Below are positions 1 to 64,000 of a stretch of 64,000 nt of DNA, piece by piece; the first letter of the stretch is position 1, and each line of letters starts with the position of its first letter. Origin of the DNA: Fimbriimonadia bacterium (GTDB lineage Bacteria; Armatimonadota; Fimbriimonadia; Fimbriimonadales; JABRVX01); assembly GCA_041483895.1 (NCBI GenBank), contig JBGPGO010000010.1:64001-128000 (forward strand), in the 5' to 3' direction. The notes beneath the pieces were generated by a model that saw nothing but the letters and a program-made list of their open reading frames with translations, was not told the origin of the DNA and searched no databases. The translations under genes were made by a program, and so were the position numbers.

Positions 1-578
1 AAGTTGCCATCAACGCCGTTATATTCTCCAATCAAACTGAGTTGATTGTTAAAAAGCAGCTCCGCGCCACCGATAAGCTTGTCCTTAAACAACCCGGTAC
101 CGCCGCCGAGCGTCGCCCGAAATCCCACAAAATTCTTCTTGAGAATCTCGGGGGTGGCCAGGTCCGCCGTCGCGACTACATAATACGTTCGTTTGATGGC
201 GTCCACCACATCAATCACACCGATGCCCAGCTCAAACCATCGGAAATTCGATGGGACAATGTTCACCTTCCCATTCGCAATGAACTTATCCGTCGCATTT
301 TCCCGATCTACAAAAGTAGCCCCGACCTCAAAATTGTCAAAAATTCCATAGTTGCCCGAAAGCGTCTTCTGATCCCCGAAAAATGTTCCAGCCACCACGC
401 GATTGGGCGTCGCCACATAGGCGTTGGGAACCGTGATCAAGCCGTTGGGACCGTATAGTGTATTGAACCTGGCTCGAAGAATATCGTTGCGAATATCCTC
501 ATCCTGAGCCGTCGCCGTCGTCCCGAACGACAGGATCGAAATACACAGAACCGCACTCAACATCGTTCTCGTCTTCAC
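1..578 (-). CDS. YjbH-like outer-membrane beta-barrel protein (3' end runs off the window)
   Basis: Not in the ORF track. Manual translation from GTG 578 (GGAGGT upstream) gives MKTRTMLSAVLCISILSFGTTATAQ...YGPNGLITVPNAY...NYGIFDNFEVGATF...LSLIGEYNG. Signal peptide plus amphipathic strands; frame open to base 1. Confidence 0.6.
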   Translation of the reverse strand, partial: MKTRTMLSAVLCISILSFGTTATAQDEDIRNDILRARFNTLYGPNGLITVPNAYVATPNRVVAGTFFGDQKTLSGNYGIFDNFEVGATFVDRENATDKFIANGKVNIVPSNFRWFELGIGVIDVVDAIKRTYYVVATADLATPEILKKNFVGFRATLGGGTGLFKDKLIGGAELLFNNQLSLIGEYNGVDGN

Positions 579-647
579 GTCTGCGCACCTCCGTATGTCA
601 GCAAACATCAGAGGGATGTTACCACATCCGGATTCGTGGAAGGTTCG

Positions 648-1232
648 CTAAACGAGGCTTGTCGCAAGCGATCGGAGGCGCCCGGCCGTCAATCGGTCAA
701 GCCGATCGAACTTCACGAGAATCTTGTGGAAGTCCCGGCCTCCGGGTTGCAGTTGTTCAACACGACCGGGCAGCGTGAGCCGTTGCATCTTGCCAATGGT
801 CAGATCGGCGGTGACCTGAGAGCGGAGTCGAATCGCCTCTGTGGCGAACGTCGTAAGCGAATCGTCTCCCAGCAACACGCATCGGCTGTCATAAATGAGT
901 GGGGTCATATCGAGGGTCTGAATTCTGCACGGCATGTCGCATTGAGCAACCATCTTTTCCCCGTGCTTTTCCAGGCGAATCTGAGTCGGCGCGGTCAAAA
1001 GCAGCATGGAACCCTTCTTGCCAAGCAGGTCCGTGCTGATGTATGCAATCGAATCTTCCGTAATAATCTGGATCTGAACGTTCCTCGGCGGATTCTCCGG
1101 ATCCAGTCCGGTTGCATCGCCCAGGGTGTATTCGAAGATGAAGACTTCGGTATGGTCCACGAGCCGACCATACACCTCCCTCTCTCCGAAACCCCACACC
1201 AATCGAGCTAGGCGACCCTTGTAGTTCGTCAT
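648..1232 (-). CDS. Hypothetical protein with possible C-terminal PilZ-like beta-barrel
   Basis: ORF 648..1319, likely start MTNYK at 1232. C-terminal LTLPGRV...ILVKFDRLD...RLRSL resembles PilZ ends; no clear RxxxR motif. Confidence 0.4.
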   Translation of the reverse strand: MTNYKGRLARLVWGFGEREVYGRLVDHTEVFIFEYTLGDATGLDPENPPRNVQIQIITEDSIAYISTDLLGKKGSMLLLTAPTQIRLEKHGEKMVAQCDMPCRIQTLDMTPLIYDSRCVLLGDDSLTTFATEAIRLRSQVTADLTIGKMQRLTLPGRVEQLQPGGRDFHKILVKFDRLDRLTAGRLRSLATSLV

Positions 1233-1281
1233 GTGTTCCGTTCCAACCGACTTGCGGCTACCCTGATCTATGCCGCCGCAC

Positions 1282-1296
1282 GCAACGCGGGTACCA
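1282..1296 (-). promoter_or_regulatory. Putative sigma54 (-24/-12) promoter
   Basis: Minus strand TGGTACCCGCGTTGC: GG-N10-GC spacing, 50 nt upstream of the 1232 start. Confidence 0.5.
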
Positions 1297-1355
1297 CGTG
1301 CGAGAAACAGGTTTCGCAACGGAAAACTAAAAAAATGGACGGGTAAACCTGCTGA

Positions 1356-2936
1356 TTATTCCGGGTCTGGCGTCTTCAGATACCGTTTGGTCAGCCAGCG
1401 CTCAATGGCTTCTAACCCGGCTGGAGCGACCTTGTTATCTGGCGTGGTGAGCGAATAACCGACCCCAGGAACGAGTATCGAGCTTACATCCTTGTTCCCG
1501 GCCTTCTGGATTTTTGCGGCTATCGCTGACATGGACTTTGGGCTGATAAAAGTGTCAGCTGCGCCGCTGATGAGCAAGACCGGCTTCTGGATCTTCCCAA
1601 AATCCAATCCGGGATCGTATTCAGCAATCTCCTTCAACCAAACTCCTGGGTAACCGCTCTGGGTGGTCGTCTTACCGGCTTTTGCCTCTGTAAAAGAGCC
1701 TTTCAATTTCGCCAAATCGAGAGAGGACTGTGCCCGTTCGACCTCAGATCGTTTTGGGTCTTTCGCCATGGCCTCATATCTGTTCAACAGGACCTTGTCA
1801 TAGGACGTTGCGGGAGTTGCCAAAAGGATGCAGCCTGCCAGGGATTTGTTCTGAGTCATCAACATCGTGGCTATCAAACCGCCTTCACCTTGGCCGACGA
1901 GGATGATTCGGTTTCTGTCCACCAATGGAATCCGTGATAGATAGTCGATCAGATATTGGTTATCAATGCGAGTAGTTTTGAAACCTGCATCTTCCCGGGA
2001 TCCTTGGCTTGATCCGACGCCCCTTTCGTCCGCGCGCAAAACAACAAACCCCGATGCGCCCAATCGGTCCGCGAGAATTCCAAATAGCTTTGCCCGCTCT
2101 GATCCGGCCCTAAGAGTATCGCCATTCCGATCTTGGCCTCCTTCGCCGCCAATGAGCAGGATCGCCGGATGTCGGCCGGCAGTTTTCGGAATGGTGAGTG
2201 TCGCCGCAAGAAAGAGACCAAACGAGGGGACGGAGATTTCAGCCGCAGAGTACTTGTCTCGATGCTCCATCCATGCCGGATCGAGCCCAGCGACCGGCTC
2301 GTAGCCGTCGCGATAGGCAATGTGACCGAAATTACGCAGATTGGCTATAACGATCTTTCCGTTGTCCTCAAACCAATCCGCACCGACATTCCCGCTGGCG
2401 GCAAATCGGTCGAGCTGCTTTACCCCATCCTTCGTCTGAATGCCGTCCCGGCCCAGATATTCCAAGATGCAATCTCCAGCGACAATATCCTGAATGCGAA
2501 AAGTGGATATCGTCTGCTTGCCTTCCTTTCCGCGGGAGACGGCTGAAGCAAGAAAATAGAGAGTTGCGGGACTGAAATCTGAGACTGGAGTTCCGACGTC
2601 ATCGAACTGAAAAATGACCGGCTTGGTGGAAGATTCGTAGGAGACGGAAACCCCTTGAGCATTTGCTTCCACGAGCAATGTGGTTTTTCCGTCCTTAGAT
2701 ATTCGGGAACTGCGAAGCCGATTCGCGCTCGTGGTGGCAACGAGGTCGAAATCCTTCGTGCCACCGCTGGTAACCACATGAACTTTCGATTTAATCTCAC
2801 CGTTCGCTAGGCTGAACTCTTCGGATCCAGCCGCCTTTCCACCCAGCAAAAAGTGAAATGTGCCGCTGTCCGCAGGCACAGACGGCGCCTGCGAAAAGAC
2901 CAAGAGACCTAAGAACTGAGTGAGAATGCCAAACAT
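1356..2936 (-). CDS. Secreted alpha/beta-hydrolase-fold protein with degenerate catalytic motif
   Basis: Typical motifs ATLTIP, PAILLIGGEGGQDRNG, LRADERGVGSS, PVLLISGAAD. The nucleophile elbow reads GQGEGG instead of GxSxGG. Confidence 0.75.
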   Translation of the reverse strand: MFGILTQFLGLLVFSQAPSVPADSGTFHFLLGGKAAGSEEFSLANGEIKSKVHVVTSGGTKDFDLVATTSANRLRSSRISKDGKTTLLVEANAQGVSVSYESSTKPVIFQFDDVGTPVSDFSPATLYFLASAVSRGKEGKQTISTFRIQDIVAGDCILEYLGRDGIQTKDGVKQLDRFAASGNVGADWFEDNGKIVIANLRNFGHIAYRDGYEPVAGLDPAWMEHRDKYSAAEISVPSFGLFLAATLTIPKTAGRHPAILLIGGEGGQDRNGDTLRAGSERAKLFGILADRLGASGFVVLRADERGVGSSQGSREDAGFKTTRIDNQYLIDYLSRIPLVDRNRIILVGQGEGGLIATMLMTQNKSLAGCILLATPATSYDKVLLNRYEAMAKDPKRSEVERAQSSLDLAKLKGSFTEAKAGKTTTQSGYPGVWLKEIAEYDPGLDFGKIQKPVLLISGAADTFISPKSMSAIAAKIQKAGNKDVSSILVPGVGYSLTTPDNKVAPAGLEAIERWLTKRYLKTPDPE

Positions 2937-3043
2937 GATGCTACTATTATTACGCAAAAGCCCGATGGTGCTACGCAACCAATTTCACCGGCTTCCAGTA
3001 TCGTCGAATGGTGCGATCGAAGGCGGTCTTCTGAAAGGACACT

Positions 3044-4774
3044 ATGGCTCGACCTAGGCGTGGGCTCTGTATCGGCTGCGGAGCGGCAGGAATTATCTTT
3101 ATCGTCGGTACTGCCTGGTTCGGCTTCAGCCGAATGAAACCTGCGGCAGCAACACAACGAACATTTGAAGCAAAAAAGGGCGACCTTGTTCTCGATGTGG
3201 TGGAATCGGGAACGATAACCGCCGTCCGGACGGTAGACGTTCGACCCCGCACCGGCGGTCGCGTTTCCCATCTCGAGGTGGATGAAGGCAACACCGTGAC
3301 ACCAGGCCAAGTCTTGGCCACCGTCGACCCGCAGGAGACCCAATTGGTGGTGAACCAATTTCAGGCCCAGCGAAAATCAGCGGAATCGCGCCTCAAAGAG
3401 GTCAAGATTCAGACGAATACCACCATCTCCACCTCCAATGCCGATATCCGGCAGGCGGAAGCCCAGCTCCGCCAAGCGCAACAGGACTGGGAAAACCAGC
3501 CAAAGATTACTGAGGCTTCCATCGCCCAATCCAAGGCCGGCTGGGAAAGCGCAAAAGAGGACATCCGGCTCCTGGAGACCTCGACAATCCCAAACAGCAT
3601 CGTCCAGGCCGACAACGCTGTCAATCAAGCAAAGGCCAGTTTGGAAGAGGCCGATGCGAATTACAAACGGATGCAGTATCTCGTCTCCAAGGGCTTCCGA
3701 GCGAAACGCGACGAAGAGGTAGGCAAAGCCCAATTTGATACCGCAAAGACTCAATACGATTCTGCGGTTCAATCACGAAAAATCCTCGATCGGCAGAATG
3801 AGAGCCAGCGTAAGGCCGCCGACCAGCGCCTTGCCCAAACGAAAGCCGCGTATGATCAGGCTGTCGCCAATTCCTATCTGGTCCAGCAGCGCAAAGACGC
3901 GCTCGAATCGGCGAAGGCGGGCCTGGCCGGGGTCCGCGCAAGACGAAATGGGATCAATCGACAGAGTGAAACCCAAGCGGCAGCAGGCATTCAGGAGATT
4001 GACAGCCGCCTGGAAGACGCCAACCGCCAGCTTAACGAAACGGAAATCAAGGCCCCGATCAATGGCATGGTCACCAAGCGATACGTCCAGATCGGCGACC
4101 TCGTTACGGCTCTATCCGGGTTCAGCTCCGGAACTCCGGTCTATCAAATCGCCGATCTGAGCCAACTGAAAATAAATTTGTCGATCAACGAGGTCGATGT
4201 ATCGCGATTGAAGGTCGGCCAGGAAGTGGAAGTGACCGTCGACGCGGTCCGTGGCGAGACGTTTCACGGAATAGTCAACAAAATCGCGCCCGCTTCGGAC
4301 TCCAGCAGCCAGGCCCAGCAGCAGGTGGCGCCGGGTACCGCCACGGTCGTGAAATTTCAGGTAGAAGTTTATCTCACCAACTCCGATCGCCGTCTCAAGC
4401 CCGGCATGAGCGCAAAGTGCCGAATCATAACCGACCGCGCCACAAACGTGCTCCTGATGGATGCCGAGGCCGTGGGCAAAGAGATGAAAGACGGCAAAGA
4501 GACCTACTTCGCCATGAAGCTGTCCGGCAAGAAGGTGAAGGACAAGAAGACAGGCCAATTGGTGGACGAGACTGAGCGAGTACCGTTGCAGGTCGGCCTC
4601 CAGGCCCCCACCCGCTATGAAATCACGGCCGGCGCGAAAGAGGGGGACAAGTTTGCCAGAGCCCCCTTCGGCGGCCCAAAACGGCGTGATCTTCGCATGG
4701 ATTTCGGCGCCAATAGCGACGACGAAGAAAAGAACAAAGACGATCAGAAGAGCAAGGACGAAAAGAAAGAGTGA
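3044..4774 (+). CDS. Efflux periplasmic adaptor subunit (MacA/HlyD family)
   Basis: N-terminal TM, lipoyl halves (GRVSHLEVDEGNTVTPGQVLA; IKAPINGMV), long coiled coil, LKPGMSA. Confidence 0.9.
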   Translation: MARPRRGLCIGCGAAGIIFIVGTAWFGFSRMKPAAATQRTFEAKKGDLVLDVVESGTITAVRTVDVRPRTGGRVSHLEVDEGNTVTPGQVLATVDPQETQLVVNQFQAQRKSAESRLKEVKIQTNTTISTSNADIRQAEAQLRQAQQDWENQPKITEASIAQSKAGWESAKEDIRLLETSTIPNSIVQADNAVNQAKASLEEADANYKRMQYLVSKGFRAKRDEEVGKAQFDTAKTQYDSAVQSRKILDRQNESQRKAADQRLAQTKAAYDQAVANSYLVQQRKDALESAKAGLAGVRARRNGINRQSETQAAAGIQEIDSRLEDANRQLNETEIKAPINGMVTKRYVQIGDLVTALSGFSSGTPVYQIADLSQLKINLSINEVDVSRLKVGQEVEVTVDAVRGETFHGIVNKIAPASDSSSQAQQQVAPGTATVVKFQVEVYLTNSDRRLKPGMSAKCRIITDRATNVLLMDAEAVGKEMKDGKETYFAMKLSGKKVKDKKTGQLVDETERVPLQVGLQAPTRYEITAGAKEGDKFARAPFGGPKRRDLRMDFGANSDDEEKNKDDQKSKDEKKE

Positions 4775-6003
4775 ACATACTCCAGTCGCTGCTCGTCGCC
4801 GTGGGGATGCTGCGGGCAAACAAAATTCGCTCGTTCCTCACCATGCTCGGCATCATCATCGGCGTCATGGCCGTCACCGTGACGATCGAGATGGTGGAAG
4901 GCTTCCGCAGCTACATGAACAACCAGTTCGCCAGCCTGGGTTCAAATACTGTTTTTGTTTTCTATGATCCGAGCGGCCGGCGGCGGGGAGAGACGTTGGG
5001 TGGAGTAGGCGGTCTCAAGCAAGAAGATGTGGAAGCGATCCGAGACGAATGCTCCCTTGTCAATCTGGTCAGTGAGGAACTTCGTCTTGGCGCAAAGACC
5101 GTCTCCTACGGGGACCTGCAGCTCGAGAGTACCGATGTCATCGGCGCCGATGGATCGTATGCCGAGATGCACGCGCTGCAGACCGACGAAGGCCGGTTTT
5201 TCACCGATACAAGCTCCGACAAATGGGCGAACAATGTTGTCCTCGGCTACGACGTTGCGCAAAAGCTTTTTCCGCGCGGCGGGGCGATTGGCAGCGACGT
5301 GATCATCGATGGCCGGGCATTGCGCGTGATCGGTACGATCAAGAAAAAGGGTCAGACGCTCGGCGAGCAGGAGGACAAACGGGTGTACGTGCCGGCCTCC
5401 ACCGCGCAAAAACGTTGGCTCGGATCGGACGACGTGCATGTTCTGTTGGCACGGCCGGTCTCAATGGCGGACACGGACGGCGCGATGGACCAAATGTGGC
5501 AGACGCTCATGCGCCGCCACGACAACAAGCAGGTGTTTCGCATCGGTTCACAAGAAGCGATGACCGCGGCGTTCGGCGGCATCATCACCGCTTTTGGGGC
5601 CGTCTTTTCCGCAATCGCAGCGCTGTCGCTTCTCGTCGGCGGAATTGGCATCATGAACATCATGCTCGTGTCCGTTACCGAGCGCACGCGAGAGATCGGT
5701 CTGCGCATGGCGGTCGGCGCGAAACGCTACGAGCTGCTCTTCCAGTTTCTCGTCGAGGCCGCCACGTTGTCGCTCATCGGCGGTCTCATCGGCATGGCTC
5801 TTGGTTGGGGATTGGGCGCGGCGGTCGATTGGTTCACTCATTCACCGATGGCGCAAGGCATGCCCGGCATCACGATGACTTTTCCGCTCTGGGCCGCGAT
5901 CGGGGCTTCGCTCTTCAGCGCATCCGTGGGCCTCGTCTTCGGCATCTATCCCGCCTGGCGCGCCGCCAAACTCGACCCCATCGAAGCCCTCCGCCACGAG
6001 TAA
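4771..6003 (+). CDS. ABC transporter permease, MacB/FtsX family
   Basis: RSFLTMLGIIIGV, SLLVGGIGIMNIMLVSVTERTREIGLRMAVGA, PAWRAAKLDPIEALRHE; GTGA overlap with the adaptor gene. Confidence 0.93.
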   Translation: MNILQSLLVAVGMLRANKIRSFLTMLGIIIGVMAVTVTIEMVEGFRSYMNNQFASLGSNTVFVFYDPSGRRRGETLGGVGGLKQEDVEAIRDECSLVNLVSEELRLGAKTVSYGDLQLESTDVIGADGSYAEMHALQTDEGRFFTDTSSDKWANNVVLGYDVAQKLFPRGGAIGSDVIIDGRALRVIGTIKKKGQTLGEQEDKRVYVPASTAQKRWLGSDDVHVLLARPVSMADTDGAMDQMWQTLMRRHDNKQVFRIGSQEAMTAAFGGIITAFGAVFSAIAALSLLVGGIGIMNIMLVSVTERTREIGLRMAVGAKRYELLFQFLVEAATLSLIGGLIGMALGWGLGAAVDWFTHSPMAQGMPGITMTFPLWAAIGASLFSASVGLVFGIYPAWRAAKLDPIEALRHE

Positions 6004-6105
6004 TCCGATCTCTGTAGCCGCAGGTCCTCTTGCCGCTACTCCACCAATTGCCACGTACCCAAGCGCCCGCGGATTCCGACGGAGAAGGGCTGGGCCGCGA
6101 GATCT

Positions 6106-6873
6106 TCAATCACATGCCCAATACCACGTGCCGATGTTCGGGTCCGGGTGCGTCTCCCCGCTCGCATGTCCCGACGGCGACACGAGCGTCTTATCGAATG
6201 CCCCCGCAGACGTGATGAACTTCGCGTGACCATCCGCAAAGATCATGCTCCCGCCATTCCGGTGCCATTCGCGGAAGTAGTCGTCATATCCCGCGCACTC
6301 GTATCCATAGTAGCAACCCCCCTGCGGGTCCAGCGCCTTCGAGAAAAAGGGAAACTCCTCATCTCGAATGATCCGCGTCTGTGCAGGCAGTTGATACGCG
6401 GCATCCTTCACGATCTGCGTGGTGCCGTCCGGGTACACATTGCCATTTTGGCTGCTATAGTTTGCGATTGTTGAAAACCCGCAGTGATCGAATCGATAGC
6501 TCGATCCATAAGCTTCCCAATAGTTCCTGGATTTCGGCACGTCGCCCTCTTGAAACGGACTCCCGATATCTTCCGGACAATCAAAGACACGCTTGTCCTT
6601 CGTATATGTCAGTAGTGCCATCTCAATACCCAAATGCCCCGGTTCCCATGGACTCGGCGTTTTGTTATACGCCTGGAAAATCGGCCATGTCGCGTTGTTG
6701 TCATCCACGTACATGCGGACCGCCAAGCCGACCTGCCGCGCGTTGGAAACGCACGTCGTCACCTTCGCTTGCCGTCTTGCGTTCGCGAACACGGGAAACA
6801 GAATCGCGGCCAATATCGCGATGATCGCGATCACCACCAACAGCTCAATCAGCGTAAACGCTTTTCTATGCAC
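6106..6873 (-). CDS. Prepilin-type N-terminal cleavage/methylation protein with H-X9-DG motif (DUF1559-like)
   Basis: MHRKAFTLIELLVVIAIIAILAAILFPVFA, CVSNARQVGLA, C-terminal H-RNGGSMIFA-DG; SD GGAGGGGG upstream of the GTG. Confidence 0.92.
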   Translation of the reverse strand: MHRKAFTLIELLVVIAIIAILAAILFPVFANARRQAKVTTCVSNARQVGLAVRMYVDDNNATWPIFQAYNKTPSPWEPGHLGIEMALLTYTKDKRVFDCPEDIGSPFQEGDVPKSRNYWEAYGSSYRFDHCGFSTIANYSSQNGNVYPDGTTQIVKDAAYQLPAQTRIIRDEEFPFFSKALDPQGGCYYGYECAGYDDYFREWHRNGGSMIFADGHAKFITSAGAFDKTLVSPSGHASGETHPDPNIGTWYWACD

Positions 6874-6895
6874 TTTTTCGCCCCCTCCGATTTAT

Positions 6896-6997
6896 CCCTC
6901 CACGGTCACACTGCGGAGGGTCGTCGTTCGTCATCCCTTGACAATCGCACTGTCAAGGGCCGACGGCGTCTCCCTTCACAATCCCAATTGTGAAGGG
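6896..6997. repeat. Three palindromic REP-like repeats, family A (consensus CCCTTCACAG-TCGCA-CTGTGAAGGG)
   Basis: Hairpins at 6896-6920, 6935-6959 and 6972-6997; same family at 23166-23282. Confidence 0.85.
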
Positions 6998-7038
6998 GCG
7001 CAAGATGACTAGGGGACGGACAAGTACGGGGGGAGAAG

Positions 7039-7131
7039 TCTCTGCGTTCCCTCCGCCGGAATTATCCGTCTCAGGTTCAAGGGGTCTATGCGCTACCGCA
7101 ATCTCAGCCCTTTCGGGCTCCCCCAGCAGAA
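7039..7131 (-). promoter_or_regulatory. TPP (thi-box) riboswitch aptamer
   Basis: Minus strand TCTGCTGGGGGAGCCCGAAAGGGCTGAGATTGCGGTAGCGCATAGACCCCTTGAACCTGAGACGGATAATTCCGGCGGAGGGAACGCAGA contains the GCTGAGA, GACCC-TTGAACCTGA, GGnTAATnCC and GCGnAGGGA hallmarks; P1 is TCTGC/GCAGA. Confidence 0.92.
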
Positions 7132-7138
7132 CGCCTCA

Positions 7139-7147
7139 ATTCTACCA
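7139..7147 (-). promoter_or_regulatory. Extended -10 promoter driving the riboswitch leader
   Basis: Minus strand TGG-TAGAAT about 7 nt upstream of the aptamer. Confidence 0.6.
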
Positions 7148-7160
7148 CATCAAATAAGAA

Positions 7161-7276
7161 GCCCTCCTCTTTTTCCGAGCCGAAGGCGAGGAAAAGCGGC
7201 GGATGATGGCAAGTTGGAAAGCCCTCCCCTTTTTCCGAGCCAAAGGCGAGGAAAAGGGGGAGGGCTGGGTGGGGGT
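7161..7276. repeat. Tandem REP-like palindromes (family B related)
   Basis: Two near-identical CCCTCC(T/C)CTTTTTCCGAGCC(G/A)AAGGCGAGGAAAAG units; the second ends GGGGGAGGGCTGGGTGGGGG like family B. Confidence 0.7.
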
Positions 7277-7692
7277 CAAAGGCACTGTCGCGAACGAGGA
7301 TATCCCTCCTCCTTTCCAAGAAGCGGCCAGCGGGAGGTTGGAAACGACGGGCATCATTGGGCGACGGCGACATGGCCGCCTGGTAGGCTCTTGGAGGTAT
7401 TTGCAGGTATTTCCTTGGACCGAAGAATAGAAACCCGCTCGGCGAGAGTCTTCATTGATAAAAGCGTCCGCTGGGAATGAAGAACTCCTGGCCGAATCCG
7501 GAAATTTGCTGTATCATAGTAAGCGGACAGCCACATTGGAAGTTGTTGAAACGTGACAATGCAACTCTTCCCATCCATCGGGACATGGGAACAAGTACTC
7601 GGTAATTGGCGCGATCCGTTTCAGAGGTGTATGTTGACAATCGGGCGGATCGATCAACGTTGGTGCGCTGCGAGGAGAGAGGCGGTGCCAAA

Positions 7693-9036
7693 ATGAAGTC
7701 GCGACTGCTTTGCACGGAGATTGCAATTTGCTGTATCCAGGCATTTCAGATTCCACAATTAGCCACAGCCCAGCAATATACTCATCGCCGGATCGGCACC
7801 TACCGCGGGGTCGGGTTTGGCTATATAACTGACGACGGTGTACCGATTTACCTTGTCACCGAAGGGGATCCGAACGATCTTGGCGCACCCTATGATGTCT
7901 ATGTTGACGGCGTAAACTACACCGGCAGCGTATTCAATGGAGATCATTATTGCTATGGTCCGAAATTGCTGCGCAACGGCGACATCTACTGGACTGGAGG
8001 ACAAACTAGGATCGATGTTTACAAAAACAATGTAAACATTACCCAAACGTTGTATGGCAACGCCTATAATGTTTCAGAATACAGGGTGAATGAACGTGGC
8101 AATGTCGCGGTTCACCTCAGTCTGGATCATTCGTCCACACAGGACACATTCTTGGACGGGTTCAACATGTCGAAGGCCGCTCTTGGCAATGGCTTGCGGC
8201 AGACCCAGCTCCTCCATTTGACAGACGACGGAACTCTCTTTTGGCGCGGGACGGGGCCAAAAGATCAAGGAAATGATGACGTATTCAGGAATCTCCAGAA
8301 TACGGACGCCGATGCCTTGGGCGCCAATCGGGCTGCCTATCAATACTATGTGAATTCTAACGGACAGTACCTTTGGACCGGTTTGGGAGACAAGACAGGT
8401 GGCTGGAAGCATGTGTTCCTCGGCCAAGCAGACGTGACAAGAGCCTTGTTCGGCTCCACCGACCACAACGATTGGGCGGTAGCGCTCAGCGATACCGGCA
8501 GTGTTCTGATGGAGACCTTCGATGCCGAGTCGCGGACGCTTGGTATGTACAAGGATGGCGATCGGATCTCCGACGTGTTGGGAGTGGCCGGGGGCATTGA
8601 CATCATCGGCTACTTCGCCTCCGATGGTCGAGCGGTGTGGAGCGGAGGAGGCACTGCATTCGGGAAATTTACCGACGTGTTCGCGGATAGGGCTAATCTA
8701 TCAGCGGCACTACTCGGTGGGAACCGTCAAACTAGGCTGGACGGTGTGATCCCCAATGGAAATGTGCTTTGGCATGGATATGGCAACCTGAATCCGCATT
8801 TCGACTTATTTGTTGAACAGTTCAATCTCTCGGCCAGCGCCATAGGCGATGCGTCGCAGAGTTACTGGGCGCTAGGCGCTTCCGGCAACAAGAAGGGACA
8901 GATCATTTGGGGGGTTGCCAGGAATGGAATGGAAGAACTTTGGGTCAGCACGCCGGTGCCGGAACCGGGTGCAATTGCGGCTGCAGGGTTCGCCATCCTG
9001 GGCCTGATACTGCGGAGGCGTCAGCGGGCGAAGTAG
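7693..9036 (+). CDS. PEP-CTERM sorting-domain protein with about 45-50-aa internal repeats
   Basis: Signal peptide, repeated W-x-G...DVF...N-x-S...LG units, C-terminal STPVPEP, TM segment and RRRQRAK. Confidence 0.85.
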   Translation: MKSRLLCTEIAICCIQAFQIPQLATAQQYTHRRIGTYRGVGFGYITDDGVPIYLVTEGDPNDLGAPYDVYVDGVNYTGSVFNGDHYCYGPKLLRNGDIYWTGGQTRIDVYKNNVNITQTLYGNAYNVSEYRVNERGNVAVHLSLDHSSTQDTFLDGFNMSKAALGNGLRQTQLLHLTDDGTLFWRGTGPKDQGNDDVFRNLQNTDADALGANRAAYQYYVNSNGQYLWTGLGDKTGGWKHVFLGQADVTRALFGSTDHNDWAVALSDTGSVLMETFDAESRTLGMYKDGDRISDVLGVAGGIDIIGYFASDGRAVWSGGGTAFGKFTDVFADRANLSAALLGGNRQTRLDGVIPNGNVLWHGYGNLNPHFDLFVEQFNLSASAIGDASQSYWALGASGNKKGQIIWGVARNGMEELWVSTPVPEPGAIAAAGFAILGLILRRRQRAK

Positions 9037-10775
9037 CCGTCGAGGATCTTCTGCTGCACAGGGGTCAGCCTGTCCGAAACGGAAAGGACCGCCTCGGACT
9101 GGCTCATCGCCGTAATCGTGCCGGTGAACTCCATCTTCGTCCCGCGCCGCAGCACCTGGACCACATAGCTGTCGTTGGGCTTTACACCTTGCAATGGGGT
9201 GGCCGCGCCGCGAACATCCTTCTCGTTTACCTTCAGCAGCACGTCCCCAACCTGAAGACCGATCTGGGTAGCGATCGCGTGCACCTCGCTCACTCGCGGG
9301 TACGCCGTCGTTCCGGGCAGTTCCGTGCTAAATCCCGCATCCGTCTTCGGCTGGGACGCCTCATAGTGCAGGCCCGCGGCGGCGAACAGCTCCTGATAGG
9401 GGGGTTCCTTCGTCGAGCGCACCAAGACATCATAAAGCTCCGTGAAATCCTGGCCGGTGACCTCGTTTATCGTAGTAAGGATCCCATCCTCTTCGTATCC
9501 CGGTTTGGGCGGATTGTGCTCCTTCATCAGGGTCCGCATCACATCATCCAGCGACTTCTGGCCGCCGGTCCGAGCGCGAATGGCGATATCCAGCATGGCG
9601 CCGATCACAAATCCCTTGTTGTAATAGCTGAGGTTGCCGTACCCCATGCTGCCGCCCTCCCAGCCCTTCCAACTCGCGTCCTCCGCCGTGTACCGAAGGC
9701 GGTCGCTCGAGCCAAACAGCCCATTGATCTCGCCCAGCACGCGGCCGAGCCATCCCGCCTTGTCCATCATGCCGGCTCGATACATCGCGCGGTCGCCGTA
9801 ATAGCTCGTGACCCCCTCGGCAAACCACAAATTCTTCGTCCGCTGCTCGCCGCCAAAGTCGAACGGTCCCAGTATCTTTGGCCGAATGCGCTTGACGTTC
9901 CACAGATGAAAAAACTCGTGCGAGGCCAGCCCGCGGATATCGAGATTCTCGCGATCGCCGATGGCCAGCGTCGTCGATGCGCGGTGTTCCAAACCGCCGC
10001 CAAAACTGCCGACGTCCATGTGGATGTTGAACATGTATCGCTTCATGGGCGCGCCGCCGAATAGGGCGATGTGGGTCTCGGCAATCTTTTTCAGGTCCGC
10101 GACCACCTTGGCGGGGTCCGCGTGCATCTCGCCACGATAGGTGAACGTCGCGAACATGGGCACGCCGGCCGCCTCGAAATCCACCCGCTTGAATTTCCCC
10201 AGCTCAAACGGGCTGTCAATCAATTCTTCGAAGTCCTTCGCCTTGAATGTGGCAGGTTGCGGACCCTCCTCCAAAGGCGTCGCGATCTGCCAGCCAACGG
10301 GAAGATCGAAATGGATGGACACCGGCTCCAACGTCCGTCCTTTGATATACATGCAGGTCGAGACCGCATTGATGAACCCATGATCCGGCTCCAAATGAGC
10401 AGCGAAGAACCCGAATCCGGGATCGGTGGCTTTCACATCGTAGCTGATTTTAACTAACGGGGAGCCGTCGCTTCGGATCTCCCACAACCGATCTTCCGGC
10501 GTCGCGATGTGCAATTCCCGCCCATTCGCCTCTGCCCGAACGTGCGAAATCTGTTCCTGGTAGCGGGTAATCGTATACCATCCGGGACACCAATGAGATA
10601 TGCGGACCGGCAGCACGGAATCCCGCACGCCTTTCACAAACATTTCCACATGGAACACAGCCGACGCCGGGTCGGAAACCGTGACGGTGTAAGAAATCTT
10701 CTCCTGCGCCCAGGCTGATAGGGCTAGAACCAGACAGGCGAACACCATGGTTGGTCGGAAGCGGGTCAAACTCAA
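9021..10775 (-). CDS. M61 glycyl aminopeptidase with PDZ domain
   Basis: GGGLEH, SHEFFHLWNVKRIRP, LWFAEGVTSYY, SYYNKG; C-terminal GLQVGDVLLKVN. Confidence 0.93.
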   Translation of the reverse strand: MSLTRFRPTMVFACLVLALSAWAQEKISYTVTVSDPASAVFHVEMFVKGVRDSVLPVRISHWCPGWYTITRYQEQISHVRAEANGRELHIATPEDRLWEIRSDGSPLVKISYDVKATDPGFGFFAAHLEPDHGFINAVSTCMYIKGRTLEPVSIHFDLPVGWQIATPLEEGPQPATFKAKDFEELIDSPFELGKFKRVDFEAAGVPMFATFTYRGEMHADPAKVVADLKKIAETHIALFGGAPMKRYMFNIHMDVGSFGGGLEHRASTTLAIGDRENLDIRGLASHEFFHLWNVKRIRPKILGPFDFGGEQRTKNLWFAEGVTSYYGDRAMYRAGMMDKAGWLGRVLGEINGLFGSSDRLRYTAEDASWKGWEGGSMGYGNLSYYNKGFVIGAMLDIAIRARTGGQKSLDDVMRTLMKEHNPPKPGYEEDGILTTINEVTGQDFTELYDVLVRSTKEPPYQELFAAAGLHYEASQPKTDAGFSTELPGTTAYPRVSEVHAIATQIGLQVGDVLLKVNEKDVRGAATPLQGVKPNDSYVVQVLRRGTKMEFTGTITAMSQSEAVLSVSDRLTPVQQKILDGYFAR

Positions 10776-10867
10776 TTCGGCACCTCAGTCACTTAGACGC
10801 ACGGCCCGCAAGGGAGTGTTAATAGTAGGGCGAAAGACCAGCATCGCATAAGTATACTGAATGCTCC

Positions 10868-10987
10868 GTAACGCCGGCATCTTGCCGGCAACTACCGAAT
10901 GCTGGGAGCGCCGGCATCTCGCCGGCACTGCATGGACCGTAACGCTGGCATCCTGCCGGCATAATGCCGCCTGGAAGGCAGCGTTAC
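10868..10987. repeat. Cluster of four REP-like palindromes, family C
   Basis: Three GC(C/T)GGCATCYYGCCGGC units plus GCCGCCTGGAAGGCAGCGTTAC. Confidence 0.8.
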
Positions 10988-12693
10988 TTAATCCCTATCG
11001 GCTTCCCAACCGCCGCGCTCGGAAACGCCACCCCAAGAATCGTCGCTATCGTCGGCGCGATGTCCTCCGGCGAAACAGGATCGGTATATATCCCCTTCTT
11101 GATCCCCGGCCCGCGCATGAGCAATGCCACGTGCTGATCATACGTAAATGGCTGCCCGTGCGAGGTGCCGCCAGAACCCGAATCCATCTGCCACCACGGC
11201 TCCACCACCGCCACCACATCCCCGCACCGAGAGGCCAGGAACCCGCGCTCCAACGACCGACCAACCTCGGTGTGCGGCAGGCTGCCGGATAGAAACTGCG
11301 TCCTCGTGTAAGCGGCGAAAATCCCCGGCTGCCGGCGCAAGTATTCCGCCATGGCGTCCTCGACCTGCGCCTCCGTCACCGTGCGTCCCGCCAACGCCTT
11401 ATGATCGAAGTAGAACCACTGCTCACTGGCGCGAACGACAAATGAATTGCCGCCGGGAAACTTTGAGTTGAGGGTATCTGCGAGGCCCTTCTCCAAATTC
11501 TCCGCGGGCGTTCGGCCTACGGGAAACCCAACCTTGGCGGCCTCCTCCGGGATCGGCGCGACGCCGTGATCGGCGGTCAAAGTGATAAGGCAGGAATCCA
11601 GCCCCCCGGTAACATGTTTATCAAGCCATCCGAAGAAGTCGGAAAGTGCATGGTCTGTCCCCAAGCACATCTCCAAAACCTCAGGACTGTCGGGTCCAAA
11701 TCGGTGTCCGAGATAGTCGTTCGGCGATAGATTGATCGTGAGCGAATCCGGCACCTCGTCGCCGCCCATCGATCGGGCACCAATGGCCCGTTCGGCGCAA
11801 GTCAATATGTAATCGTTTCCCCACGGCGTAAATGTAAATCGATCGATCTCGCTCGATTTCTCTTTGTCCGGATCGTTTGCCCGCGCGGCATCGCCGGGGG
11901 GAAGAATGACGGGATGGGGGAATCGAGCGCCAAAGCCTTTCGCCGGAGTGACGTGGGACCTGTCCGGCTGCCACGCCCGGTCCAAGTTCGCTTTGCCGAC
12001 TGCGCTCAAATCCCATGTCGGCTGAATGAATTTGCGTACGAAATCTTCGTCGTCAATCTTCTGCGCCCAATCCGGAAGCTTGCCGTTTCGGCAATAGAAG
12101 TCGCTGCTTTCCAAATGTCCGTTCGATTTGTCCAGCCACACAACGTCGTCCGCCAATCGCCCCGCCATTAGGATGGCCGCGCGGTCCTTCATAGAAATCG
12201 ACACTACCATCGCTTTTCCGCCCGTCGCTCGCTTCAGCTCATCGCCAAACGTCGAAACAAGGAGGTTCTTCGGCGACATCGGTATTCCCACACCGCCAAT
12301 CACTTTCGCCGACAGATCCAGCACACAGTACATCGGCAGCAGGCTCCGCCGATCCAGCCATTCGTTGCCGACGATGCCTGTCAGATATGGGGGTGCGCCC
12401 GTGCCGATGACCGCATGTCCCGGTCCCGTGTAGGTGGGGAAATGCTGGAATTTCGCGTTCGTGAACCATGCGCCGGTCTCCATCAGATAGAGGAACCCAC
12501 CCGGCTTGCCGTTTTTCATGGCCGGTAGATAGAGGTCGCGATAACGAGTTAGGTAATCGGCGCGAAACTGGTCGATGGAGATCACCACTGCCAACCGCGG
12601 CTGTTGCTTCGCGAACATCGCCTGATCCAGAGTCGCCTGCCCATTGCTCCCCGCCACGAGTACCGCCAACAACGCGACCAACTTCACCTTCAT
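10984..12693 (-). CDS. Alkaline phosphatase / nucleotide pyrophosphatase family (PafA-like)
   Basis: ISIDQFRADYL, PTYTGPGHA, SMKDRAAI, DYLGHRFGP, LTADHG, GTSHG. Confidence 0.92.
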   Translation of the reverse strand: MKVKLVALLAVLVAGSNGQATLDQAMFAKQQPRLAVVISIDQFRADYLTRYRDLYLPAMKNGKPGGFLYLMETGAWFTNAKFQHFPTYTGPGHAVIGTGAPPYLTGIVGNEWLDRRSLLPMYCVLDLSAKVIGGVGIPMSPKNLLVSTFGDELKRATGGKAMVVSISMKDRAAILMAGRLADDVVWLDKSNGHLESSDFYCRNGKLPDWAQKIDDEDFVRKFIQPTWDLSAVGKANLDRAWQPDRSHVTPAKGFGARFPHPVILPPGDAARANDPDKEKSSEIDRFTFTPWGNDYILTCAERAIGARSMGGDEVPDSLTINLSPNDYLGHRFGPDSPEVLEMCLGTDHALSDFFGWLDKHVTGGLDSCLITLTADHGVAPIPEEAAKVGFPVGRTPAENLEKGLADTLNSKFPGGNSFVVRASEQWFYFDHKALAGRTVTEAQVEDAMAEYLRRQPGIFAAYTRTQFLSGSLPHTEVGRSLERGFLASRCGDVVAVVEPWWQMDSGSGGTSHGQPFTYDQHVALLMRGPGIKKGIYTDPVSPEDIAPTIATILGVAFPSAAVGKPIGIK

Positions 12694-12727
12694 CCCAATT
12701 CCTCCCTGACTCTGACATATTAATTCT

Positions 12728-12783
12728 GTAGGCGCGGGTCCGAATGGCAATTCGTATCAACTGGCAACACGCCAAGGCCCGCG
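12728..12783 (+). repeat. Family D element (GTAGGCGCGGG-N39-CCCGCG)
   Basis: One of five intergenic copies. Confidence 0.75.
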
Positions 12784-12816
12784 CGACAACGACCACCCAT
12801 CTTACCAAACAAATTG

Positions 12817-15081
12817 TTACCGTTTGGCTAACGAAGAAACCCCCGCCGAAACGCACACCATCAACCCGATCAATGAAAGGAAAAACCCAACGCGAAACGT
12901 CGCCGGCTCATACCGCGCCACGATCCGGTCCGAAGAACGCGTGGCATGCGCAAACACCCAAGGCGTATCGCGGGCCTGCTCCGGGACGCCCAATTCCTTC
13001 CCATCACCAAACACCCGCCAACCGGGAGCGTTCGGTATCTTCAAGCCCAGCGTTCCGGCCCCAGATACCTCTGTCACCACGACATTCGGCCCCCGCCAAG
13101 AAACCTCCACAGGTGTCATCCCCGACTGTTCCCCATCAAACAGCCCCAACGGCATGGGATGCGGGATCTCATAGATCGCCGGCGACTCGCCCGGCTTCGA
13201 TCGCAATACCAGCGGCGGCAAATCCCCAATCGGCTCACGCGTCACGATATATCGCACGCCCAATGTCGCCAGCACGGACCGCATGCCGCCCGGCTTCACG
13301 AACATCATATTGCCGTTTTCTTGCGGCGCGCTGTCCTCGCCGTTCAGCGCGTCCAAAACATCTTTCTTGATCTGTTTCAAGATGATCGAATCGTATCCGC
13401 CGACCTCGTCAAACCCATACGCGAGGGCCGAATTGGGGGGCAACACTGCCTCGGATGGATAGTCTCGCATTCCCCACCTGTCGTTGATGATCGCGACTCG
13501 GTACGGTGTGGCCCGCCGCAGCAGTTCGAGCCCCGGAAACGCGGGATACACTTCCGACGCCTTGGCGGTGGTATTGAAGTCCGCGGCGAACGGCGCCAGG
13601 GTAGCGATCTGGAGGAGCAGGATCGCCGGCCGCAATGGCATCCACCCCAGCGGCTCTCGGAAGAAGCTCAGCCCGATCCCCAGCGTCAGCAGTCCAGCAG
13701 CCAGCATCAGGATCGGCCCATGCGCGCTGACGCCGGTTCCGTATGATGCCGCGATCACAATGATCGCGACGGTGGCAAGAATCTGCATGGCACAAAGGCC
13801 CCACGCGAGTCGCTGCTTCGGCGCTGCCTTCTGATCCTCGTTGAGCCGTTGCCATCCAAACCCCGCGAGCACGGCAATCGCGACGGCGGAAAGACAGAGG
13901 ATACGCGCCGGGCTCCCGGTCGCCGACCACCCCGGCACGCCGAAATAAAGCAGCCGATTGAGCGGCGTCCCCAAAGCGATCAGCCACGCGAAAGCGGCCA
14001 ACCCCCCGAACAGCCCGACAACATGCCCGCCAACCCGAAATCGGACCAAAGCATACGCCGCAAGCGCAAGCCCGACCCAGCCCAGGAAGGATGCATATTC
14101 CGGCAACGGCTGCTCGCCCGAGTAGGCCCCCTCCTCCGGATGCGAGGCCAATGCGCTCCCGTAGGCGGGATTGCCGTTGAAATAGGGGTCAGATATCAGT
14201 CCGGCCTGCGCGCCAGGCATCGCCAGCCGCACGTAGAACGGATAGGCCTCCTCCGTCGGGCTGGCAGCCCTGTGTGACAGTTTCCCCATCTCGTACGTCG
14301 GCAGGAACTGCACCGCCGCCAGCATCCCCGCCATCGCCAACCCCGCAACCGAGCAGGCCAGCCCCCGTGGAACCGACCCGCGCTGCCAAAAGGCGAGATG
14401 CCCCACCGCCAGCGCCGCGGCAATGAGCCCATAGACCGCTATCTGTAAGTGCCCAGCCAGCACCATCATCCCACCGCAAACCCCGACGCGGACAACGGCC
14501 CCAAAATCCGGACGCCCCCAAAGCCTCAGAACGGCCGCCAGCAGCCAAGGAATCCAGGACGCCGTCATCGGCACCGAGGGAAGCTGGAGCCAGGCGACAA
14601 ACCACTGTGACAGCTCGAACGTGGCGCCCGCGAACAGCCCGGCCCCCGCCGAGCAGCCCAGCCGCCGAAGCAGCACGTACATCCCCAGCCCAGCCCACAC
14701 CAAATGCAGCCACGCCGACAGGCCCATCGCCGCCAACGTCCCCAGCGGCGCCAGCAGCCAATGCACCGGATAAAAAACCGCGCTCTGCGAATTCCCCAGG
14801 AACGGCGTGCCAAGCAGCTCGTGCCGGTTCCACAGCGGCACGTCCCCGCGCCGCAAATTCCGATACAGATAATTCCGCCACGGGTAGAACTGCGCTACCC
14901 CATCCCACCGCAGCACATCCCACGCCTCCGTTGGCTGGGAGCCCCACGGCGCGATCCCCCTCTGCATCCCCGCAGGCACGAAGGCCTCGCCAAGGAACAC
15001 CACGCGCCAAAGCGGGATCACAGCAAGAATGCAGAAGAATAGGGCGGCGATCAGAAATGCGCGGGCGGGAGAGGTTCCCAT
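12817..15081 (-). CDS. YfhO-family polytopic membrane protein (probable GT-C glycosyltransferase)
   Basis: QFYPWR, PLWNRHELLGTPF, LAGHLQ, GGYDS, PGWRV; multiple TM segments. Confidence 0.85.
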   Translation of the reverse strand: MGTSPARAFLIAALFFCILAVIPLWRVVFLGEAFVPAGMQRGIAPWGSQPTEAWDVLRWDGVAQFYPWRNYLYRNLRRGDVPLWNRHELLGTPFLGNSQSAVFYPVHWLLAPLGTLAAMGLSAWLHLVWAGLGMYVLLRRLGCSAGAGLFAGATFELSQWFVAWLQLPSVPMTASWIPWLLAAVLRLWGRPDFGAVVRVGVCGGMMVLAGHLQIAVYGLIAAALAVGHLAFWQRGSVPRGLACSVAGLAMAGMLAAVQFLPTYEMGKLSHRAASPTEEAYPFYVRLAMPGAQAGLISDPYFNGNPAYGSALASHPEEGAYSGEQPLPEYASFLGWVGLALAAYALVRFRVGGHVVGLFGGLAAFAWLIALGTPLNRLLYFGVPGWSATGSPARILCLSAVAIAVLAGFGWQRLNEDQKAAPKQRLAWGLCAMQILATVAIIVIAASYGTGVSAHGPILMLAAGLLTLGIGLSFFREPLGWMPLRPAILLLQIATLAPFAADFNTTAKASEVYPAFPGLELLRRATPYRVAIINDRWGMRDYPSEAVLPPNSALAYGFDEVGGYDSIILKQIKKDVLDALNGEDSAPQENGNMMFVKPGGMRSVLATLGVRYIVTREPIGDLPPLVLRSKPGESPAIYEIPHPMPLGLFDGEQSGMTPVEVSWRGPNVVVTEVSGAGTLGLKIPNAPGWRVFGDGKELGVPEQARDTPWVFAHATRSSDRIVARYEPATFRVGFFLSLIGLMVCVSAGVSSLAKR

Positions 15082-15082
15082 A

Positions 15083-15433
15083 TTACGGGAAGTAGGCGAG
15101 TTGCTTGGCCGCGTTGTCGTTCGCGGGATCCAGGGCAAGGACCGCCTCGAACTGCGCCCGCGCCTCGTCGTTGTAGCCGAGCATCATGTAGGTCATACCC
15201 AAATCGTAGCGCGCCTTGACGTGGTTTGGATTCAACTTGACGGCCTTCTCGAGGGCCGCGAGTGACGCGTCGAAGTCACCCAGAAAGCATTGAACCAGAC
15301 CTATCTGCCAATGCGCGTCCGGGTTATCGGGATCTTCGTCGACGCAGGCCTGTAAATCGCTTACGGCTTCGTCGTATCTGCCTGCCTCTTTCGCAGCTAC
15401 GGCTCGGTCGAAAAGCTCCGCTATGGTACTCAA
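15083..15433 (-). CDS. Small TPR protein
   Basis: Three TPR motifs; probable TTG start at 15433 after GGAG. Confidence 0.85.
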   Translation of the reverse strand: MSTIAELFDRAVAAKEAGRYDEAVSDLQACVDEDPDNPDAHWQIGLVQCFLGDFDASLAALEKAVKLNPNHVKARYDLGMTYMMLGYNDEARAQFEAVLALDPANDNAAKQLAYFP

Positions 15434-15533
15434 GCCGCTTGTCTCCGAAGATGTATATGGGGCATCGGTGTCGACACGGACAATAATCGTCAGTATAGCA
15501 TGGGTCCAGGCCATCGTCAAGGGAGAGTAGCCT

Positions 15534-17558
15534 CTGGAAGCAATCGCTACAAATCAATCGACTCATACCGGGGCGGGGCTCGAACTGCTGGCCGAGTTCG
15601 CTTCGTTCGGCGCTTCGCCCGATCGTCTGCGCCGCCTGGCAAAGGGGTTGCGGGCGCGCGGATGCTGGCTGTTGGTGCGTTCCGAATGCGAAGATTGCCT
15701 CCGATTTGAGGAAGGCTGGGGCGGCTCCCTTCGAACCTGGCGAAAACTAAAGCTGCCAATTCAGGAGCTGCCGCTGGCGGAACTGCCACTCAACCACGGC
15801 TTTCCCATCGGCCCGTGTATCTCAGAAACCATCCGAGAACCGGACGGATCGTTGCGCGGCATGTTCTTCGTTGCCCGGCAGGAAGGCGCCCCCGCATTTT
15901 CCGAGGAAGAACGGCTGCTGGTCTATGCGATCACCACCCATTTGGCAACCGACATCGCAAACCGCCGGCTCCAAATGCGATTGAATGCCCTGACCACGCT
16001 CATCGATGAAGCAACAAGCGCAAAGGACCCTGACAAATTCCTAACTTACATGGCGGATGAGGCGCTGACCTCGCTCGGCTTCGCCCGCTGCGCCGTATTC
16101 CTCGTGGAAAGCGGGCCAAAGGGCCGCTGTCTGTCCTTGGTCGTGAATCGGGGATATCCAAGTCGAAGCTTCCCGTCCAAAGGCTTGCGCTGCTCCCCGG
16201 ACACGCTGTTGGGCACTGTCGTATGCTTTGGCCGAACGATCGTGGGCTCCAGCGACGACGCGCATCGTGGCTTTCGGCGGATGATGGGCGCTAGCTCCTT
16301 CGTTGCGGTCCCAATCCTGTCCGAGCGGGCGGTCATCGGTGTGATGCTTGCGGACAATCGGATCGGCGCCCAGACGATTGGGCCGGAGCGGACCACTCTC
16401 TTGGCGCTGTTTGCCGATCAGGCGGGGGGGGTGCTCGAACGGCTGCGGTCCAACGCCTCATTGGCCTCATCCGCGTCCGACATCGATGTTTCTCGCGCCT
16501 TCCTGCAGCAGGTCCTCGAGTCTCTGGGAGCCGGCGTTGCCGCGATAGACGGCAACGGCAATATGACGGCATGGAACCCGCGGATGGAGGCGATCCTCGG
16601 TATTCCGGCTGCCGACGTGCTGGGTCAACCCCTCGCACAGGTGTTTCAGTCCAGCCTCCGCGCCGATTCGACTGAACCCATCGTTGAGGCAATCGCCACA
16701 GGCATCGAGACAAATCATCAGACAAACCTCTGGCAGCAGCGGGTCGAGCGCCTCGATGGTCAGGTTCTCGCCCTCAATATGGTCTTTGCCCCAATGGGAG
16801 TTGGGCTGCCACTCGGATCCGGCCTCACTATCGTCGCCGAAGATGTGACGGATCGGGTCATCTTGGGTACGGAAATGGAACGGATGCGCCATCTCGCCCA
16901 GGTCGGTCAATTCACCGCCCAAATCGCCCACGAGCTTCGCAATCCGCTCACCAGCATTCGCGGGGCCGCCCAACTGCTGAGGCAACTGGATGTAAGCAAA
17001 GACGCGCAGGAATTCTCCGAGATCATATTACAAGAGGTCAACGCCCTCAACGGAATTGCCGATGACTTCCTTGACTTCGCCCGCCCGGTCGAGCTGCATC
17101 TGGAGGAGGCGGACATTGCAGAATCCCTCGAGGAGCTGGCGAACCTGTGGAAGCCGATGGTCAAGGACCGTGGTATTCGGATCACCTTGAAGCATGGCGC
17201 CGAAGTGCCGAAAATCTGGATCGATCGGCCTCGCATGGCGCAAGTGTTCCGCAACCTGATCCTGAACGCCATCCAAGCTATGCCGGATGGGGGGAAACTC
17301 GCACTGTCCTCGTCTTTCGACCCGACGCTTGCCGAAGTGAGCGTCTTCGTCCGCGATTCGGGCTTTGGGATGACCCCCGACCAGGTCAGGCGGGTGTTCG
17401 AGCCGTTCTTCACAACCAAGACCAAGGGGACCGGGCTGGGGATGTCGGTGGTGGACAAACTGGTTCGCGCGCACGGCGGCAGCATCGGCGTGCGGTCGGA
17501 TCTGGGTAAAGGCACGGAGTTCGAAATACGGTTGTCGGCGCATCCCCCAGTGCAATAA
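15534..17558 (+). CDS. GAF/PAS sensor histidine kinase
   Basis: AHELRNPL H-box, [25 protein letters not shown]. Frame open back to 15531; possible CTG start at 15534 (track start 15648). Confidence 0.9.
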
Positions 17559-17569
17559 AAATGGAATTT

Positions 17570-17624
17570 GTAGGCGCGGGTCAGCCTTGCAGATGGTTTC
17601 GATTGCCGATACCAGAGACCCGCG
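17570..17624 (+). repeat. Family D element (GTAGGCGCGGG-N38-CCCGCG)
   Basis: Lies between the kinase and the regulator. Confidence 0.75.
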
Positions 17625-17655
17625 TTGGGTGATGATGGCCCAAGAGGGAGGAAAT

Positions 17656-18834
17656 TTGGCAGAACCGAAAACCACAATCCTGGTTGTTGACGACGAACCG
17701 AATATCCGGCGCATCCTTCAGGCCGCGTTCGAGCGCGACGGCCATCGCGTCTTGGTGGCCGAAAACGGATGCAAGGCGATCGAGGTCATGGGAAAAGAGA
17801 CCCCGGACCTGGTGTTGTCCGACGTCGTCATGCCGGATATGGGCGGCTCGGAACTGCTCGTCTGGCTGCGGGATAATCGGCCGGAAATCGTCCCCGTCCT
17901 GATGACCTCCTTCGGAACCATCCCCGCCGCCGTCCACGCCATGCGACTCGGCGCCTTCGATTACGTCAGCAAGCCGTTCGACCTCGATGTTCTGAAAAAG
18001 GTGATCGCCGCCGCGCTGGAAGACAGAGGCAGCGCCAAGCCGAAGAAGAAGCGCGGGACAAAGGGCAAGGCATTGGACGTCATCGCCGTGGGTCCGAAGA
18101 TGCAAGCCGTGATGCAGATGATCGAGCAGGTGGCCGATTCCCGTGCGACCGTGCTGCTGACGGGCGAGAGCGGAACCGGCAAAGAGGTGATCGCGAAGGC
18201 CCTCCATGAGCAGAGCGCTCGGTCGGGCAAGCTGTTTGTGGCCCTCAGTTGCGCCGCCATTCCCGAAACGCTCTTGGAAGCCGAGCTGTTCGGTCACGAG
18301 AAGGGCGCATTTACCGGTGCCGCTGGCCAGCGCATCGGCCGGTTCGAGGCCGCCGACGGCGGGACGTTGTTCTTGGACGAAATCGGTGAGGTGCCCGCGG
18401 GCATCCAGGTAAAGCTGCTGCGGGTCATCCAAGAACGCGAGATCGTGCGACTGGGCAGCACGAAACCGATCAAGGTGGATGTTCGAATGGTCGCCGCCAC
18501 CAATCGCAACCTGCAGGAGGCCGTGGACGCGGGGACCTTCCGCCTGGACCTCTACTACCGCCTGCAAGTGGTCGCCATCGAGCTGCCTCCGCTGCGGGAG
18601 CGCCCGGAAGACCTGCCGGTTCTCGCCGAGCACTTCATGAAGAAGTACAACGCCGAAAACTCCCGCTCCCTTACCACCATCCATCCGGCCGCCCTCGCCG
18701 CGCTGCACTCCCACCGATGGCCCGGCAACGTGCGGGAGTTGGAGAACGTGATCGAGCGCGCCGTCGTCCTCTCCAAATCCGACGCCACCGAAATCACCCT
18801 CGATCTCCTCCCGCCGACACTGAAGGCAGCGTAG
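17656..18834 (+). CDS. Sigma54-dependent response regulator (REC + AAA+), no C-terminal HTH
   Basis: [44 protein letters not shown]; ends LLPPTLKAA. Confidence 0.92.
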
Positions 18835-18946
18835 TCCCGCCCTTCCTCCTCTCTTCCTAGCCTATCCAGACCTGAACGGCAAAAGATGTGGTTGGCGGAG
18901 ATCCATGTCCGCAGGTTTCCTCGGCCCACTGCGAGAATGAAGGAGC

Positions 18947-21148
18947 ATGATTCGATGCCTGTCGATAGCCGCTGGGGCGCTCATGGTGGCCGCGGCCGTA
19001 CCCAATGGATTAAGCCTTGATGATGTCCTGGCAGCCAAGAGAGATCTGTGGGGTGAGGCTGCCATGCGGGAGGCGAACGGGCCGAGCTATCAGTTTTTCG
19101 CTCGACTCTTGCCTCCGTTGCGCTACGTCGATGCAAAGTTTCGGCACTACCCGATCATCCTGGGGATGCCGGGGGCGAAGCGCAAAGCCCGGTGGATCAG
19201 TGATGGCAGTGGTGTCAACTTGCCAGGCGAGTTATGGACGTGGCACGACCAAGGCCTGACTCCGGTTGCCTTCTCTGTCGGCAGCGCTGCCGAGCCGTTC
19301 GGGAAGGACTCCGCTCGCATCGTTGGTCCGAAATACGCTGACGGCTATCTGCCTATCGTCAACATCCGGTACCGGCATGGCGCGTCGGAATACCGGCAAG
19401 AAGCGTTCGCGGCAATTGGGGCAAGCAACGGTACCGTGGTCTATGTCTCGTTCTCTTTGGCAAACGGCAAGACGGGAGTCGTTCACGCCGACTTGCCGGG
19501 TCTGCATGTGGAGGGCCCTGTCTGGAAGGACGCGAAGGGAATCGTCCGCGCCTGGCACGGACCAGGCTGGCGATTGGAAGGATCACGTGCCACTGCGGAT
19601 GTCGCCGCCGGCGGGAAGGTCTGGCTGGCGGTTGCCGACGATCCGCCATCGATCCGATTGGGCGACTATGATGTGGAGCGCAAGAGATCCGATCGATTCT
19701 GGAAGGCTTGGATTTCGCGCGCCGCAACCATCGAGACGCCGGAAAAGTTGGTCAATGATGCCTATCGCGCCGTACTGTTGGGAACCCTCGCTCTCACGAT
19801 TGGCGATACGCTCTATTACAGCGCACTAAATTTGTACGAGCAGACGTTTGAGGCGGAATGTGGCGATGCCGTGCGCGCGATGGCTTTATTCGGTATTCCC
19901 GGCGACGGTCGTTTCGTCACCCCGATGCTACAGCGGCCGCACCAGCAAGGATTGGGTTTCCATGACACCGCCTTTAAGATGCAATTGCTCGCACACTACT
20001 ATTGGCTTTCGAAGGACAGCGCGTTTGTGCGAAAGGCGCTGGAACCGATGGTTGCGGAGGCTCGGGAAGGCATACGCGTTATCGAACCCGGCACTGGCCT
20101 CCTGCCGCGCGAGGCCTATTGTGGCGATATTTCGACACCGGTGTACTCGCTTAATTCCAACGCGAACTTCTGGCGGGGCCTCCGCGATCTGTCCGTTGTC
20201 TTGACGGAACTGGGCGACAAGAAGAACGCCGCGGAGCTGAAGGAAACTGCCGAGCGCATGCGGCGAGCTACGCTGATTGCGGTCGAGAAGAGCGTGCGGA
20301 AGGATGTAACGCCGCCATTCGTCCCAATCGCCCTGTTTGGGGAGGAGCAGCCGTCTGACAGGCTGACGGACACGAAGCTCGGCTCCTATTGGGATCTCAT
20401 GGCGCCATACGTTTTGGGTTCGGGCGTGTTTGGCGTCATCTCTCAGGAATCGCGTTGGATCCGCGAGACGCTGCAACAGCACGGCGGCCTTTGCATGGGA
20501 ATGGTGCGGTTCCACCAGCATTCCGGTTACTTCGCGAATGACGACGCAGTGGACGATCTGTACACCCTTCGCTACGTCCTGGACCTGCTCCAAGTCGACG
20601 AGCCGGATCGAGCTTTGGTCACTTTCTATGGGAAATTGGCGCAAGGCTTTACAAGAGATACGTTTATCGCCGGGGAAGGGACAGGATTACGGTCGCTGGG
20701 CCCGCATGGCCGCTCGATGTATTTACCTCCCAACGCAGCGGCAAACGCCCTCTTCTTACAGTGTCTGCGGTACCTGATGATTCAAGACTGGGATATGGAT
20801 GATGACGGCAAACCTGAGACGCTGCGATTGATGTTTGCCACTCCACGAACTTGGCTGTCGGATCGCAAGCGCGTTCGAATCGAGAGCGCGCCGACCGCTT
20901 TTGGAAAGGTGTCTGTCACGATGGTATCGGATTTGCGCCATCACAAAGTTGTAGCCGCCGTCGACCTGCCGGCCCGGTCGCCGCAACGAACATTGCTCCG
21001 TTTCCGAGTTCCGGATGGTCATAAAGTGGTATCGGCTCATGTCGGCGCCCGAAAGCTTCGACCGGATTCCAAAGGAACGGTGGACCTGAGCGGTATGAAG
21101 GGCCGCGTCAAGATTGTGGCGGATGTGCGGCCGACAAAAACCCACTGA
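18947..21148 (+). CDS. Secreted uncharacterised protein, probable (alpha/alpha)6 glycoside-hydrolase-like
   Basis: Signal peptide; AHYYWLSKD..F, GLLP, NANFWRGL; C-terminal LRLMFATPRTWL...APTAFGKVS. Confidence 0.55.
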   Translation: MIRCLSIAAGALMVAAAVPNGLSLDDVLAAKRDLWGEAAMREANGPSYQFFARLLPPLRYVDAKFRHYPIILGMPGAKRKARWISDGSGVNLPGELWTWHDQGLTPVAFSVGSAAEPFGKDSARIVGPKYADGYLPIVNIRYRHGASEYRQEAFAAIGASNGTVVYVSFSLANGKTGVVHADLPGLHVEGPVWKDAKGIVRAWHGPGWRLEGSRATADVAAGGKVWLAVADDPPSIRLGDYDVERKRSDRFWKAWISRAATIETPEKLVNDAYRAVLLGTLALTIGDTLYYSALNLYEQTFEAECGDAVRAMALFGIPGDGRFVTPMLQRPHQQGLGFHDTAFKMQLLAHYYWLSKDSAFVRKALEPMVAEAREGIRVIEPGTGLLPREAYCGDISTPVYSLNSNANFWRGLRDLSVVLTELGDKKNAAELKETAERMRRATLIAVEKSVRKDVTPPFVPIALFGEEQPSDRLTDTKLGSYWDLMAPYVLGSGVFGVISQESRWIRETLQQHGGLCMGMVRFHQHSGYFANDDAVDDLYTLRYVLDLLQVDEPDRALVTFYGKLAQGFTRDTFIAGEGTGLRSLGPHGRSMYLPPNAAANALFLQCLRYLMIQDWDMDDDGKPETLRLMFATPRTWLSDRKRVRIESAPTAFGKVSVTMVSDLRHHKVVAAVDLPARSPQRTLLRFRVPDGHKVVSAHVGARKLRPDSKGTVDLSGMKGRVKIVADVRPTKTH

Positions 21149-21489
21149 CGATGCGATCGTCAAATCCTCCAAAACTCTTGCCAACCGGACATATCCGTGT
21201 TATTATGTATGGGATATTTGCGGTCGAGAATCCTCGGCCGGTTTCTGGTGAAGGGTCTTTGTCGATCCCACCAGTTTGAAGACTTTCTTAGAATTGGGGC
21301 ACCCGTGTCGTGTTTTAGTGATTTTGGATGGAGACTTCCTTGCAAAGCCTTGGCCAATTCCATCGGCGAGTTTCGTCGTCGACCGTCAACCGGCTTGTGC
21401 CACCTAAGAACCAATGGGACGCCATTCACGCAACGTGTGCTCGCTCTACGAAACTCGTATGCCGTTCCAATTGGAAGTGTTAGGACGGA

Positions 21490-22827
21490 ATGAGAACAAC
21501 CGCACTCATTCTTATCTTCACGGCCATTCCCCTTGCCGCATCGTCGCAGACGCAGTGGGTTCACGAGGTCTTGCTGCAAGGCGACATTGCGCTGTCGGGC
21601 GGCCAATTTGACTACGCTGTTAATAAAGATGGGATCCCGGTCTATTCATCGTCAAAGCCAGGCGGAGCATTATTTCACGCTTGGAGGTATCGGACGAACC
21701 TGGACGAGGCCTATCTTGGGCCTGGCACGGAGGGGTTCGCCACAGCGATCAATGATTTGGGCCATGCCGCATACCGCGCGCGCAACAGCGCTTCCTACCA
21801 TGTTATGGTGGAGGGGCACGACTACTTTACCGATGTGTTCGGCCAAAGTCGGGATCCAAACTTGGATCCTGGGGTCCGATATGTTGACAACAACGATAAG
21901 CCCTTTTGGTCCACCGAGCGGCAGGACAACTATCGCATCCGAGTGTTCCACGGTACGGATGAATTATCAGCGGGCTACGAGGTTGTGGATTTCAGTCCGG
22001 ACGACATGAACCGCAACGGCGATTCGGTTTGGGTGGCGAACGTGCGAACGAATCCCAACGATTCCTTTTCCTACGACCTGTTCCGAAACAACGTCGACTA
22101 TTCGAAGCAAATCCTGGGCTCGGGCAGCTACGGGTATAGCCCTAGAATCAATGATAATGGAGACGTCATCTGGTCCGGCGGATACAACGCAATCGGTGAC
22201 GATGATCTTTATCTCAATGGTCAGAACCTGACGACTGGTATGCCGAAGATCGATGGCGTGGTTCCCTATGGCATCAACAACAAGGGTGACTTCGTTTGGG
22301 TTGGATTTGAACACAGGCCATACAAACAGAAGGTTTACAAGAACATGACCGATATTTCGACGCCGATTTTCGGCGATGAGGCCTATAATGCTGGAGATCC
22401 CCATTTGTCGGACAATGGAGACGTTGTGTGGACCGCGGACAGCAAAAGCACGGGCCGCCGGCTGTTTCACAATGCCGATGACATCTCATCTTCCCTGCTC
22501 GGTACCAATACGCTTTCGACGTCTTTTACGATTAGAGGCATCGATCGCAATGGGAACGCCATGTGGTCCGGGTATGGAGCCCTCACCAGCGGCCTCCCCC
22601 ATGTCTACTCCGGACAGTTCGATCTGACGCGCGACGCGCTCGGCCCGAATTTTACCTGGGGAAACGCCGGCATCTTGGCCGGCGGCGACAACGGCAGTGT
22701 CTTGTGGGGGGCATGGGATAGTGTGAACGGAGGCCGTCTCTATCTATCGACTCCGGTCCCAGAGCCCGGCTGGATTGTTCCGCTCGGCATGGCGATTGGA
22801 ATTCTCATCCGGCGGCGGGCCAAATAG
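21490..22827 (+). CDS. PEP-CTERM protein, paralog of 7693-9036
   Basis: Same repeats (IN(D/N)NGDVxW...DL(F/Y)xN); ends LYLSTPVPEPG, TM segment and RRRAK. Confidence 0.85.
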   Translation: MRTTALILIFTAIPLAASSQTQWVHEVLLQGDIALSGGQFDYAVNKDGIPVYSSSKPGGALFHAWRYRTNLDEAYLGPGTEGFATAINDLGHAAYRARNSASYHVMVEGHDYFTDVFGQSRDPNLDPGVRYVDNNDKPFWSTERQDNYRIRVFHGTDELSAGYEVVDFSPDDMNRNGDSVWVANVRTNPNDSFSYDLFRNNVDYSKQILGSGSYGYSPRINDNGDVIWSGGYNAIGDDDLYLNGQNLTTGMPKIDGVVPYGINNKGDFVWVGFEHRPYKQKVYKNMTDISTPIFGDEAYNAGDPHLSDNGDVVWTADSKSTGRRLFHNADDISSSLLGTNTLSTSFTIRGIDRNGNAMWSGYGALTSGLPHVYSGQFDLTRDALGPNFTWGNAGILAGGDNGSVLWGAWDSVNGGRLYLSTPVPEPGWIVPLGMAIGILIRRRAK

Positions 22828-22830
22828 AAT

Positions 22831-22859
22831 ATGCTTTGACGTTGCGAAAGTCAAGGCAT
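22831..22859. terminator. Hairpin between convergent genes
   Basis: ATGCTTTGAC...GTCAAGGCAT inverted repeat. Confidence 0.45.
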
Positions 22860-22869
22860 AAGATTTCGG

Positions 22870-22891
22870 GCCGCCTGGAATGCAGCGTTAC
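22870..22891. repeat. Family C REP overlapping the rpmA stop codon
   Basis: GCCGCCTGGAATGCAGCGTTAC. Confidence 0.7.
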
Positions 22892-23145
22892 GCGGGGGAG
22901 GCGGTGATGGCGACGCGGCGGCGTTTTTTCGGCCCCTCGAACACCACATGGCCGGCGGCGAGGGCGAACAGCGTGTCGTCCCGGCCGATGCCGACGTTCG
23001 TGCCCGGAAACAGCTTCGTTCCGCGCTGGCGCACCAGTATCTCGCCCGCCTTGACGACCTGACCGTCGAATCGCTTCACGCCCAGCATCTTCGGATTGCT
23101 GTCGCGTCCGTTTCTTGAACTCCCAACGCCTTTTTTATGTGCCAT
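22888..23145 (-). CDS. rpmA: 50S ribosomal protein L27
   Basis: [16 protein letters not shown]...LVRQRGT...GRDDTLFA. Confidence 0.98.
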
Positions 23146-23165
23146 ATCAAATCCTCCGCCCCTTC

Positions 23166-23282
23166 ACCTTCACAGTGCGACTGTGAAGGTATGAAAAAAA
23201 CACCTTATCCCTTCACAGTCGCACTGTGAAGGGGCCGACATAATGCCATATCCCCACGCAGCCGTACTGTGAAGGGGCCGAC
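23166..23282. repeat. Three family A REP-like palindromes between rplU and rpmA
   Basis: Copies at 23166-23190 (inverted), 23207-23239 and 23250-23282. Confidence 0.85.
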
Positions 23283-23593
23283 TACCCCGCTATCTCCGTG
23301 ACCTTGATGTGGGTCTGCTCTTGCCGATGGCCGTAGTGGTGGCGCTCCCGCTTCTTCGCCTTGTACGTGAAGCCCACAATCTTCGGCCCGCGGTCCTGCC
23401 TCAAAATCGTGCCCTTGACAATCGCGCCCGGAACCACCGGCGTGCCGACCTTCACACCCTTGTCCGTCCGAACAAGCAGGACCTCGCCGACCTCGATCTC
23501 CGTGCCCGGCTCGCCCTCGATCTTCTCAACAACCAGCGTGCCGTCCGGCACCGCCTTATACTGTTTTCCGCCCGTTCTGACTATCGCGTACAT
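23282..23593 (-). CDS. rplU: 50S ribosomal protein L21
   Basis: MYAIVRTGGKQYK...GHRQ. Confidence 0.98.
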   Translation of the reverse strand: MYAIVRTGGKQYKAVPDGTLVVEKIEGEPGTEIEVGEVLLVRTDKGVKVGTPVVPGAIVKGTILRQDRGPKIVGFTYKAKKRERHHYGHRQEQTHIKVTEIAG

Positions 23594-23602
23594 TCTGAAA
23601 AC

Positions 23603-23638
23603 CCCCACCCTAGCCCTCCCCCGCAAGCGGGGGAGGGG
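23603..23638. repeat. Family B REP-like palindrome
   Basis: CCCCACCCTAGCCCTCCCCCGCAAGCGGGGGAGGGG; inverted copy at 40881-40918. Confidence 0.8.
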
Positions 23639-23732
23639 ATCAAATTCGGCTCGCCCCACCCCATAACCGGGGGAGGGGATTCGAAATCCTACGCCCGCTT
23701 GGAAAGAGACAGGGCTGCCATTATGACAAAAA

Positions 23733-25928
23733 CTAGCCGGTGTTTGCTACCGGTTCCGGTCGGGCCGGGGCAATAAGAGCGCCAATCTCGATGGGAATCA
23801 CCTCGCCCGAGGCCGCTCCGGCCATGATGCCGAAGGTGGACAGGGACAGCGCCGCCAAGTCTTCGAGCGAAACCGGCATCTTTGCGCCCGTCTTCACCAG
23901 CTGGGCAAATAAGGCCATTTCCGCTTTATGACCCTTGTCCTGACCCGCCGCCTTGATCTCTTTCTCCTTGCCGCCGGAATAGAGGTGCAATGACCGGAAA
24001 TCGTCCAAGACGGCGCCCTTGCCGTCGCCGAAAACCTCCAGCCGCTCCTTGGGCAGCTTGGGATCGCATGTTGTAACGTAGGTCAGGGTCCCAACGCTTC
24101 CATCGGAGAAAGTGATCACCCCATGCGCCGTATCCGGTTCATGTCCCCCGGTCGGCGCCGCCCCGGACACAGAGATGGGCCGCGAGCCGGCAAGCGCCAT
24201 CATCATATCAACAAAGTGGCAGCCCTCGCTTATCACGCGGCTGCCGCCCTCCTCCGTGGCGCGCATCCAATGCTTTTCATCCAGCGGCCCGGCGTTCACC
24301 CGGTAGTTCATCATCAGCGGCCCGCTCCGGTGGCTAAAGAAGCCGGCAATCTCCTTCACCATGGGCGAGAACCGGCGATTGTGCCCGACAAAGATGAACC
24401 CGCCCGTCTGTTGATAGGTCTGGACCACCTCTGCCAACTGCTCCTCGTTCAACGCGAGCGGCTTTTCGACAAAGACCGCCTTCCCCGCCCGCAGCGCGTC
24501 ACAGACCAGATGGGCGTGGGAGTTGTGGCGGGTGGCGATCAGAACCGCGTTGATGTCCCGGTCTTCAAAAATGTCCTTCGCGGAACTCGCCGCGTACCGG
24601 AACCCGAACCGATCGGCGGCCCCTTTGGCTGTCACACCCCGCACGCTGGCCACCCCGACCATCTCGACCTCGGGGACCCCTTTCAGGTGCGGAAGGAGGG
24701 TGCCGGTGCAGAAGTTGCCCACGCCGATGACCCCCATTCGCACACTGCCCGGATGCTTGGCCGCCTCCTGGTGTACGGGAACGGTGCGAGAAAACTGGGT
24801 TCGGCCCTCGTACTTCAGAAGCACACCAAGCGTGGACGCCGCGTCGGGCCCCATCAGCAGGCTGTAGGCGGAAAGGGCGTCGTCGAAATCGAAAACGTTG
24901 GTGGTGATGCCCTTGACATTGACCAAGCCCGCTGCGACCAGCCGCAGGAACTCCCGCATGTTCTCCCGCTCGGTCCACCGCACGTAGCCGATCGGATAGT
25001 CGATGCCACCTTCTTCGTACAGCGGATCGTATCGGCCCGGGCCGTACGAACGAGAGGTGGTGAGGCTCAATTCTTTCTCGTAATAGGTGCGGCGCGGCAG
25101 GTCGGTTTTCACCATCCCAACGACGACCACGTGCCCCCGGTCGCGGCAGACCTCACCGGCAAGCTCCACTGGGTCATTGTTCTGCTCGCCCCCGGCGGTG
25201 ATGATGACCGCATCAACCCCGGCGCCTCGTGTGAACGCCTCGGTCGTTGCCTCGATGTCTTCATTGCGCAGCAGGGCCATGTCGCAGCCGAGTTTTCGGG
25301 CCGCATCGACACGGCTGGGGGCGACATCGACGCCGATCACCTTGCATCCCGAAGCCTTGAGAAGCTGCACGGTTATGATTCCCAGCAGCCCCAGCCCAAT
25401 CACCATCACATAGTCCCCGAGTTGTGCCTTCGACTGCCGAACGCCATGAAGGGCGATCGCGCCGACCGTCGTGAAAGCGGCGTCGGCCAAGTCCACGCCT
25501 TCGGGCACCGGCACGCAAAGATTGTTGGGGACGGAGATCAGCTCCGCATGGTGAGCATATTCGGCGCCGGCGCAGGCCACTCGATCACCGACTCGGATGT
25601 CTGGTATGTCCACACCGACCTCGACTACGATACCGGCTGTGCTGTAGCCGAGCGGGGTGGGCTGGTCGAGCCGGGCAATCACCTTGCGATAGGTCGTTCC
25701 CAAGCCCTCGACCTGAACTGAGCGAAGCACTTTCTTGAGCTGGTCGGGCCGGGCGCGGGCCTTGCCCAGATAGCTCATTTTCGCCTGTTCCACCTTTTGC
25801 CGCTCGGTACCGGCGCTGATCAGGGAATAATGGTTGGCGACGAGGAGGCCGCCGGATCGGCACTGGGGCGGCGGGACCTCGGCCACCTCCATCTTGCCGG
25901 TCTTGTAATTCTGTAATAGCTGCTTCAT
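23733..25928 (-). CDS. Bi-domain oxidoreductase (MDR dehydrogenase + Gfo/Idh/MocA), polysaccharide-locus type
   Basis: SLISAGTE, GLGLLG, SRSYGPGRYDPLYEE, IATRHNSH, FVEKPL, GHNRRF. Confidence 0.9.
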   Translation of the reverse strand: MKQLLQNYKTGKMEVAEVPPPQCRSGGLLVANHYSLISAGTERQKVEQAKMSYLGKARARPDQLKKVLRSVQVEGLGTTYRKVIARLDQPTPLGYSTAGIVVEVGVDIPDIRVGDRVACAGAEYAHHAELISVPNNLCVPVPEGVDLADAAFTTVGAIALHGVRQSKAQLGDYVMVIGLGLLGIITVQLLKASGCKVIGVDVAPSRVDAARKLGCDMALLRNEDIEATTEAFTRGAGVDAVIITAGGEQNNDPVELAGEVCRDRGHVVVVGMVKTDLPRRTYYEKELSLTTSRSYGPGRYDPLYEEGGIDYPIGYVRWTERENMREFLRLVAAGLVNVKGITTNVFDFDDALSAYSLLMGPDAASTLGVLLKYEGRTQFSRTVPVHQEAAKHPGSVRMGVIGVGNFCTGTLLPHLKGVPEVEMVGVASVRGVTAKGAADRFGFRYAASSAKDIFEDRDINAVLIATRHNSHAHLVCDALRAGKAVFVEKPLALNEEQLAEVVQTYQQTGGFIFVGHNRRFSPMVKEIAGFFSHRSGPLMMNYRVNAGPLDEKHWMRATEEGGSRVISEGCHFVDMMMALAGSRPISVSGAAPTGGHEPDTAHGVITFSDGSVGTLTYVTTCDPKLPKERLEVFGDGKGAVLDDFRSLHLYSGGKEKEIKAAGQDKGHKAEMALFAQLVKTGAKMPVSLEDLAALSLSTFGIMAGAASGEVIPIEIGALIAPARPEPVANTG

Positions 25929-26010
25929 CTTCTGCTCCCTGATCGGCCAATTTGAACTGTTTTTGGGGAGATTACCTGAGAGGACCCCGCTCGAACCTAA
26001 TTATCGGCAC

Positions 26011-26167
26011 CCCGGTAGCCGCTCGTAGCCCAGCCGCGCCGTAGCCGTGGGTCGGATTGCCGTCAGGTAACGCTTGATGACAACCAAGACCCACGCGGCA
26101 ACCTCCTGCGTGGGTCTTGGTCTGTCGTTGGAGAAGACGGCTGCCGATCCGACCCACGGCTACCGGG
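26011..26167. other. Nested inverted repeats forming a long rod-like structure
   Basis: 17-bp arms at 26041-26057/26147-26163 enclose 14-bp arms at 26083-26096/26108-26121. Confidence 0.75.
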
Positions 26168-26185
26168 AAATTGCGAACGCGATCG

Positions 26186-27283
26186 TCAACCGAAAGGACC
26201 GACCGCAAACTCGATGGCCTTCCGGTAATCCTCCCGGATCCGGTCCCAGTTGCAGATCTCCTCCGCGACCCGGCGGGCATTAGCGCCCATCTGCGCTAGG
26301 CAGTCATCGCCGGCGGCAACGACCCGATCGAAGGCGGACCGGAGGCCCGCCGGGGTCGGATCGGCCACCCAGCCGCACTCGTACTGCCGGACGAAGCTCG
26401 CCATCTCGTCCACGTCGGTCAGCAGCAGCGGACGGCCCAGAGCCGCATATTCGCCAAACTTCGTCGGCATCGCGACACGCACGGCTGGATGGGACTTTCG
26501 GGGGATAACGAGCGCATGGCATTCCCGCAGCAGCTCGATCATATTCTCCCGCGGCATCGCGTCATGCAGGTCCGCCCGATCACCCAATTGCGAAGCAAAC
26601 TGAGCCTTGAGCGCGGCGTCAGCAGGCTGAAATCCGATTACCCGCAGCTTCAGGCCACCATGCCATCCGGCAAACGCGTCGAGGAGCATCGGCAAACCCT
26701 GCCAGACCTGCGTGGCCCCGGCGTATCCGATGATGGGCAGCTTTGCCGTCGGTACCCGCGTCGGGCTGAACAGGCTGAGGTCCACGCCGTTGCGCACCAG
26801 GAAGATGCGCTCCGGTGGAACGCCGGCCTTCAAATACAGTTCCCGCAGCGGATTGGAGACCACCAAGAGCGCCGCCGCGCCGCGCCGGGCCACGCGGTCC
26901 GCAACCGGCATCGTCCACATGTCAATCAGCGCGCTTCGGCTGTGATGCGCTTCCCAAAACAGACGCGCCTCCGCCGGAACGTCCCCATGCACGTCGAAAA
27001 TGACCGGCACCCGCCCGCCGACGGCCCGGATCGCCGCGGCAGCGGGCGTGCAGTTCGCGGCATGAATCACATCCGCGGCCAACAGCTCGTCGCGAAAAAA
27101 CCGGCCGTTGAAGGAGCGCCGGAAACTGGGGCGGGTCGCTCCCCGGTCCTGCAGGTACAAAAGGCTCGTTTCGTGCCCGTCTTCCCGGAGACCTTCCAAC
27201 AGACTGATCACCCGATGGGTGTAAGCGTCGCCAGGGTTTTGCGAAGAAGTGTCCAACAACCCGACGACTTTTAGGCGGCGCAT
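26186..27283 (-). CDS. Glycosyltransferase family 4
   Basis: IFDVHG, VVSNPL, VRNGVD, WQGL, PTKFGEYAALGRP. Confidence 0.9.
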   Translation of the reverse strand: MRRLKVVGLLDTSSQNPGDAYTHRVISLLEGLREDGHETSLLYLQDRGATRPSFRRSFNGRFFRDELLAADVIHAANCTPAAAAIRAVGGRVPVIFDVHGDVPAEARLFWEAHHSRSALIDMWTMPVADRVARRGAAALLVVSNPLRELYLKAGVPPERIFLVRNGVDLSLFSPTRVPTAKLPIIGYAGATQVWQGLPMLLDAFAGWHGGLKLRVIGFQPADAALKAQFASQLGDRADLHDAMPRENMIELLRECHALVIPRKSHPAVRVAMPTKFGEYAALGRPLLLTDVDEMASFVRQYECGWVADPTPAGLRSAFDRVVAAGDDCLAQMGANARRVAEEICNWDRIREDYRKAIEFAVGPFG

Positions 27284-27296
27284 ACCCCTATTTTGG

Positions 27297-28109
27297 CTAG
27301 GCAGCCGGCACGGGCGAGCCGTTGGCGTACACCAACGGGTACATCTCGCCGGTCAGCCGCTCGCCAATTGCCACTGTCGTGTGCTTCTTCATGGGATGCT
27401 CCGTCTTGGCCGTGTACCGGCAGTCCCCGCTCATATAGTGCGCGATCACTGCGCTCCGCGCCTTGTCCGTTTGGTTGATCGAGGTTCCGTGGAATGTGAG
27501 CGAGTGGTGAAAAGTGCAATACCCCGCTTTGGTGGGGCAGGCAACGACCTCGATCTTCTCTCCTTCCGGAACTTGTGCCACCTCGAGCAGCTTGGACATG
27601 TCGCCGCCCAGATCGATGAACTCAAACAGGCCCCATTTGTGGCTGCGCGGCACAAACATCATGCAGCCGTTCTGCTCCGTCGCGTCGGTGAGCGGGATCC
27701 AACAGGTCAGCATGTCGGGCCGGTCCACCATCTGCCAATACATCCAGTCCTGATGCCAGGGAACCACCTTCCCGCCGCCCGGCGGCTTGATCAGCACCTG
27801 ATCGTGCCATAACCGGACCTCATCGGTTCCGAGCAACTGGGCGACGGCTGTGGTGATGGCCGGATTGTGAATGTGGCGTCTGAACACCGGATCCGCGCAC
27901 CAGGCATTGACCGTCTGATTGACCGCCTTTGTATCCGAATCGTCTTTCTGGCCGAGGCCTACGATGTATTCCGGCTTTCCTTCGGACTCCCCTCGCAGCA
28001 CCCGATCCAGGGCGGCTCGAAGCTCGACGAGCTGATCGTCGCTCAAAATTCGCGGCCCTTGTAAATAGCCGTTCTCGTGGAAAAACTCGACCTGCTCGGA
28101 TGTTAGCAT
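27297..28109 (-). CDS. Phytanoyl-CoA dioxygenase (PhyH) family 2OG-Fe(II) oxygenase
   Basis: FHENGY, PWHQD, CWIPL, NGCM..VPRSH, FHHSLTFHG. Confidence 0.92.
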   Translation of the reverse strand: MLTSEQVEFFHENGYLQGPRILSDDQLVELRAALDRVLRGESEGKPEYIVGLGQKDDSDTKAVNQTVNAWCADPVFRRHIHNPAITTAVAQLLGTDEVRLWHDQVLIKPPGGGKVVPWHQDWMYWQMVDRPDMLTCWIPLTDATEQNGCMMFVPRSHKWGLFEFIDLGGDMSKLLEVAQVPEGEKIEVVACPTKAGYCTFHHSLTFHGTSINQTDKARSAVIAHYMSGDCRYTAKTEHPMKKHTTVAIGERLTGEMYPLVYANGSPVPAA

Positions 28110-28284
28110 CGGCGCAAACTCCCCGTGAAGCGAATATCGGAACGATACCCTACCCGATCGCGACTTTCCGCCGTGATCGGCTGCCCCTCCAAGATTTGCG
28201 GGTTTTCATCGTAAGAAAATAGTACACGATATTCTGGGGACGAGGTAGGTAAGATCGAAAAAACTCAATATGGGAGGCGTGGCA

Positions 28285-29565
28285 ATGGTTGACACGTTGA
28301 CCGAACGGGCTATTCCGGAAGGAAAATTCAACCCGTTCGCGGTTGCACAGTCGCAACTCGATATGGCAGCAAAGATGCTGAAGCTGGACCCTTCCGTTCA
28401 TCAGTTCTTGCGCAATCCGATGCGCGAGCTTCATGTAAGCATCCCGGTTCGAATGGATGATGGTACGACACGCACATTTCAGGGTTTTCGCGTCCAATAC
28501 AATGACGCCCGTGGGCCGTGCAAAGGCGGGATACGCTTTCACCCCGACGAGACGATTGATACCGTCCGAGCCTTGGCGGCGTGGATGACCTGGAAGACGG
28601 CGGTCGTCGATATTCCATTGGGTGGCGGCAAGGGCGGCGTAATCTGCGATCCGAAGCATATGTCGGAACGTGAATTGGAGCGCTTGAGCCGCGGATATAT
28701 CCGAGCGGTCGGGCACTTTATCGGCCCCACTCGGGACGTGCCCGCACCCGACGTGTATACGACACCGCAAATCATGGGCTGGATGCTGGACGAGTACGAG
28801 ACGCTCATGTCTTTCAAGGCGCCCGGCGTCATCACCGGAAAACCCGTGGGGCTCGGCGGTTCAAAGGGGCGCGGAGACGCAACTGCCCGCGGCGCCATCT
28901 ACACGATTCGGGAGGCTGCCAAGCTGCTTGAGCTGCAACTGAAGGGTGCGACCGCTGTAATCCAGGGTTATGGGAACGCCGGCCAGTTTGCCCACCAACT
29001 TGGCGAAGAGATTCTTGGATTGAAAGTGATTGCTGTCAGCGATTCGAAGGGTGGCATTTTGAACCCGTCCGGCCTGCGATTCGCGGATGTCGCCAAGCAT
29101 AAACAGGATACTGGCAGCGTGATCAACTTCCCAGGCGCTGAGGCGATCTCGAACGCCAAGCTGCTGGAGTTGGGATGCGAAGTTCTGATGCCGGCGGCCT
29201 TGGAGAACGTGCTGACGGCGGAAAACGCGCCTCGCATCAAGCCGAAGATTATCGCGGAGCTGGCAAATGGCCCTACGGCGCAGGCGGCGGACGCGATCTT
29301 CTATCGCAACGGCGTCTACGTAATCCCGGACTTTCTGTGCAATGCCGGCGGGGTAACCGTCAGCTATTTCGAGCAGGTGCAGAACGCGAGCAACTTCTAT
29401 TGGAAGCTGGATGCGGTGCACCGGGAGTTGGACGAGCACATGACGACGGCATTCCATGCCGTGCACGAGATGTCGAAACTGCATCAGTGCGACAACCGGC
29501 AAGGGGCCTACCTGGTGGCGGTACATCGCGTCGCGGACGAGTGTATTCAGCGCGGCTGGGTATAA
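28285..29565 (+). CDS. gdhA: Glutamate dehydrogenase (Glu/Leu/Phe/Val family)
   Basis: [46 protein letters not shown]. Confidence 0.93.
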
Positions 29566-29605
29566 CGCCGGCAATCGAAAATAGGTCATTTAGGTCCTAT
29601 ATGTC

Positions 29606-30754
29606 CTATTGCTTTGGGGACTTTCGGTAGAAGCGATAGACGACGTCTTGGCGGAACTCGCCGGGGCCTTTACGATCGCGGAACCAGCTGTTGGAGACCG
29701 TAGTGTGAGGACTGACGAGGGATTCGAGGTCCAGGTACCAGGGAGCCTCTTCGGCCACCATGAGAAGGCTCGGATCGTTCGTTTCACCTTCGGAAGAGGT
29801 TCGGAGCTCGGCATAGTTTCGGTTGTAGCCGCCCTGCCATAGGGTCCGCAGGCGCGTGGCGTAGATTTCGCCGACCAAGATTGCGTCCGGGCCAGGATCG
29901 CGCGCTTGGCCAAACGTCACGCGGGCCAGCGTCGCCTCCACGCTCGCCCCTTCATCGTGCCGCTGATAGTCCAACGTCAAGGTACCGGCGGCTCGCGTGA
30001 TCGGTGTCGATCCAAACGTAACCATCACCCCCGTATACGCCTGTTCGTTTTCGCGCTTTTCGTAGAGGAAGCCGACCGTGAATGGGCCCAATTGCTTTCC
30101 AAGATAGAGGTCGATGCCGGGAATTGCGTTTCGGCCAAGGGGCTCCGGGCGGTTCGCCAGCCCGCCGGCCCGGAACTCCGTCCTCCATCCGCCGCCAATG
30201 TCCCGGCGGAAGAAGCCGTATGTCTCGACGACGGACGCGCCTGTCCGGCCGCCGAAACCCCAGGCGACATGCGTGAAGTGGGCGCCGAATCCGCTCGATT
30301 GGTCCAACTCGGCCGAGGTGATCATGCCTCGATAATCCGTCTGCGGGCCGCCGGTCAGGTCGCTGATGCCGGGGACCTGATCGAAGGCGGCGATGGCGTC
30401 CGGGTAGGGGAAGTGGCGGTAGCGGACGCGGCCCACCTTGCCGTCCAAGCTGAGATTCCATCGGTCCGCGACGTAAAAGGCGGATGACTGCAAGTAGGCC
30501 TCGTCGATATCGGGATGGAGCGGCATGTCGCGCCAGCTTCCCTCCCTGCGCCGGGCGATGGCGTTCGCGCGCAGCCAGGGGGTGATTTGGGCGGATCCAC
30601 GAAGCTGGAGGTTGCGCAATTCGCCTTGGTCGCGCCAGAACTTCGCCCCGATCCGAAGTTCCAAGTCGCCTCGGAAGCCGCCGAAGCCGCGCAGCTCCCA
30701 GCCGTCGGCTCGGGCTGCCATCGGGAGGATGCTCGCCGCAAGCAGGACTGCCAT
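29606..30754 (-). CDS. Hypothetical secreted / outer-membrane beta-barrel-like protein
   Basis: Signal MAVLLAASILPMAARA; amphipathic strands. The track's upstream extension is REP sequence. Confidence 0.55.
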   Translation of the reverse strand: MAVLLAASILPMAARADGWELRGFGGFRGDLELRIGAKFWRDQGELRNLQLRGSAQITPWLRANAIARRREGSWRDMPLHPDIDEAYLQSSAFYVADRWNLSLDGKVGRVRYRHFPYPDAIAAFDQVPGISDLTGGPQTDYRGMITSAELDQSSGFGAHFTHVAWGFGGRTGASVVETYGFFRRDIGGGWRTEFRAGGLANRPEPLGRNAIPGIDLYLGKQLGPFTVGFLYEKRENEQAYTGVMVTFGSTPITRAAGTLTLDYQRHDEGASVEATLARVTFGQARDPGPDAILVGEIYATRLRTLWQGGYNRNYAELRTSSEGETNDPSLLMVAEEAPWYLDLESLVSPHTTVSNSWFRDRKGPGEFRQDVVYRFYRKSPKQ

Positions 30755-30786
30755 TCGTGCGTTCACAAGCAAAATTATCGGTGGAA

Positions 30787-30872
30787 GTAACGCTGCCTTC
30801 CAGGCGGCATTGCGAGAACCCCGGGGCCATCGCCATCTTGTAAGCACAATGCCGCCTGGAAGGCAGCGTTAC
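30787..30872. repeat. Inverted pair of family C REPs
   Basis: GTAACGCTGCCTTCCAGGCGGCATT at 30787-30811 and its reverse complement at 30848-30872. Confidence 0.85.
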
Positions 30873-31426
30873 GGGTGCCGTTCGGCGAGGATGAACTCTT
30901 TGAATGCAGCCATCTGCTTGGCGATATTTTTCAATGCCATGTCGTCGGTCAACTCGCCATTCTCATTGATCTTCTTCTGCGATTGGCCAACGCAGATTTC
31001 GGGGAAAAACATCACCTTGGCGGGGAAGTAGGCCATCACCTGTCGGAGGTGAAGCTGCGCGCGGAGACCGCCGGCCCATCCACCCGCGGCGCTCTGCATG
31101 GCGATCGGCTTCCCTTCAAACACCCGGTCCATCGGCGGCCTCGATGCCCAATCGATCGCATTCTTTAGCACCCCGGAAAAGGAGAAATTGTGCTCCGGCA
31201 CCGCCATCAGAATGCCATCAGCGGCTTTGATCTTGTTCTTGAATTCCGTGACGATCGCGGGGAAGTCGGATTCCCTGTCCATGTTGTAGATGGGGAAGTC
31301 TCGAATCTCCAGATGCTCGATGGTCATCCCTTCGGGGGCCAGCCTTTTCGAGGTCTCAATCAAGATTCGATTATGGGATCCCTTTCGGATCGATCCGGCA
31401 AACGCGACGACGTGAACTTGTTCCAT
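30869..31426 (-). CDS. NADPH-dependent FMN reductase (ChrR/YieF family)
   Basis: GSIRKGSHN, PEHN, VLKNAIDWASR, GGLRAQ. Confidence 0.92.
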   Translation of the reverse strand: MEQVHVVAFAGSIRKGSHNRILIETSKRLAPEGMTIEHLEIRDFPIYNMDRESDFPAIVTEFKNKIKAADGILMAVPEHNFSFSGVLKNAIDWASRPPMDRVFEGKPIAMQSAAGGWAGGLRAQLHLRQVMAYFPAKVMFFPEICVGQSQKKINENGELTDDMALKNIAKQMAAFKEFILAERHP

Positions 31427-31435
31427 CCGTTAATC

Positions 31436-32623
31436 TTATCCCAGAAGCGGCAGGTCTAGTTGGCGTTGGGAAAGCCATTCCACGCCTTTGTCAGTGATGA
31501 GGACCATCTCTTCGATGCCGAGATAGCCGCGACCCTCGATGTTGACGCCCAATTCCAATGTGTAGACCTGATCCTTTTGAATCGGCATCGTGGGTGTGCG
31601 GCCGTATCGCTCCCATTTGGGTCCGAGAATGGCGCCGCCGTCGTGGGCGACCCGGCCGACCTGGTGGCCGAACGCGTGCAGATATTCTTCGTATCCGCAG
31701 GAGACGAGATAGTCCCGCGCGGCCTTGTCCACCGTCCAGCCTTCGACGCCGGGTTTGAGGGTTTGGGAGCCTACGGTGATGGCGCCCGTCACCGCGTCCA
31801 TCGCCTTCGCCACGTCATCTGGCATTTGGTTTCCGACATACCAACAGCGTTGGATGTCCGAGCTGTAGCCGTTCTTCGTGATGCCGAGGTCGATGTGGAA
31901 GATGTGGCCTTCTTCGATGCGGATGTCGGCGGATGGGATGCCGTGGCCGACCATCGAGTTGGGGCCGCTGTTTACGATGGGGTCTTGCGCTGGGTCCCAC
32001 GAGTAGCCGAGTCCCTTGCCATCGATCCACGCGTGGATCATGTCGTAGATTTCGCGTTCGCTCATGCCGGGGCGCACTTTCTGGGAGACCATCCGGAACA
32101 CTTCGTCGGTCTGCGCAATGGCGTCTCGCATTCGGCTGATCTCGGTCGCAGTTTTTTGGGATCGAAGCGCGGTGGCGACGGTCTCGGCGCTGACGAGGGA
32201 GTTAGCGAATCGGGTCCCCGCGAGATAGCTCTCCAGAAGCAGGAACATGCCGTGCGAGAGGCCATCCGCTTTCACGTCGTCGGTGGAGAAGTTGACGCCC
32301 AGTTTCGCGGTCGGGCTTTTCGCGATGCGTTCCAGCGTCAGGACGAGGGGGTCGCGAATTCCTTGGACGTACGGGATCACTTCGTCCCAAACGCCGGATG
32401 CTGCTAGCGGCTCGGCATCAAAGTTGCCAACGATCGCGACCTTTTCTCCGGTTCGAGCGACGAGAAGCGCGCTTTGCCATGTGAGGCCGCCGTCCATCAT
32501 CAGGGGCAGTACCGGATCGCCGCCTTCCGCGGTTTCACGAACAAAGGTGATCCAGACATCCAGATCGGAGGCCTGGACCAGCTCGACGGCCTGCGCCAAC
32601 TTCTCCCGATGCAGATCGCTCAT
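31436..32623 (-). CDS. Xaa-Pro peptidase (M24) family
   Basis: IDLG..KNGYSSDIQR, HAFGHQVG..AHD, YTLE, GIEE. Confidence 0.92.
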   Translation of the reverse strand: MSDLHREKLAQAVELVQASDLDVWITFVRETAEGGDPVLPLMMDGGLTWQSALLVARTGEKVAIVGNFDAEPLAASGVWDEVIPYVQGIRDPLVLTLERIAKSPTAKLGVNFSTDDVKADGLSHGMFLLLESYLAGTRFANSLVSAETVATALRSQKTATEISRMRDAIAQTDEVFRMVSQKVRPGMSEREIYDMIHAWIDGKGLGYSWDPAQDPIVNSGPNSMVGHGIPSADIRIEEGHIFHIDLGITKNGYSSDIQRCWYVGNQMPDDVAKAMDAVTGAITVGSQTLKPGVEGWTVDKAARDYLVSCGYEEYLHAFGHQVGRVAHDGGAILGPKWERYGRTPTMPIQKDQVYTLELGVNIEGRGYLGIEEMVLITDKGVEWLSQRQLDLPLLG

Positions 32624-35124
32624 CGAAGTTCAATCTCGCGTACGACGAGCCAGTTGTTGTTGTCTTTGGTCAGCCGGATTCGAACGCCGCTGATCGTCTT
32701 TCTCGCTAGTTCCGCCTCGGCAATTCCGTCCTTGAAGTCGGCAATTTTCGTGTATGCCGTTCCGTCGAAAATCTCGAGCACCCCTTCGTGCACCGTGTCT
32801 TCTGAGTGATCGGGATGGCCGGTGGTTACTTTGATATGTTGAAACGCAGCAGGGGTGTTGAGTATGACGGTGAAGGTCGCTCCCGCCAGCGCTTGCCCAT
32901 AGGACCAGTAGTAGGTGTCGATGTTGCCATCGAAGGCAATCTCCGGCACGTGATCCTGGTAGATGGGAAGCGTGGTTGTAACTTTCGCCGGGAGGCGCAA
33001 TGCCAGATAACTGGCGGTCGCCACTTCTCCCGATGGGAGGACACGCGCTTTGATTTGAGTGGTCTTGGTTATTTGGATCGGTTCGGCATATAGTGGCGAG
33101 TTTTCCGTCGGTTCAGTACCGTCAGTGGTGTAATGGATTGGTTTGCCATTAAGTGTGTAAAGAGTAACGTCTTGGCTGCTTGGTATGAACCGGGCACCCG
33201 GAGAAAACAGTGGCCGATCGGGGAAGGCATTGAGCTGGGCGATGAGGCGATCGTATTTCGCCATGTTCCGATCCAGCCACCAGGGCCGATTTTCTGCTTT
33301 CCACAACTTTGCGTAGTCGATCCTCAATTGCCTGACCTGCTTTTTAAGCGAATCGACAGACTTCAGTTCGTCGGCAATATTGCGGCCTGAGATTAACGAT
33401 GCGATGGACGTGCGCATGGCAATGTAGAAGTATCGCATGGCGGCGAAGTTTGCCTCGTCGATGCAATCGACATTGTGTTTGGGCGTCGAGATCGGGCCGA
33501 TTGCAGCCGTAAAAGAGTTGAGATATTCACTAATGTCAATCGGCTGCGACTGCTTCTCCACCGCTCGCGGAAGATCGATCCAAAATGCAGCGTCTCCGCC
33601 ACCGCCGCATGCAGGGTCCTTCCGCATTCGCGCGACCGTGATCAGTCCCTTGATGTTCTTGTCTCCAGGTACACCGAAAAAGATCGGATCGAAGCACTTG
33701 ACGAAGCGCGCATGGCGCTGTTCACGCACGGCGTTCTTGTCCTGGCCTGCGGCTGGTATCGCAGGTTTCCATGAGCATTCCGCGCCCCAGAGAAGCGGGT
33801 ACCAATTGTAGCCAAAGAAGTTCTCTCCGCTGTCATCCCACGTCGTGTTCAGCATCCCCAGCGCGCCGTTCATCGCGCCGTCGCGCGTGAAATTGGAGAT
33901 GTTCACGATCGCATCATCGAAGTCCGGATAAAGTTGGCCGAAGCAGCCGACGCACGGACAAACGATGAATCGAAAACCAATCTCCTTGAACGGCTTGATC
34001 CAATCGTCAAAGCTGTCGAGCGGATCGTAACCCCAGGATAGTACGATCAGGTCCTTTGGCAATTTGGCAACGATCTCGCGATGCTGGAGCGCGATGTCTC
34101 CCCACATCAACGGTGTCTTTCCGTACTTCTTTAGCAGGTCCGCGATGCGATTGATATGATACGCATACACGCCGCCAAGCCCCATCTCCTTCACCATCTG
34201 CTTGGAAGCCCCTTCACCCAACCCCCAGGTTTCATCGCAGTTGATATTAAAGAGCGGACTGTCATACGCCGGAGCAATCTCGCTGTACACATCGTCGAGA
34301 AACTTGTAGCTCTCCTCTTTGGCGGGCGATATCACCCAGCCCGTCTCGGCCAAATTCTCATACCCTTTCACTGATAGTATGTTTGCGAAATGGCCGAAGG
34401 ATTGAAAATTGCCTACTATCTGAACGTGATACTTTTTCCCATACTCGCTTAGCTCATGCACCTCTTTGGCGGTGATGCCGTCGGGCGGCGCTATGGCAGG
34501 ATGCTTTTTGAGCTTAAACACATGCTCGGTGTACATGGTGAAGAAGTTATACTTATACTCGGACAGCGTCCGTATCTCGCGCTTGAGATAGTCCATCGTG
34601 GTGATCGGTCCGCGGCTGATGTCGTCCTGCCAGCCGCGCATTTTCAGCGCGGGCCAATCGACGATCGTGCAGCACGGGATGGTTGTGCCAGTGGCGTTCG
34701 CGCGGATCAATTGCTTGAGCGTTTGCACGCCGTCAAAAACCGCCTCGCTGTCCACGCCGGCGATGATGATGCGATCTTTTCGCACCGCCAACAGATATTG
34801 ACCGTCTTTTGGCGTGACTGCCAACTTGATCGCACCGAGCGCCTTTGAAATCGCCGCATCGCGGCCAATGACACCGATCAACACGCCCTTTCCTTTGCCT
34901 CCGACGGCCACGTTGAGCTTGAAATCCTGCTTGATCTCGTCAGCAAGCTGCTGTCCCGCAAAGCTGTCGTCCGAATCTTTCGGGTTCGCAATCACGATGG
35001 CGTCTTTTGCGGTGAAATGGTAGGCGCCGTCCAGCCGTTGGACGGACTGGGGCGTCGGGATTAGCTTCAGCGGGGGCACCTGATCGGGCGCCGATATGAT
35101 CGATAGCGCGATGAAAAACAACAT
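32620..35124 (-). CDS. GH20 beta-N-acetylhexosaminidase with chitobiase-type and discoidin-like C-terminal domains
   Basis: DWPALKMRG..DISRG, QSFGH, NINCDE, TTWDD, HYTTDGTEP. Confidence 0.9.
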   Translation of the reverse strand: MLFFIALSIISAPDQVPPLKLIPTPQSVQRLDGAYHFTAKDAIVIANPKDSDDSFAGQQLADEIKQDFKLNVAVGGKGKGVLIGVIGRDAAISKALGAIKLAVTPKDGQYLLAVRKDRIIIAGVDSEAVFDGVQTLKQLIRANATGTTIPCCTIVDWPALKMRGWQDDISRGPITTMDYLKREIRTLSEYKYNFFTMYTEHVFKLKKHPAIAPPDGITAKEVHELSEYGKKYHVQIVGNFQSFGHFANILSVKGYENLAETGWVISPAKEESYKFLDDVYSEIAPAYDSPLFNINCDETWGLGEGASKQMVKEMGLGGVYAYHINRIADLLKKYGKTPLMWGDIALQHREIVAKLPKDLIVLSWGYDPLDSFDDWIKPFKEIGFRFIVCPCVGCFGQLYPDFDDAIVNISNFTRDGAMNGALGMLNTTWDDSGENFFGYNWYPLLWGAECSWKPAIPAAGQDKNAVREQRHARFVKCFDPIFFGVPGDKNIKGLITVARMRKDPACGGGGDAAFWIDLPRAVEKQSQPIDISEYLNSFTAAIGPISTPKHNVDCIDEANFAAMRYFYIAMRTSIASLISGRNIADELKSVDSLKKQVRQLRIDYAKLWKAENRPWWLDRNMAKYDRLIAQLNAFPDRPLFSPGARFIPSSQDVTLYTLNGKPIHYTTDGTEPTENSPLYAEPIQITKTTQIKARVLPSGEVATASYLALRLPAKVTTTLPIYQDHVPEIAFDGNIDTYYWSYGQALAGATFTVILNTPAAFQHIKVTTGHPDHSEDTVHEGVLEIFDGTAYTKIADFKDGIAEAELARKTISGVRIRLTKDNNNWLVVREIELR

Positions 35125-35161
35125 GGCAATCAGTTCCTTGCCGCCAGGAAGGAATCCTGCT

Positions 35162-36001
35162 TTAGGATAGCGCTCTCAGTCGCTCTATTCGGGCGGGTTC
35201 ATTGGCCACAAGCCATTCGTCTTTCGACAGCAGTTCGGAAGCCCGCGCAAAATGCGGTTTCGCCTCGTCCACGCGGCCCAGCGCGAGCAGGCACTCCCCG
35301 ATCTCTTCCGAGCCATACCCGGCCTCATCCCCCTCCGACATCAAATCCCGCTGCATGCGCAGAGCCTCGTCGATTCGCCCCAACGATCGCAGGCACCGGC
35401 CCACGCACCATCGGGCGATCCGGATGGTCTTCGGATTGCCCCTCTCCAACCGAAACGCGAGGGCCTTCTCGAACAGCTCCAGCGCTTCTTCCGGTCGGCC
35501 TTGGTCGTGGATCGTCCAGGCGGTGTTATTGAGCAAAGAGCCGAGCCATCCGCGCGCCCGTTCATCCGTGGCCCCCTCGGCAATTTGGATCGCCTTGTGG
35601 TTCCATTCCAACGCCTCTTCCGGCGGGCAGACGATCCCCAGCATGTGCGCCGCATCCACCTTGTAAAAGGTCTCTCCCAAATCGTGGGCTAGCGCGACGG
35701 CGGCCTCGAAGTACGGCCTCGACCCAATTGGATCTCCGCCGCTGTTGAGCACCCGGCCCCACTCCAGGTCCAGCCTCACTCGGACAAGACTCCGCGCATA
35801 CGCAAGCTCTGTCCGCACCGCATCCAAGACCGTCCGGGCCTCATCAAACCTGCGGCGCAGTCCAAGGGTCCGGGCGATCTGGGTGCGGATTTCCAGCGCT
35901 TCGTCGCCGCTCGCCCCATCCAATGCTTGCTGAAATCGCTCTTCGCTCACAGCCGGATTGTCGAAATCCCACAGCGCGTCGATTCGTTCGCTGCCGCTCA
36001 T
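35162..36001 (-). CDS. TPR protein
   Basis: LWDFDNPAVSE, TQIARTLGL, GSLLNN, ARWCVGRCLRSLG. Confidence 0.85.
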   Translation of the reverse strand: MSGSERIDALWDFDNPAVSEERFQQALDGASGDEALEIRTQIARTLGLRRRFDEARTVLDAVRTELAYARSLVRVRLDLEWGRVLNSGGDPIGSRPYFEAAVALAHDLGETFYKVDAAHMLGIVCPPEEALEWNHKAIQIAEGATDERARGWLGSLLNNTAWTIHDQGRPEEALELFEKALAFRLERGNPKTIRIARWCVGRCLRSLGRIDEALRMQRDLMSEGDEAGYGSEEIGECLLALGRVDEAKPHFARASELLSKDEWLVANEPARIERLRALS

Positions 36002-36040
36002 AATAGTCGCAAGTTTACTCCACAGGGTCCCAGGCCCTAC

Positions 36041-36068
36041 TGAACCCCGAGACCCCGTAGGCGTCTAT
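36041..36068 (+). promoter_or_regulatory. Putative ECF-sigma promoter
   Basis: TGAACC-N15-CGTCTA upstream of the 36112 gene. Confidence 0.45.
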
Positions 36069-36111
36069 GATGGACGGCAGAAAACTATTCTCAAACGAAG
36101 GAGAATCACGC

Positions 36112-36666
36112 ATGAAGGCAAGATGGATCTCTGTAGTGTCGATCGTGACTTTCGCGGCCCTTTTGGCGGGCGCGTTTGCCCAGGTTCGGCAAGTACCTCC
36201 TCCCGCGGGCGGCAAAGTCAAGGCCCGCCAACAGCGGGTAAAGGCCGCCGTCGGTAATGTTCTTCCCTGGTCGGCAGCAGCGGGCAAGCCGAACATTCAA
36301 CCGGGCCACTCCGTCGGATTCTATATCTGGCACGAGGGCAATCGGGTAATTATCGTTACGACCTCTGAGAGGGACAAGGGCGTCCGTTTCAACGGACATG
36401 TGCATGTTGTCGGAGGCGGCACGATTAGCAATGTGACCGGTTTCAAAGGCGAGAAGCTGGACAAGATCAAGCAGCCGAAACCGAACGCCGTGAACTTCCG
36501 GTTTGTGACACATGAAGCCATTGACGGAATCTCCTTTACGATCACGGGCGGCAAAGCCGCGGTGTTTGCGTTGCAGATGGCGGGTCATCCCACCACCCAC
36601 AAGTTCGTGGGGGCGTCTATGCGAGAGGCTGTGCGAGCGCCGATAACGTTTGATTTTTCCAAGTAG
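36112..36666 (+). CDS. Hypothetical secreted beta-sandwich protein
   Basis: SD AAGGAG; signal peptide MKARWISVV...AFAQ. Confidence 0.75.
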   Translation: MKARWISVVSIVTFAALLAGAFAQVRQVPPPAGGKVKARQQRVKAAVGNVLPWSAAAGKPNIQPGHSVGFYIWHEGNRVIIVTTSERDKGVRFNGHVHVVGGGTISNVTGFKGEKLDKIKQPKPNAVNFRFVTHEAIDGISFTITGGKAAVFALQMAGHPTTHKFVGASMREAVRAPITFDFSK

Positions 36667-36684
36667 ATCCCGTCGCACGGATCG

Positions 36685-36716
36685 AACCGCGCATGATTTC
36701 ATGCGCGGTTTTTCTT
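36685..36716 (+). terminator. Intrinsic terminator
   Basis: AACCGCGCATGA/TCATGCGCGGTT hairpin followed by a T-run. Confidence 0.8.
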
Positions 36717-36842
36717 TCGCAATCCCGGTAGCCGCATGCTTTAGCTTGCGTCCGGATGTGTCCGGGCGAAGAATGCACAGGCTAACTCCTGCGACGACCC
36801 TGCGGATTCTTTCATTGAAGATCGCATCGTCAAGAGGGTTTC

Positions 36843-37009
36843 GTAGGCGCGGGACAGCATTGAGACTCGCATCGAATTGCCGATCCAGAGTCCCGCGTGG
36901 GAGGGTCGGAATTTCTGATGTCCAATCGTTATGGCGCTTTCGGCGTGGTCAAACGCGGGCCTTTGGAGTTCGCGGACGGAAGCGTATCGGCAAACTGGCC
37001 CGCGCCTAC
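36843..37009. repeat. Inverted doublet of family D elements
   Basis: Copies at 36843-36897 (+) and 36954-37009 (-). Confidence 0.75.
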
Positions 37010-37078
37010 GAAATAGTCCACATTTAATTTGATGATGCGGCCTGTCGCATCGTCAAGCGCGCAAGCGAAAGGTTGCGG

Positions 37079-38059
37079 CTAGCGGGTGACGAAGGGCAAA
37101 TCGCGTACCGTGGCATCGGTGCCGGCGGCCCGCAAAATCGTGTTGGGCCCCGCAAATTCATTCTTAATTACCGCGAGCGCGATCGGCCGACCGAGTGCGA
37201 CGGAGTGGCAGGCGCTGGTGACACTGCCGACAGGCTCGGCATCCGCGGTCACCGCATCCCCGTCCCGCACGGGGGTATCGAACAGCAGGCCGACCAGCGA
37301 CCTGTTCGTATGTCCGCGCGAGTGGATGCGCATGATCGTCTCTTGCCCCGTGTAGCAACCCTTTGTGTAGCTGATATACCGCTCCTCAAATCGCTTTCCC
37401 ATCTCCTGCGGCAGCGTTTTCGCATCGATCTCGTGTCCGTATTTGGGAATGCCATCCTCGATGCGCGTGATATCAAAGGCCGTGCCTCCAACCGGAACCG
37501 CGTTGATTCGTACTGCCTCCCCAAATTCCATAAGGTCCTGTTCGGAGAGCAGATAGTCGAAGCCGCCGGCGGCGAGCGCGTTCGACGGCGCCCAGCGGTC
37601 GTTGGCGATTGCGCGTACCGACGAGGGCCCGAGCGTCGATAGAAGGAAGTACCGGTCCGAAACGTCTTCCACGGCGACATCTTCCAAAATAATCATTGAA
37701 CTCAAGCGCCGAATGAGGACCTCTCGCTGGCAGCCGGGGGCGAGAAGCAGGTAGCTGTCCCCCAGGTCCCAAAGGCGGCAGTCGGCGACGACCTGACCGG
37801 TTGGCGTACAGACCAGCAGATCGATCTGGCCTCCCGGCTGCAAAAGCCGCATATCGTTGGTCACCTGGCCCTGCAGCCAACTCATTCGGTCAGCGCCGGA
37901 AACGATAAGCTTGGCCAGGTCCGAACGGTCAACGAGCCCGGTCCCCGTTGCGAGCGCCCGAACCTCGGCGGTCACGTTCCCGTAGTCGCTGGGAACGTGA
38001 TGCTGAGACACGGCTGCTAGCTGAACGAAGATCGGATCGGTTGGGCTGGTGGGCATCAT
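37079..38059 (-). CDS. ygfZ: YgfZ/GcvT-family folate-binding protein
   Basis: WLQGQVTND, KGCYTGQE signature. Confidence 0.88.
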   Translation of the reverse strand: MMPTSPTDPIFVQLAAVSQHHVPSDYGNVTAEVRALATGTGLVDRSDLAKLIVSGADRMSWLQGQVTNDMRLLQPGGQIDLLVCTPTGQVVADCRLWDLGDSYLLLAPGCQREVLIRRLSSMIILEDVAVEDVSDRYFLLSTLGPSSVRAIANDRWAPSNALAAGGFDYLLSEQDLMEFGEAVRINAVPVGGTAFDITRIEDGIPKYGHEIDAKTLPQEMGKRFEERYISYTKGCYTGQETIMRIHSRGHTNRSLVGLLFDTPVRDGDAVTADAEPVGSVTSACHSVALGRPIALAVIKNEFAGPNTILRAAGTDATVRDLPFVTR

Positions 38060-38102
38060 GGCCATCGGAATCGTACCCGCCGACCCAGGTATCATGGACG
38101 AA

Positions 38103-38444
38103 ATGGAGGGCAGATTGGACGAAACGAAGCTGTTTATTTTCTTTCGCACGGTCCGCACGGAAACATCGGAGTCCTACTCGATATTGGATGGCGCGGACCA
38201 GGTTGGGCAGGTGGACCTGCATTTTTCCCTAGACGTGGCCCACGCGACGGTGATACTGACCAAGGTTCTCAGCGAAGAAGATTTGCGGGAAATGATTACG
38301 GCGATCGACGAGCAGCTTGTTTCGTCGGTCCTTCCTTCGTACGATCGCCTCGATTTCATCACCTCCGTATATCATGGGTCGGAGATCGGCACCTTTTCGG
38401 ACCCGTCGCCCGATGAGGAGTTGGGGACCGACAACGGGCATTGA
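38103..38444 (+). CDS. Small acidic hypothetical protein
   Basis: RTVRTETSESY...GQVDLHF; start at 38094 or 38103. Confidence 0.7.
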   Translation: MEGRLDETKLFIFFRTVRTETSESYSILDGADQVGQVDLHFSLDVAHATVILTKVLSEEDLREMITAIDEQLVSSVLPSYDRLDFITSVYHGSEIGTFSDPSPDEELGTDNGH

Positions 38445-38452
38445 GAGGGCAA

Positions 38453-38508
38453 CGCGGGCCTTTGTTGTCAGTAATAGAAGGGTTTTGCGCAACTTGGCCC
38501 GCGCCTAC
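38453..38508 (-). repeat. Family D element
   Basis: Reverse complement of GTAGGCGCGGG-N39-CCCGCG. Confidence 0.75.
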
Positions 38509-38568
38509 AGAATGCAACCTTGGTACTCCCGCCTCGGTATTGTTTACGGAGAGGAGTTGACTTAGGCA

Positions 38569-39201
38569 GTGCAGGTCATCGATCAAGTGTTTCTGGCCTC
38601 AGCGATCGTAGGCGCTGGGGTCCTCGTTTTGTCCGCGCTCATGGGGGCCGTAGGCCACGTTGGCCATCAAGGCGCCCACACCGGACATGACGTGGGTGAC
38701 GCAGGGCACAGCGCAGGCGCCCATCATGTGGACCACGGCGGACATCACGATGGTGGTCATGGGCAAGCGACTGACGCGGAATGGGCGGCGTTTGGCCGAA
38801 CAGTTCTGAGCTTCCTGAGTCCGATATCGCTGGCGATGAGCCTCACCTATTTCGGGTTGCTTGGGTTCATCCTCAGCACGGCCAGCCTCGGAACCGGCCT
38901 CTCCGTGACGGTGGCAATCGTGTTCGGTTTCGCGGCGGCTCGGCTTACGACGACGGCTGTATCCCGGATCATGGCGACAGGCGAGCAGTCGAGCCATGCT
39001 TCCGTCCGTGACTTCCTGGGTCGGGTCGGTGAGGTCACCGTTTCGATCCCGGAAAGGGGCGTCGGGCAAATCGCCTTGACGTCGGGGGGGTCTCGTTTGA
39101 CATATGCGGCGAAAGCCGACGGGCCGATCTCGGTCGGCTCGCGAGTGATGGTGGAAGCCATCGATAGCGGCGTCGCCACCGTGTCTCGCTACTCGGATTA
39201 G
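38569..39201 (+). CDS. NfeD/YuaF-like membrane protein (His-rich loop, C-terminal OB fold)
   Basis: Three TM segments, GRVGEVTVSIP..GVGQI; directly upstream of flotillin. Confidence 0.85.
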   Translation: MQVIDQVFLASAIVGAGVLVLSALMGAVGHVGHQGAHTGHDVGDAGHSAGAHHVDHGGHHDGGHGQATDAEWAAFGRTVLSFLSPISLAMSLTYFGLLGFILSTASLGTGLSVTVAIVFGFAAARLTTTAVSRIMATGEQSSHASVRDFLGRVGEVTVSIPERGVGQIALTSGGSRLTYAAKADGPISVGSRVMVEAIDSGVATVSRYSD

Positions 39202-39302
39202 TCCAAATCCTATTTGTGCCCGCAATGCGTGCAGGGCAATCAGGCGCGTGTGCGAACTTACGAATGGGGAGTGGACCTCGGAACAGAATTGGGAGGAAAC
39301 AA

Positions 39303-40874
39303 ATGGAATGGTTCGATAATTTGAACCTGCTTTGGAAATTAGTGTTTGGCATTGGGATCGGCTTTGGGTTCCTGTTTTTCATCTACATGACGATAAATAT
39401 CATGCTTTGGCGCAAGGTGGGGCCAAACGAGGTGCTGATCATCTCCGGCTTCCGGCGTGGGACCTACGAAGACCCGCGCACAGGTGAGAGAATGCGAATA
39501 GGGTATCGCATCGTGCGGGGCGGTGGTTCAATGGTGCTGCCTGTCCTCGAGCGAACGGACATAATGTCCCTGGAACTCATCACGCTCGACATCGAATATG
39601 GCGAGTTCTATACGAAGCTCGGCGTGCCGGTTCGAGTAGACGGGGTGGCGCAAATCAAGGTGAAGGGCGACGACATCTCGATCCATACCGCGGCCGAGCA
39701 GTTCCTGTCGAAAAACATACAGGACATTAAGTACGTTGCTCACGAAACCGTTGCCGGCCACCTGCGGGCGATCCTTTCGACGATGACCGTCGAAGAGATT
39801 TACGCCCAGCAAGAGCTGTTCTCGCAAAAGGTGCAGGAGGTCGCGAGCCAGGACCTTGCCAACATGGGTCTGGCCATCGTCAGCTTCACCATCAAGGCGA
39901 TCAGCGATTCGCAAGGGTACATGGACGCGCTTGGCAAGCCGCAGATTGCGGCGGTCAAACGCAATGCCGTCATCGCCGAGGCCGAAGCCACTCGTGACTC
40001 CACGATCCGTTCGGCCAACGCGCGCCAGGAGGCGGAAACTGCGAAATTTCAAGCGGAAATCAAAATCGCTGAGGCTCAAAGAGATTTGAACCTCAAGCAG
40101 CAGGAATTCGCAAAAACCGTGAACTTGCAGAAGGCCGACGCTGATTTGGCCTACGACCTCCAGCGGTATAAGACCGCGCAGCAGGTGAAGCAGGAGGAAG
40201 TGCAGGTCAATATCGTCGAGAAGCAAAAGCAGGTCGAGCTGCAAACGGAGGAGATCCGCCGCCGACAGCTCGAGCTGGAAGCAACCATCGAGAAGCCCGC
40301 ACTGGCGGAAAAGCAGCGCATCGAGGCATTGGCGTCTGCCGAGCAGTTCCGTTTGCAAGCAACCGCTCAAGGACAAGCGGAGGCAACCAAGGCGACAGGC
40401 GCGGCGGAGGGTGACGCGAATCGGTTCCGTGGTCTGGCCCAGGCGGATGTGATCAAGGCGCAGGGGCTTGCCGAGGCCGATATGATCCGGGCCAAGGGTT
40501 TTGCGGAGGCCGACGCCGTCAAAGCACGGGGATTGGCGGAAGCAGAGGCGATGCAAAACAAGGCCAGCGCGTTCCAGAATTACAACGAGGCCGCCGTGGC
40601 CAACATGCTGGTAGAGCGCCTGCCTCAGATTGCGGAGGCCATCGCGTCGCCGCTGTCGCGGATTGATAAGATTGTGCTGGTCGGCAGCGGGTCCGATGGG
40701 GTCGGGGCGAGCCGGATAACCCAAGAGGTGACCAACATCATGGCCCAAGTTCCGCCGGTTGTGGAAGCGATGACGGGCATCAAGCTTGCGGACATGATCC
40801 AGAAAGCGCCGAAGATCGATGCGCCGGAGCCAAAGCCCAAGAAACTCAACCGGCCGGAGGCGCCGGAAGCATGA
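39303..40874 (+). CDS. Flotillin family protein (SPFH + AEA repeats)
   Basis: VGPNEVLIISG, AAEQFL, GHLRAI, AEAEA repeats. Confidence 0.93.
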   Translation: MEWFDNLNLLWKLVFGIGIGFGFLFFIYMTINIMLWRKVGPNEVLIISGFRRGTYEDPRTGERMRIGYRIVRGGGSMVLPVLERTDIMSLELITLDIEYGEFYTKLGVPVRVDGVAQIKVKGDDISIHTAAEQFLSKNIQDIKYVAHETVAGHLRAILSTMTVEEIYAQQELFSQKVQEVASQDLANMGLAIVSFTIKAISDSQGYMDALGKPQIAAVKRNAVIAEAEATRDSTIRSANARQEAETAKFQAEIKIAEAQRDLNLKQQEFAKTVNLQKADADLAYDLQRYKTAQQVKQEEVQVNIVEKQKQVELQTEEIRRRQLELEATIEKPALAEKQRIEALASAEQFRLQATAQGQAEATKATGAAEGDANRFRGLAQADVIKAQGLAEADMIRAKGFAEADAVKARGLAEAEAMQNKASAFQNYNEAAVANMLVERLPQIAEAIASPLSRIDKIVLVGSGSDGVGASRITQEVTNIMAQVPPVVEAMTGIKLADMIQKAPKIDAPEPKPKKLNRPEAPEA

Positions 40875-40880
40875 CACTAA

Positions 40881-40918
40881 CCCCCTCCCCCGCTTGCGGG
40901 GGAGGGTTGGGGTGGGGG
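40881..40918. repeat. Family B REP-like palindrome
   Basis: CCCCTCCCCCGCTTGCGGGGGAGGGTTGGGGTGGGGG. Confidence 0.8.
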
Positions 40919-40945
40919 CTCCTCCGTCTGGCATAATACAACCGC

Positions 40946-41905
40946 ATGCGAATACGACTGGAAGACATGGAAGAACGATTTCGGGAACTGGCGCTGGACC
41001 GGCTGGGTAGCTGGTTCGGCGGCCGGCTGTCCGACGACTTCCTCAAAACACTTCCGCGCAAAGTGCTCATGATTCAAGTTCCGAAGGAGTGGAACTTCGG
41101 GAAGCTCGACTGGTCCGGCCACGAGGACGCCAAATACCTGCGCGACGCCCGGGAGGCGCGGCAGGGAGGATTCGCCGCCGCGATGTTCGCCGGCGTGGCG
41201 GGGTGCGTGCTGGGCGGAATAGGGATCGGCCTCGGATGGCAGCCGCAGTGGCTACCCTTCGCATCGTTCGGATTTGCCGCATTTTCGTTCGCATTTCCAA
41301 CAATTCTCCAGGGCTTTTGGCGTCGACGTCTGCGCAGAAACATCACCAAGGAAGAGATGCTGCGGGCGATTGCCGAGGAACCGCTCAACCAGGCCGAGCA
41401 CCGGTACATCGAGCTCCTGGACGAGGCGATGCGGACGGACAATCCCGAGCGCGAGAACGACATTCGCCGCATCCTGCGCTCCTGCGCCGAAGTGGTCGGC
41501 AGATTCCGGGAGCTGGAAGTTGTTTACCGCGACCTGCCCGCCAGCCCCAGCGAGACGGCGATGAAAGCCAGAGCGGCGGAAATCGAGAGGTTGAAGGAAC
41601 GCTTGGAGGCGGAGGAAGATTTTATCGTCAAGAGCGCCTTGCAGGACCAGATCGTCAGCCTGCGATCCTTGAATGAAAATCTGCAAGAAGTGAATACTTT
41701 GGGCCGCCGCATCCGAACCCAAATGGACACCATCGTCACCATGCTGGACGGCGCGCGCGCAAGCCTGGCCCGCATCCGCCTGAGCAAAGGCACGGTCGCC
41801 GACCAGGACAGCGCCGAATTGATCGACCGCCTCAATCGTCTTTCCATCGAAAGCGCCTCTCTTGAGAAAGCGATGGTCGAAGTGCACCAGTTCGGTGTAG
41901 AATGA
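40946..41905 (+). CDS. Hypothetical 2-TM protein with long coiled-coil C-terminus
   Basis: Two hydrophobic helices followed by heptad-rich sequence. Confidence 0.7.
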   Translation: MRIRLEDMEERFRELALDRLGSWFGGRLSDDFLKTLPRKVLMIQVPKEWNFGKLDWSGHEDAKYLRDAREARQGGFAAAMFAGVAGCVLGGIGIGLGWQPQWLPFASFGFAAFSFAFPTILQGFWRRRLRRNITKEEMLRAIAEEPLNQAEHRYIELLDEAMRTDNPERENDIRRILRSCAEVVGRFRELEVVYRDLPASPSETAMKARAAEIERLKERLEAEEDFIVKSALQDQIVSLRSLNENLQEVNTLGRRIRTQMDTIVTMLDGARASLARIRLSKGTVADQDSAELIDRLNRLSIESASLEKAMVEVHQFGVE

Positions 41906-41909
41906 CATC

Positions 41910-42998
41910 GTGAAGGACAGCTTCGGACGCACCATCGACTATTTGCGGGTTTCCGTGACGGATCGCTGCAATTTCCGTTGCGTCTACTGCATGCCGGAGG
42001 AGGGCTATCCCGTTTCGCCCAAACCGGAGCTGCTTACATTTGAAGAGATCGCGCGGCTGGTGCGCGTTGCCGCCGGGTTGGGGATGACCAAGATCCGTTT
42101 GACGGGTGGCGAGCCGCTGGTGCGGAAGGACCTGCCGGAGCTGGTGCGGCAGGTTTCCGCCATCGCGAGCATTCGGGACATCTCGCTCACCACAAACGGT
42201 TTTCTACTGCCGCGAATGGCATCTTCTCTCGCGGACGTGGGGTTGCATCGCGTGAACATCAGCCTGGATACGTTGCGCGAGGATACGTTCTTCCGGATTG
42301 CGCGGCGCGGCGATCTGCAGACGGTTCTGGATGGGATCGAGGCGGCTCGGAACGCGGGACTGTCTCCCATCAAGATTAACTGCGTGCTAATGAAAGGCGA
42401 AAATGATGACGAGGCTGTTGATTTCGCCGAATGGACAATGCGCGAGGCGCTGAACATACGATTCATCGAGCTAATGCCGATTCGATGGAACATGGACGAT
42501 ACTTTGCCAGTCTTCCAATCAGCCCAGGCGTTCGTAGGCAACGGAGTGGAGCAACTGATAACCAACGGGCGCCTAGGTTCGGATCAGGAGGGCATGCTCA
42601 ACGATCTGGAAATGCGCCGCCGCTACGTCCCAGCGGCCATCGTCAAAGATCGGATAGAGGCCCGCTTCGGTCCTATGGAACCCGCCGATGTTGTTACGAA
42701 CGGCCCCGCGCGGTCGTATCGTATTCCCGGCGCACTCGGGACGATCGGTTTTATCACCCAGATCAGCAACGATTTCTGTTCCAACTGCAACCGCCTTCGC
42801 CTGACCGCCGACGGCTTTCTGCGGCCCTGCCTAATGGCGGATGGGGAGGTCACATTGCGCGATCCCATGCGCGCCGGCGCGACCGATGACGATCTTGCCG
42901 CCATCTTCCTGTCGGTCGTGGAGCACAAACCCGAGCGGCACTATTTGGCGGAAGGTCAGCGGGTGCTATCACGCGGGATGAGTCAATTGGGGGGATAG
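41910..42998 (+). CDS. moaA: GTP 3',8-cyclase
   Basis: DSFGR.IDYLRVSVTDRCNFRCVYC, FCSNCNRLR, C-terminal MSQLGG. Confidence 0.96.
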   Translation: MKDSFGRTIDYLRVSVTDRCNFRCVYCMPEEGYPVSPKPELLTFEEIARLVRVAAGLGMTKIRLTGGEPLVRKDLPELVRQVSAIASIRDISLTTNGFLLPRMASSLADVGLHRVNISLDTLREDTFFRIARRGDLQTVLDGIEAARNAGLSPIKINCVLMKGENDDEAVDFAEWTMREALNIRFIELMPIRWNMDDTLPVFQSAQAFVGNGVEQLITNGRLGSDQEGMLNDLEMRRRYVPAAIVKDRIEARFGPMEPADVVTNGPARSYRIPGALGTIGFITQISNDFCSNCNRLRLTADGFLRPCLMADGEVTLRDPMRAGATDDDLAAIFLSVVEHKPERHYLAEGQRVLSRGMSQLGG

Positions 42999-43035
42999 CA
43001 TTTGAAAGTGCAGCGCACAACAATTGGTGAGCGTC

Positions 43036-43983
43036 ATGAAGATAATCTCTCGCTCAATGGCACTGCTGACCGCATTGCTATTGGGCCACCCACAATCAGT
43101 AGGCGCTGCAGCGGACAAATCCGCAAGCCCAGATTTGAAAGCTCATATGACGTTTGCGTACACAAGCGAGGATATGGGCTTCCCAACTGCCATCGTTCAG
43201 TCGGACTCGACGATTTCTGCTTCGAGAGATGACGCGAGCATGATGGGCTATTCACGGATTAGCCGTAGACTCATCATCGATGACACGCATTTCGGAGTCC
43301 TAAGCTGGGACCTATCAACCGGCAAAACGATGAAGAAGTCCACCAATTCGGCAAACCTCGATTACATTGATGATGATATCGGAGGCTTCAATGCCGACAC
43401 GGGCAACACCATCGGACGCGATCAGGACGGCAACATTTACATACATCCGACGCTTTCCCAGGGCAAGGAGACGCTGCTAATCTCCGCGAAGACATTGGCT
43501 GCGCAGAACATCCCAGCTGAGTCCGGAAACCAACCCTTCGCGGCGCAAGCCGCGTGGAGCATGGACGGCAACTGTATTGCCCTCTCGTTTGGCAGCCATG
43601 AAATACTTGATAACAGCGCGGCCGATGAACAGACATATACATACGTTTTCAACTTCGCAACAAAGCGCATCCGAAAAATTGGCAAGGGCTATCCGTACGG
43701 CTGGATTTCCAATGACAGAATCGTCGTTCGAGATTGGGCACAAGGAGACATGCTCATTGTATATTCGTTGACAGGGAAGGTGTTGGCGAAACGATCTGGA
43801 TTCATCGATGTTGCAACCGACGGCAAATCGGTCCTTGGCATCGTCCATCGAGGAAATGGATACGCCGCGCAACTTTGGTCTTCCGACCTCAAGCGGCGAC
43901 TGGGCGAATATCGTTGCAAGCAGTACCATCCTCACTGGTCTGAAGGCAGCCTGGTGCTGATATCTATTAGGAATGCGAAGTGA
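43036..43983 (+). CDS. Hypothetical secreted beta-propeller-like protein
   Basis: Signal peptide; WSMDG, YVFNFATK, GWISND blade-like motifs. Confidence 0.55.
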   Translation: MKIISRSMALLTALLLGHPQSVGAAADKSASPDLKAHMTFAYTSEDMGFPTAIVQSDSTISASRDDASMMGYSRISRRLIIDDTHFGVLSWDLSTGKTMKKSTNSANLDYIDDDIGGFNADTGNTIGRDQDGNIYIHPTLSQGKETLLISAKTLAAQNIPAESGNQPFAAQAAWSMDGNCIALSFGSHEILDNSAADEQTYTYVFNFATKRIRKIGKGYPYGWISNDRIVVRDWAQGDMLIVYSLTGKVLAKRSGFIDVATDGKSVLGIVHRGNGYAAQLWSSDLKRRLGEYRCKQYHPHWSEGSLVLISIRNAK

Positions 43984-44651
43984 TGCCCAGGATCCCTTCG
44001 CAGGAATATCCTGCACCAAGACCCGTCGCTCCATTCAAAGCCTGGCTGCATAGGAAATACACAGGCAACCAATCGGTGGTTGACTGGGTCAAATACACCG
44101 ATGAAGAGCATTTTGAGACGAGGGCGACCTACGCTGAATATGTCGTCTGGACTTGGGAATATCCGAAGACGTGGTTGCTCAACCAGTTTACGGTCGAGCA
44201 AATTGGCAGGGCAATGGAGGGCGAATGGCACGTTTTTATTGATGGCCGGTTGCCAAGGCTGTTGCGGAATCGTGCCTGGCGTGCGTTGCACACACTGTTC
44301 TCGCAACTATTCGAGCCAACGGTCTCCGATTTTATGGAGGACCTTTTCGAATCCGATGCTAAATCTGGGCCATTGGAAATGGCATGCTTCATGTGGTGGG
44401 ACGTCTCGCCTTATTGGCAAGGCAGTCAATATGCCGAGGCGATCGATCATGAATTCTTTCTCTCCCTTTGCCGCCAATCCATATATTCCATAAAGCCGGT
44501 AATTCAGGGATCCGCATTGCACGGCCTCAACCACAATTGCGGCCTTATGGGGGCGAAAAAGCTGTTGGATGAGTTCCTGTCCAAGAATCTGGCCTCCCGA
44601 CCGGAGCTCATCGAATACGCACAAGACGCCAAATTCGGTCGGAACCAATGA
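43980..44651 (+). CDS. Hypothetical protein (CFMWWD / SALHGL motifs)
   Basis: GTGA overlap with the upstream gene; helical aromatic-rich protein. Confidence 0.65.
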   Translation: MMPRIPSQEYPAPRPVAPFKAWLHRKYTGNQSVVDWVKYTDEEHFETRATYAEYVVWTWEYPKTWLLNQFTVEQIGRAMEGEWHVFIDGRLPRLLRNRAWRALHTLFSQLFEPTVSDFMEDLFESDAKSGPLEMACFMWWDVSPYWQGSQYAEAIDHEFFLSLCRQSIYSIKPVIQGSALHGLNHNCGLMGAKKLLDEFLSKNLASRPELIEYAQDAKFGRNQ

Positions 44652-44723
44652 CGGCTTCTATTTAGCACGAACGTAAATAGGGAATTCGCGATTTCTGTCG
44701 AATACTATGATCCAGGCACAACT

Positions 44724-46499
44724 ATGTACTATCTTGCACCATGCATTTACGCAACAATTTACTTTTCGACTGTCGGCGACGGCAAACCGATCGTGAAATG
44801 TGAACTCGATTCACTTTCGGGCCACGTCGCCCATCTGAGTTGGGACACGGAAGGTGGCAATCGCGCGGGCACCAACCTGCTGCGGGAAAACACCGCCGTC
44901 ACGCTGAGGGCCGCTGGAGTAGATCAGCCGTACACGACCCAGTTGCAAAAGGACCACCTGAAGATCACAACCGGCAACGCCAAGCCCGCCACACTGGTCT
45001 TCCCGTTCAATCCCAGCGTCACGCCGACCACCGTCCTCCCGTATCGGTGGGAGCAGGACGGCACGCTCAAACTGCCGCTCATCATCAACGCCCCGGACTT
45101 CGGACAGATGCTGCTAACGTGCGACAAAAGGCACCTGGTCGCGCGTTTGGAGGGCAGCCGGCGCGACAAGATCGTCGATCTGATCATCGAACTTCCCGGC
45201 CCATGCAAGCTGGAAATGCGGCCCGTCATCCTCCCGCCGCCGAAAGGGATGAAGGACACGAAGCTATGGCAGCAGGTGCGGCGCGGCTTCTTCGGCGCGA
45301 TGCAGCCCAGCGCGCGATGGGGCGAGCAGACCAATCCGTTCAGCGCCCCGCCCGGCATCTTATCCAACAACGTGATCAGCGATCCCGCAAGTTGCTCCAT
45401 TTGGTTCTATGCCGATCAGATCTTTTGGACGCCAAATGTCGAGGGCATTTCGCTAGCCGCGCAGGTGCGATACAGCGTGGACTGGTGGCTGGACCATCGC
45501 ACGCGCCCGACCGGCGAGGTGGTCTGCTATTGGGACTATGGCAACTTCCTGGATGCGAATGCCGGTCCGTTGATCGCCGCGTGGGACTATGTCGAATCGA
45601 CCGGCGACAAAGAGTGGTTGAAGAAGCGCATTGAAAAGCTGGAATTCATCGCGGATTTTTTGGCCAAGCGAGACATTGATGGCGACGGAATGGTGGAGGC
45701 AACTCAAAGCGGCAACAAGGGCACTTTGCACGAACCGAACCGTTCCTGCGCCTGGTGGGACGCGCTGAACTGCGGCTACAAGGATGGCTACACGAACGCC
45801 TTGATCTACCGCGCATGGCTGTGTCTATCTGATTTGGAGTCGAAGATCGGGCGGAACGTTGGCACCGACAAATACAAGGCGCTCGCGGGTCGATTGAAGG
45901 CTGCATACTATAAGACTTTGTACAACCCAAAAACCGGATGGCTGGCTTGGTGGAAGAGCGAGGACGGGCAGCTCCATGATTATGCTTCGCCGACTCTCAA
46001 CGGGCTTGCCATCGATTATGGATTGGTGGAAAAAGAGCAGGCGCGGGAGATACTGAAACGATTGCGCGCGAAGATGACACTGGTACGGTTCGCGCGATTC
46101 GATCTCGGCCTTCCGAATGTGTTAGTCCCAGTCCCGCTCTCGGACTATCTGGGCGGCGGCGCGGGCAGCCCGAGCACGGAAGATGGATTGGATTCGTTCC
46201 AGCAGTATATGAACGGCGGCATTTCGGCGGGTCACACGTTGCACTACATCTCTGCGTTGTATAAAGTGGGTGATCGCGAGGAGGGGGACCGTGTGCTCAA
46301 CGCGATGCTATCGCGGCAGGCGGTTGGCGGTTTCCAAAACGGCGTGATGGATCAGGGTGGAAAAGGGATTGACTGGACCACATGGGACGGAAAGCCGTGC
46401 GGGTACGAGGGCTATCTCGCCGATTCGTTTCGATTCTTACAAGCGGTCCTGTTGCGCGAGCCGGCTATGCGGAAAAGGCTGTATCAGCCGTTGGAGTAA
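44724..46499 (+). CDS. Six-hairpin glycosidase-like protein (MGH1/GDE-like)
   Basis: AAWDYVESTGDKEWL, RDIDGDGMVE, WWD, YTNALIYRA, YMNGG. Confidence 0.7.
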   Translation: MYYLAPCIYATIYFSTVGDGKPIVKCELDSLSGHVAHLSWDTEGGNRAGTNLLRENTAVTLRAAGVDQPYTTQLQKDHLKITTGNAKPATLVFPFNPSVTPTTVLPYRWEQDGTLKLPLIINAPDFGQMLLTCDKRHLVARLEGSRRDKIVDLIIELPGPCKLEMRPVILPPPKGMKDTKLWQQVRRGFFGAMQPSARWGEQTNPFSAPPGILSNNVISDPASCSIWFYADQIFWTPNVEGISLAAQVRYSVDWWLDHRTRPTGEVVCYWDYGNFLDANAGPLIAAWDYVESTGDKEWLKKRIEKLEFIADFLAKRDIDGDGMVEATQSGNKGTLHEPNRSCAWWDALNCGYKDGYTNALIYRAWLCLSDLESKIGRNVGTDKYKALAGRLKAAYYKTLYNPKTGWLAWWKSEDGQLHDYASPTLNGLAIDYGLVEKEQAREILKRLRAKMTLVRFARFDLGLPNVLVPVPLSDYLGGGAGSPSTEDGLDSFQQYMNGGISAGHTLHYISALYKVGDREEGDRVLNAMLSRQAVGGFQNGVMDQGGKGIDWTTWDGKPCGYEGYLADSFRFLQAVLLREPAMRKRLYQPLE

Positions 46500-46578
46500 A
46501 GACGTAAAAGGCAACCCAATGGCTCAATCGCAAGAATAACTTGACTCGGAAGCAAGTACTTGCTATAATGTCTGTGTT

Positions 46579-48129
46579 ATGAAGGTGCTGGTAGTAATAA
46601 TTCTGTTCGTTGAGTTCATTGCCTCAAAGGCCTCAGACAAGCTATGCGAGTCTCCTTATCCATGCCTGGGAGGGCCGAACGGCAGTTCCTATGTTTCTTT
46701 ACATTTGATGGTACCGATGCCGAAGATCATCAATTGGAACAAATCATTTCCAATCACATTCTACGATGAAGAAGGAAACTCTTATGGAATGCCGGATTTC
46801 ACGGATGTCACCGGTTTGCAGATGCGAGATCCAACTGGGAAGATTCTATGGACTCAGCCGGACGTCGAGCCCTTTCTGGTACAGCAGGATGGCACTGTGA
46901 TCGGATTCACGGGTCGTCGGACTATGCTCGTGCTTGTTGCTCCGGACGGCTCCATCTTGAAGTCGCTTCCAGTTGAAACTTCATCGATGGCGAACCTTGC
47001 CATCGCCCATACGGACGGCGGTATCACAGCCGGAACGGTTCGGTACGATAACGAACTCAATTTAGTGTACCGGCGTCCGGAAGAACGGGTGATGGATACT
47101 ATTGGCAATGTATGGATCGTCATCCACGACAACGGAGCCGTTTATGCAGGGCTTCTGGATGATGCCGGGAATGAAATCAAACTGTATCGGGTTGGCGATC
47201 TGACGTTTGACGGCAGAGGCCAAATTGCCGGCATTGATTCAAGTGGGAATTTTTACACCGGGCAGTATTATGGTATCGCCAAGATTTTCAGCCCAGGCGG
47301 GAGTGTGCTGTTCGAATTTCACAATGGATCTTTTGGTTCGTGGTTCACAAAAACCAGCGATGGCCTTGCGATATTTGAACGCTACGAATATCCGAACTGG
47401 TATGACATCGGCCTAACGAACGATTTCCAGCAAATTCGACTCGCCGGTGGCTACTGGGACCCTGATTACCCCTGGGGAGATTATGTGTCGCGGTTTGACG
47501 GCTCCGGCAATGTGTTTGTATACTACACGGCTCCCGGCGATTGGGACGAGACCTACAAGACGTTGTCGGGTCAGACGGGAGTTAGTGCAGGCGGCGGGGT
47601 TTGGGCCCACTATTATGAATACTCAAGTGGACTAATCCCTCATCCTGATGGCCTCATCGTCGTTTCGGCCTCATTCACAAACGATGGTGGGACGCAGAAC
47701 TACACAAACTTTTATGCTCCTCCGCAGGGCTTCTTGGCTCACGCGAATCTCAAGGACGGCAACGGCGGCGCAGCCGATATTCAGTATCGCTTTGTCGTTA
47801 AGGGACAGGCGGGGGATATGGTGAGTGCGCGACGTCTTAAATCAAAGGCTCACGCGGATTGGCAATTTTACACTGCCCCGGGGAGCTATCGAGTTTTGAT
47901 CAAGGCCCCATTCACGCTCTTGAAAGCCGTCTCTCAGAGCGTTACGACCGGCTTCCCAGAAAGCTCCATTGCGTTGCCAGCCGGCGACTTGGTCGATGAC
48001 AATCGAATCGACCTCTACGATCTAAATGCCGAGTTTATTGATCCAATCGATTTGAACAATGATGGCGAGGTCGACTTTAGTGACATTGCAATCATCTTCC
48101 AGAACTTCGGTCTGAGAGGCGACGAATAA
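46579..48129 (+). CDS. Secreted beta-propeller protein with C-terminal dockerin/EF-hand-like domain
   Basis: C-terminal GDLVDDNRIDLYDL...DLNNDGEVDFSDIAIIFQNFG. Confidence 0.7.
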   Translation: MKVLVVIILFVEFIASKASDKLCESPYPCLGGPNGSSYVSLHLMVPMPKIINWNKSFPITFYDEEGNSYGMPDFTDVTGLQMRDPTGKILWTQPDVEPFLVQQDGTVIGFTGRRTMLVLVAPDGSILKSLPVETSSMANLAIAHTDGGITAGTVRYDNELNLVYRRPEERVMDTIGNVWIVIHDNGAVYAGLLDDAGNEIKLYRVGDLTFDGRGQIAGIDSSGNFYTGQYYGIAKIFSPGGSVLFEFHNGSFGSWFTKTSDGLAIFERYEYPNWYDIGLTNDFQQIRLAGGYWDPDYPWGDYVSRFDGSGNVFVYYTAPGDWDETYKTLSGQTGVSAGGGVWAHYYEYSSGLIPHPDGLIVVSASFTNDGGTQNYTNFYAPPQGFLAHANLKDGNGGAADIQYRFVVKGQAGDMVSARRLKSKAHADWQFYTAPGSYRVLIKAPFTLLKAVSQSVTTGFPESSIALPAGDLVDDNRIDLYDLNAEFIDPIDLNNDGEVDFSDIAIIFQNFGLRGDE

Positions 48130-48202
48130 TTCCGCCGAATCGATTTCGTATTCAAACTATAGAACTGCGCGTCGCTCACCGGAATTGCTATACTAATCGG
48201 CC

Positions 48203-48809
48203 ATGACCAAGAACCGATTGGAAGCATTCAGCGACGGGGTGTTCGCGATCATCATAGCGATCATGGTGCTGGAGCTGAAGGATCTCGCATGGCACCGATT
48301 GGGCATCGCTCAGCTCGGTCATCTACGTGTTCGTCAGCTATGTGATGAGCTTCGTCTACATCGGAATCTACTGGGAATAACCACCATCATTTTTTTCAGA
48401 TCGTGAAAAGATAAACGGCGGCATTCTCTGAGCCAATTTGCATCTTCTGCTCTACATATCGCTTGTTCCCTTCGCCACGGAGTGGATGGGAGAGAATGAT
48501 TTTGCGAAGGTGCCGGTCGCGTTCTATGGCTGCGTGTTGCTAGCGCCCGCGCTGGCATGGCAGATTCTTCAAACGCTCAACATCAAGTGTCATGGTCAGG
48601 AATCCAAATTCGCGCAAGCGATCGGCAGCGATCTAAAAGGACGCCTCTCCCCACTCTTCTACATCTTCGGCATCGCCGCATCGTTTTGGAATCAGTGGGT
48701 GGCGGTCGCCCTCTACGCTCTCGTCGCCTGCATGTGGCTGATCCCAGACCGACGCATCGAGTCGCGATTTGAAGCTGATCGTGCTCGGAATTCGAATCCT
48801 GAAGTATAA
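48203..48809 (+). pseudogene. TMEM175-family K+ channel pseudogene
   Basis: RLEAFSDGVFAIII signature. SYVMSFVYIGIYW and NNHH lie in other frames, and a TGA replaces Trp before ANLHLL. Confidence 0.85.
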
Positions 48810-48842
48810 TCTGAGACATTCTTTTATTTAGGGAGTGGATGG

Positions 48843-49841
48843 GTGAAACATTTCATGACGATTCTTGTGATTATCGGCGGAACCAATGCATTTGCTGTTC
48901 CGTTTACATTCGGCAGCTTTTTGGTGTCGAATGGACACTCAAGAGAAGTCTTCGAGTACACAAGAGAGGGAGCCCTTGTACAAACGATCTCCGTACCCTA
49001 TGGCCCGGGACAAGATAGTTCGGATTTCAATCGCGATATGGTTCTAGATTCGCGGGGCAATCTTCAAGTTTTCAACGGAACATTCCATCCAACTATATCC
49101 ACGTTCGACCCGTACCAAGAGACTTGGACGCACCATGAGATTCCGGGTTTGTCCACAATTGGCGCGATCTCCTATGGAAAACTGGCCGTCTTTAGCGATT
49201 ATATTTTCGCGACGGATCACGCAACCGGGACCGATGAGGATGGTGGAATCTTCCGACTGAATATTATTGATGGAACTTGGGTTCGCTTCGCACTCAAAGA
49301 CCCTAACGATGAGGCAACAGATCTTACTATGGGCGGCGACGGACTCCTTTATTCATTGAATCATGGCCGTTATACAGAATCGTTTAACCCAGTCACGCTG
49401 GATTTGGTTGCGCACACCGATCTTCCAGACGAATTCGTATGGGGAATCGGTCATCAGAGCATCTCAATTGCTGTCGATTCGTCGCGGAACTATTACATTA
49501 ACCAAGTGCATGGACCAATATACGAGTTATCACCGTCGCTCGACGTTATTGGCGAATTTTCATACACGGCTTCGAGTTTTGGCATCGATCTTGACCGAGC
49601 AATTGACGGACAAACGATGATCACGCAAGACGATGGTCGCGTGTGTATCCTCGATAGCGCCTTCAAAGAAATTAATACGTTTGTGGCGACTGGTCCATAT
49701 TCAACACATTCTTTTGGTGCCTTCGTCCAAATGCCTGTTCCGGAACCAGTTCACCTCTTTTGGGCATCGTCCGCATGTCTTTGCCTTCTTATTCCAAGAA
49801 GACGCCCAGTCAGAGATTCTCGCCGCACGATCCAAGTGTGA
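48843..49841 (+). CDS. PEP-CTERM beta-propeller protein
   Basis: Signal peptide; VPEP, hydrophobic stretch and PRRR. Confidence 0.8.
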   Translation: MKHFMTILVIIGGTNAFAVPFTFGSFLVSNGHSREVFEYTREGALVQTISVPYGPGQDSSDFNRDMVLDSRGNLQVFNGTFHPTISTFDPYQETWTHHEIPGLSTIGAISYGKLAVFSDYIFATDHATGTDEDGGIFRLNIIDGTWVRFALKDPNDEATDLTMGGDGLLYSLNHGRYTESFNPVTLDLVAHTDLPDEFVWGIGHQSISIAVDSSRNYYINQVHGPIYELSPSLDVIGEFSYTASSFGIDLDRAIDGQTMITQDDGRVCILDSAFKEINTFVATGPYSTHSFGAFVQMPVPEPVHLFWASSACLCLLIPRRRPVRDSRRTIQV

Positions 49842-50060
49842 TAGAACAATTCGGCAGCCGGGAGCATTCGCAGAATGTCAACCAAGTTGCGATTTCTTAG
49901 CGTTCCGTAATGCCACGAACCAATCATCACTCCATGCGGCATCCGGTCGTTACTGTACCACCCCAACCCCCAGCAAAATCGGCCCCAAATTCACCAACCA
50001 ACCAATCCCGCGCGGTATAATCCCCCCGAACGCAATCCCTTGGTACGGGAGGAGACCCCA

Positions 50061-51815
50061 GTGAGAAAAGAACCCTACGCCGAGCAGCCCGTCTACAGGC
50101 TCCGGCATTCCACCGCCCACCTGATGGCACAGGCCGTCACAGAGCTATACCCCGGCACCCTGCTCGGCATCGGACCGCCCATAGACAACGGCTTCTACTA
50201 CGACTTCGATCTGCCCATCCCGATTGGGGAAGAAGACCTAAAACGCATCGAGAAAAAGATGCACGAAATCGCCAAGAAGGACGAGAAGATCGAGCGCTTC
50301 GAGCTGCCCCGTCCGGAGGCCAAAAAGTACATCGAACAGGACCTAAAAGGCGACCCCTACAAGCTGGAACTGCTGGACGACATCCCGCCGGAAGAAACCA
50401 TCAGCTTCTACAAGCAGAGCGGCTTTGTGGACCTGTGCCGCGGCCCGCACGTCGAGCGCACCGGCAAGCTCAAGCATTTCAAGCTGCTCAGCATCGCCGG
50501 CGCCTATTGGAGGGGCAGCGAGAAAAACAAGATGCTGACCCGAATCTATGGCACCGCGTGGGAGACCGCCGCCGAACTGGAGGACTATCTGCACCGCGTG
50601 GAGGAGGCGAAAAAGCGCGACCACCGGCGGTTGGGCAAGGAGCTGGGTCTGTTTATGATTTCGCAAGAGGTGGGCTCCGGCCTGCCGATGCTGCTGCCTA
50701 AGGGCGCGACCGTCCGCCGTCTCTTGGAGGAGTACATCCGCGTGGTGGAGGAGGACGCCGGATACCAGCATGTGCAGACTCCGGCGCTGGGCAAGGCGGA
50801 GCTGTATCGCACCTCCGGCCACCTAACACACTACTCGTCCAACATGTATCCTATCATGGATCTGGACGGGGAAGAGTTTGTTCTGCGGCCGATGACCTGC
50901 CCGCACCACTTTATGATATACAAGTCTGAGGTGCGATCGTATCGCGATCTGCCGATGCGCATCGCCGAGCCCGGCACCGTGTATCGGTATGAGCGATCGG
51001 GCGTGCTGTCCGGCCTTATGCGCGTGCGATGTTTTACTATCAATGATGCGCACTGTTTCATCACTCCGGACCAGATCAAAGAAGAGATAAAGCACCATGT
51101 TAAGATGTTGGAACAGGTATATGATAAGCTGCAGATTCCGCGCGACATGTACTGGTATCGGCTGTCATTGCCGGACCTGTCGGATAAAGAAAAGTATCAT
51201 GGCAATTTGGATATGTGGGAGCTGGCGGAGATAGAGCTCCGGGCCGCCATGGATGAGATCAGCGCGGACTATATGGCTGTGATCGGTGAGGCGGCGTTCT
51301 ATGGTCCCAAGATCGATGTGGAGCTGCAGGACGCGCTGGGCCGGGAGGAGAGCGCCTCCACTATCCAGCTAGACCTGCTATTGCCGGAGCGGTTTGACAT
51401 GCACTATGTGGGCGAGGACGGCAAGGAGCATCGGCCCGTGGTGATCCATCGCGCTCCCATCGGCTCGTTCGACCGCATGATGGCCTATCTCATCGAGCTG
51501 TATGGCGGGGCGTTTCCGCTGTGGCTGGCCCCGGTGCAGGCGGTCGTTCTCCCCATCGCCGACCGTCATGTGGAGTACGCAAACGGCGTCCGGCAACAGT
51601 TGCGTTCCGCCGGCCTGCGCGTCGAGGTGGACGACCGGCGCGAGACCGTGGGGAAAAAGATTCGGGATGCGGAACGGCAAAAGACCCCCTATATCCTGGT
51701 CACCGGGGACAAGGAGATCGAGGCAAACGCCGTCTCCGTCCGCCAACACGGGGCGGGCGACCAAGGCTCCATGTCGGTGGGGGATCTGGTCGGCAAGATG
51801 CACAGCGAACTCTAA
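50061..51815 (+). CDS. thrS: Threonine--tRNA ligase (short form, no N-terminal TGS domain)
   Basis: RHSTAH, DLCRGPHV, RDHRRLG, MTCPHH, AAFYGPKID, IHRA, FPLWLAP. Confidence 0.97.
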   Translation: MRKEPYAEQPVYRLRHSTAHLMAQAVTELYPGTLLGIGPPIDNGFYYDFDLPIPIGEEDLKRIEKKMHEIAKKDEKIERFELPRPEAKKYIEQDLKGDPYKLELLDDIPPEETISFYKQSGFVDLCRGPHVERTGKLKHFKLLSIAGAYWRGSEKNKMLTRIYGTAWETAAELEDYLHRVEEAKKRDHRRLGKELGLFMISQEVGSGLPMLLPKGATVRRLLEEYIRVVEEDAGYQHVQTPALGKAELYRTSGHLTHYSSNMYPIMDLDGEEFVLRPMTCPHHFMIYKSEVRSYRDLPMRIAEPGTVYRYERSGVLSGLMRVRCFTINDAHCFITPDQIKEEIKHHVKMLEQVYDKLQIPRDMYWYRLSLPDLSDKEKYHGNLDMWELAEIELRAAMDEISADYMAVIGEAAFYGPKIDVELQDALGREESASTIQLDLLLPERFDMHYVGEDGKEHRPVVIHRAPIGSFDRMMAYLIELYGGAFPLWLAPVQAVVLPIADRHVEYANGVRQQLRSAGLRVEVDDRRETVGKKIRDAERQKTPYILVTGDKEIEANAVSVRQHGAGDQGSMSVGDLVGKMHSEL

Positions 51816-51847
51816 CCCGCGTATCCTTGGTCTCTTGGATTACTAGG

Positions 51848-52816
51848 CTAGGCAAATCCGCGCGCTCTGATCCAATGCGGAAGTTGCGAAGCGAGATCCT
51901 CGGGGGAGTTGTACTTTAAGTGCGGATAATGGTTCGTGTCAAAATGCATCTTTAACGCTTCGACACCCACGCGCTCGGCATAGTCTGCGGACATGATCGT
52001 GTAGATGACTTCCTTCTTTAGGGCATAGGCAAAGCCGGCTTCAAAGTAGACGCTTGGCCGTTCGCCTGTCATATCTGAAACGACGAACGTGGCAGATCTG
52101 ATGTTGGCGATGATTTCATTGGTAATGTCTTCTCCGTTTGGAGGAGGATCATCGCCGAGCCACCGCACTTCAAATCCCATGTCCCTCATGGCCCTTTGCC
52201 CTGCGACCATAGCATCTCTGGCGAGCGGATCCAACCACGACGCCAGAAACACCTTATTCGATACTGCCGGATGAGTCCTTGTAAGCTCGTCAAGCTTCTC
52301 GTATCCGGCGGCCGTAATGTTCTGACGACCCCCGTGGGATCGCGCGAGAATCCATCGTTTTTCCCGTAAATCTTCCATGATTGTCCCAGCTTCGTTCATA
52401 TCCCGTACCCCATAGTAGACCGGATCGAGCATTTGATCCAGATTGATTCCCTGGCCATACGTGAATTTGCGGCTGAGCAGCAACAACGTGCGTTCCAAGC
52501 GATCCAAATGGCTTTGAGGTACAGCTTGATTTAGCACTTGGCCGAGTGTCAGTTCGGCGTATTTCGCTTCTGCATCAGGCCTTTCTTCGCCGGACAAAAA
52601 GACAATCTCGAACGCCTCTGGTTTCGTGATTCGGCGAAAGTAAAGCCAAGAACCAACAAAGCGCCGATCTTGATCAAATGTTGGAGACCGTCGCCACTGC
52701 GGAAGATCATTGGCCTGGAATCTAAGAGACATTCGATAGGAACCGCATGTTGGACAAACAATTCCGTACGGTAACTCTTCCCGAGCGTCGACGTTGTTGC
52801 AAAAGAGACATTTCAC
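51848..52816 (-). CDS. Zn-ribbon / wHTH / nucleoside 2-deoxyribosyltransferase-like protein
   Basis: N-terminal CLFC...CPTC; C-terminal IIANIRSATFVVSDMTGERPSVYFEAGFAYAL...HFDTNHY. Confidence 0.75.
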   Translation of the reverse strand: MKCLFCNNVDAREELPYGIVCPTCGSYRMSLRFQANDLPQWRRSPTFDQDRRFVGSWLYFRRITKPEAFEIVFLSGEERPDAEAKYAELTLGQVLNQAVPQSHLDRLERTLLLLSRKFTYGQGINLDQMLDPVYYGVRDMNEAGTIMEDLREKRWILARSHGGRQNITAAGYEKLDELTRTHPAVSNKVFLASWLDPLARDAMVAGQRAMRDMGFEVRWLGDDPPPNGEDITNEIIANIRSATFVVSDMTGERPSVYFEAGFAYALKKEVIYTIMSADYAERVGVEALKMHFDTNHYPHLKYNSPEDLASQLPHWIRARGFA

Positions 52817-52895
52817 CTACGGATTCTGCCCTTGGCGCGCTTCAGTTACTCTAGATGAATGAGCGCACCTGGAGATCGGATTCGGCAGGCTTAGT

Positions 52896-54548
52896 TTACG
52901 TCGCATCTGATTTGCTTGGGATCCCCGCAAGGAGTTTGTCGCATTCCGCTCCACCAATTAGCTCTCTCTCTAGATATGAGGTCGGCCTCATGGGAACTTT
53001 AAGGTTGCTCTTTTTGGGCACGAACGGTGACTTTTTGCCGTCAATCTTGCGCTCCTGGGATTCGCCGGATGAAAGGTGCATTGAGAATAGATCAACAAAA
53101 CGCCTAGCGGACACGCCAATGAAAGGTTCAAACAGAACCTTGTGACATTCCTGAGGCTCAGTGCAATCATCCTTCTCACGTTGAACCGGACGTTCACCGG
53201 CGATGCTTATTGAGTCGGATAGCAATTCAGGAACTTTGCTCTTGGGATATGGTTCGACGTAAATCACCTTCTTGATGCCTGCATCGACGATGTGCTTCCC
53301 ACAGTTGTGGCATGGGAATGTCGTCGTGTATAAGCAGCCCCCGCGGGTCGAGATGCCAGCCCGGGCGCACGAAAGGATTGCCTCCATCTCGGCGTGAACT
53401 GATCTCCCGTATTCCGTTATCTCCCAGATTGACGTGGTTCGCAGATCCTTGAGGAGTTGTGCAGAAAGGGCCTTGTCGTCGGTCGTGCGGCTGTAGTCGG
53501 GTTTGAGCTTCTTCAATTCCTCTTCCATTTGATGGGTCTGTTCTTCCAGTTTCCGTTTAACGACCGAACCGATTTCATTCAATATTTCCTTCCTTCGAAT
53601 CTCGTTCGAGTCGTAACCGCGCTCTTGGTCCCGGCATCGGATATCGTCATCGGACGAGTATTGTCCGCCTTCTGCCTTTGGTACCTCATTCGCACCGGTC
53701 GCGGTGATGTCGCCCTTCTCCGACACCAGCACCGCCCCAACTTGCCGAGAGAAGTCTGCCGATCTGAAACTTGCTGCGTACGCGAGAAACATGCACGACT
53801 CGTCACGTGTTGGAGTCAAATGAGGATTCCCAAACATGATTTCTAGAATCCGTTGGACCTCGTCGCGCATTTGCGGAGAGAGGCTGTCCACGTAGGCATC
53901 GGCTAGCGCAAATGTTTCTCGCGTATGTTGGCCATGTTCTACCTTTTCTTGTCGATCGCGTTCTAACGTTGTCGCCGCTTCCTCCGGTGGTATATCATAA
54001 GACCGAAATAATCCCATGCGTTCTTCAAAACTGGCATGCACCCCAAATAGATAGAAGCCAGGCCCGTACACCTTCCTAAATGTCCGCACCTCGTCTGGGT
54101 GCTTGAACTGACGAACGATATGGACGGTGCGAGTGAAAGCTTGTGTTTCGAGCTTCTCTTTGCTAGAATCCTCACGATTAACGTATGTGACCGTGGGGCG
54201 TTGAGACGCAATGTTGCGGATGGCAAGCAGGGCCATAAAGTCATTCCTGCCGGTGTCCCTCCTTATGTCATTTCCGGCATCCATCAGCCTGTTAATCTTC
54301 TCGTTGTAGTCAAGTGCATCAAGGTTCTGCGGTACATACCCCTGTAACGATGTCTCTGCTCTAATTAGGTCAGTCATTTTCACCGCATGGGGTTTGTATT
54401 TGAATCGCTGCTTCAGCAAATCTCCAAGTACGGTTGAGACGTGATCGAGATCAGTTCCCGTTGGGGCTACGAGCCCAATTACGAACTCGGTGTCCTTGTA
54501 GGCCATGAATTCGCGCACTGGATCTACAGTGGAAGTAGTAGCGGTCAT
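52896..54548 (-). CDS. Anti-phage dCTP deaminase (AvcD/Dcd-type: P-loop kinase-like + deaminase)
   Basis: FVIGLVAPTGTDL, FKHPDEV..FRKVYG, SADFSRQVGA, EYGRSVHAE, TTFPCHNC. Confidence 0.9.
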   Translation of the reverse strand: MTATTSTVDPVREFMAYKDTEFVIGLVAPTGTDLDHVSTVLGDLLKQRFKYKPHAVKMTDLIRAETSLQGYVPQNLDALDYNEKINRLMDAGNDIRRDTGRNDFMALLAIRNIASQRPTVTYVNREDSSKEKLETQAFTRTVHIVRQFKHPDEVRTFRKVYGPGFYLFGVHASFEERMGLFRSYDIPPEEAATTLERDRQEKVEHGQHTRETFALADAYVDSLSPQMRDEVQRILEIMFGNPHLTPTRDESCMFLAYAASFRSADFSRQVGAVLVSEKGDITATGANEVPKAEGGQYSSDDDIRCRDQERGYDSNEIRRKEILNEIGSVVKRKLEEQTHQMEEELKKLKPDYSRTTDDKALSAQLLKDLRTTSIWEITEYGRSVHAEMEAILSCARAGISTRGGCLYTTTFPCHNCGKHIVDAGIKKVIYVEPYPKSKVPELLSDSISIAGERPVQREKDDCTEPQECHKVLFEPFIGVSARRFVDLFSMHLSSGESQERKIDGKKSPFVPKKSNLKVPMRPTSYLERELIGGAECDKLLAGIPSKSDAT

Positions 54549-54726
54549 TACTCAATTATACCTAACAGCGATGGTAGCGTACACCGGCGGCCTGGTTCGA
54601 CCAGTAACAGCCATGCTGCCTTGACATGGTCTCCGGAAGGCAAGTGTGCTCTCACGGTTGTGAAAAATCAGGACTTGGTTCGCCGAATTGGTGGACCGAA
54701 GATCACTAGGTGCACGAATATCCAAT

Positions 54727-54760
54727 CAGAAAGCGGGCAGAATTCGGTATTCTGCCCGCT
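54727..54760 (-). terminator. Probable intrinsic terminator upstream of the dCTP deaminase
   Basis: 12-bp stem AGCGGGCAGAAT/ATTCTGCCCGCT followed by TTCT on the minus strand. Confidence 0.65.
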
Positions 54761-54788
54761 CCCGTTGTCCGATTAGAAAGTGGCGGAG

Positions 54789-54962
54789 CTATTTCTTTCG
54801 GGTATCTTTCCCGGCGGATCCATCCTTGTGGCTTTTCGTTTTTACCGAGTTATCAATGCTTTTCAATCCAGAGTAGTCCCCTAGTTTCCAGGCCGGCCAC
54901 TTGCTCACCTGAGAAAACCTGCGATCGCCATCGCCTCGTGGCTCTGTGCTTTTCTTAGCCAT
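54789..54962 (-). CDS. Unannotated 57-aa basic small ORF
   Basis: Purine-rich SD-like GGAAGGAAGGGTG; MAKKSTEPRGDGDRRFSQVSKWPAWKLGDYSGLKSIDNSVKTKSHKDGSAGKDTRKK; TGn-TACAAT at 55024-55032. Confidence 0.5.
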   Translation of the reverse strand: MAKKSTEPRGDGDRRFSQVSKWPAWKLGDYSGLKSIDNSVKTKSHKDGSAGKDTRKK

Positions 54963-55197
54963 AGTTCACCCTTCCTTCCGTAATTACAACAAACCTATCG
55001 AAAAAATTTCAACTATTCAACATATTGTAACACAGTTTATCGTTAACACTACATGTGCGGCTAAACTTTTTCGGACATACCTAGGACCATTCTCGACAGA
55101 AAAGTTGAGGTCTTTTGGCGAGACTTATACATTACAACTTCCGGTCACGGTATTTTCTCTCCAAATAGCTGCCATTTGGGACTGTAGCCATGTTGAA

Positions 55198-57642
55198 CTA
55201 GAACCTCCCGACAACCACATGCCTCCCAGATAGCGTGGTCGGCAGGCGGACGGTGTCGGTTGGGCCGAGGGGGAGGGGCTTGCCGTCCAGGGTTGCTGAG
55301 CGGAGAGGGCGGGCGTCGGGGGAGCGGAGGCGCATCACTATTTCGGCGGGCGGGGAGGCGAAGTGGGGGAGGTCGATGGTGACCGTGACGGAATCCCGCG
55401 CGGCGATGAGTGAGAGGGAAATGGACCCGCCGAACCAAGTGGCCATCTTCGAGACGGAGAGATGCGCGCCGGGGAAGAGCCACGAACGCGGAATCGCCTG
55501 CAGCAGCCACAGCGACTGCGCCGACCCGTCATATCCCCCGCGCTCGTTCACAAACATCCGCCGGATGATTTGCCACCGCTCCCCATCCCCCGGCGCGCAC
55601 GACGGCACTCCGTCCAGCGACTCCACCCCCACCCGCCAATCGCGATGCAGCACAACCGCCAAATTGTTGAACAGCCACTCGAAAAACCGCGGCAAATCGT
55701 CGCGCGCGAGGAACAGCGGACCGCCCATCGGCCACATCGTTTCATACTCCACATAGTGCCGCCACAGCCAGTGCCGCGGCGCATCCGTTACGCTGATGTC
55801 CGCAAAATTCATGTCCGCCGTTCCCTTGTGCAGCCCGCCGTAATAGGCGCCCTCCCCGCGCGGCATCCCCGCGTCCAAAAAAGCCAAAGATGGATCCACC
55901 AATTTGTCGTTGGGATCGAGTGCGCCGAGCGCCCCCGCCCGCAGCGGCCCGTACCCCGTGTAGGTCCAGTCCAGCGTGCGCCAATCCAGCTCCTGCACCA
56001 TGCGCGGGACGAACGGCAACTGCGACCCGTCCGGCATCGGCACCGTCTTCGCCCTGCCCGTCGCCTCGGCATATCTGTCGTGCAATGCTTTGCGATAGTC
56101 AGCGATTTCTCGCGCCATTTCTTCCGCGCGCGGATGCTTGATCTCGCGCAGCAATCGCACGAGTTCCGTCATGCCATATATGCACCAGGCGTCATTAAAG
56201 ATCGTATTTCCCGCCAACCAATCGTGCGCGGAGGCGGCGGGGAGCAGGCCGCGATAGGGAACATCTTTTTCCATCGTCCGTTTGCGTTGCGTGGCCACCC
56301 AATCGAAGGCTTTGATCATCGCGGGCAATGCTATTTTCAGCCACTCTTCATCGCGTGTGATTCGATAGTGCGACGCCAGCGCCCACATGCCCAGGCCGTG
56401 ACTGATCAGCAGCGTGTTGGCGGTCCATTCTCCGAAGTTGCCGAGGAACCCGTCGACCTTCGCGTACCCCTCGCCCAATAGCTCTCCATGCCCCATGTTT
56501 GTGCGATTTAGCCCGCCGACATCGGACGTTTGCATCTTTAGAAACCCGCTCAACACTCTCTCATTCAGCGCCGTCTGCCCGCGTAGGTCGAAAGTGGGGA
56601 GCGCCTTCGCGGCGTTGCAGGGCCAGTAACCCTCGTACTGGTTGGGGCTGGTTTTGTACATCCACAAATCGCTTTTTTCGCGATACGCAACCTGTTCCGC
56701 CATCTGCCCGGCGACGGCGGCCAAGTAGTCGTTGATAAACGGGTCCGGCGTTTTGATCTGCCCCGGCCCATCGATCACTTTTTTCCAATACCGCTTCACT
56801 TCATCGAACGCTGGTTTGTCATCGAATTTATCGGTCAGACCGTATGGCAGGGCGATTCGAAAATCCGCTTTTTCTTTCGATGCGAGCGATACCACCCACT
56901 CCAACCGCCCGTCATCGTGCCAGATCAGTTGTCCCTTTTTCGGCTTGGGTACCATACCACGGATATTTCCATCCATCATCAAATATGGCGCTTTGTATTG
57001 TATGGGGAGCGCCGGTGCAAGCTCTGGTTCGACGTGACACTTGTATCCCAGCGCTACTTTACTGGTATCGCCAAAATGCAACCACAAGTGGCCCGTATCG
57101 CGTTTCGTACCAGTGTTAGTTACCATCCACGACGCATGTGTGATCAGCTGGTGATCGAACCGCGCGTATACCACCTCGTGCCACACCAAATCTCCATCAT
57201 GCGTCTCCACATGCGGGATCGGCAGCCGCCCATCTTCCAACCATCGCCGCACCAGGGGTTGCGACCCAATAAGATGCGACCGGTCTCCCGACCGAGTCGC
57301 AAGTTCCGCAGGCTCCGTTTGATGCGACCGATCTCCTGACCGAGTCGCAAGAATCTGCAGGTCTCCTGACCGATCCGCAAACCGCATCGGATCACCAAAA
57401 CCCACAGACAGATGAAGACGGTTGTTGCCCAGCCCCACCGTCTCCGCCTGCATCACTTTCAAATCCCGAAAATCCAGAGGCCCAAACACCAACGACCCAT
57501 CCCACAGCACGGCCGTCTGGAACTGATAGCCAGGCACGCCGACATGTTCCACCGCACGCGTCATCGGCGTCCATATCTTTTGCGCCTGTTCCATCGTCCA
57601 CTCGCTCTGAAGCATTGCCAAACCCACCATAGCCATGATCAT
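55198..57642 (-). CDS. Uncharacterised (alpha/alpha)6 glycoside-hydrolase-like protein with in-frame repeat insertion
   Basis: ASHYRITRDEEWL, GLLPAASAHDW, LWLLQAIPRSWL...ATWFG; C-terminus resembles 18947-21148. Confidence 0.65.
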   Translation of the reverse strand: MIMAMVGLAMLQSEWTMEQAQKIWTPMTRAVEHVGVPGYQFQTAVLWDGSLVFGPLDFRDLKVMQAETVGLGNNRLHLSVGFGDPMRFADRSGDLQILATRSGDRSHQTEPAELATRSGDRSHLIGSQPLVRRWLEDGRLPIPHVETHDGDLVWHEVVYARFDHQLITHASWMVTNTGTKRDTGHLWLHFGDTSKVALGYKCHVEPELAPALPIQYKAPYLMMDGNIRGMVPKPKKGQLIWHDDGRLEWVVSLASKEKADFRIALPYGLTDKFDDKPAFDEVKRYWKKVIDGPGQIKTPDPFINDYLAAVAGQMAEQVAYREKSDLWMYKTSPNQYEGYWPCNAAKALPTFDLRGQTALNERVLSGFLKMQTSDVGGLNRTNMGHGELLGEGYAKVDGFLGNFGEWTANTLLISHGLGMWALASHYRITRDEEWLKIALPAMIKAFDWVATQRKRTMEKDVPYRGLLPAASAHDWLAGNTIFNDAWCIYGMTELVRLLREIKHPRAEEMAREIADYRKALHDRYAEATGRAKTVPMPDGSQLPFVPRMVQELDWRTLDWTYTGYGPLRAGALGALDPNDKLVDPSLAFLDAGMPRGEGAYYGGLHKGTADMNFADISVTDAPRHWLWRHYVEYETMWPMGGPLFLARDDLPRFFEWLFNNLAVVLHRDWRVGVESLDGVPSCAPGDGERWQIIRRMFVNERGGYDGSAQSLWLLQAIPRSWLFPGAHLSVSKMATWFGGSISLSLIAARDSVTVTIDLPHFASPPAEIVMRLRSPDARPLRSATLDGKPLPLGPTDTVRLPTTLSGRHVVVGRF
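57273..57381. repeat. Family E palindromes inside a CDS
   Basis: GATGCGACCG(G/A)TCTCC(C/T)GACCGAGTCGCAAG at 57273-57303 and 57321-57351; degenerate copy at 57356-57381. Confidence 0.85.
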
Positions 57643-57839
57643 GACATCCGGTTCTGGATGCGCGCAGGAAACTCCTTCCGCCGATGATGTCCGGCTGGTG
57701 TCGCATCGGTCAATCTTGTCCACGAAATAGGCTCAGTACTGGCACATTTTGCGTATGTGATGTATACTAACGGCAAATTGACTTGCATTGCTCCTGAGGG
57801 GATGGTTTCCCAACGAGCGAACAATCGCCCGGTTGGAGA

Positions 57840-57856
57840 TTGGCACAGCTTTTGAT
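57840..57856 (+). promoter_or_regulatory. Putative sigma54 promoter of a PEP-CTERM gene
   Basis: TTGGCACAGCTTTTGAT (GG-N10-GA variant), SD AAGGAG, ATG at 57889. Confidence 0.45.
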
Positions 57857-57888
57857 TGGGAACTGTTGGAAATAAAGGAGTGATAAGA

Positions 57889-58560
57889 ATGCACCACTTT
57901 CACCGCAATGGATTTCGATTCGCAGGGATCCTGGCATTGTTAGCGGGATCAATCCCCGTATTTGCCGCTCCGAACATGGTAATCAACGGAGATTTCGAGA
58001 ACAATACCGCCGGCAGCACCCAGTACAATTTGCCAAATGTTTCGTTCAACGCTCTGATGGCGAACTGCACAGCTTTCGGGGATGCGGAGGAGATCGATAT
58101 CATCGATCCATCCTCACCGTACGGGCTACCGCCAGTAAGCGGAAAATGGAAAATTGCGCTTCACCATGTTCGAAATGGCACTGCAGATGACGCCCTGTCG
58201 TTTGATTTGACTGCGCCGATCGTCATGGGAACAACATACAAGCTGAGTTTCTACGCCCAGTCGGTCTTGGATTTTGATCCCGGACCGGCGGCCGTCGAGG
58301 TCGGACTGTCAAACAGCGCGACCGCATTCGGAACCCTTGCATATTCCGGGACTCCGAGTACGAGCGCATGGACTCTGTTGGGCACCACGTTCACGGCATC
58401 GATGAACGCGCAGTACTTAACGATGCGCGCGGACGCGAATAACACCGTGTGGAATCACGTCGATGCCGTTTCGCTAGAGGTTGTTCCCGAGCCTTCGGCT
58501 CTGGGCGTCGTTGGTCTGGCGGGTATCGCAGCGCTTCGCCGCCGTATCAAGCGAAGTTAA
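57889..58560 (+). CDS. PEP-CTERM protein with CBM/DUF642-like domain
   Basis: NMVINGDFE, GTTYKLSFY, VDAVSL, VPEP, TM segment and RRRIKRS. Confidence 0.85.
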   Translation: MHHFHRNGFRFAGILALLAGSIPVFAAPNMVINGDFENNTAGSTQYNLPNVSFNALMANCTAFGDAEEIDIIDPSSPYGLPPVSGKWKIALHHVRNGTADDALSFDLTAPIVMGTTYKLSFYAQSVLDFDPGPAAVEVGLSNSATAFGTLAYSGTPSTSAWTLLGTTFTASMNAQYLTMRADANNTVWNHVDAVSLEVVPEPSALGVVGLAGIAALRRRIKRS

Positions 58561-58746
58561 GGTTCTTCGTTTCCGAGTCCCTCCCGCGCCTGCACATTGC
58601 GGCGCGGGGGGTATCTCGATTCCGCGATATGTCGGGGTCATCGGTTTTCGGGTGAGAAAAAGGGTGATGTGTCGGGGTTCACTGCTAACGATCACTCATC
58701 GCCTGCCGGCCACCAAGACCCCGACACAGGGCGGTACAATCCCGCC

Positions 58747-59280
58747 GTGACCACCATCGAGCTGATGCGAAACGAAGCGGAGTTGGCCTACCAAGAGATT
58801 TTCACGGCCGTCGACGGCGTGACGGAGGCGCAGGCGTGGGCGGTGCTGCCGCAGGGCGGGCCAGACTACCTGCACACCGACGGCTCCATCCAGGGCATTG
58901 TGCTGCACGTGGCGGGGTGCAAGAAGATGTATGGCAGCATCGCGTTTCGCGAAACGGAGGTCCGGTGGCGCAATGTGGCGGAGCAGATGGAGCGGTTCGA
59001 GCCATCATGGCCCGCCGCGCTCACCTATTTGCGCGAATCGCAGGATTACTGGATGTCCACCTGGTCCCACCTCACACCGGCCTCGCTCTTGGAGGAGGTC
59101 CCGCACTTCCGCGGCGCCCTCTGGCCGGCATGGAAGATCATCCGCATAATGATCCACCACGACTCCTACCACGCGGGCCAGATCGCGGTCCTGCGCTATG
59201 CGCTTTCCGAATCCACGACCAAACCCCCGCGCGCCGCCGATGACATCCGGAATTGCTGCGCCGAGTTGGCGTCGTGGTAG
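58747..59280 (+). CDS. DinB/YfiT-family protein
   Basis: SIQGIVLHVA; MIHHDSYHAGQI. Confidence 0.88.
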   Translation: MTTIELMRNEAELAYQEIFTAVDGVTEAQAWAVLPQGGPDYLHTDGSIQGIVLHVAGCKKMYGSIAFRETEVRWRNVAEQMERFEPSWPAALTYLRESQDYWMSTWSHLTPASLLEEVPHFRGALWPAWKIIRIMIHHDSYHAGQIAVLRYALSESTTKPPRAADDIRNCCAELASW

Positions 59281-59307
59281 GACGTCGGGATTTGTGTCAA
59301 GCCGCAC

Positions 59308-60420
59308 CTATCGTGTCAGGATGTCCATCAATGCAGGATTGATGTAGAGTTTGTCTCTGCCAATCTTGATCGACCGCAATAAACCAATTTTCTCCAGTTC
59401 TCTGAGATGCCAAGACGCCGCATCACGTTTGGCAATGCCTGCGGCCTCTACGGACGCTATCCGCGTGTAGGGTTGCGCGAAAACCAACTCAATCATCTCC
59501 TTCCGATAAGACCTCCCAAGATTAGCGTGGGAAAATTCAAACGCGCTGTTCAGCGTCTTGCGGATGGATCGAATCATATTTCGCATATGGGTTGCGGAGC
59601 TTTCAATCCCTTCCAGCATATACACTATCCAATCTTCCCAAGCGCCTTCCTCTGTCACCCTCCGCAGGCCAGAATAGTATGCTGGCTTGTTTTCAATGAT
59701 GAAACGACTCAGATATAGGACGGGCAATTCAAGCAGGTCCTGAGCGATCAGGTATAGCATATTGATAACGCGCCCGGTCCTTCCGTTCCCGTCCGAAAAC
59801 GGGTGGATCGCTTCGAACTGATAATGTGCGACTGCCAACTTAATGAGGGGATCGATGCCGTCTTCGGCGTATAGGAACTCCGATAGGTTGTCCAATAACT
59901 GACGAATTCGCTGAGGATCATCCGGCGGCGTATATATCGCCTTCTTAGTTCGGTCACTTGTGACCTGGCATCCGGGCAAATCGCGGATACCGAGATCCAC
60001 TAGCTTGATAACTCGGACCAACTCGATGAAAAGAGATGCAGAGAGGAAGCGACCTTGGGATTTTAGGGCTTCGTATCCGTGCCACAATGCATGCCCGTAG
60101 CGAAGTACCTCTTTCGTATTGGGATCCAGGTTTCGCTCATCGGCGCTCACAGCTTGATAAAGCTTGTCGTTCGTCGTGACGATGTTCTCAATTTCTGAGG
60201 ACAGTTTTGCCTCTTGCAGCACAATCGAGCGGAGGAGTACCGCCTGGTTTGGGATCAGGTCACCCATTCCCCGTAATTCAGCGAGGGACTTATTTGCTCC
60301 AATCGCGTGCTTGAGCGTTCGATTGGTCTCTACATCGATCTTCGGAGGGAGCTCGGGCAGATCATTGTACGGAACGGTTGGAGCGTACCCCGCTGGCGGA
60401 TATACGATGGTTTCAGTCAC
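59308..60420 (-). CDS. Fic family protein (N-terminal inhibitory SSEIEN motif, C-terminal HTH)
   Basis: HPFSDGNGRTGR, EAKLSSEIEN, LRELEKIGLL. Confidence 0.93.
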   Translation of the reverse strand: MTETIVYPPAGYAPTVPYNDLPELPPKIDVETNRTLKHAIGANKSLAELRGMGDLIPNQAVLLRSIVLQEAKLSSEIENIVTTNDKLYQAVSADERNLDPNTKEVLRYGHALWHGYEALKSQGRFLSASLFIELVRVIKLVDLGIRDLPGCQVTSDRTKKAIYTPPDDPQRIRQLLDNLSEFLYAEDGIDPLIKLAVAHYQFEAIHPFSDGNGRTGRVINMLYLIAQDLLELPVLYLSRFIIENKPAYYSGLRRVTEEGAWEDWIVYMLEGIESSATHMRNMIRSIRKTLNSAFEFSHANLGRSYRKEMIELVFAQPYTRIASVEAAGIAKRDAASWHLRELEKIGLLRSIKIGRDKLYINPALMDILTR

Positions 60421-60439
60421 AATGAGCTCAGTTTAGCAG

Positions 60440-60501
60440 AATATGCCGGGAATTCGCGGAAAAGTCGGCATATTATAACGATATGCCGAATCTATCGGCA
60501 T
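60440..60501. promoter_or_regulatory. Inverted ATGCCG repeats in the fic promoter region
   Basis: Four ATGCCG/CGGCAT half-sites upstream of a minus-strand TAAACT. Confidence 0.5.
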
Positions 60502-60626
60502 TTCCGGAAATCGTGCCCGAAAGAGGGCCGGACTTCCGCACGTACCCAAGATAACTTAGGGATCGTAATTAACGAACATGTCTTGAAGTCCCTCCACGAC
60601 AATTGCCGTGGAGGGACTTGATCACG

Positions 60627-60803
60627 CTAGACTCGGCTCAACTGCTTTTCCATCCGGACCAATTCTTTGCGAAGGAAATGGGTCATCACGATGTTGTAGA
60701 GCACGCCCCAGTGGTTTTGGCTCTTGCCAATGGCATCCGGCTTGCGACCCAGTTCTTCCGAGGTGGCCTGGGTCCTTTCCATAAGAACACCACCAAGCTC
60801 GTC
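60627..60803 (-). pseudogene. 3' fragment of an unknown gene
   Basis: Open frame DELGGVLMERTQATSEELGRKPDAIGKSQNHWGVLYNIVMTHFLRKELVRMEKQLSRV* abutting the DinB remnant. Confidence 0.4.
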
Positions 60804-60804
60804 C

Positions 60805-60906
60805 CAGATCGTCCTCCTCCGCTACGCGGTCTCTGATTCCGATACACCACCGCCGACAACGGCATCCGACATCCGCAACTGCTGCGCCGAACTTGCGTCG
60901 TGGTAG
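60805..60906 (+). pseudogene. Diverged copy of the DinB-family gene 3' end
   Basis: QIVLLRYAVSDSDTPPPTTASDIRNCCAELASW*; 24/33 aa identical to 59179-59280. Confidence 0.9.
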
Positions 60907-61078
60907 CTCGATGTGCCGAGGTCTAGGATGTCAATTCAGGTCCAGCAATCGATCGAGGTGAACCCGGCAGATCGGAATAGTTTCTGATTTGACCTACACC
61001 GAAATCCGCATAGTTGGATTGGCCCACTCTCCGTGCATGTTATTGAGCGGATCTTTCCATCACACAACATCATCTTGG

Positions 61079-61267
61079 TCAGAATGCGATCTCAAAATCC
61101 TCGCGGTTCTGCACGCAACAGGCACCGGCGGAAATGCAATCTGAACAGCCTTGTCGGGTACAAATGTTGCAATTAAGGATGTCGTATGGCAATAGTAGTT
61201 GCCGAGCGCAGTACGGGCAGAAATCCCCCGCTTCCAACTCTGGCTCATCGCAGATCAGATAATTCAT
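61079..61267 (-). CDS. Cys-rich 62-aa microprotein (putative Zn-binding)
   Basis: CPYC, CNIC, CSDC, CC; ATGA overlap with the upstream nuclease. Confidence 0.6.
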   Translation of the reverse strand: MNYLICDEPELEAGDFCPYCARQLLLPYDILNCNICTRQGCSDCISAGACCVQNREDFEIAF

Positions 61268-62154
61268 TCTTCGACCTCCGCCCTGTTCTCTCGACGAAAC
61301 TCGTCCAACGCGATTCGGATAACTGCCTGCAAGTGGGAAGACTGCTTGCGCCGATTATCCCGAGAAAGGAGCCAAGACAAGAAGTGATCCAGCAGATCTC
61401 GAAGCTCCAACACTTCGAGCACATCTTCGTCCTGTTCAAGTGAGAACCCTGATGGAATCGAAGGTCGAATCAAGACTCTCTTTGTGCCAGGACATTTCCG
61501 CAGATCACGTCGAACCTTTTCAGGGCTCTCATCCACGGTTACCTGGTAAATCGCGTTTGCCGCGACGAAATCCATCCCACCGTCATTGGCATGGACCGTT
61601 GAGAAGCGCCGAAGTTCAAATCCAAATGTCCGGAAATACTCCCTGAGAAGAGCGAATGAGATGACCTCGAAATTCTCGCCCCTATTCCCTCCGATCAGTG
61701 ACAGATAACCGTCCACAGCCCGATGTCGCTCCTGAATGCAGGCGGGCGGAAGGAGATCGAGTGCCTCAAGCTCTGCGATGAGCTTTTGTCGTTCTTCGTA
61801 GGCGGACTTGAGGGAGCCCTCTAGTTCGTCATGCAGAGTCTCAAGGCGCTCCACAGTGAGACCTTCAAGCAGGGGAGCCCTGAATCGGTACAGTTCGTCG
61901 GAGGATTCAAGGAACCCAGATGGACCGAGGCGGCGCTGAATGTAAGTTGGGTGAAAATCGCTACGAAGATATTTTCGGCCCAAGGAATTGAAGCCTCGCT
62001 CGATCTCCTTGTATGATATGCCTTCGAAGTCACGAACAGCGACCTTGGCCTTGATCGTTGCTTGTAGCACCGGGATAGCAACACCAAGAACCGTCCGTTG
62101 GCCAAAATGCTTCCTAAGAATTGCATCGAGCGACCGATTTTTTGATATGCTCAT
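61264..62154 (-). CDS. HaeII-like PD-(D/E)xK endonuclease
   Basis: GENFEVISFALLREY and STVHANDGGMDFV...YQVT resemble the HaeII-family motif as I recall it (TNANDGGIDF...FQVT). Confidence 0.6.
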   Translation of the reverse strand: MSISKNRSLDAILRKHFGQRTVLGVAIPVLQATIKAKVAVRDFEGISYKEIERGFNSLGRKYLRSDFHPTYIQRRLGPSGFLESSDELYRFRAPLLEGLTVERLETLHDELEGSLKSAYEERQKLIAELEALDLLPPACIQERHRAVDGYLSLIGGNRGENFEVISFALLREYFRTFGFELRRFSTVHANDGGMDFVAANAIYQVTVDESPEKVRRDLRKCPGTKRVLIRPSIPSGFSLEQDEDVLEVLELRDLLDHFLSWLLSRDNRRKQSSHLQAVIRIALDEFRRENRAEVEE

Positions 62155-62258
62155 GGACTATCAACGCGGAAGAAGCGATTCGCCGCACCAGAATATCAGA
62201 TCGCGACGGCCAGGGTCTAGTGTCTCAACAGATCGTTTTCCGTTGAAATTGATAATGG

Positions 62259-64000
62259 CTAAACAACATGCGCCATGTTCATCTGCTGCTGCTTGTCCAC
62301 CAACCGGCTGTAGACCCCCGCGATCTTCATCAGCTCGTCGTGCGTCCCGATCTCCACAATCTCCCCGTCCTCCAGCACCACAATCCGGTCCGCATGCCGC
62401 AGCGTAGAAAGCCGGTGCGCAATCACAAACGTCGTCCGCCCGGCGATCAGCCGATTCAAGGCCTCTTGAATATCCGACTCCGTCTCGCTATCCACGCTGG
62501 ATGTCGCCTCGTCCAGCACCAAGATCCGCGGGTTGCGCAGCAGCGCCCGCGCAATCGCAATCCGCTGCCTCTCTCCGCCCGATAGCTTCTGCCCCCGCTC
62601 GCCCACATAGCTGTCATACGCGTCCGGAAACTTCATGATAAAGTCGTGCGCGTTGGCCGCCTTCGCCGCGTTCATAATCTCCTCGTCCGTCGCGCGCGCC
62701 CGCCCGTACAAAATATTTTCGCGCAGGCTGGTGGGGAACAGGAACGAATCCTGTAGCACCAGCGCGGTCTGCCGCCGCAAATCGTCCAAATCGATCCGCT
62801 TCATGTCAACGCCGTCAATCAAAATTCGCCCCTCGTTCGGGTCATAGAACCGCGTCAGCAAATTCGTAAACGTCGTCTTGCCCGCTCCGGAAGTGCCGAC
62901 CAGCCCGATCATCTCCCCCGCCTTCACCTCAAGGTTGATCCCCTTCAGCACCATTCGCAATTTGTCATATCCAAAGGTGACGTTCTCGAACCGCACATTG
63001 CCCTGAATGTCCGGCATCTGGACCACATCCCCGGAGTTCCGGATATCCGGCTGCGTATCGATGATCTCGAAGATGCGCTCAGCGGCCGACAGCGATCGCG
63101 TGGTCCAGTCGATCCACCGCGTAAGCTGCTGCAGCGGGCCATAGAACAGCGCCAGGTAGCCGAGAAACGCCACCAACTCACCCAGCGTCATCTTGCCGTC
63201 CAGCACCTGCCGCCCCGCGACGACCCAAACGATGAGCGCGCTGGAGTGGACAAGGAACTGGATGACCGGGGAAAGGTTGGCCCACATCCAATCGGCCCGC
63301 GCCCCCGCATCTCGCAGTTCGGCGATGCGCCGGTCGAACCGGGCATCCTCTCTCGCTTCCCCGGCAAACGCCTTCACCACGCGCATGCCGGAAAGCGTTC
63401 CGGAAAGCGCGCCGCTCAGCTTGGACCATCGATGCCAAAAATGCCGCCACACACGCCGTATGCGCTGGTGGCACATCCGCACGATGAGAAATATGAACGG
63501 CGCGGGCAACAGAGTGAGCAGCGCCACATGCCACTTCATGATCAGCAGCCCGGTCGCGATCGCGATAATGAGCAACCCGTTTGCGAGCAGCGCGGGGATG
63601 GCGTCCACGTACAGGTCCAGCAGCGCGCCGGTATCCTGGGTGATGCGGCTCATGATGCTCCCGACCTGCCGCTTGTCGAAGAAGCTGATGCTCAGCTCCT
63701 GCAGGTGGTGGAACAGGGAAGAGCGCAGGTCGTAGACGGCGAAGTGACCGATTCGAGTTGACACCCGGGCGCGTACGATAGTGACCAGCATCGACACGAT
63801 CCTGGCGCCGATCAGCAGCAGGATCAACGTCCAGAACAGTCCGACATTGGTCCCCGGCTTCAACACGTCATCGATAAGAATCTTCGTCAGATAGGGTGGT
63901 AGGGTCTCCAACGCCGCCGCCACAATCATCAGCGCGGCCGAACCAAGAACCGCTTTCTTGTACGGCTTCAGGTAGCCCAAAACCCGCATCAGCGTTTTGC
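62259..64000 (-). CDS. ABC exporter, fused TMD-NBD (5' end outside the window)
   Basis: GTSGAGKTT, LSGGERQR, LVLDEATS, IAHRLST; frame open to the edge. Confidence 0.95.
   Translation of the reverse strand, partial: KTLMRVLGYLKPYKKAVLGSAALMIVAAALETLPPYLTKILIDDVLKPGTNVGLFWTLILLLIGARIVSMLVTIVRARVSTRIGHFAVYDLRSSLFHHLQELSISFFDKRQVGSIMSRITQDTGALLDLYVDAIPALLANGLLIIAIATGLLIMKWHVALLTLLPAPFIFLIVRMCHQRIRRVWRHFWHRWSKLSGALSGTLSGMRVVKAFAGEAREDARFDRRIAELRDAGARADWMWANLSPVIQFLVHSSALIVWVVAGRQVLDGKMTLGELVAFLGYLALFYGPLQQLTRWIDWTTRSLSAAERIFEIIDTQPDIRNSGDVVQMPDIQGNVRFENVTFGYDKLRMVLKGINLEVKAGEMIGLVGTSGAGKTTFTNLLTRFYDPNEGRILIDGVDMKRIDLDDLRRQTALVLQDSFLFPTSLRENILYGRARATDEEIMNAAKAANAHDFIMKFPDAYDSYVGERGQKLSGGERQRIAIARALLRNPRILVLDEATSSVDSETESDIQEALNRLIAGRTTFVIAHRLSTLRHADRIVVLEDGEIVEIGTHDELMKIAGVYSRLVDKQQQMNMAHVV

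Follow-up and report, generated by a model that had tools for sequence, protein, structure and literature searches.

A TPP riboswitch ahead of an H-X9-DG prepilin gene points to an undescribed pilin-based step of vitamin uptake in Armatimonadota

Introduction

Substrate binding by pilins has a precedent in ComP, the ligand-binding minor pilin of DNA-uptake pili, and pilin-like genes have reportedly been described in mucin-utilisation loci of Akkermansia. A pilin-like export signal on solute-capturing proteins is known from the bindosome of Saccharolobus (Sulfolobus) solfataricus, in which the sugar-binding partners of ABC transporters carry a class III signal (PMC3047682; PMC13705601); within the main text of the latter paper, neither “thiamine” nor “vitamin” occurs. 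Genomes of Armatimonadota and Planctomycetes each encode dozens of proteins of the H-X9-DG/DUF1559 family. Their published label is solute-binding, which is untested, and the statements that apply this label are silent on ligand, regulator and pilin route (PMC2754498; PMC4807772); in another account the family is called unknown (PMC10632474). A search of the literature, with supplements, most subscription journals and regulon databases outside its scope, found no report of a riboswitch paired with a pilin or an H-X9-DG protein.

Here we describe such a pairing on contig JBGPGO010000010.1 of assembly GCA_041483895.1, a genome that is 95% complete. The window is the whole stretch of DNA that was analysed, i.e. 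the 64,000 nt at positions 64,001-128,000 of this contig, and coordinates without a locus label are positions within it. An earlier note, made from the letters of the window alone, had read a promoter, a TPP aptamer and a prepilin-type gene at this locus, and had suggested that the product captures thiamine or a precursor on a filament.

Results

The window contains one Rfam match, the aptamer of a TPP riboswitch, which is also the sole TPP match in the genome (Table 1). The match covers the full model (positions 1-105) and lies above the gathering cut-off, so that the aptamer is complete as had been claimed; the interval 7039-7131 given for it previously is the core from P1 to P1. Behind the aptamer lies a gene for a pilin-like protein, and the switch has no other target. 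Since the neighbouring gene, an ABC permease gene ending at 6003, is convergent, the transcription unit consists of one gene, and no thi gene was found among the eight neighbouring proteins scanned. Both the lone gene and the lack of a thi gene nearby had been noticed before and stand.

On the other side of the aptamer, an extended -10-like element predicts, by its letters, that transcription starts at about 7132-7135, i.e. at the foot of the aptamer. A promoter scan, which depends on a -35 box, did not have this element among its matches. A -10-like hexamer (TAnnnT) is similarly placed in 52 of 77 orthologous leaders, as compared with about 0.085 expected per search window from the background of this genome, which supports the promoter proposed in the earlier note. 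Just 5’ of the promoter there are two 41-nt direct repeats (7159-7199 and 7219-7259), which are 93% identical and lie each within a hairpin; arms related to them are present at a few other sites. The divergent gene at 7606-9036 encodes a 476-aa PEP-CTERM repeat-like protein, and a similar protein is encoded 3’ of the thiN-symporter locus that is described below (L131:11031-12389).

Table 1. Features of the TPP switch-pilin locus, in window coordinates.
Feature	Position	Strand	Basis
Prepilin/H-X9-DG (DUF1559-like) gene, GTG start, 255 aa, TPP-linked clade A	6106..6873	-	ORF and profile searches
H-X9-DG motif, H204 to D214-G215	6229..6264	-	Sequence
Class III (prepilin) signal with Phe+1 and Glu+5: short basic leader and hydrophobic helix, cleavage predicted ahead of Phe+1	6799..6873	-	PF07963, TIGR02532
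Shine-Dalgarno (SD) region	6879..6888	-	Sequence and folding
REP-like palindrome, second leader copy	6935..6959	.	Same repeat family
REP-like palindrome in loop of SD-sequestering stem	6972..6997	.	One of 81 copies genome-wide
Anti-SD segment of expression platform	7011..7022	-	Folding
TPP riboswitch aptamer RF00059	7030..7134	-	cmscan, 64.3 bits (gathering cut-off 54.3), E 2.6e-10
Aptamer P1 helix	7130-7126 with 7045-7041	-	
Aptamer J4-5/P5 strand, can pair with 7022-7015 in predicted ligand-free (ON) fold	7063..7070	-	Folding
Extended -10-like element TG-N-TAGAAT	7139..7147	-	Read from sequence

Folding of the leader predicts a translational OFF switch. Residues 7018-7011 of the anti-SD segment pair with 6886-6879 of the SD region at a probability of about 0.9 or more, and segment and partner are both kept in the leaders of two genomes from the sister genus (G001 and G002). 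When the SD was forced open, the anti-SD segment paired with the P5 strand of the aptamer in an 8-bp helix, and it did so in all three leaders of family f1, i.e. this one and both of the sister genus. Translational switching stays a model, because equilibrium folding favours a closed SD whether the aptamer is folded or not; the competing helices are present in 3/3 f1 leaders. Outside f1, terminator-like hairpins were detected in 32 of 56 leaders by a loose test, as compared with 3-11 in five shuffles.

Two strong hairpins in the leader were also considered as regulatory elements and were rejected, being copies of a genome-wide repeat. This family of REP-like palindromes (25-26 nt) has 81 sites, which are often paired, and occurs in both riboswitch leaders of the genome; both copies in the present leader lie within the loop of the stem that sequesters the SD, and the copy at 6972-6997 is missing from the leaders of the sister genus.

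The 255-aa protein scores well above the cut-offs of the prepilin profiles N_methyl PF07963 (33.4 bits, cut-off 21.2) and TIGR02532 (31.6 bits, cut-off 16.3). Its signal has the basic leader, the small residue at -1, Phe+1, Glu+5 and the hydrophobic helix of a class III signal, and neither F+1 nor E+5 varies among the 36 aligned members of clade A, the TPP-linked clade to which the protein belongs. Scores for DUF1559 (PF07596; 20.7 bits, cut-off 23.3) and for the H-X9-DG profile TIGR04294 (18.1 bits, cut-off 19) are both slightly too low. The PF07596 cut-off is exceeded by two members of the same clade in G002 (23.4 and 28.1 bits), and we therefore file the protein as DUF1559-like. As to the label of a prepilin H-X9-DG (DUF1559-like) protein given in the earlier note, the prepilin profiles and the literal motif uphold it, but both family cut-offs are narrowly missed. 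A motif scan of the genome found 48 prepilin-type ORFs, about 40 of which belong to the H-X9-DG family, and with the clade profile this gene reaches 280 bits as compared with 20 bits at most for the other paralogues. The paralogues include tandem arrays of eight (contig C14, 53622-62093) and of four (C9, 11498-15463); one copy in the C14 array is broken after about 100 codons.

An AlphaFold2 model (pLDDT 91.9) consists of a 51-residue N-terminal helix and a loop-rich head. With the full-length model, the top 15 rows of a VIA-align search were all type IV pilins or pseudopilins, the best at a modest Z of 5.1 (rmsd 4.7, 149 aligned residues), and Foldseek gave no match at E 0.001. The head alone matched none of 48,161 chains at Z 2 or above and nothing in Foldseek at E 0.001, which is not proof of a new or different fold. 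No periplasmic binding protein fold was among the matches listed in the full-length and head-only searches, a head profile had no match at E 1 in a PDB sequence search, no ABC binding-protein match was obtained by Pfam or PDB sequence search, and the ESM Atlas yielded only clusters that are unnamed or weakly labelled as DUF1559.

Fifteen head residues are invariant in 54/54 clade-A members (Y69, H80, G82, E84, D102, G104, P106, Y118, G123, S125, P163, R170, W203, G207 and D214), and the alignment of these members has many more aromatic columns. The His of the H-X9-DG motif is often substituted in the clade; the Trp preceding it, Trp203, is always kept. The known thiamine carriers ThiT and YkoE hold thiamine by an acid plus an aromatic cage. 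A complex prediction for the pilin and the symporter of this genome scored 0.01 (mark 0.32) with controls not folded, and is evidence neither way. Pilus genes do not adjoin the clade-A gene.

Within the order, we sampled 61 genomes and obtained 60 TPP matches in 56 of them. The downstream gene was read at 59 matches and assigned by coordinates in G036. An orthologue of clade A follows 38 of the 60 matches, thiC follows 17 and other genes follow 5, and at 3 of the 60 the gene lacks an evident role in thiamine metabolism. By a head-only profile (A2), 39 of the 61 genomes carry an orthologue, the 39th (G051) being interrupted by a contig end. In the phylum sample, which comprises 151 genomes and has 14 in common with the order sample, 22 candidates were scored per genome, and copies may therefore have been missed; 52 genomes yielded 54 copies that matched strongly (E of 3e-40 or below), not counting four matches that were weak or partial. 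Indeed, each of the 54 copies has a TPP match upstream on the same strand, at 217-409 nt from the start of the head, or at 933 and 1086 nt in case of second tandem copies. A protein scan returned 127 loci, and upstream TPP motifs are present at all of the best 80; 20 leaders from these 80 loci were submitted to Rfam and all passed the cut-off. Clade A is thus always TPP-linked in these samples and replaces thiC as the target of the switch. A significant Rfam match and a switch kept in orthologues are what the earlier note had said should be looked for, and both were found.

The genomes surveyed are kin, and the counts do not represent independent events. Close relatives of the protein come mostly from Armatimonadota, chiefly Fimbriimonadales, and four are from other lineages. 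In a library clustered at 50% identity, no more than 16 representatives reach an E of 1e-30, and clade A is therefore small and tight. It is present as one slowly changing copy per genome in lineages from hot springs, sediment, soil and reactors.

Carriers of the clade-A gene within the order lack ThiC (0/39) as well as ThiE (0/39), and ThiC is found in 3 of 52 carriers in the phylum sample, in one of them in two pieces, as compared with 82 of 99 non-carriers. G018 belongs to a family that otherwise carries the orthologue; it has none itself, and its TPP switch precedes thiC. Exceptions are G004, which is without thiC, thiE and orthologue, and G057, a genome of 65% completeness. The TPP switch of G004 precedes a 227-aa membrane protein without Pfam match (L032), possibly a further thiamine transporter. 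Twelve genomes of the phylum sample have a TPP switch and neither thiC nor an orthologue: the switch belongs to a second H-X9-DG clade (clade B, see below) in six, to a truncated thiC in one and to ordinary thi or permease genes in four, and one was not read.

The genome under study has no thiC, thiE, thiM or archaeal-type thiamine-phosphate synthase, no ThiL above the cut-off, and no match for ThiB (TIGR01254), PnuC, ThiT, YkoE or a TonB barrel. The thiamine receptors that the earlier note had proposed to look for, i.e. ThiB, ThiT and TonB receptors, are accordingly without a match. What it does encode is thiN adjacent to a sodium:solute symporter gene on another contig (C3, L131:7839-9895), lacking a riboswitch; this thiN/ThiV-like symporter pair sits behind an S1/P1 nuclease gene. 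It likewise encodes an A24 prepilin peptidase and three secretins, and ten matches to the T2SSE ATPase family are above the cut-off. With thiN and the symporter present and thiC, thiE, thiM, ThiB and TonB receptors all missing, the ligand is likely to be intact thiamine rather than HMP or HET. These two are also unlikely ligands because the ThiN-only genotype needs B1 itself, according to the scheme in PMC6593275. HMP and HET were thus discarded, there being no ThiE in any of the 39 order carriers and no ThiM in this genome. The proposal that the protein serves in uptake of thiamine or of HMP/HET therefore survives in its first half, with the conserved switch, the thiC-less carriers and the partner genes on its side, and finds no support in its second, for which ThiE, ThiM and the archaeal-type synthase are missing.

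Partner genes are found with the pilin-like gene itself in relatives. Downstream of it lie thiN and a sodium:solute symporter gene in G146, the symporter gene in G084 and thiN in G195. G001 and G002, of the sister genus, have two clade-A copies that flank a membrane protein of PF09819, the YkoE S-component family. The whole operon in G002 (L045) and G001 (L048) reads TPP switch, pilin, YkoE-type S-component, pilin, Amidohydro_3 enzyme; this last enzyme, which might act in salvage, has a counterpart of 54% identity on another contig of the present genome. The symporter occurs in 28 of the 61 order genomes, all 28 of which are carriers, and 11 of the 39 carriers are without it. No TonB barrel was matched in 30 of the 39 order carriers, and nine have one.

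Riboswitches were also found in front of other members of the H-X9-DG family. Clade B follows TPP switches in six thiC-less genomes (G112, G100, G074, G087, G124 and G110; L133-L138), and the symporter that accompanies clade A also lies behind the clade-B gene in three of them, directly in G100 and G112 and together with thiN in G110. By profile score, clade B is no nearer to clade A than are unrelated paralogues. Cobalamin switches were matched 55 times, in 52 of the 61 order genomes. Among the best 30 of these 55 loci (L068-L097, all from order relatives), 21 precede an H-X9-DG prepilin, 20 times of one clade (B12), eight precede a secreted protein resembling the PEP-CTERM-type protein behind the weak cobalamin switch of this genome (see below), and one has no downstream sequence. 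A quick tree of 72 rows, among them 17 of the 54 rows available for clade A and 10 of the 20 for B12, gave an SH-aLRT of 99 each for clades A, B and B12, and grouped A with B weakly (72); no member from this genome is in the B12 clade of that tree. A weak cobalamin switch of this genome (AdoCbl, 43.6 bits, cut-off 50; contig C24, minus strand, L132:909-2271) precedes a 317-aa PEP-CTERM-type protein and then a second secreted protein. Genus g10 has a further TPP switch, its second, in front of H-X9-DG-domain proteins which have several membrane helices and no prepilin motif (two of three genomes; L042:3658-5023, L043:3231-3878).

No FMN switch was found in the 61 order genomes, and no riboswitch was found in 34 stretches upstream of the other paralogues of this genome, with tandem followers and one copy at a contig edge left out; most of the family is therefore not riboswitch-controlled. 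The suggestion that the wider family comprises interchangeable solute-binding pilins gains support from the separate clade behind cobalamin switches, but the FMN search and the 34 paralogue leaders speak against a general rule.

Discussion

Taken together, the pairing of TPP switches with clade A gives strong support to a link between this clade and thiamine acquisition, and points to a pilin-based step of vitamin uptake that has not been described. We consider it probable that the clade-A protein binds thiamine or a phosphate of thiamine. Whether it does so as a thiamine-capturing minor subunit of a type IV filament working with a secretin is a more evenly balanced matter, to which we give an even chance. 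On this model, which we favour over the alternatives below, the cell, which cannot make thiamine, would import the intact vitamin. At low TPP, the P5 strand of the aptamer would capture the anti-SD segment and the gene would be translated; upon binding of TPP, the anti-SD segment would be freed to cover the ribosome site. Prepilin peptidase would trim the protein, which would become a minor subunit of a type IV filament, either a pilus or a periplasmic pseudopilus, and its clade-specific aromatic and acidic head residues would bind thiamine (or TMP/TPP). Cycling of the filament at the secretin might then do the work of a TonB receptor and carry the vitamin into the periplasm. From there, thiamine would be imported by the ThiV-like sodium symporter, in the sister genus by YkoE, and converted to TPP by ThiN. 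Against capture on a filament stand the head, which in sequence is unlike solved binding proteins, the modest pilin Z and the lack of adjoining pilus genes, and also the 11 of 39 carriers without symporter, the three thiC genomes that have the gene, G004 and the nine carriers with a TonB barrel.

The same thiamine binder could work without a filament, its pilin helix being an inner-membrane anchor of a periplasmic protein that concentrates thiamine for the symporter or YkoE. Co-transcription with inner-membrane importers rather than pilus genes would suit such an anchor, and so would the TPP-switched H-X9-DG-domain proteins on ordinary membrane helices in two of three g10 genomes. However, strict invariance of F+1 and E+5 (36/36) exceeds what an anchor needs, and passage through the outer membrane would be left unexplained where no TonB barrel match exists; we regard this alternative as unlikely.

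Alternatively, the protein might bind no vitamin at all, and be a minor pilin, induced by starvation, with which the cell attaches to neighbours that produce thiamine, or else an adaptor of a pseudopilus, picking out a scavenging protein for secretion. The only fold matches are indeed adhesive and secretion pilins, and restriction to auxotrophs would fit equally well. A single, slowly changing copy with many invariant head residues across diverse habitats is unlike a variable adhesin, though, and different vitamins go with different clades, which makes a role of this kind improbable.

We think it very improbable that the head is an envelope enzyme, e.g. a phosphatase that converts external TMP or TPP to thiamine for the symporter and ThiN. 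Judged by conservation, the invariant His80, Glu84, Asp102, Ser125 and Arg170 could be catalytic, and a genome with thiN and no ThiL above the cut-off can use free thiamine only; but no solved enzyme was matched by sequence, and the architecture shared with the cobalamin-linked clade suits binding better than one chemistry.

Finally, an orphan aptamer left by a deleted thi gene, lying beside a paralogue by chance, might seem imaginable in a genome with about 40 such paralogues and an order in which 3 of 60 TPP matches precede genes without evident thiamine role, but is refuted beyond reasonable doubt by the retention of the switch in 54/54 and 80/80 orthologues (best 80 of 127) and by the gap between 280 bits for this gene and at most 20 for other paralogues.

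A thiamine-capturing filament subunit would add a pilin-based component to thiamine uptake, and it could account for the vitamin supply of auxotrophic bacteria in which TonB receptors are few or missing. We put forward, tentatively and with more doubt than confidence, that the expanded H-X9-DG prepilin family consists of interchangeable small-molecule receptors on a shared type IV filament and secretin, which would make up a route of uptake across the outer membrane and replace TonB-dependent receptors in Armatimonadota and perhaps in PVC bacteria. If true, the thiamine clades and the cobalamin clade would be the first members of the family with assignable ligands. As the riboswitches provide two clades with a specific candidate ligand each, the function of the family can be addressed by one binding assay and one knockout.

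Among known systems, ThiB/TbpA shows no match to the clade-A system, either by HMM in the genome or by PDB sequence search. TPP-switched thiamine uptake in auxotrophs that have only ThiN/ThiL (phenotype “A”, needing B1) is alike in the switch, in the restriction to auxotrophs and in co-transcription with thiN, a ThiV-like symporter or YkoE; no pilin is among its listed components. With the DUF1559/SBP_bac_10 (PF07596) and TIGR04294 family, clade A shares the prepilin N-terminus, the H-X9-DG motif and the large set of paralogues, although it scores narrowly below both cut-offs and often has the motif His replaced. ComP resembles it in that a minor pilin would bind a substrate which the filament draws through a secretin, whereas that substrate is DNA rather than a small cofactor, and the resemblance does not go beyond the general pilin fold (5hz7 at Z 3.4). 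The bindosome, as portrayed in the accounts cited above, has in common with clade A a class III signal on the capture protein, genes encoded with transporters and not with filament machinery, regulation by substrate and many capture proteins per machine. It differs in handling sugars through ABC transporters in a single-membrane archaeon, whereas clade A belongs to a secretin-bearing bacterium and goes with a symporter or an ECF S-component, a vitamin and a riboswitch; moreover, the clade-A protein is modelled over its whole length as a pilin, the head of which is expanded. By analogy, then, the clade-A protein would work like a bindosome subunit without being a member of the bindosome.
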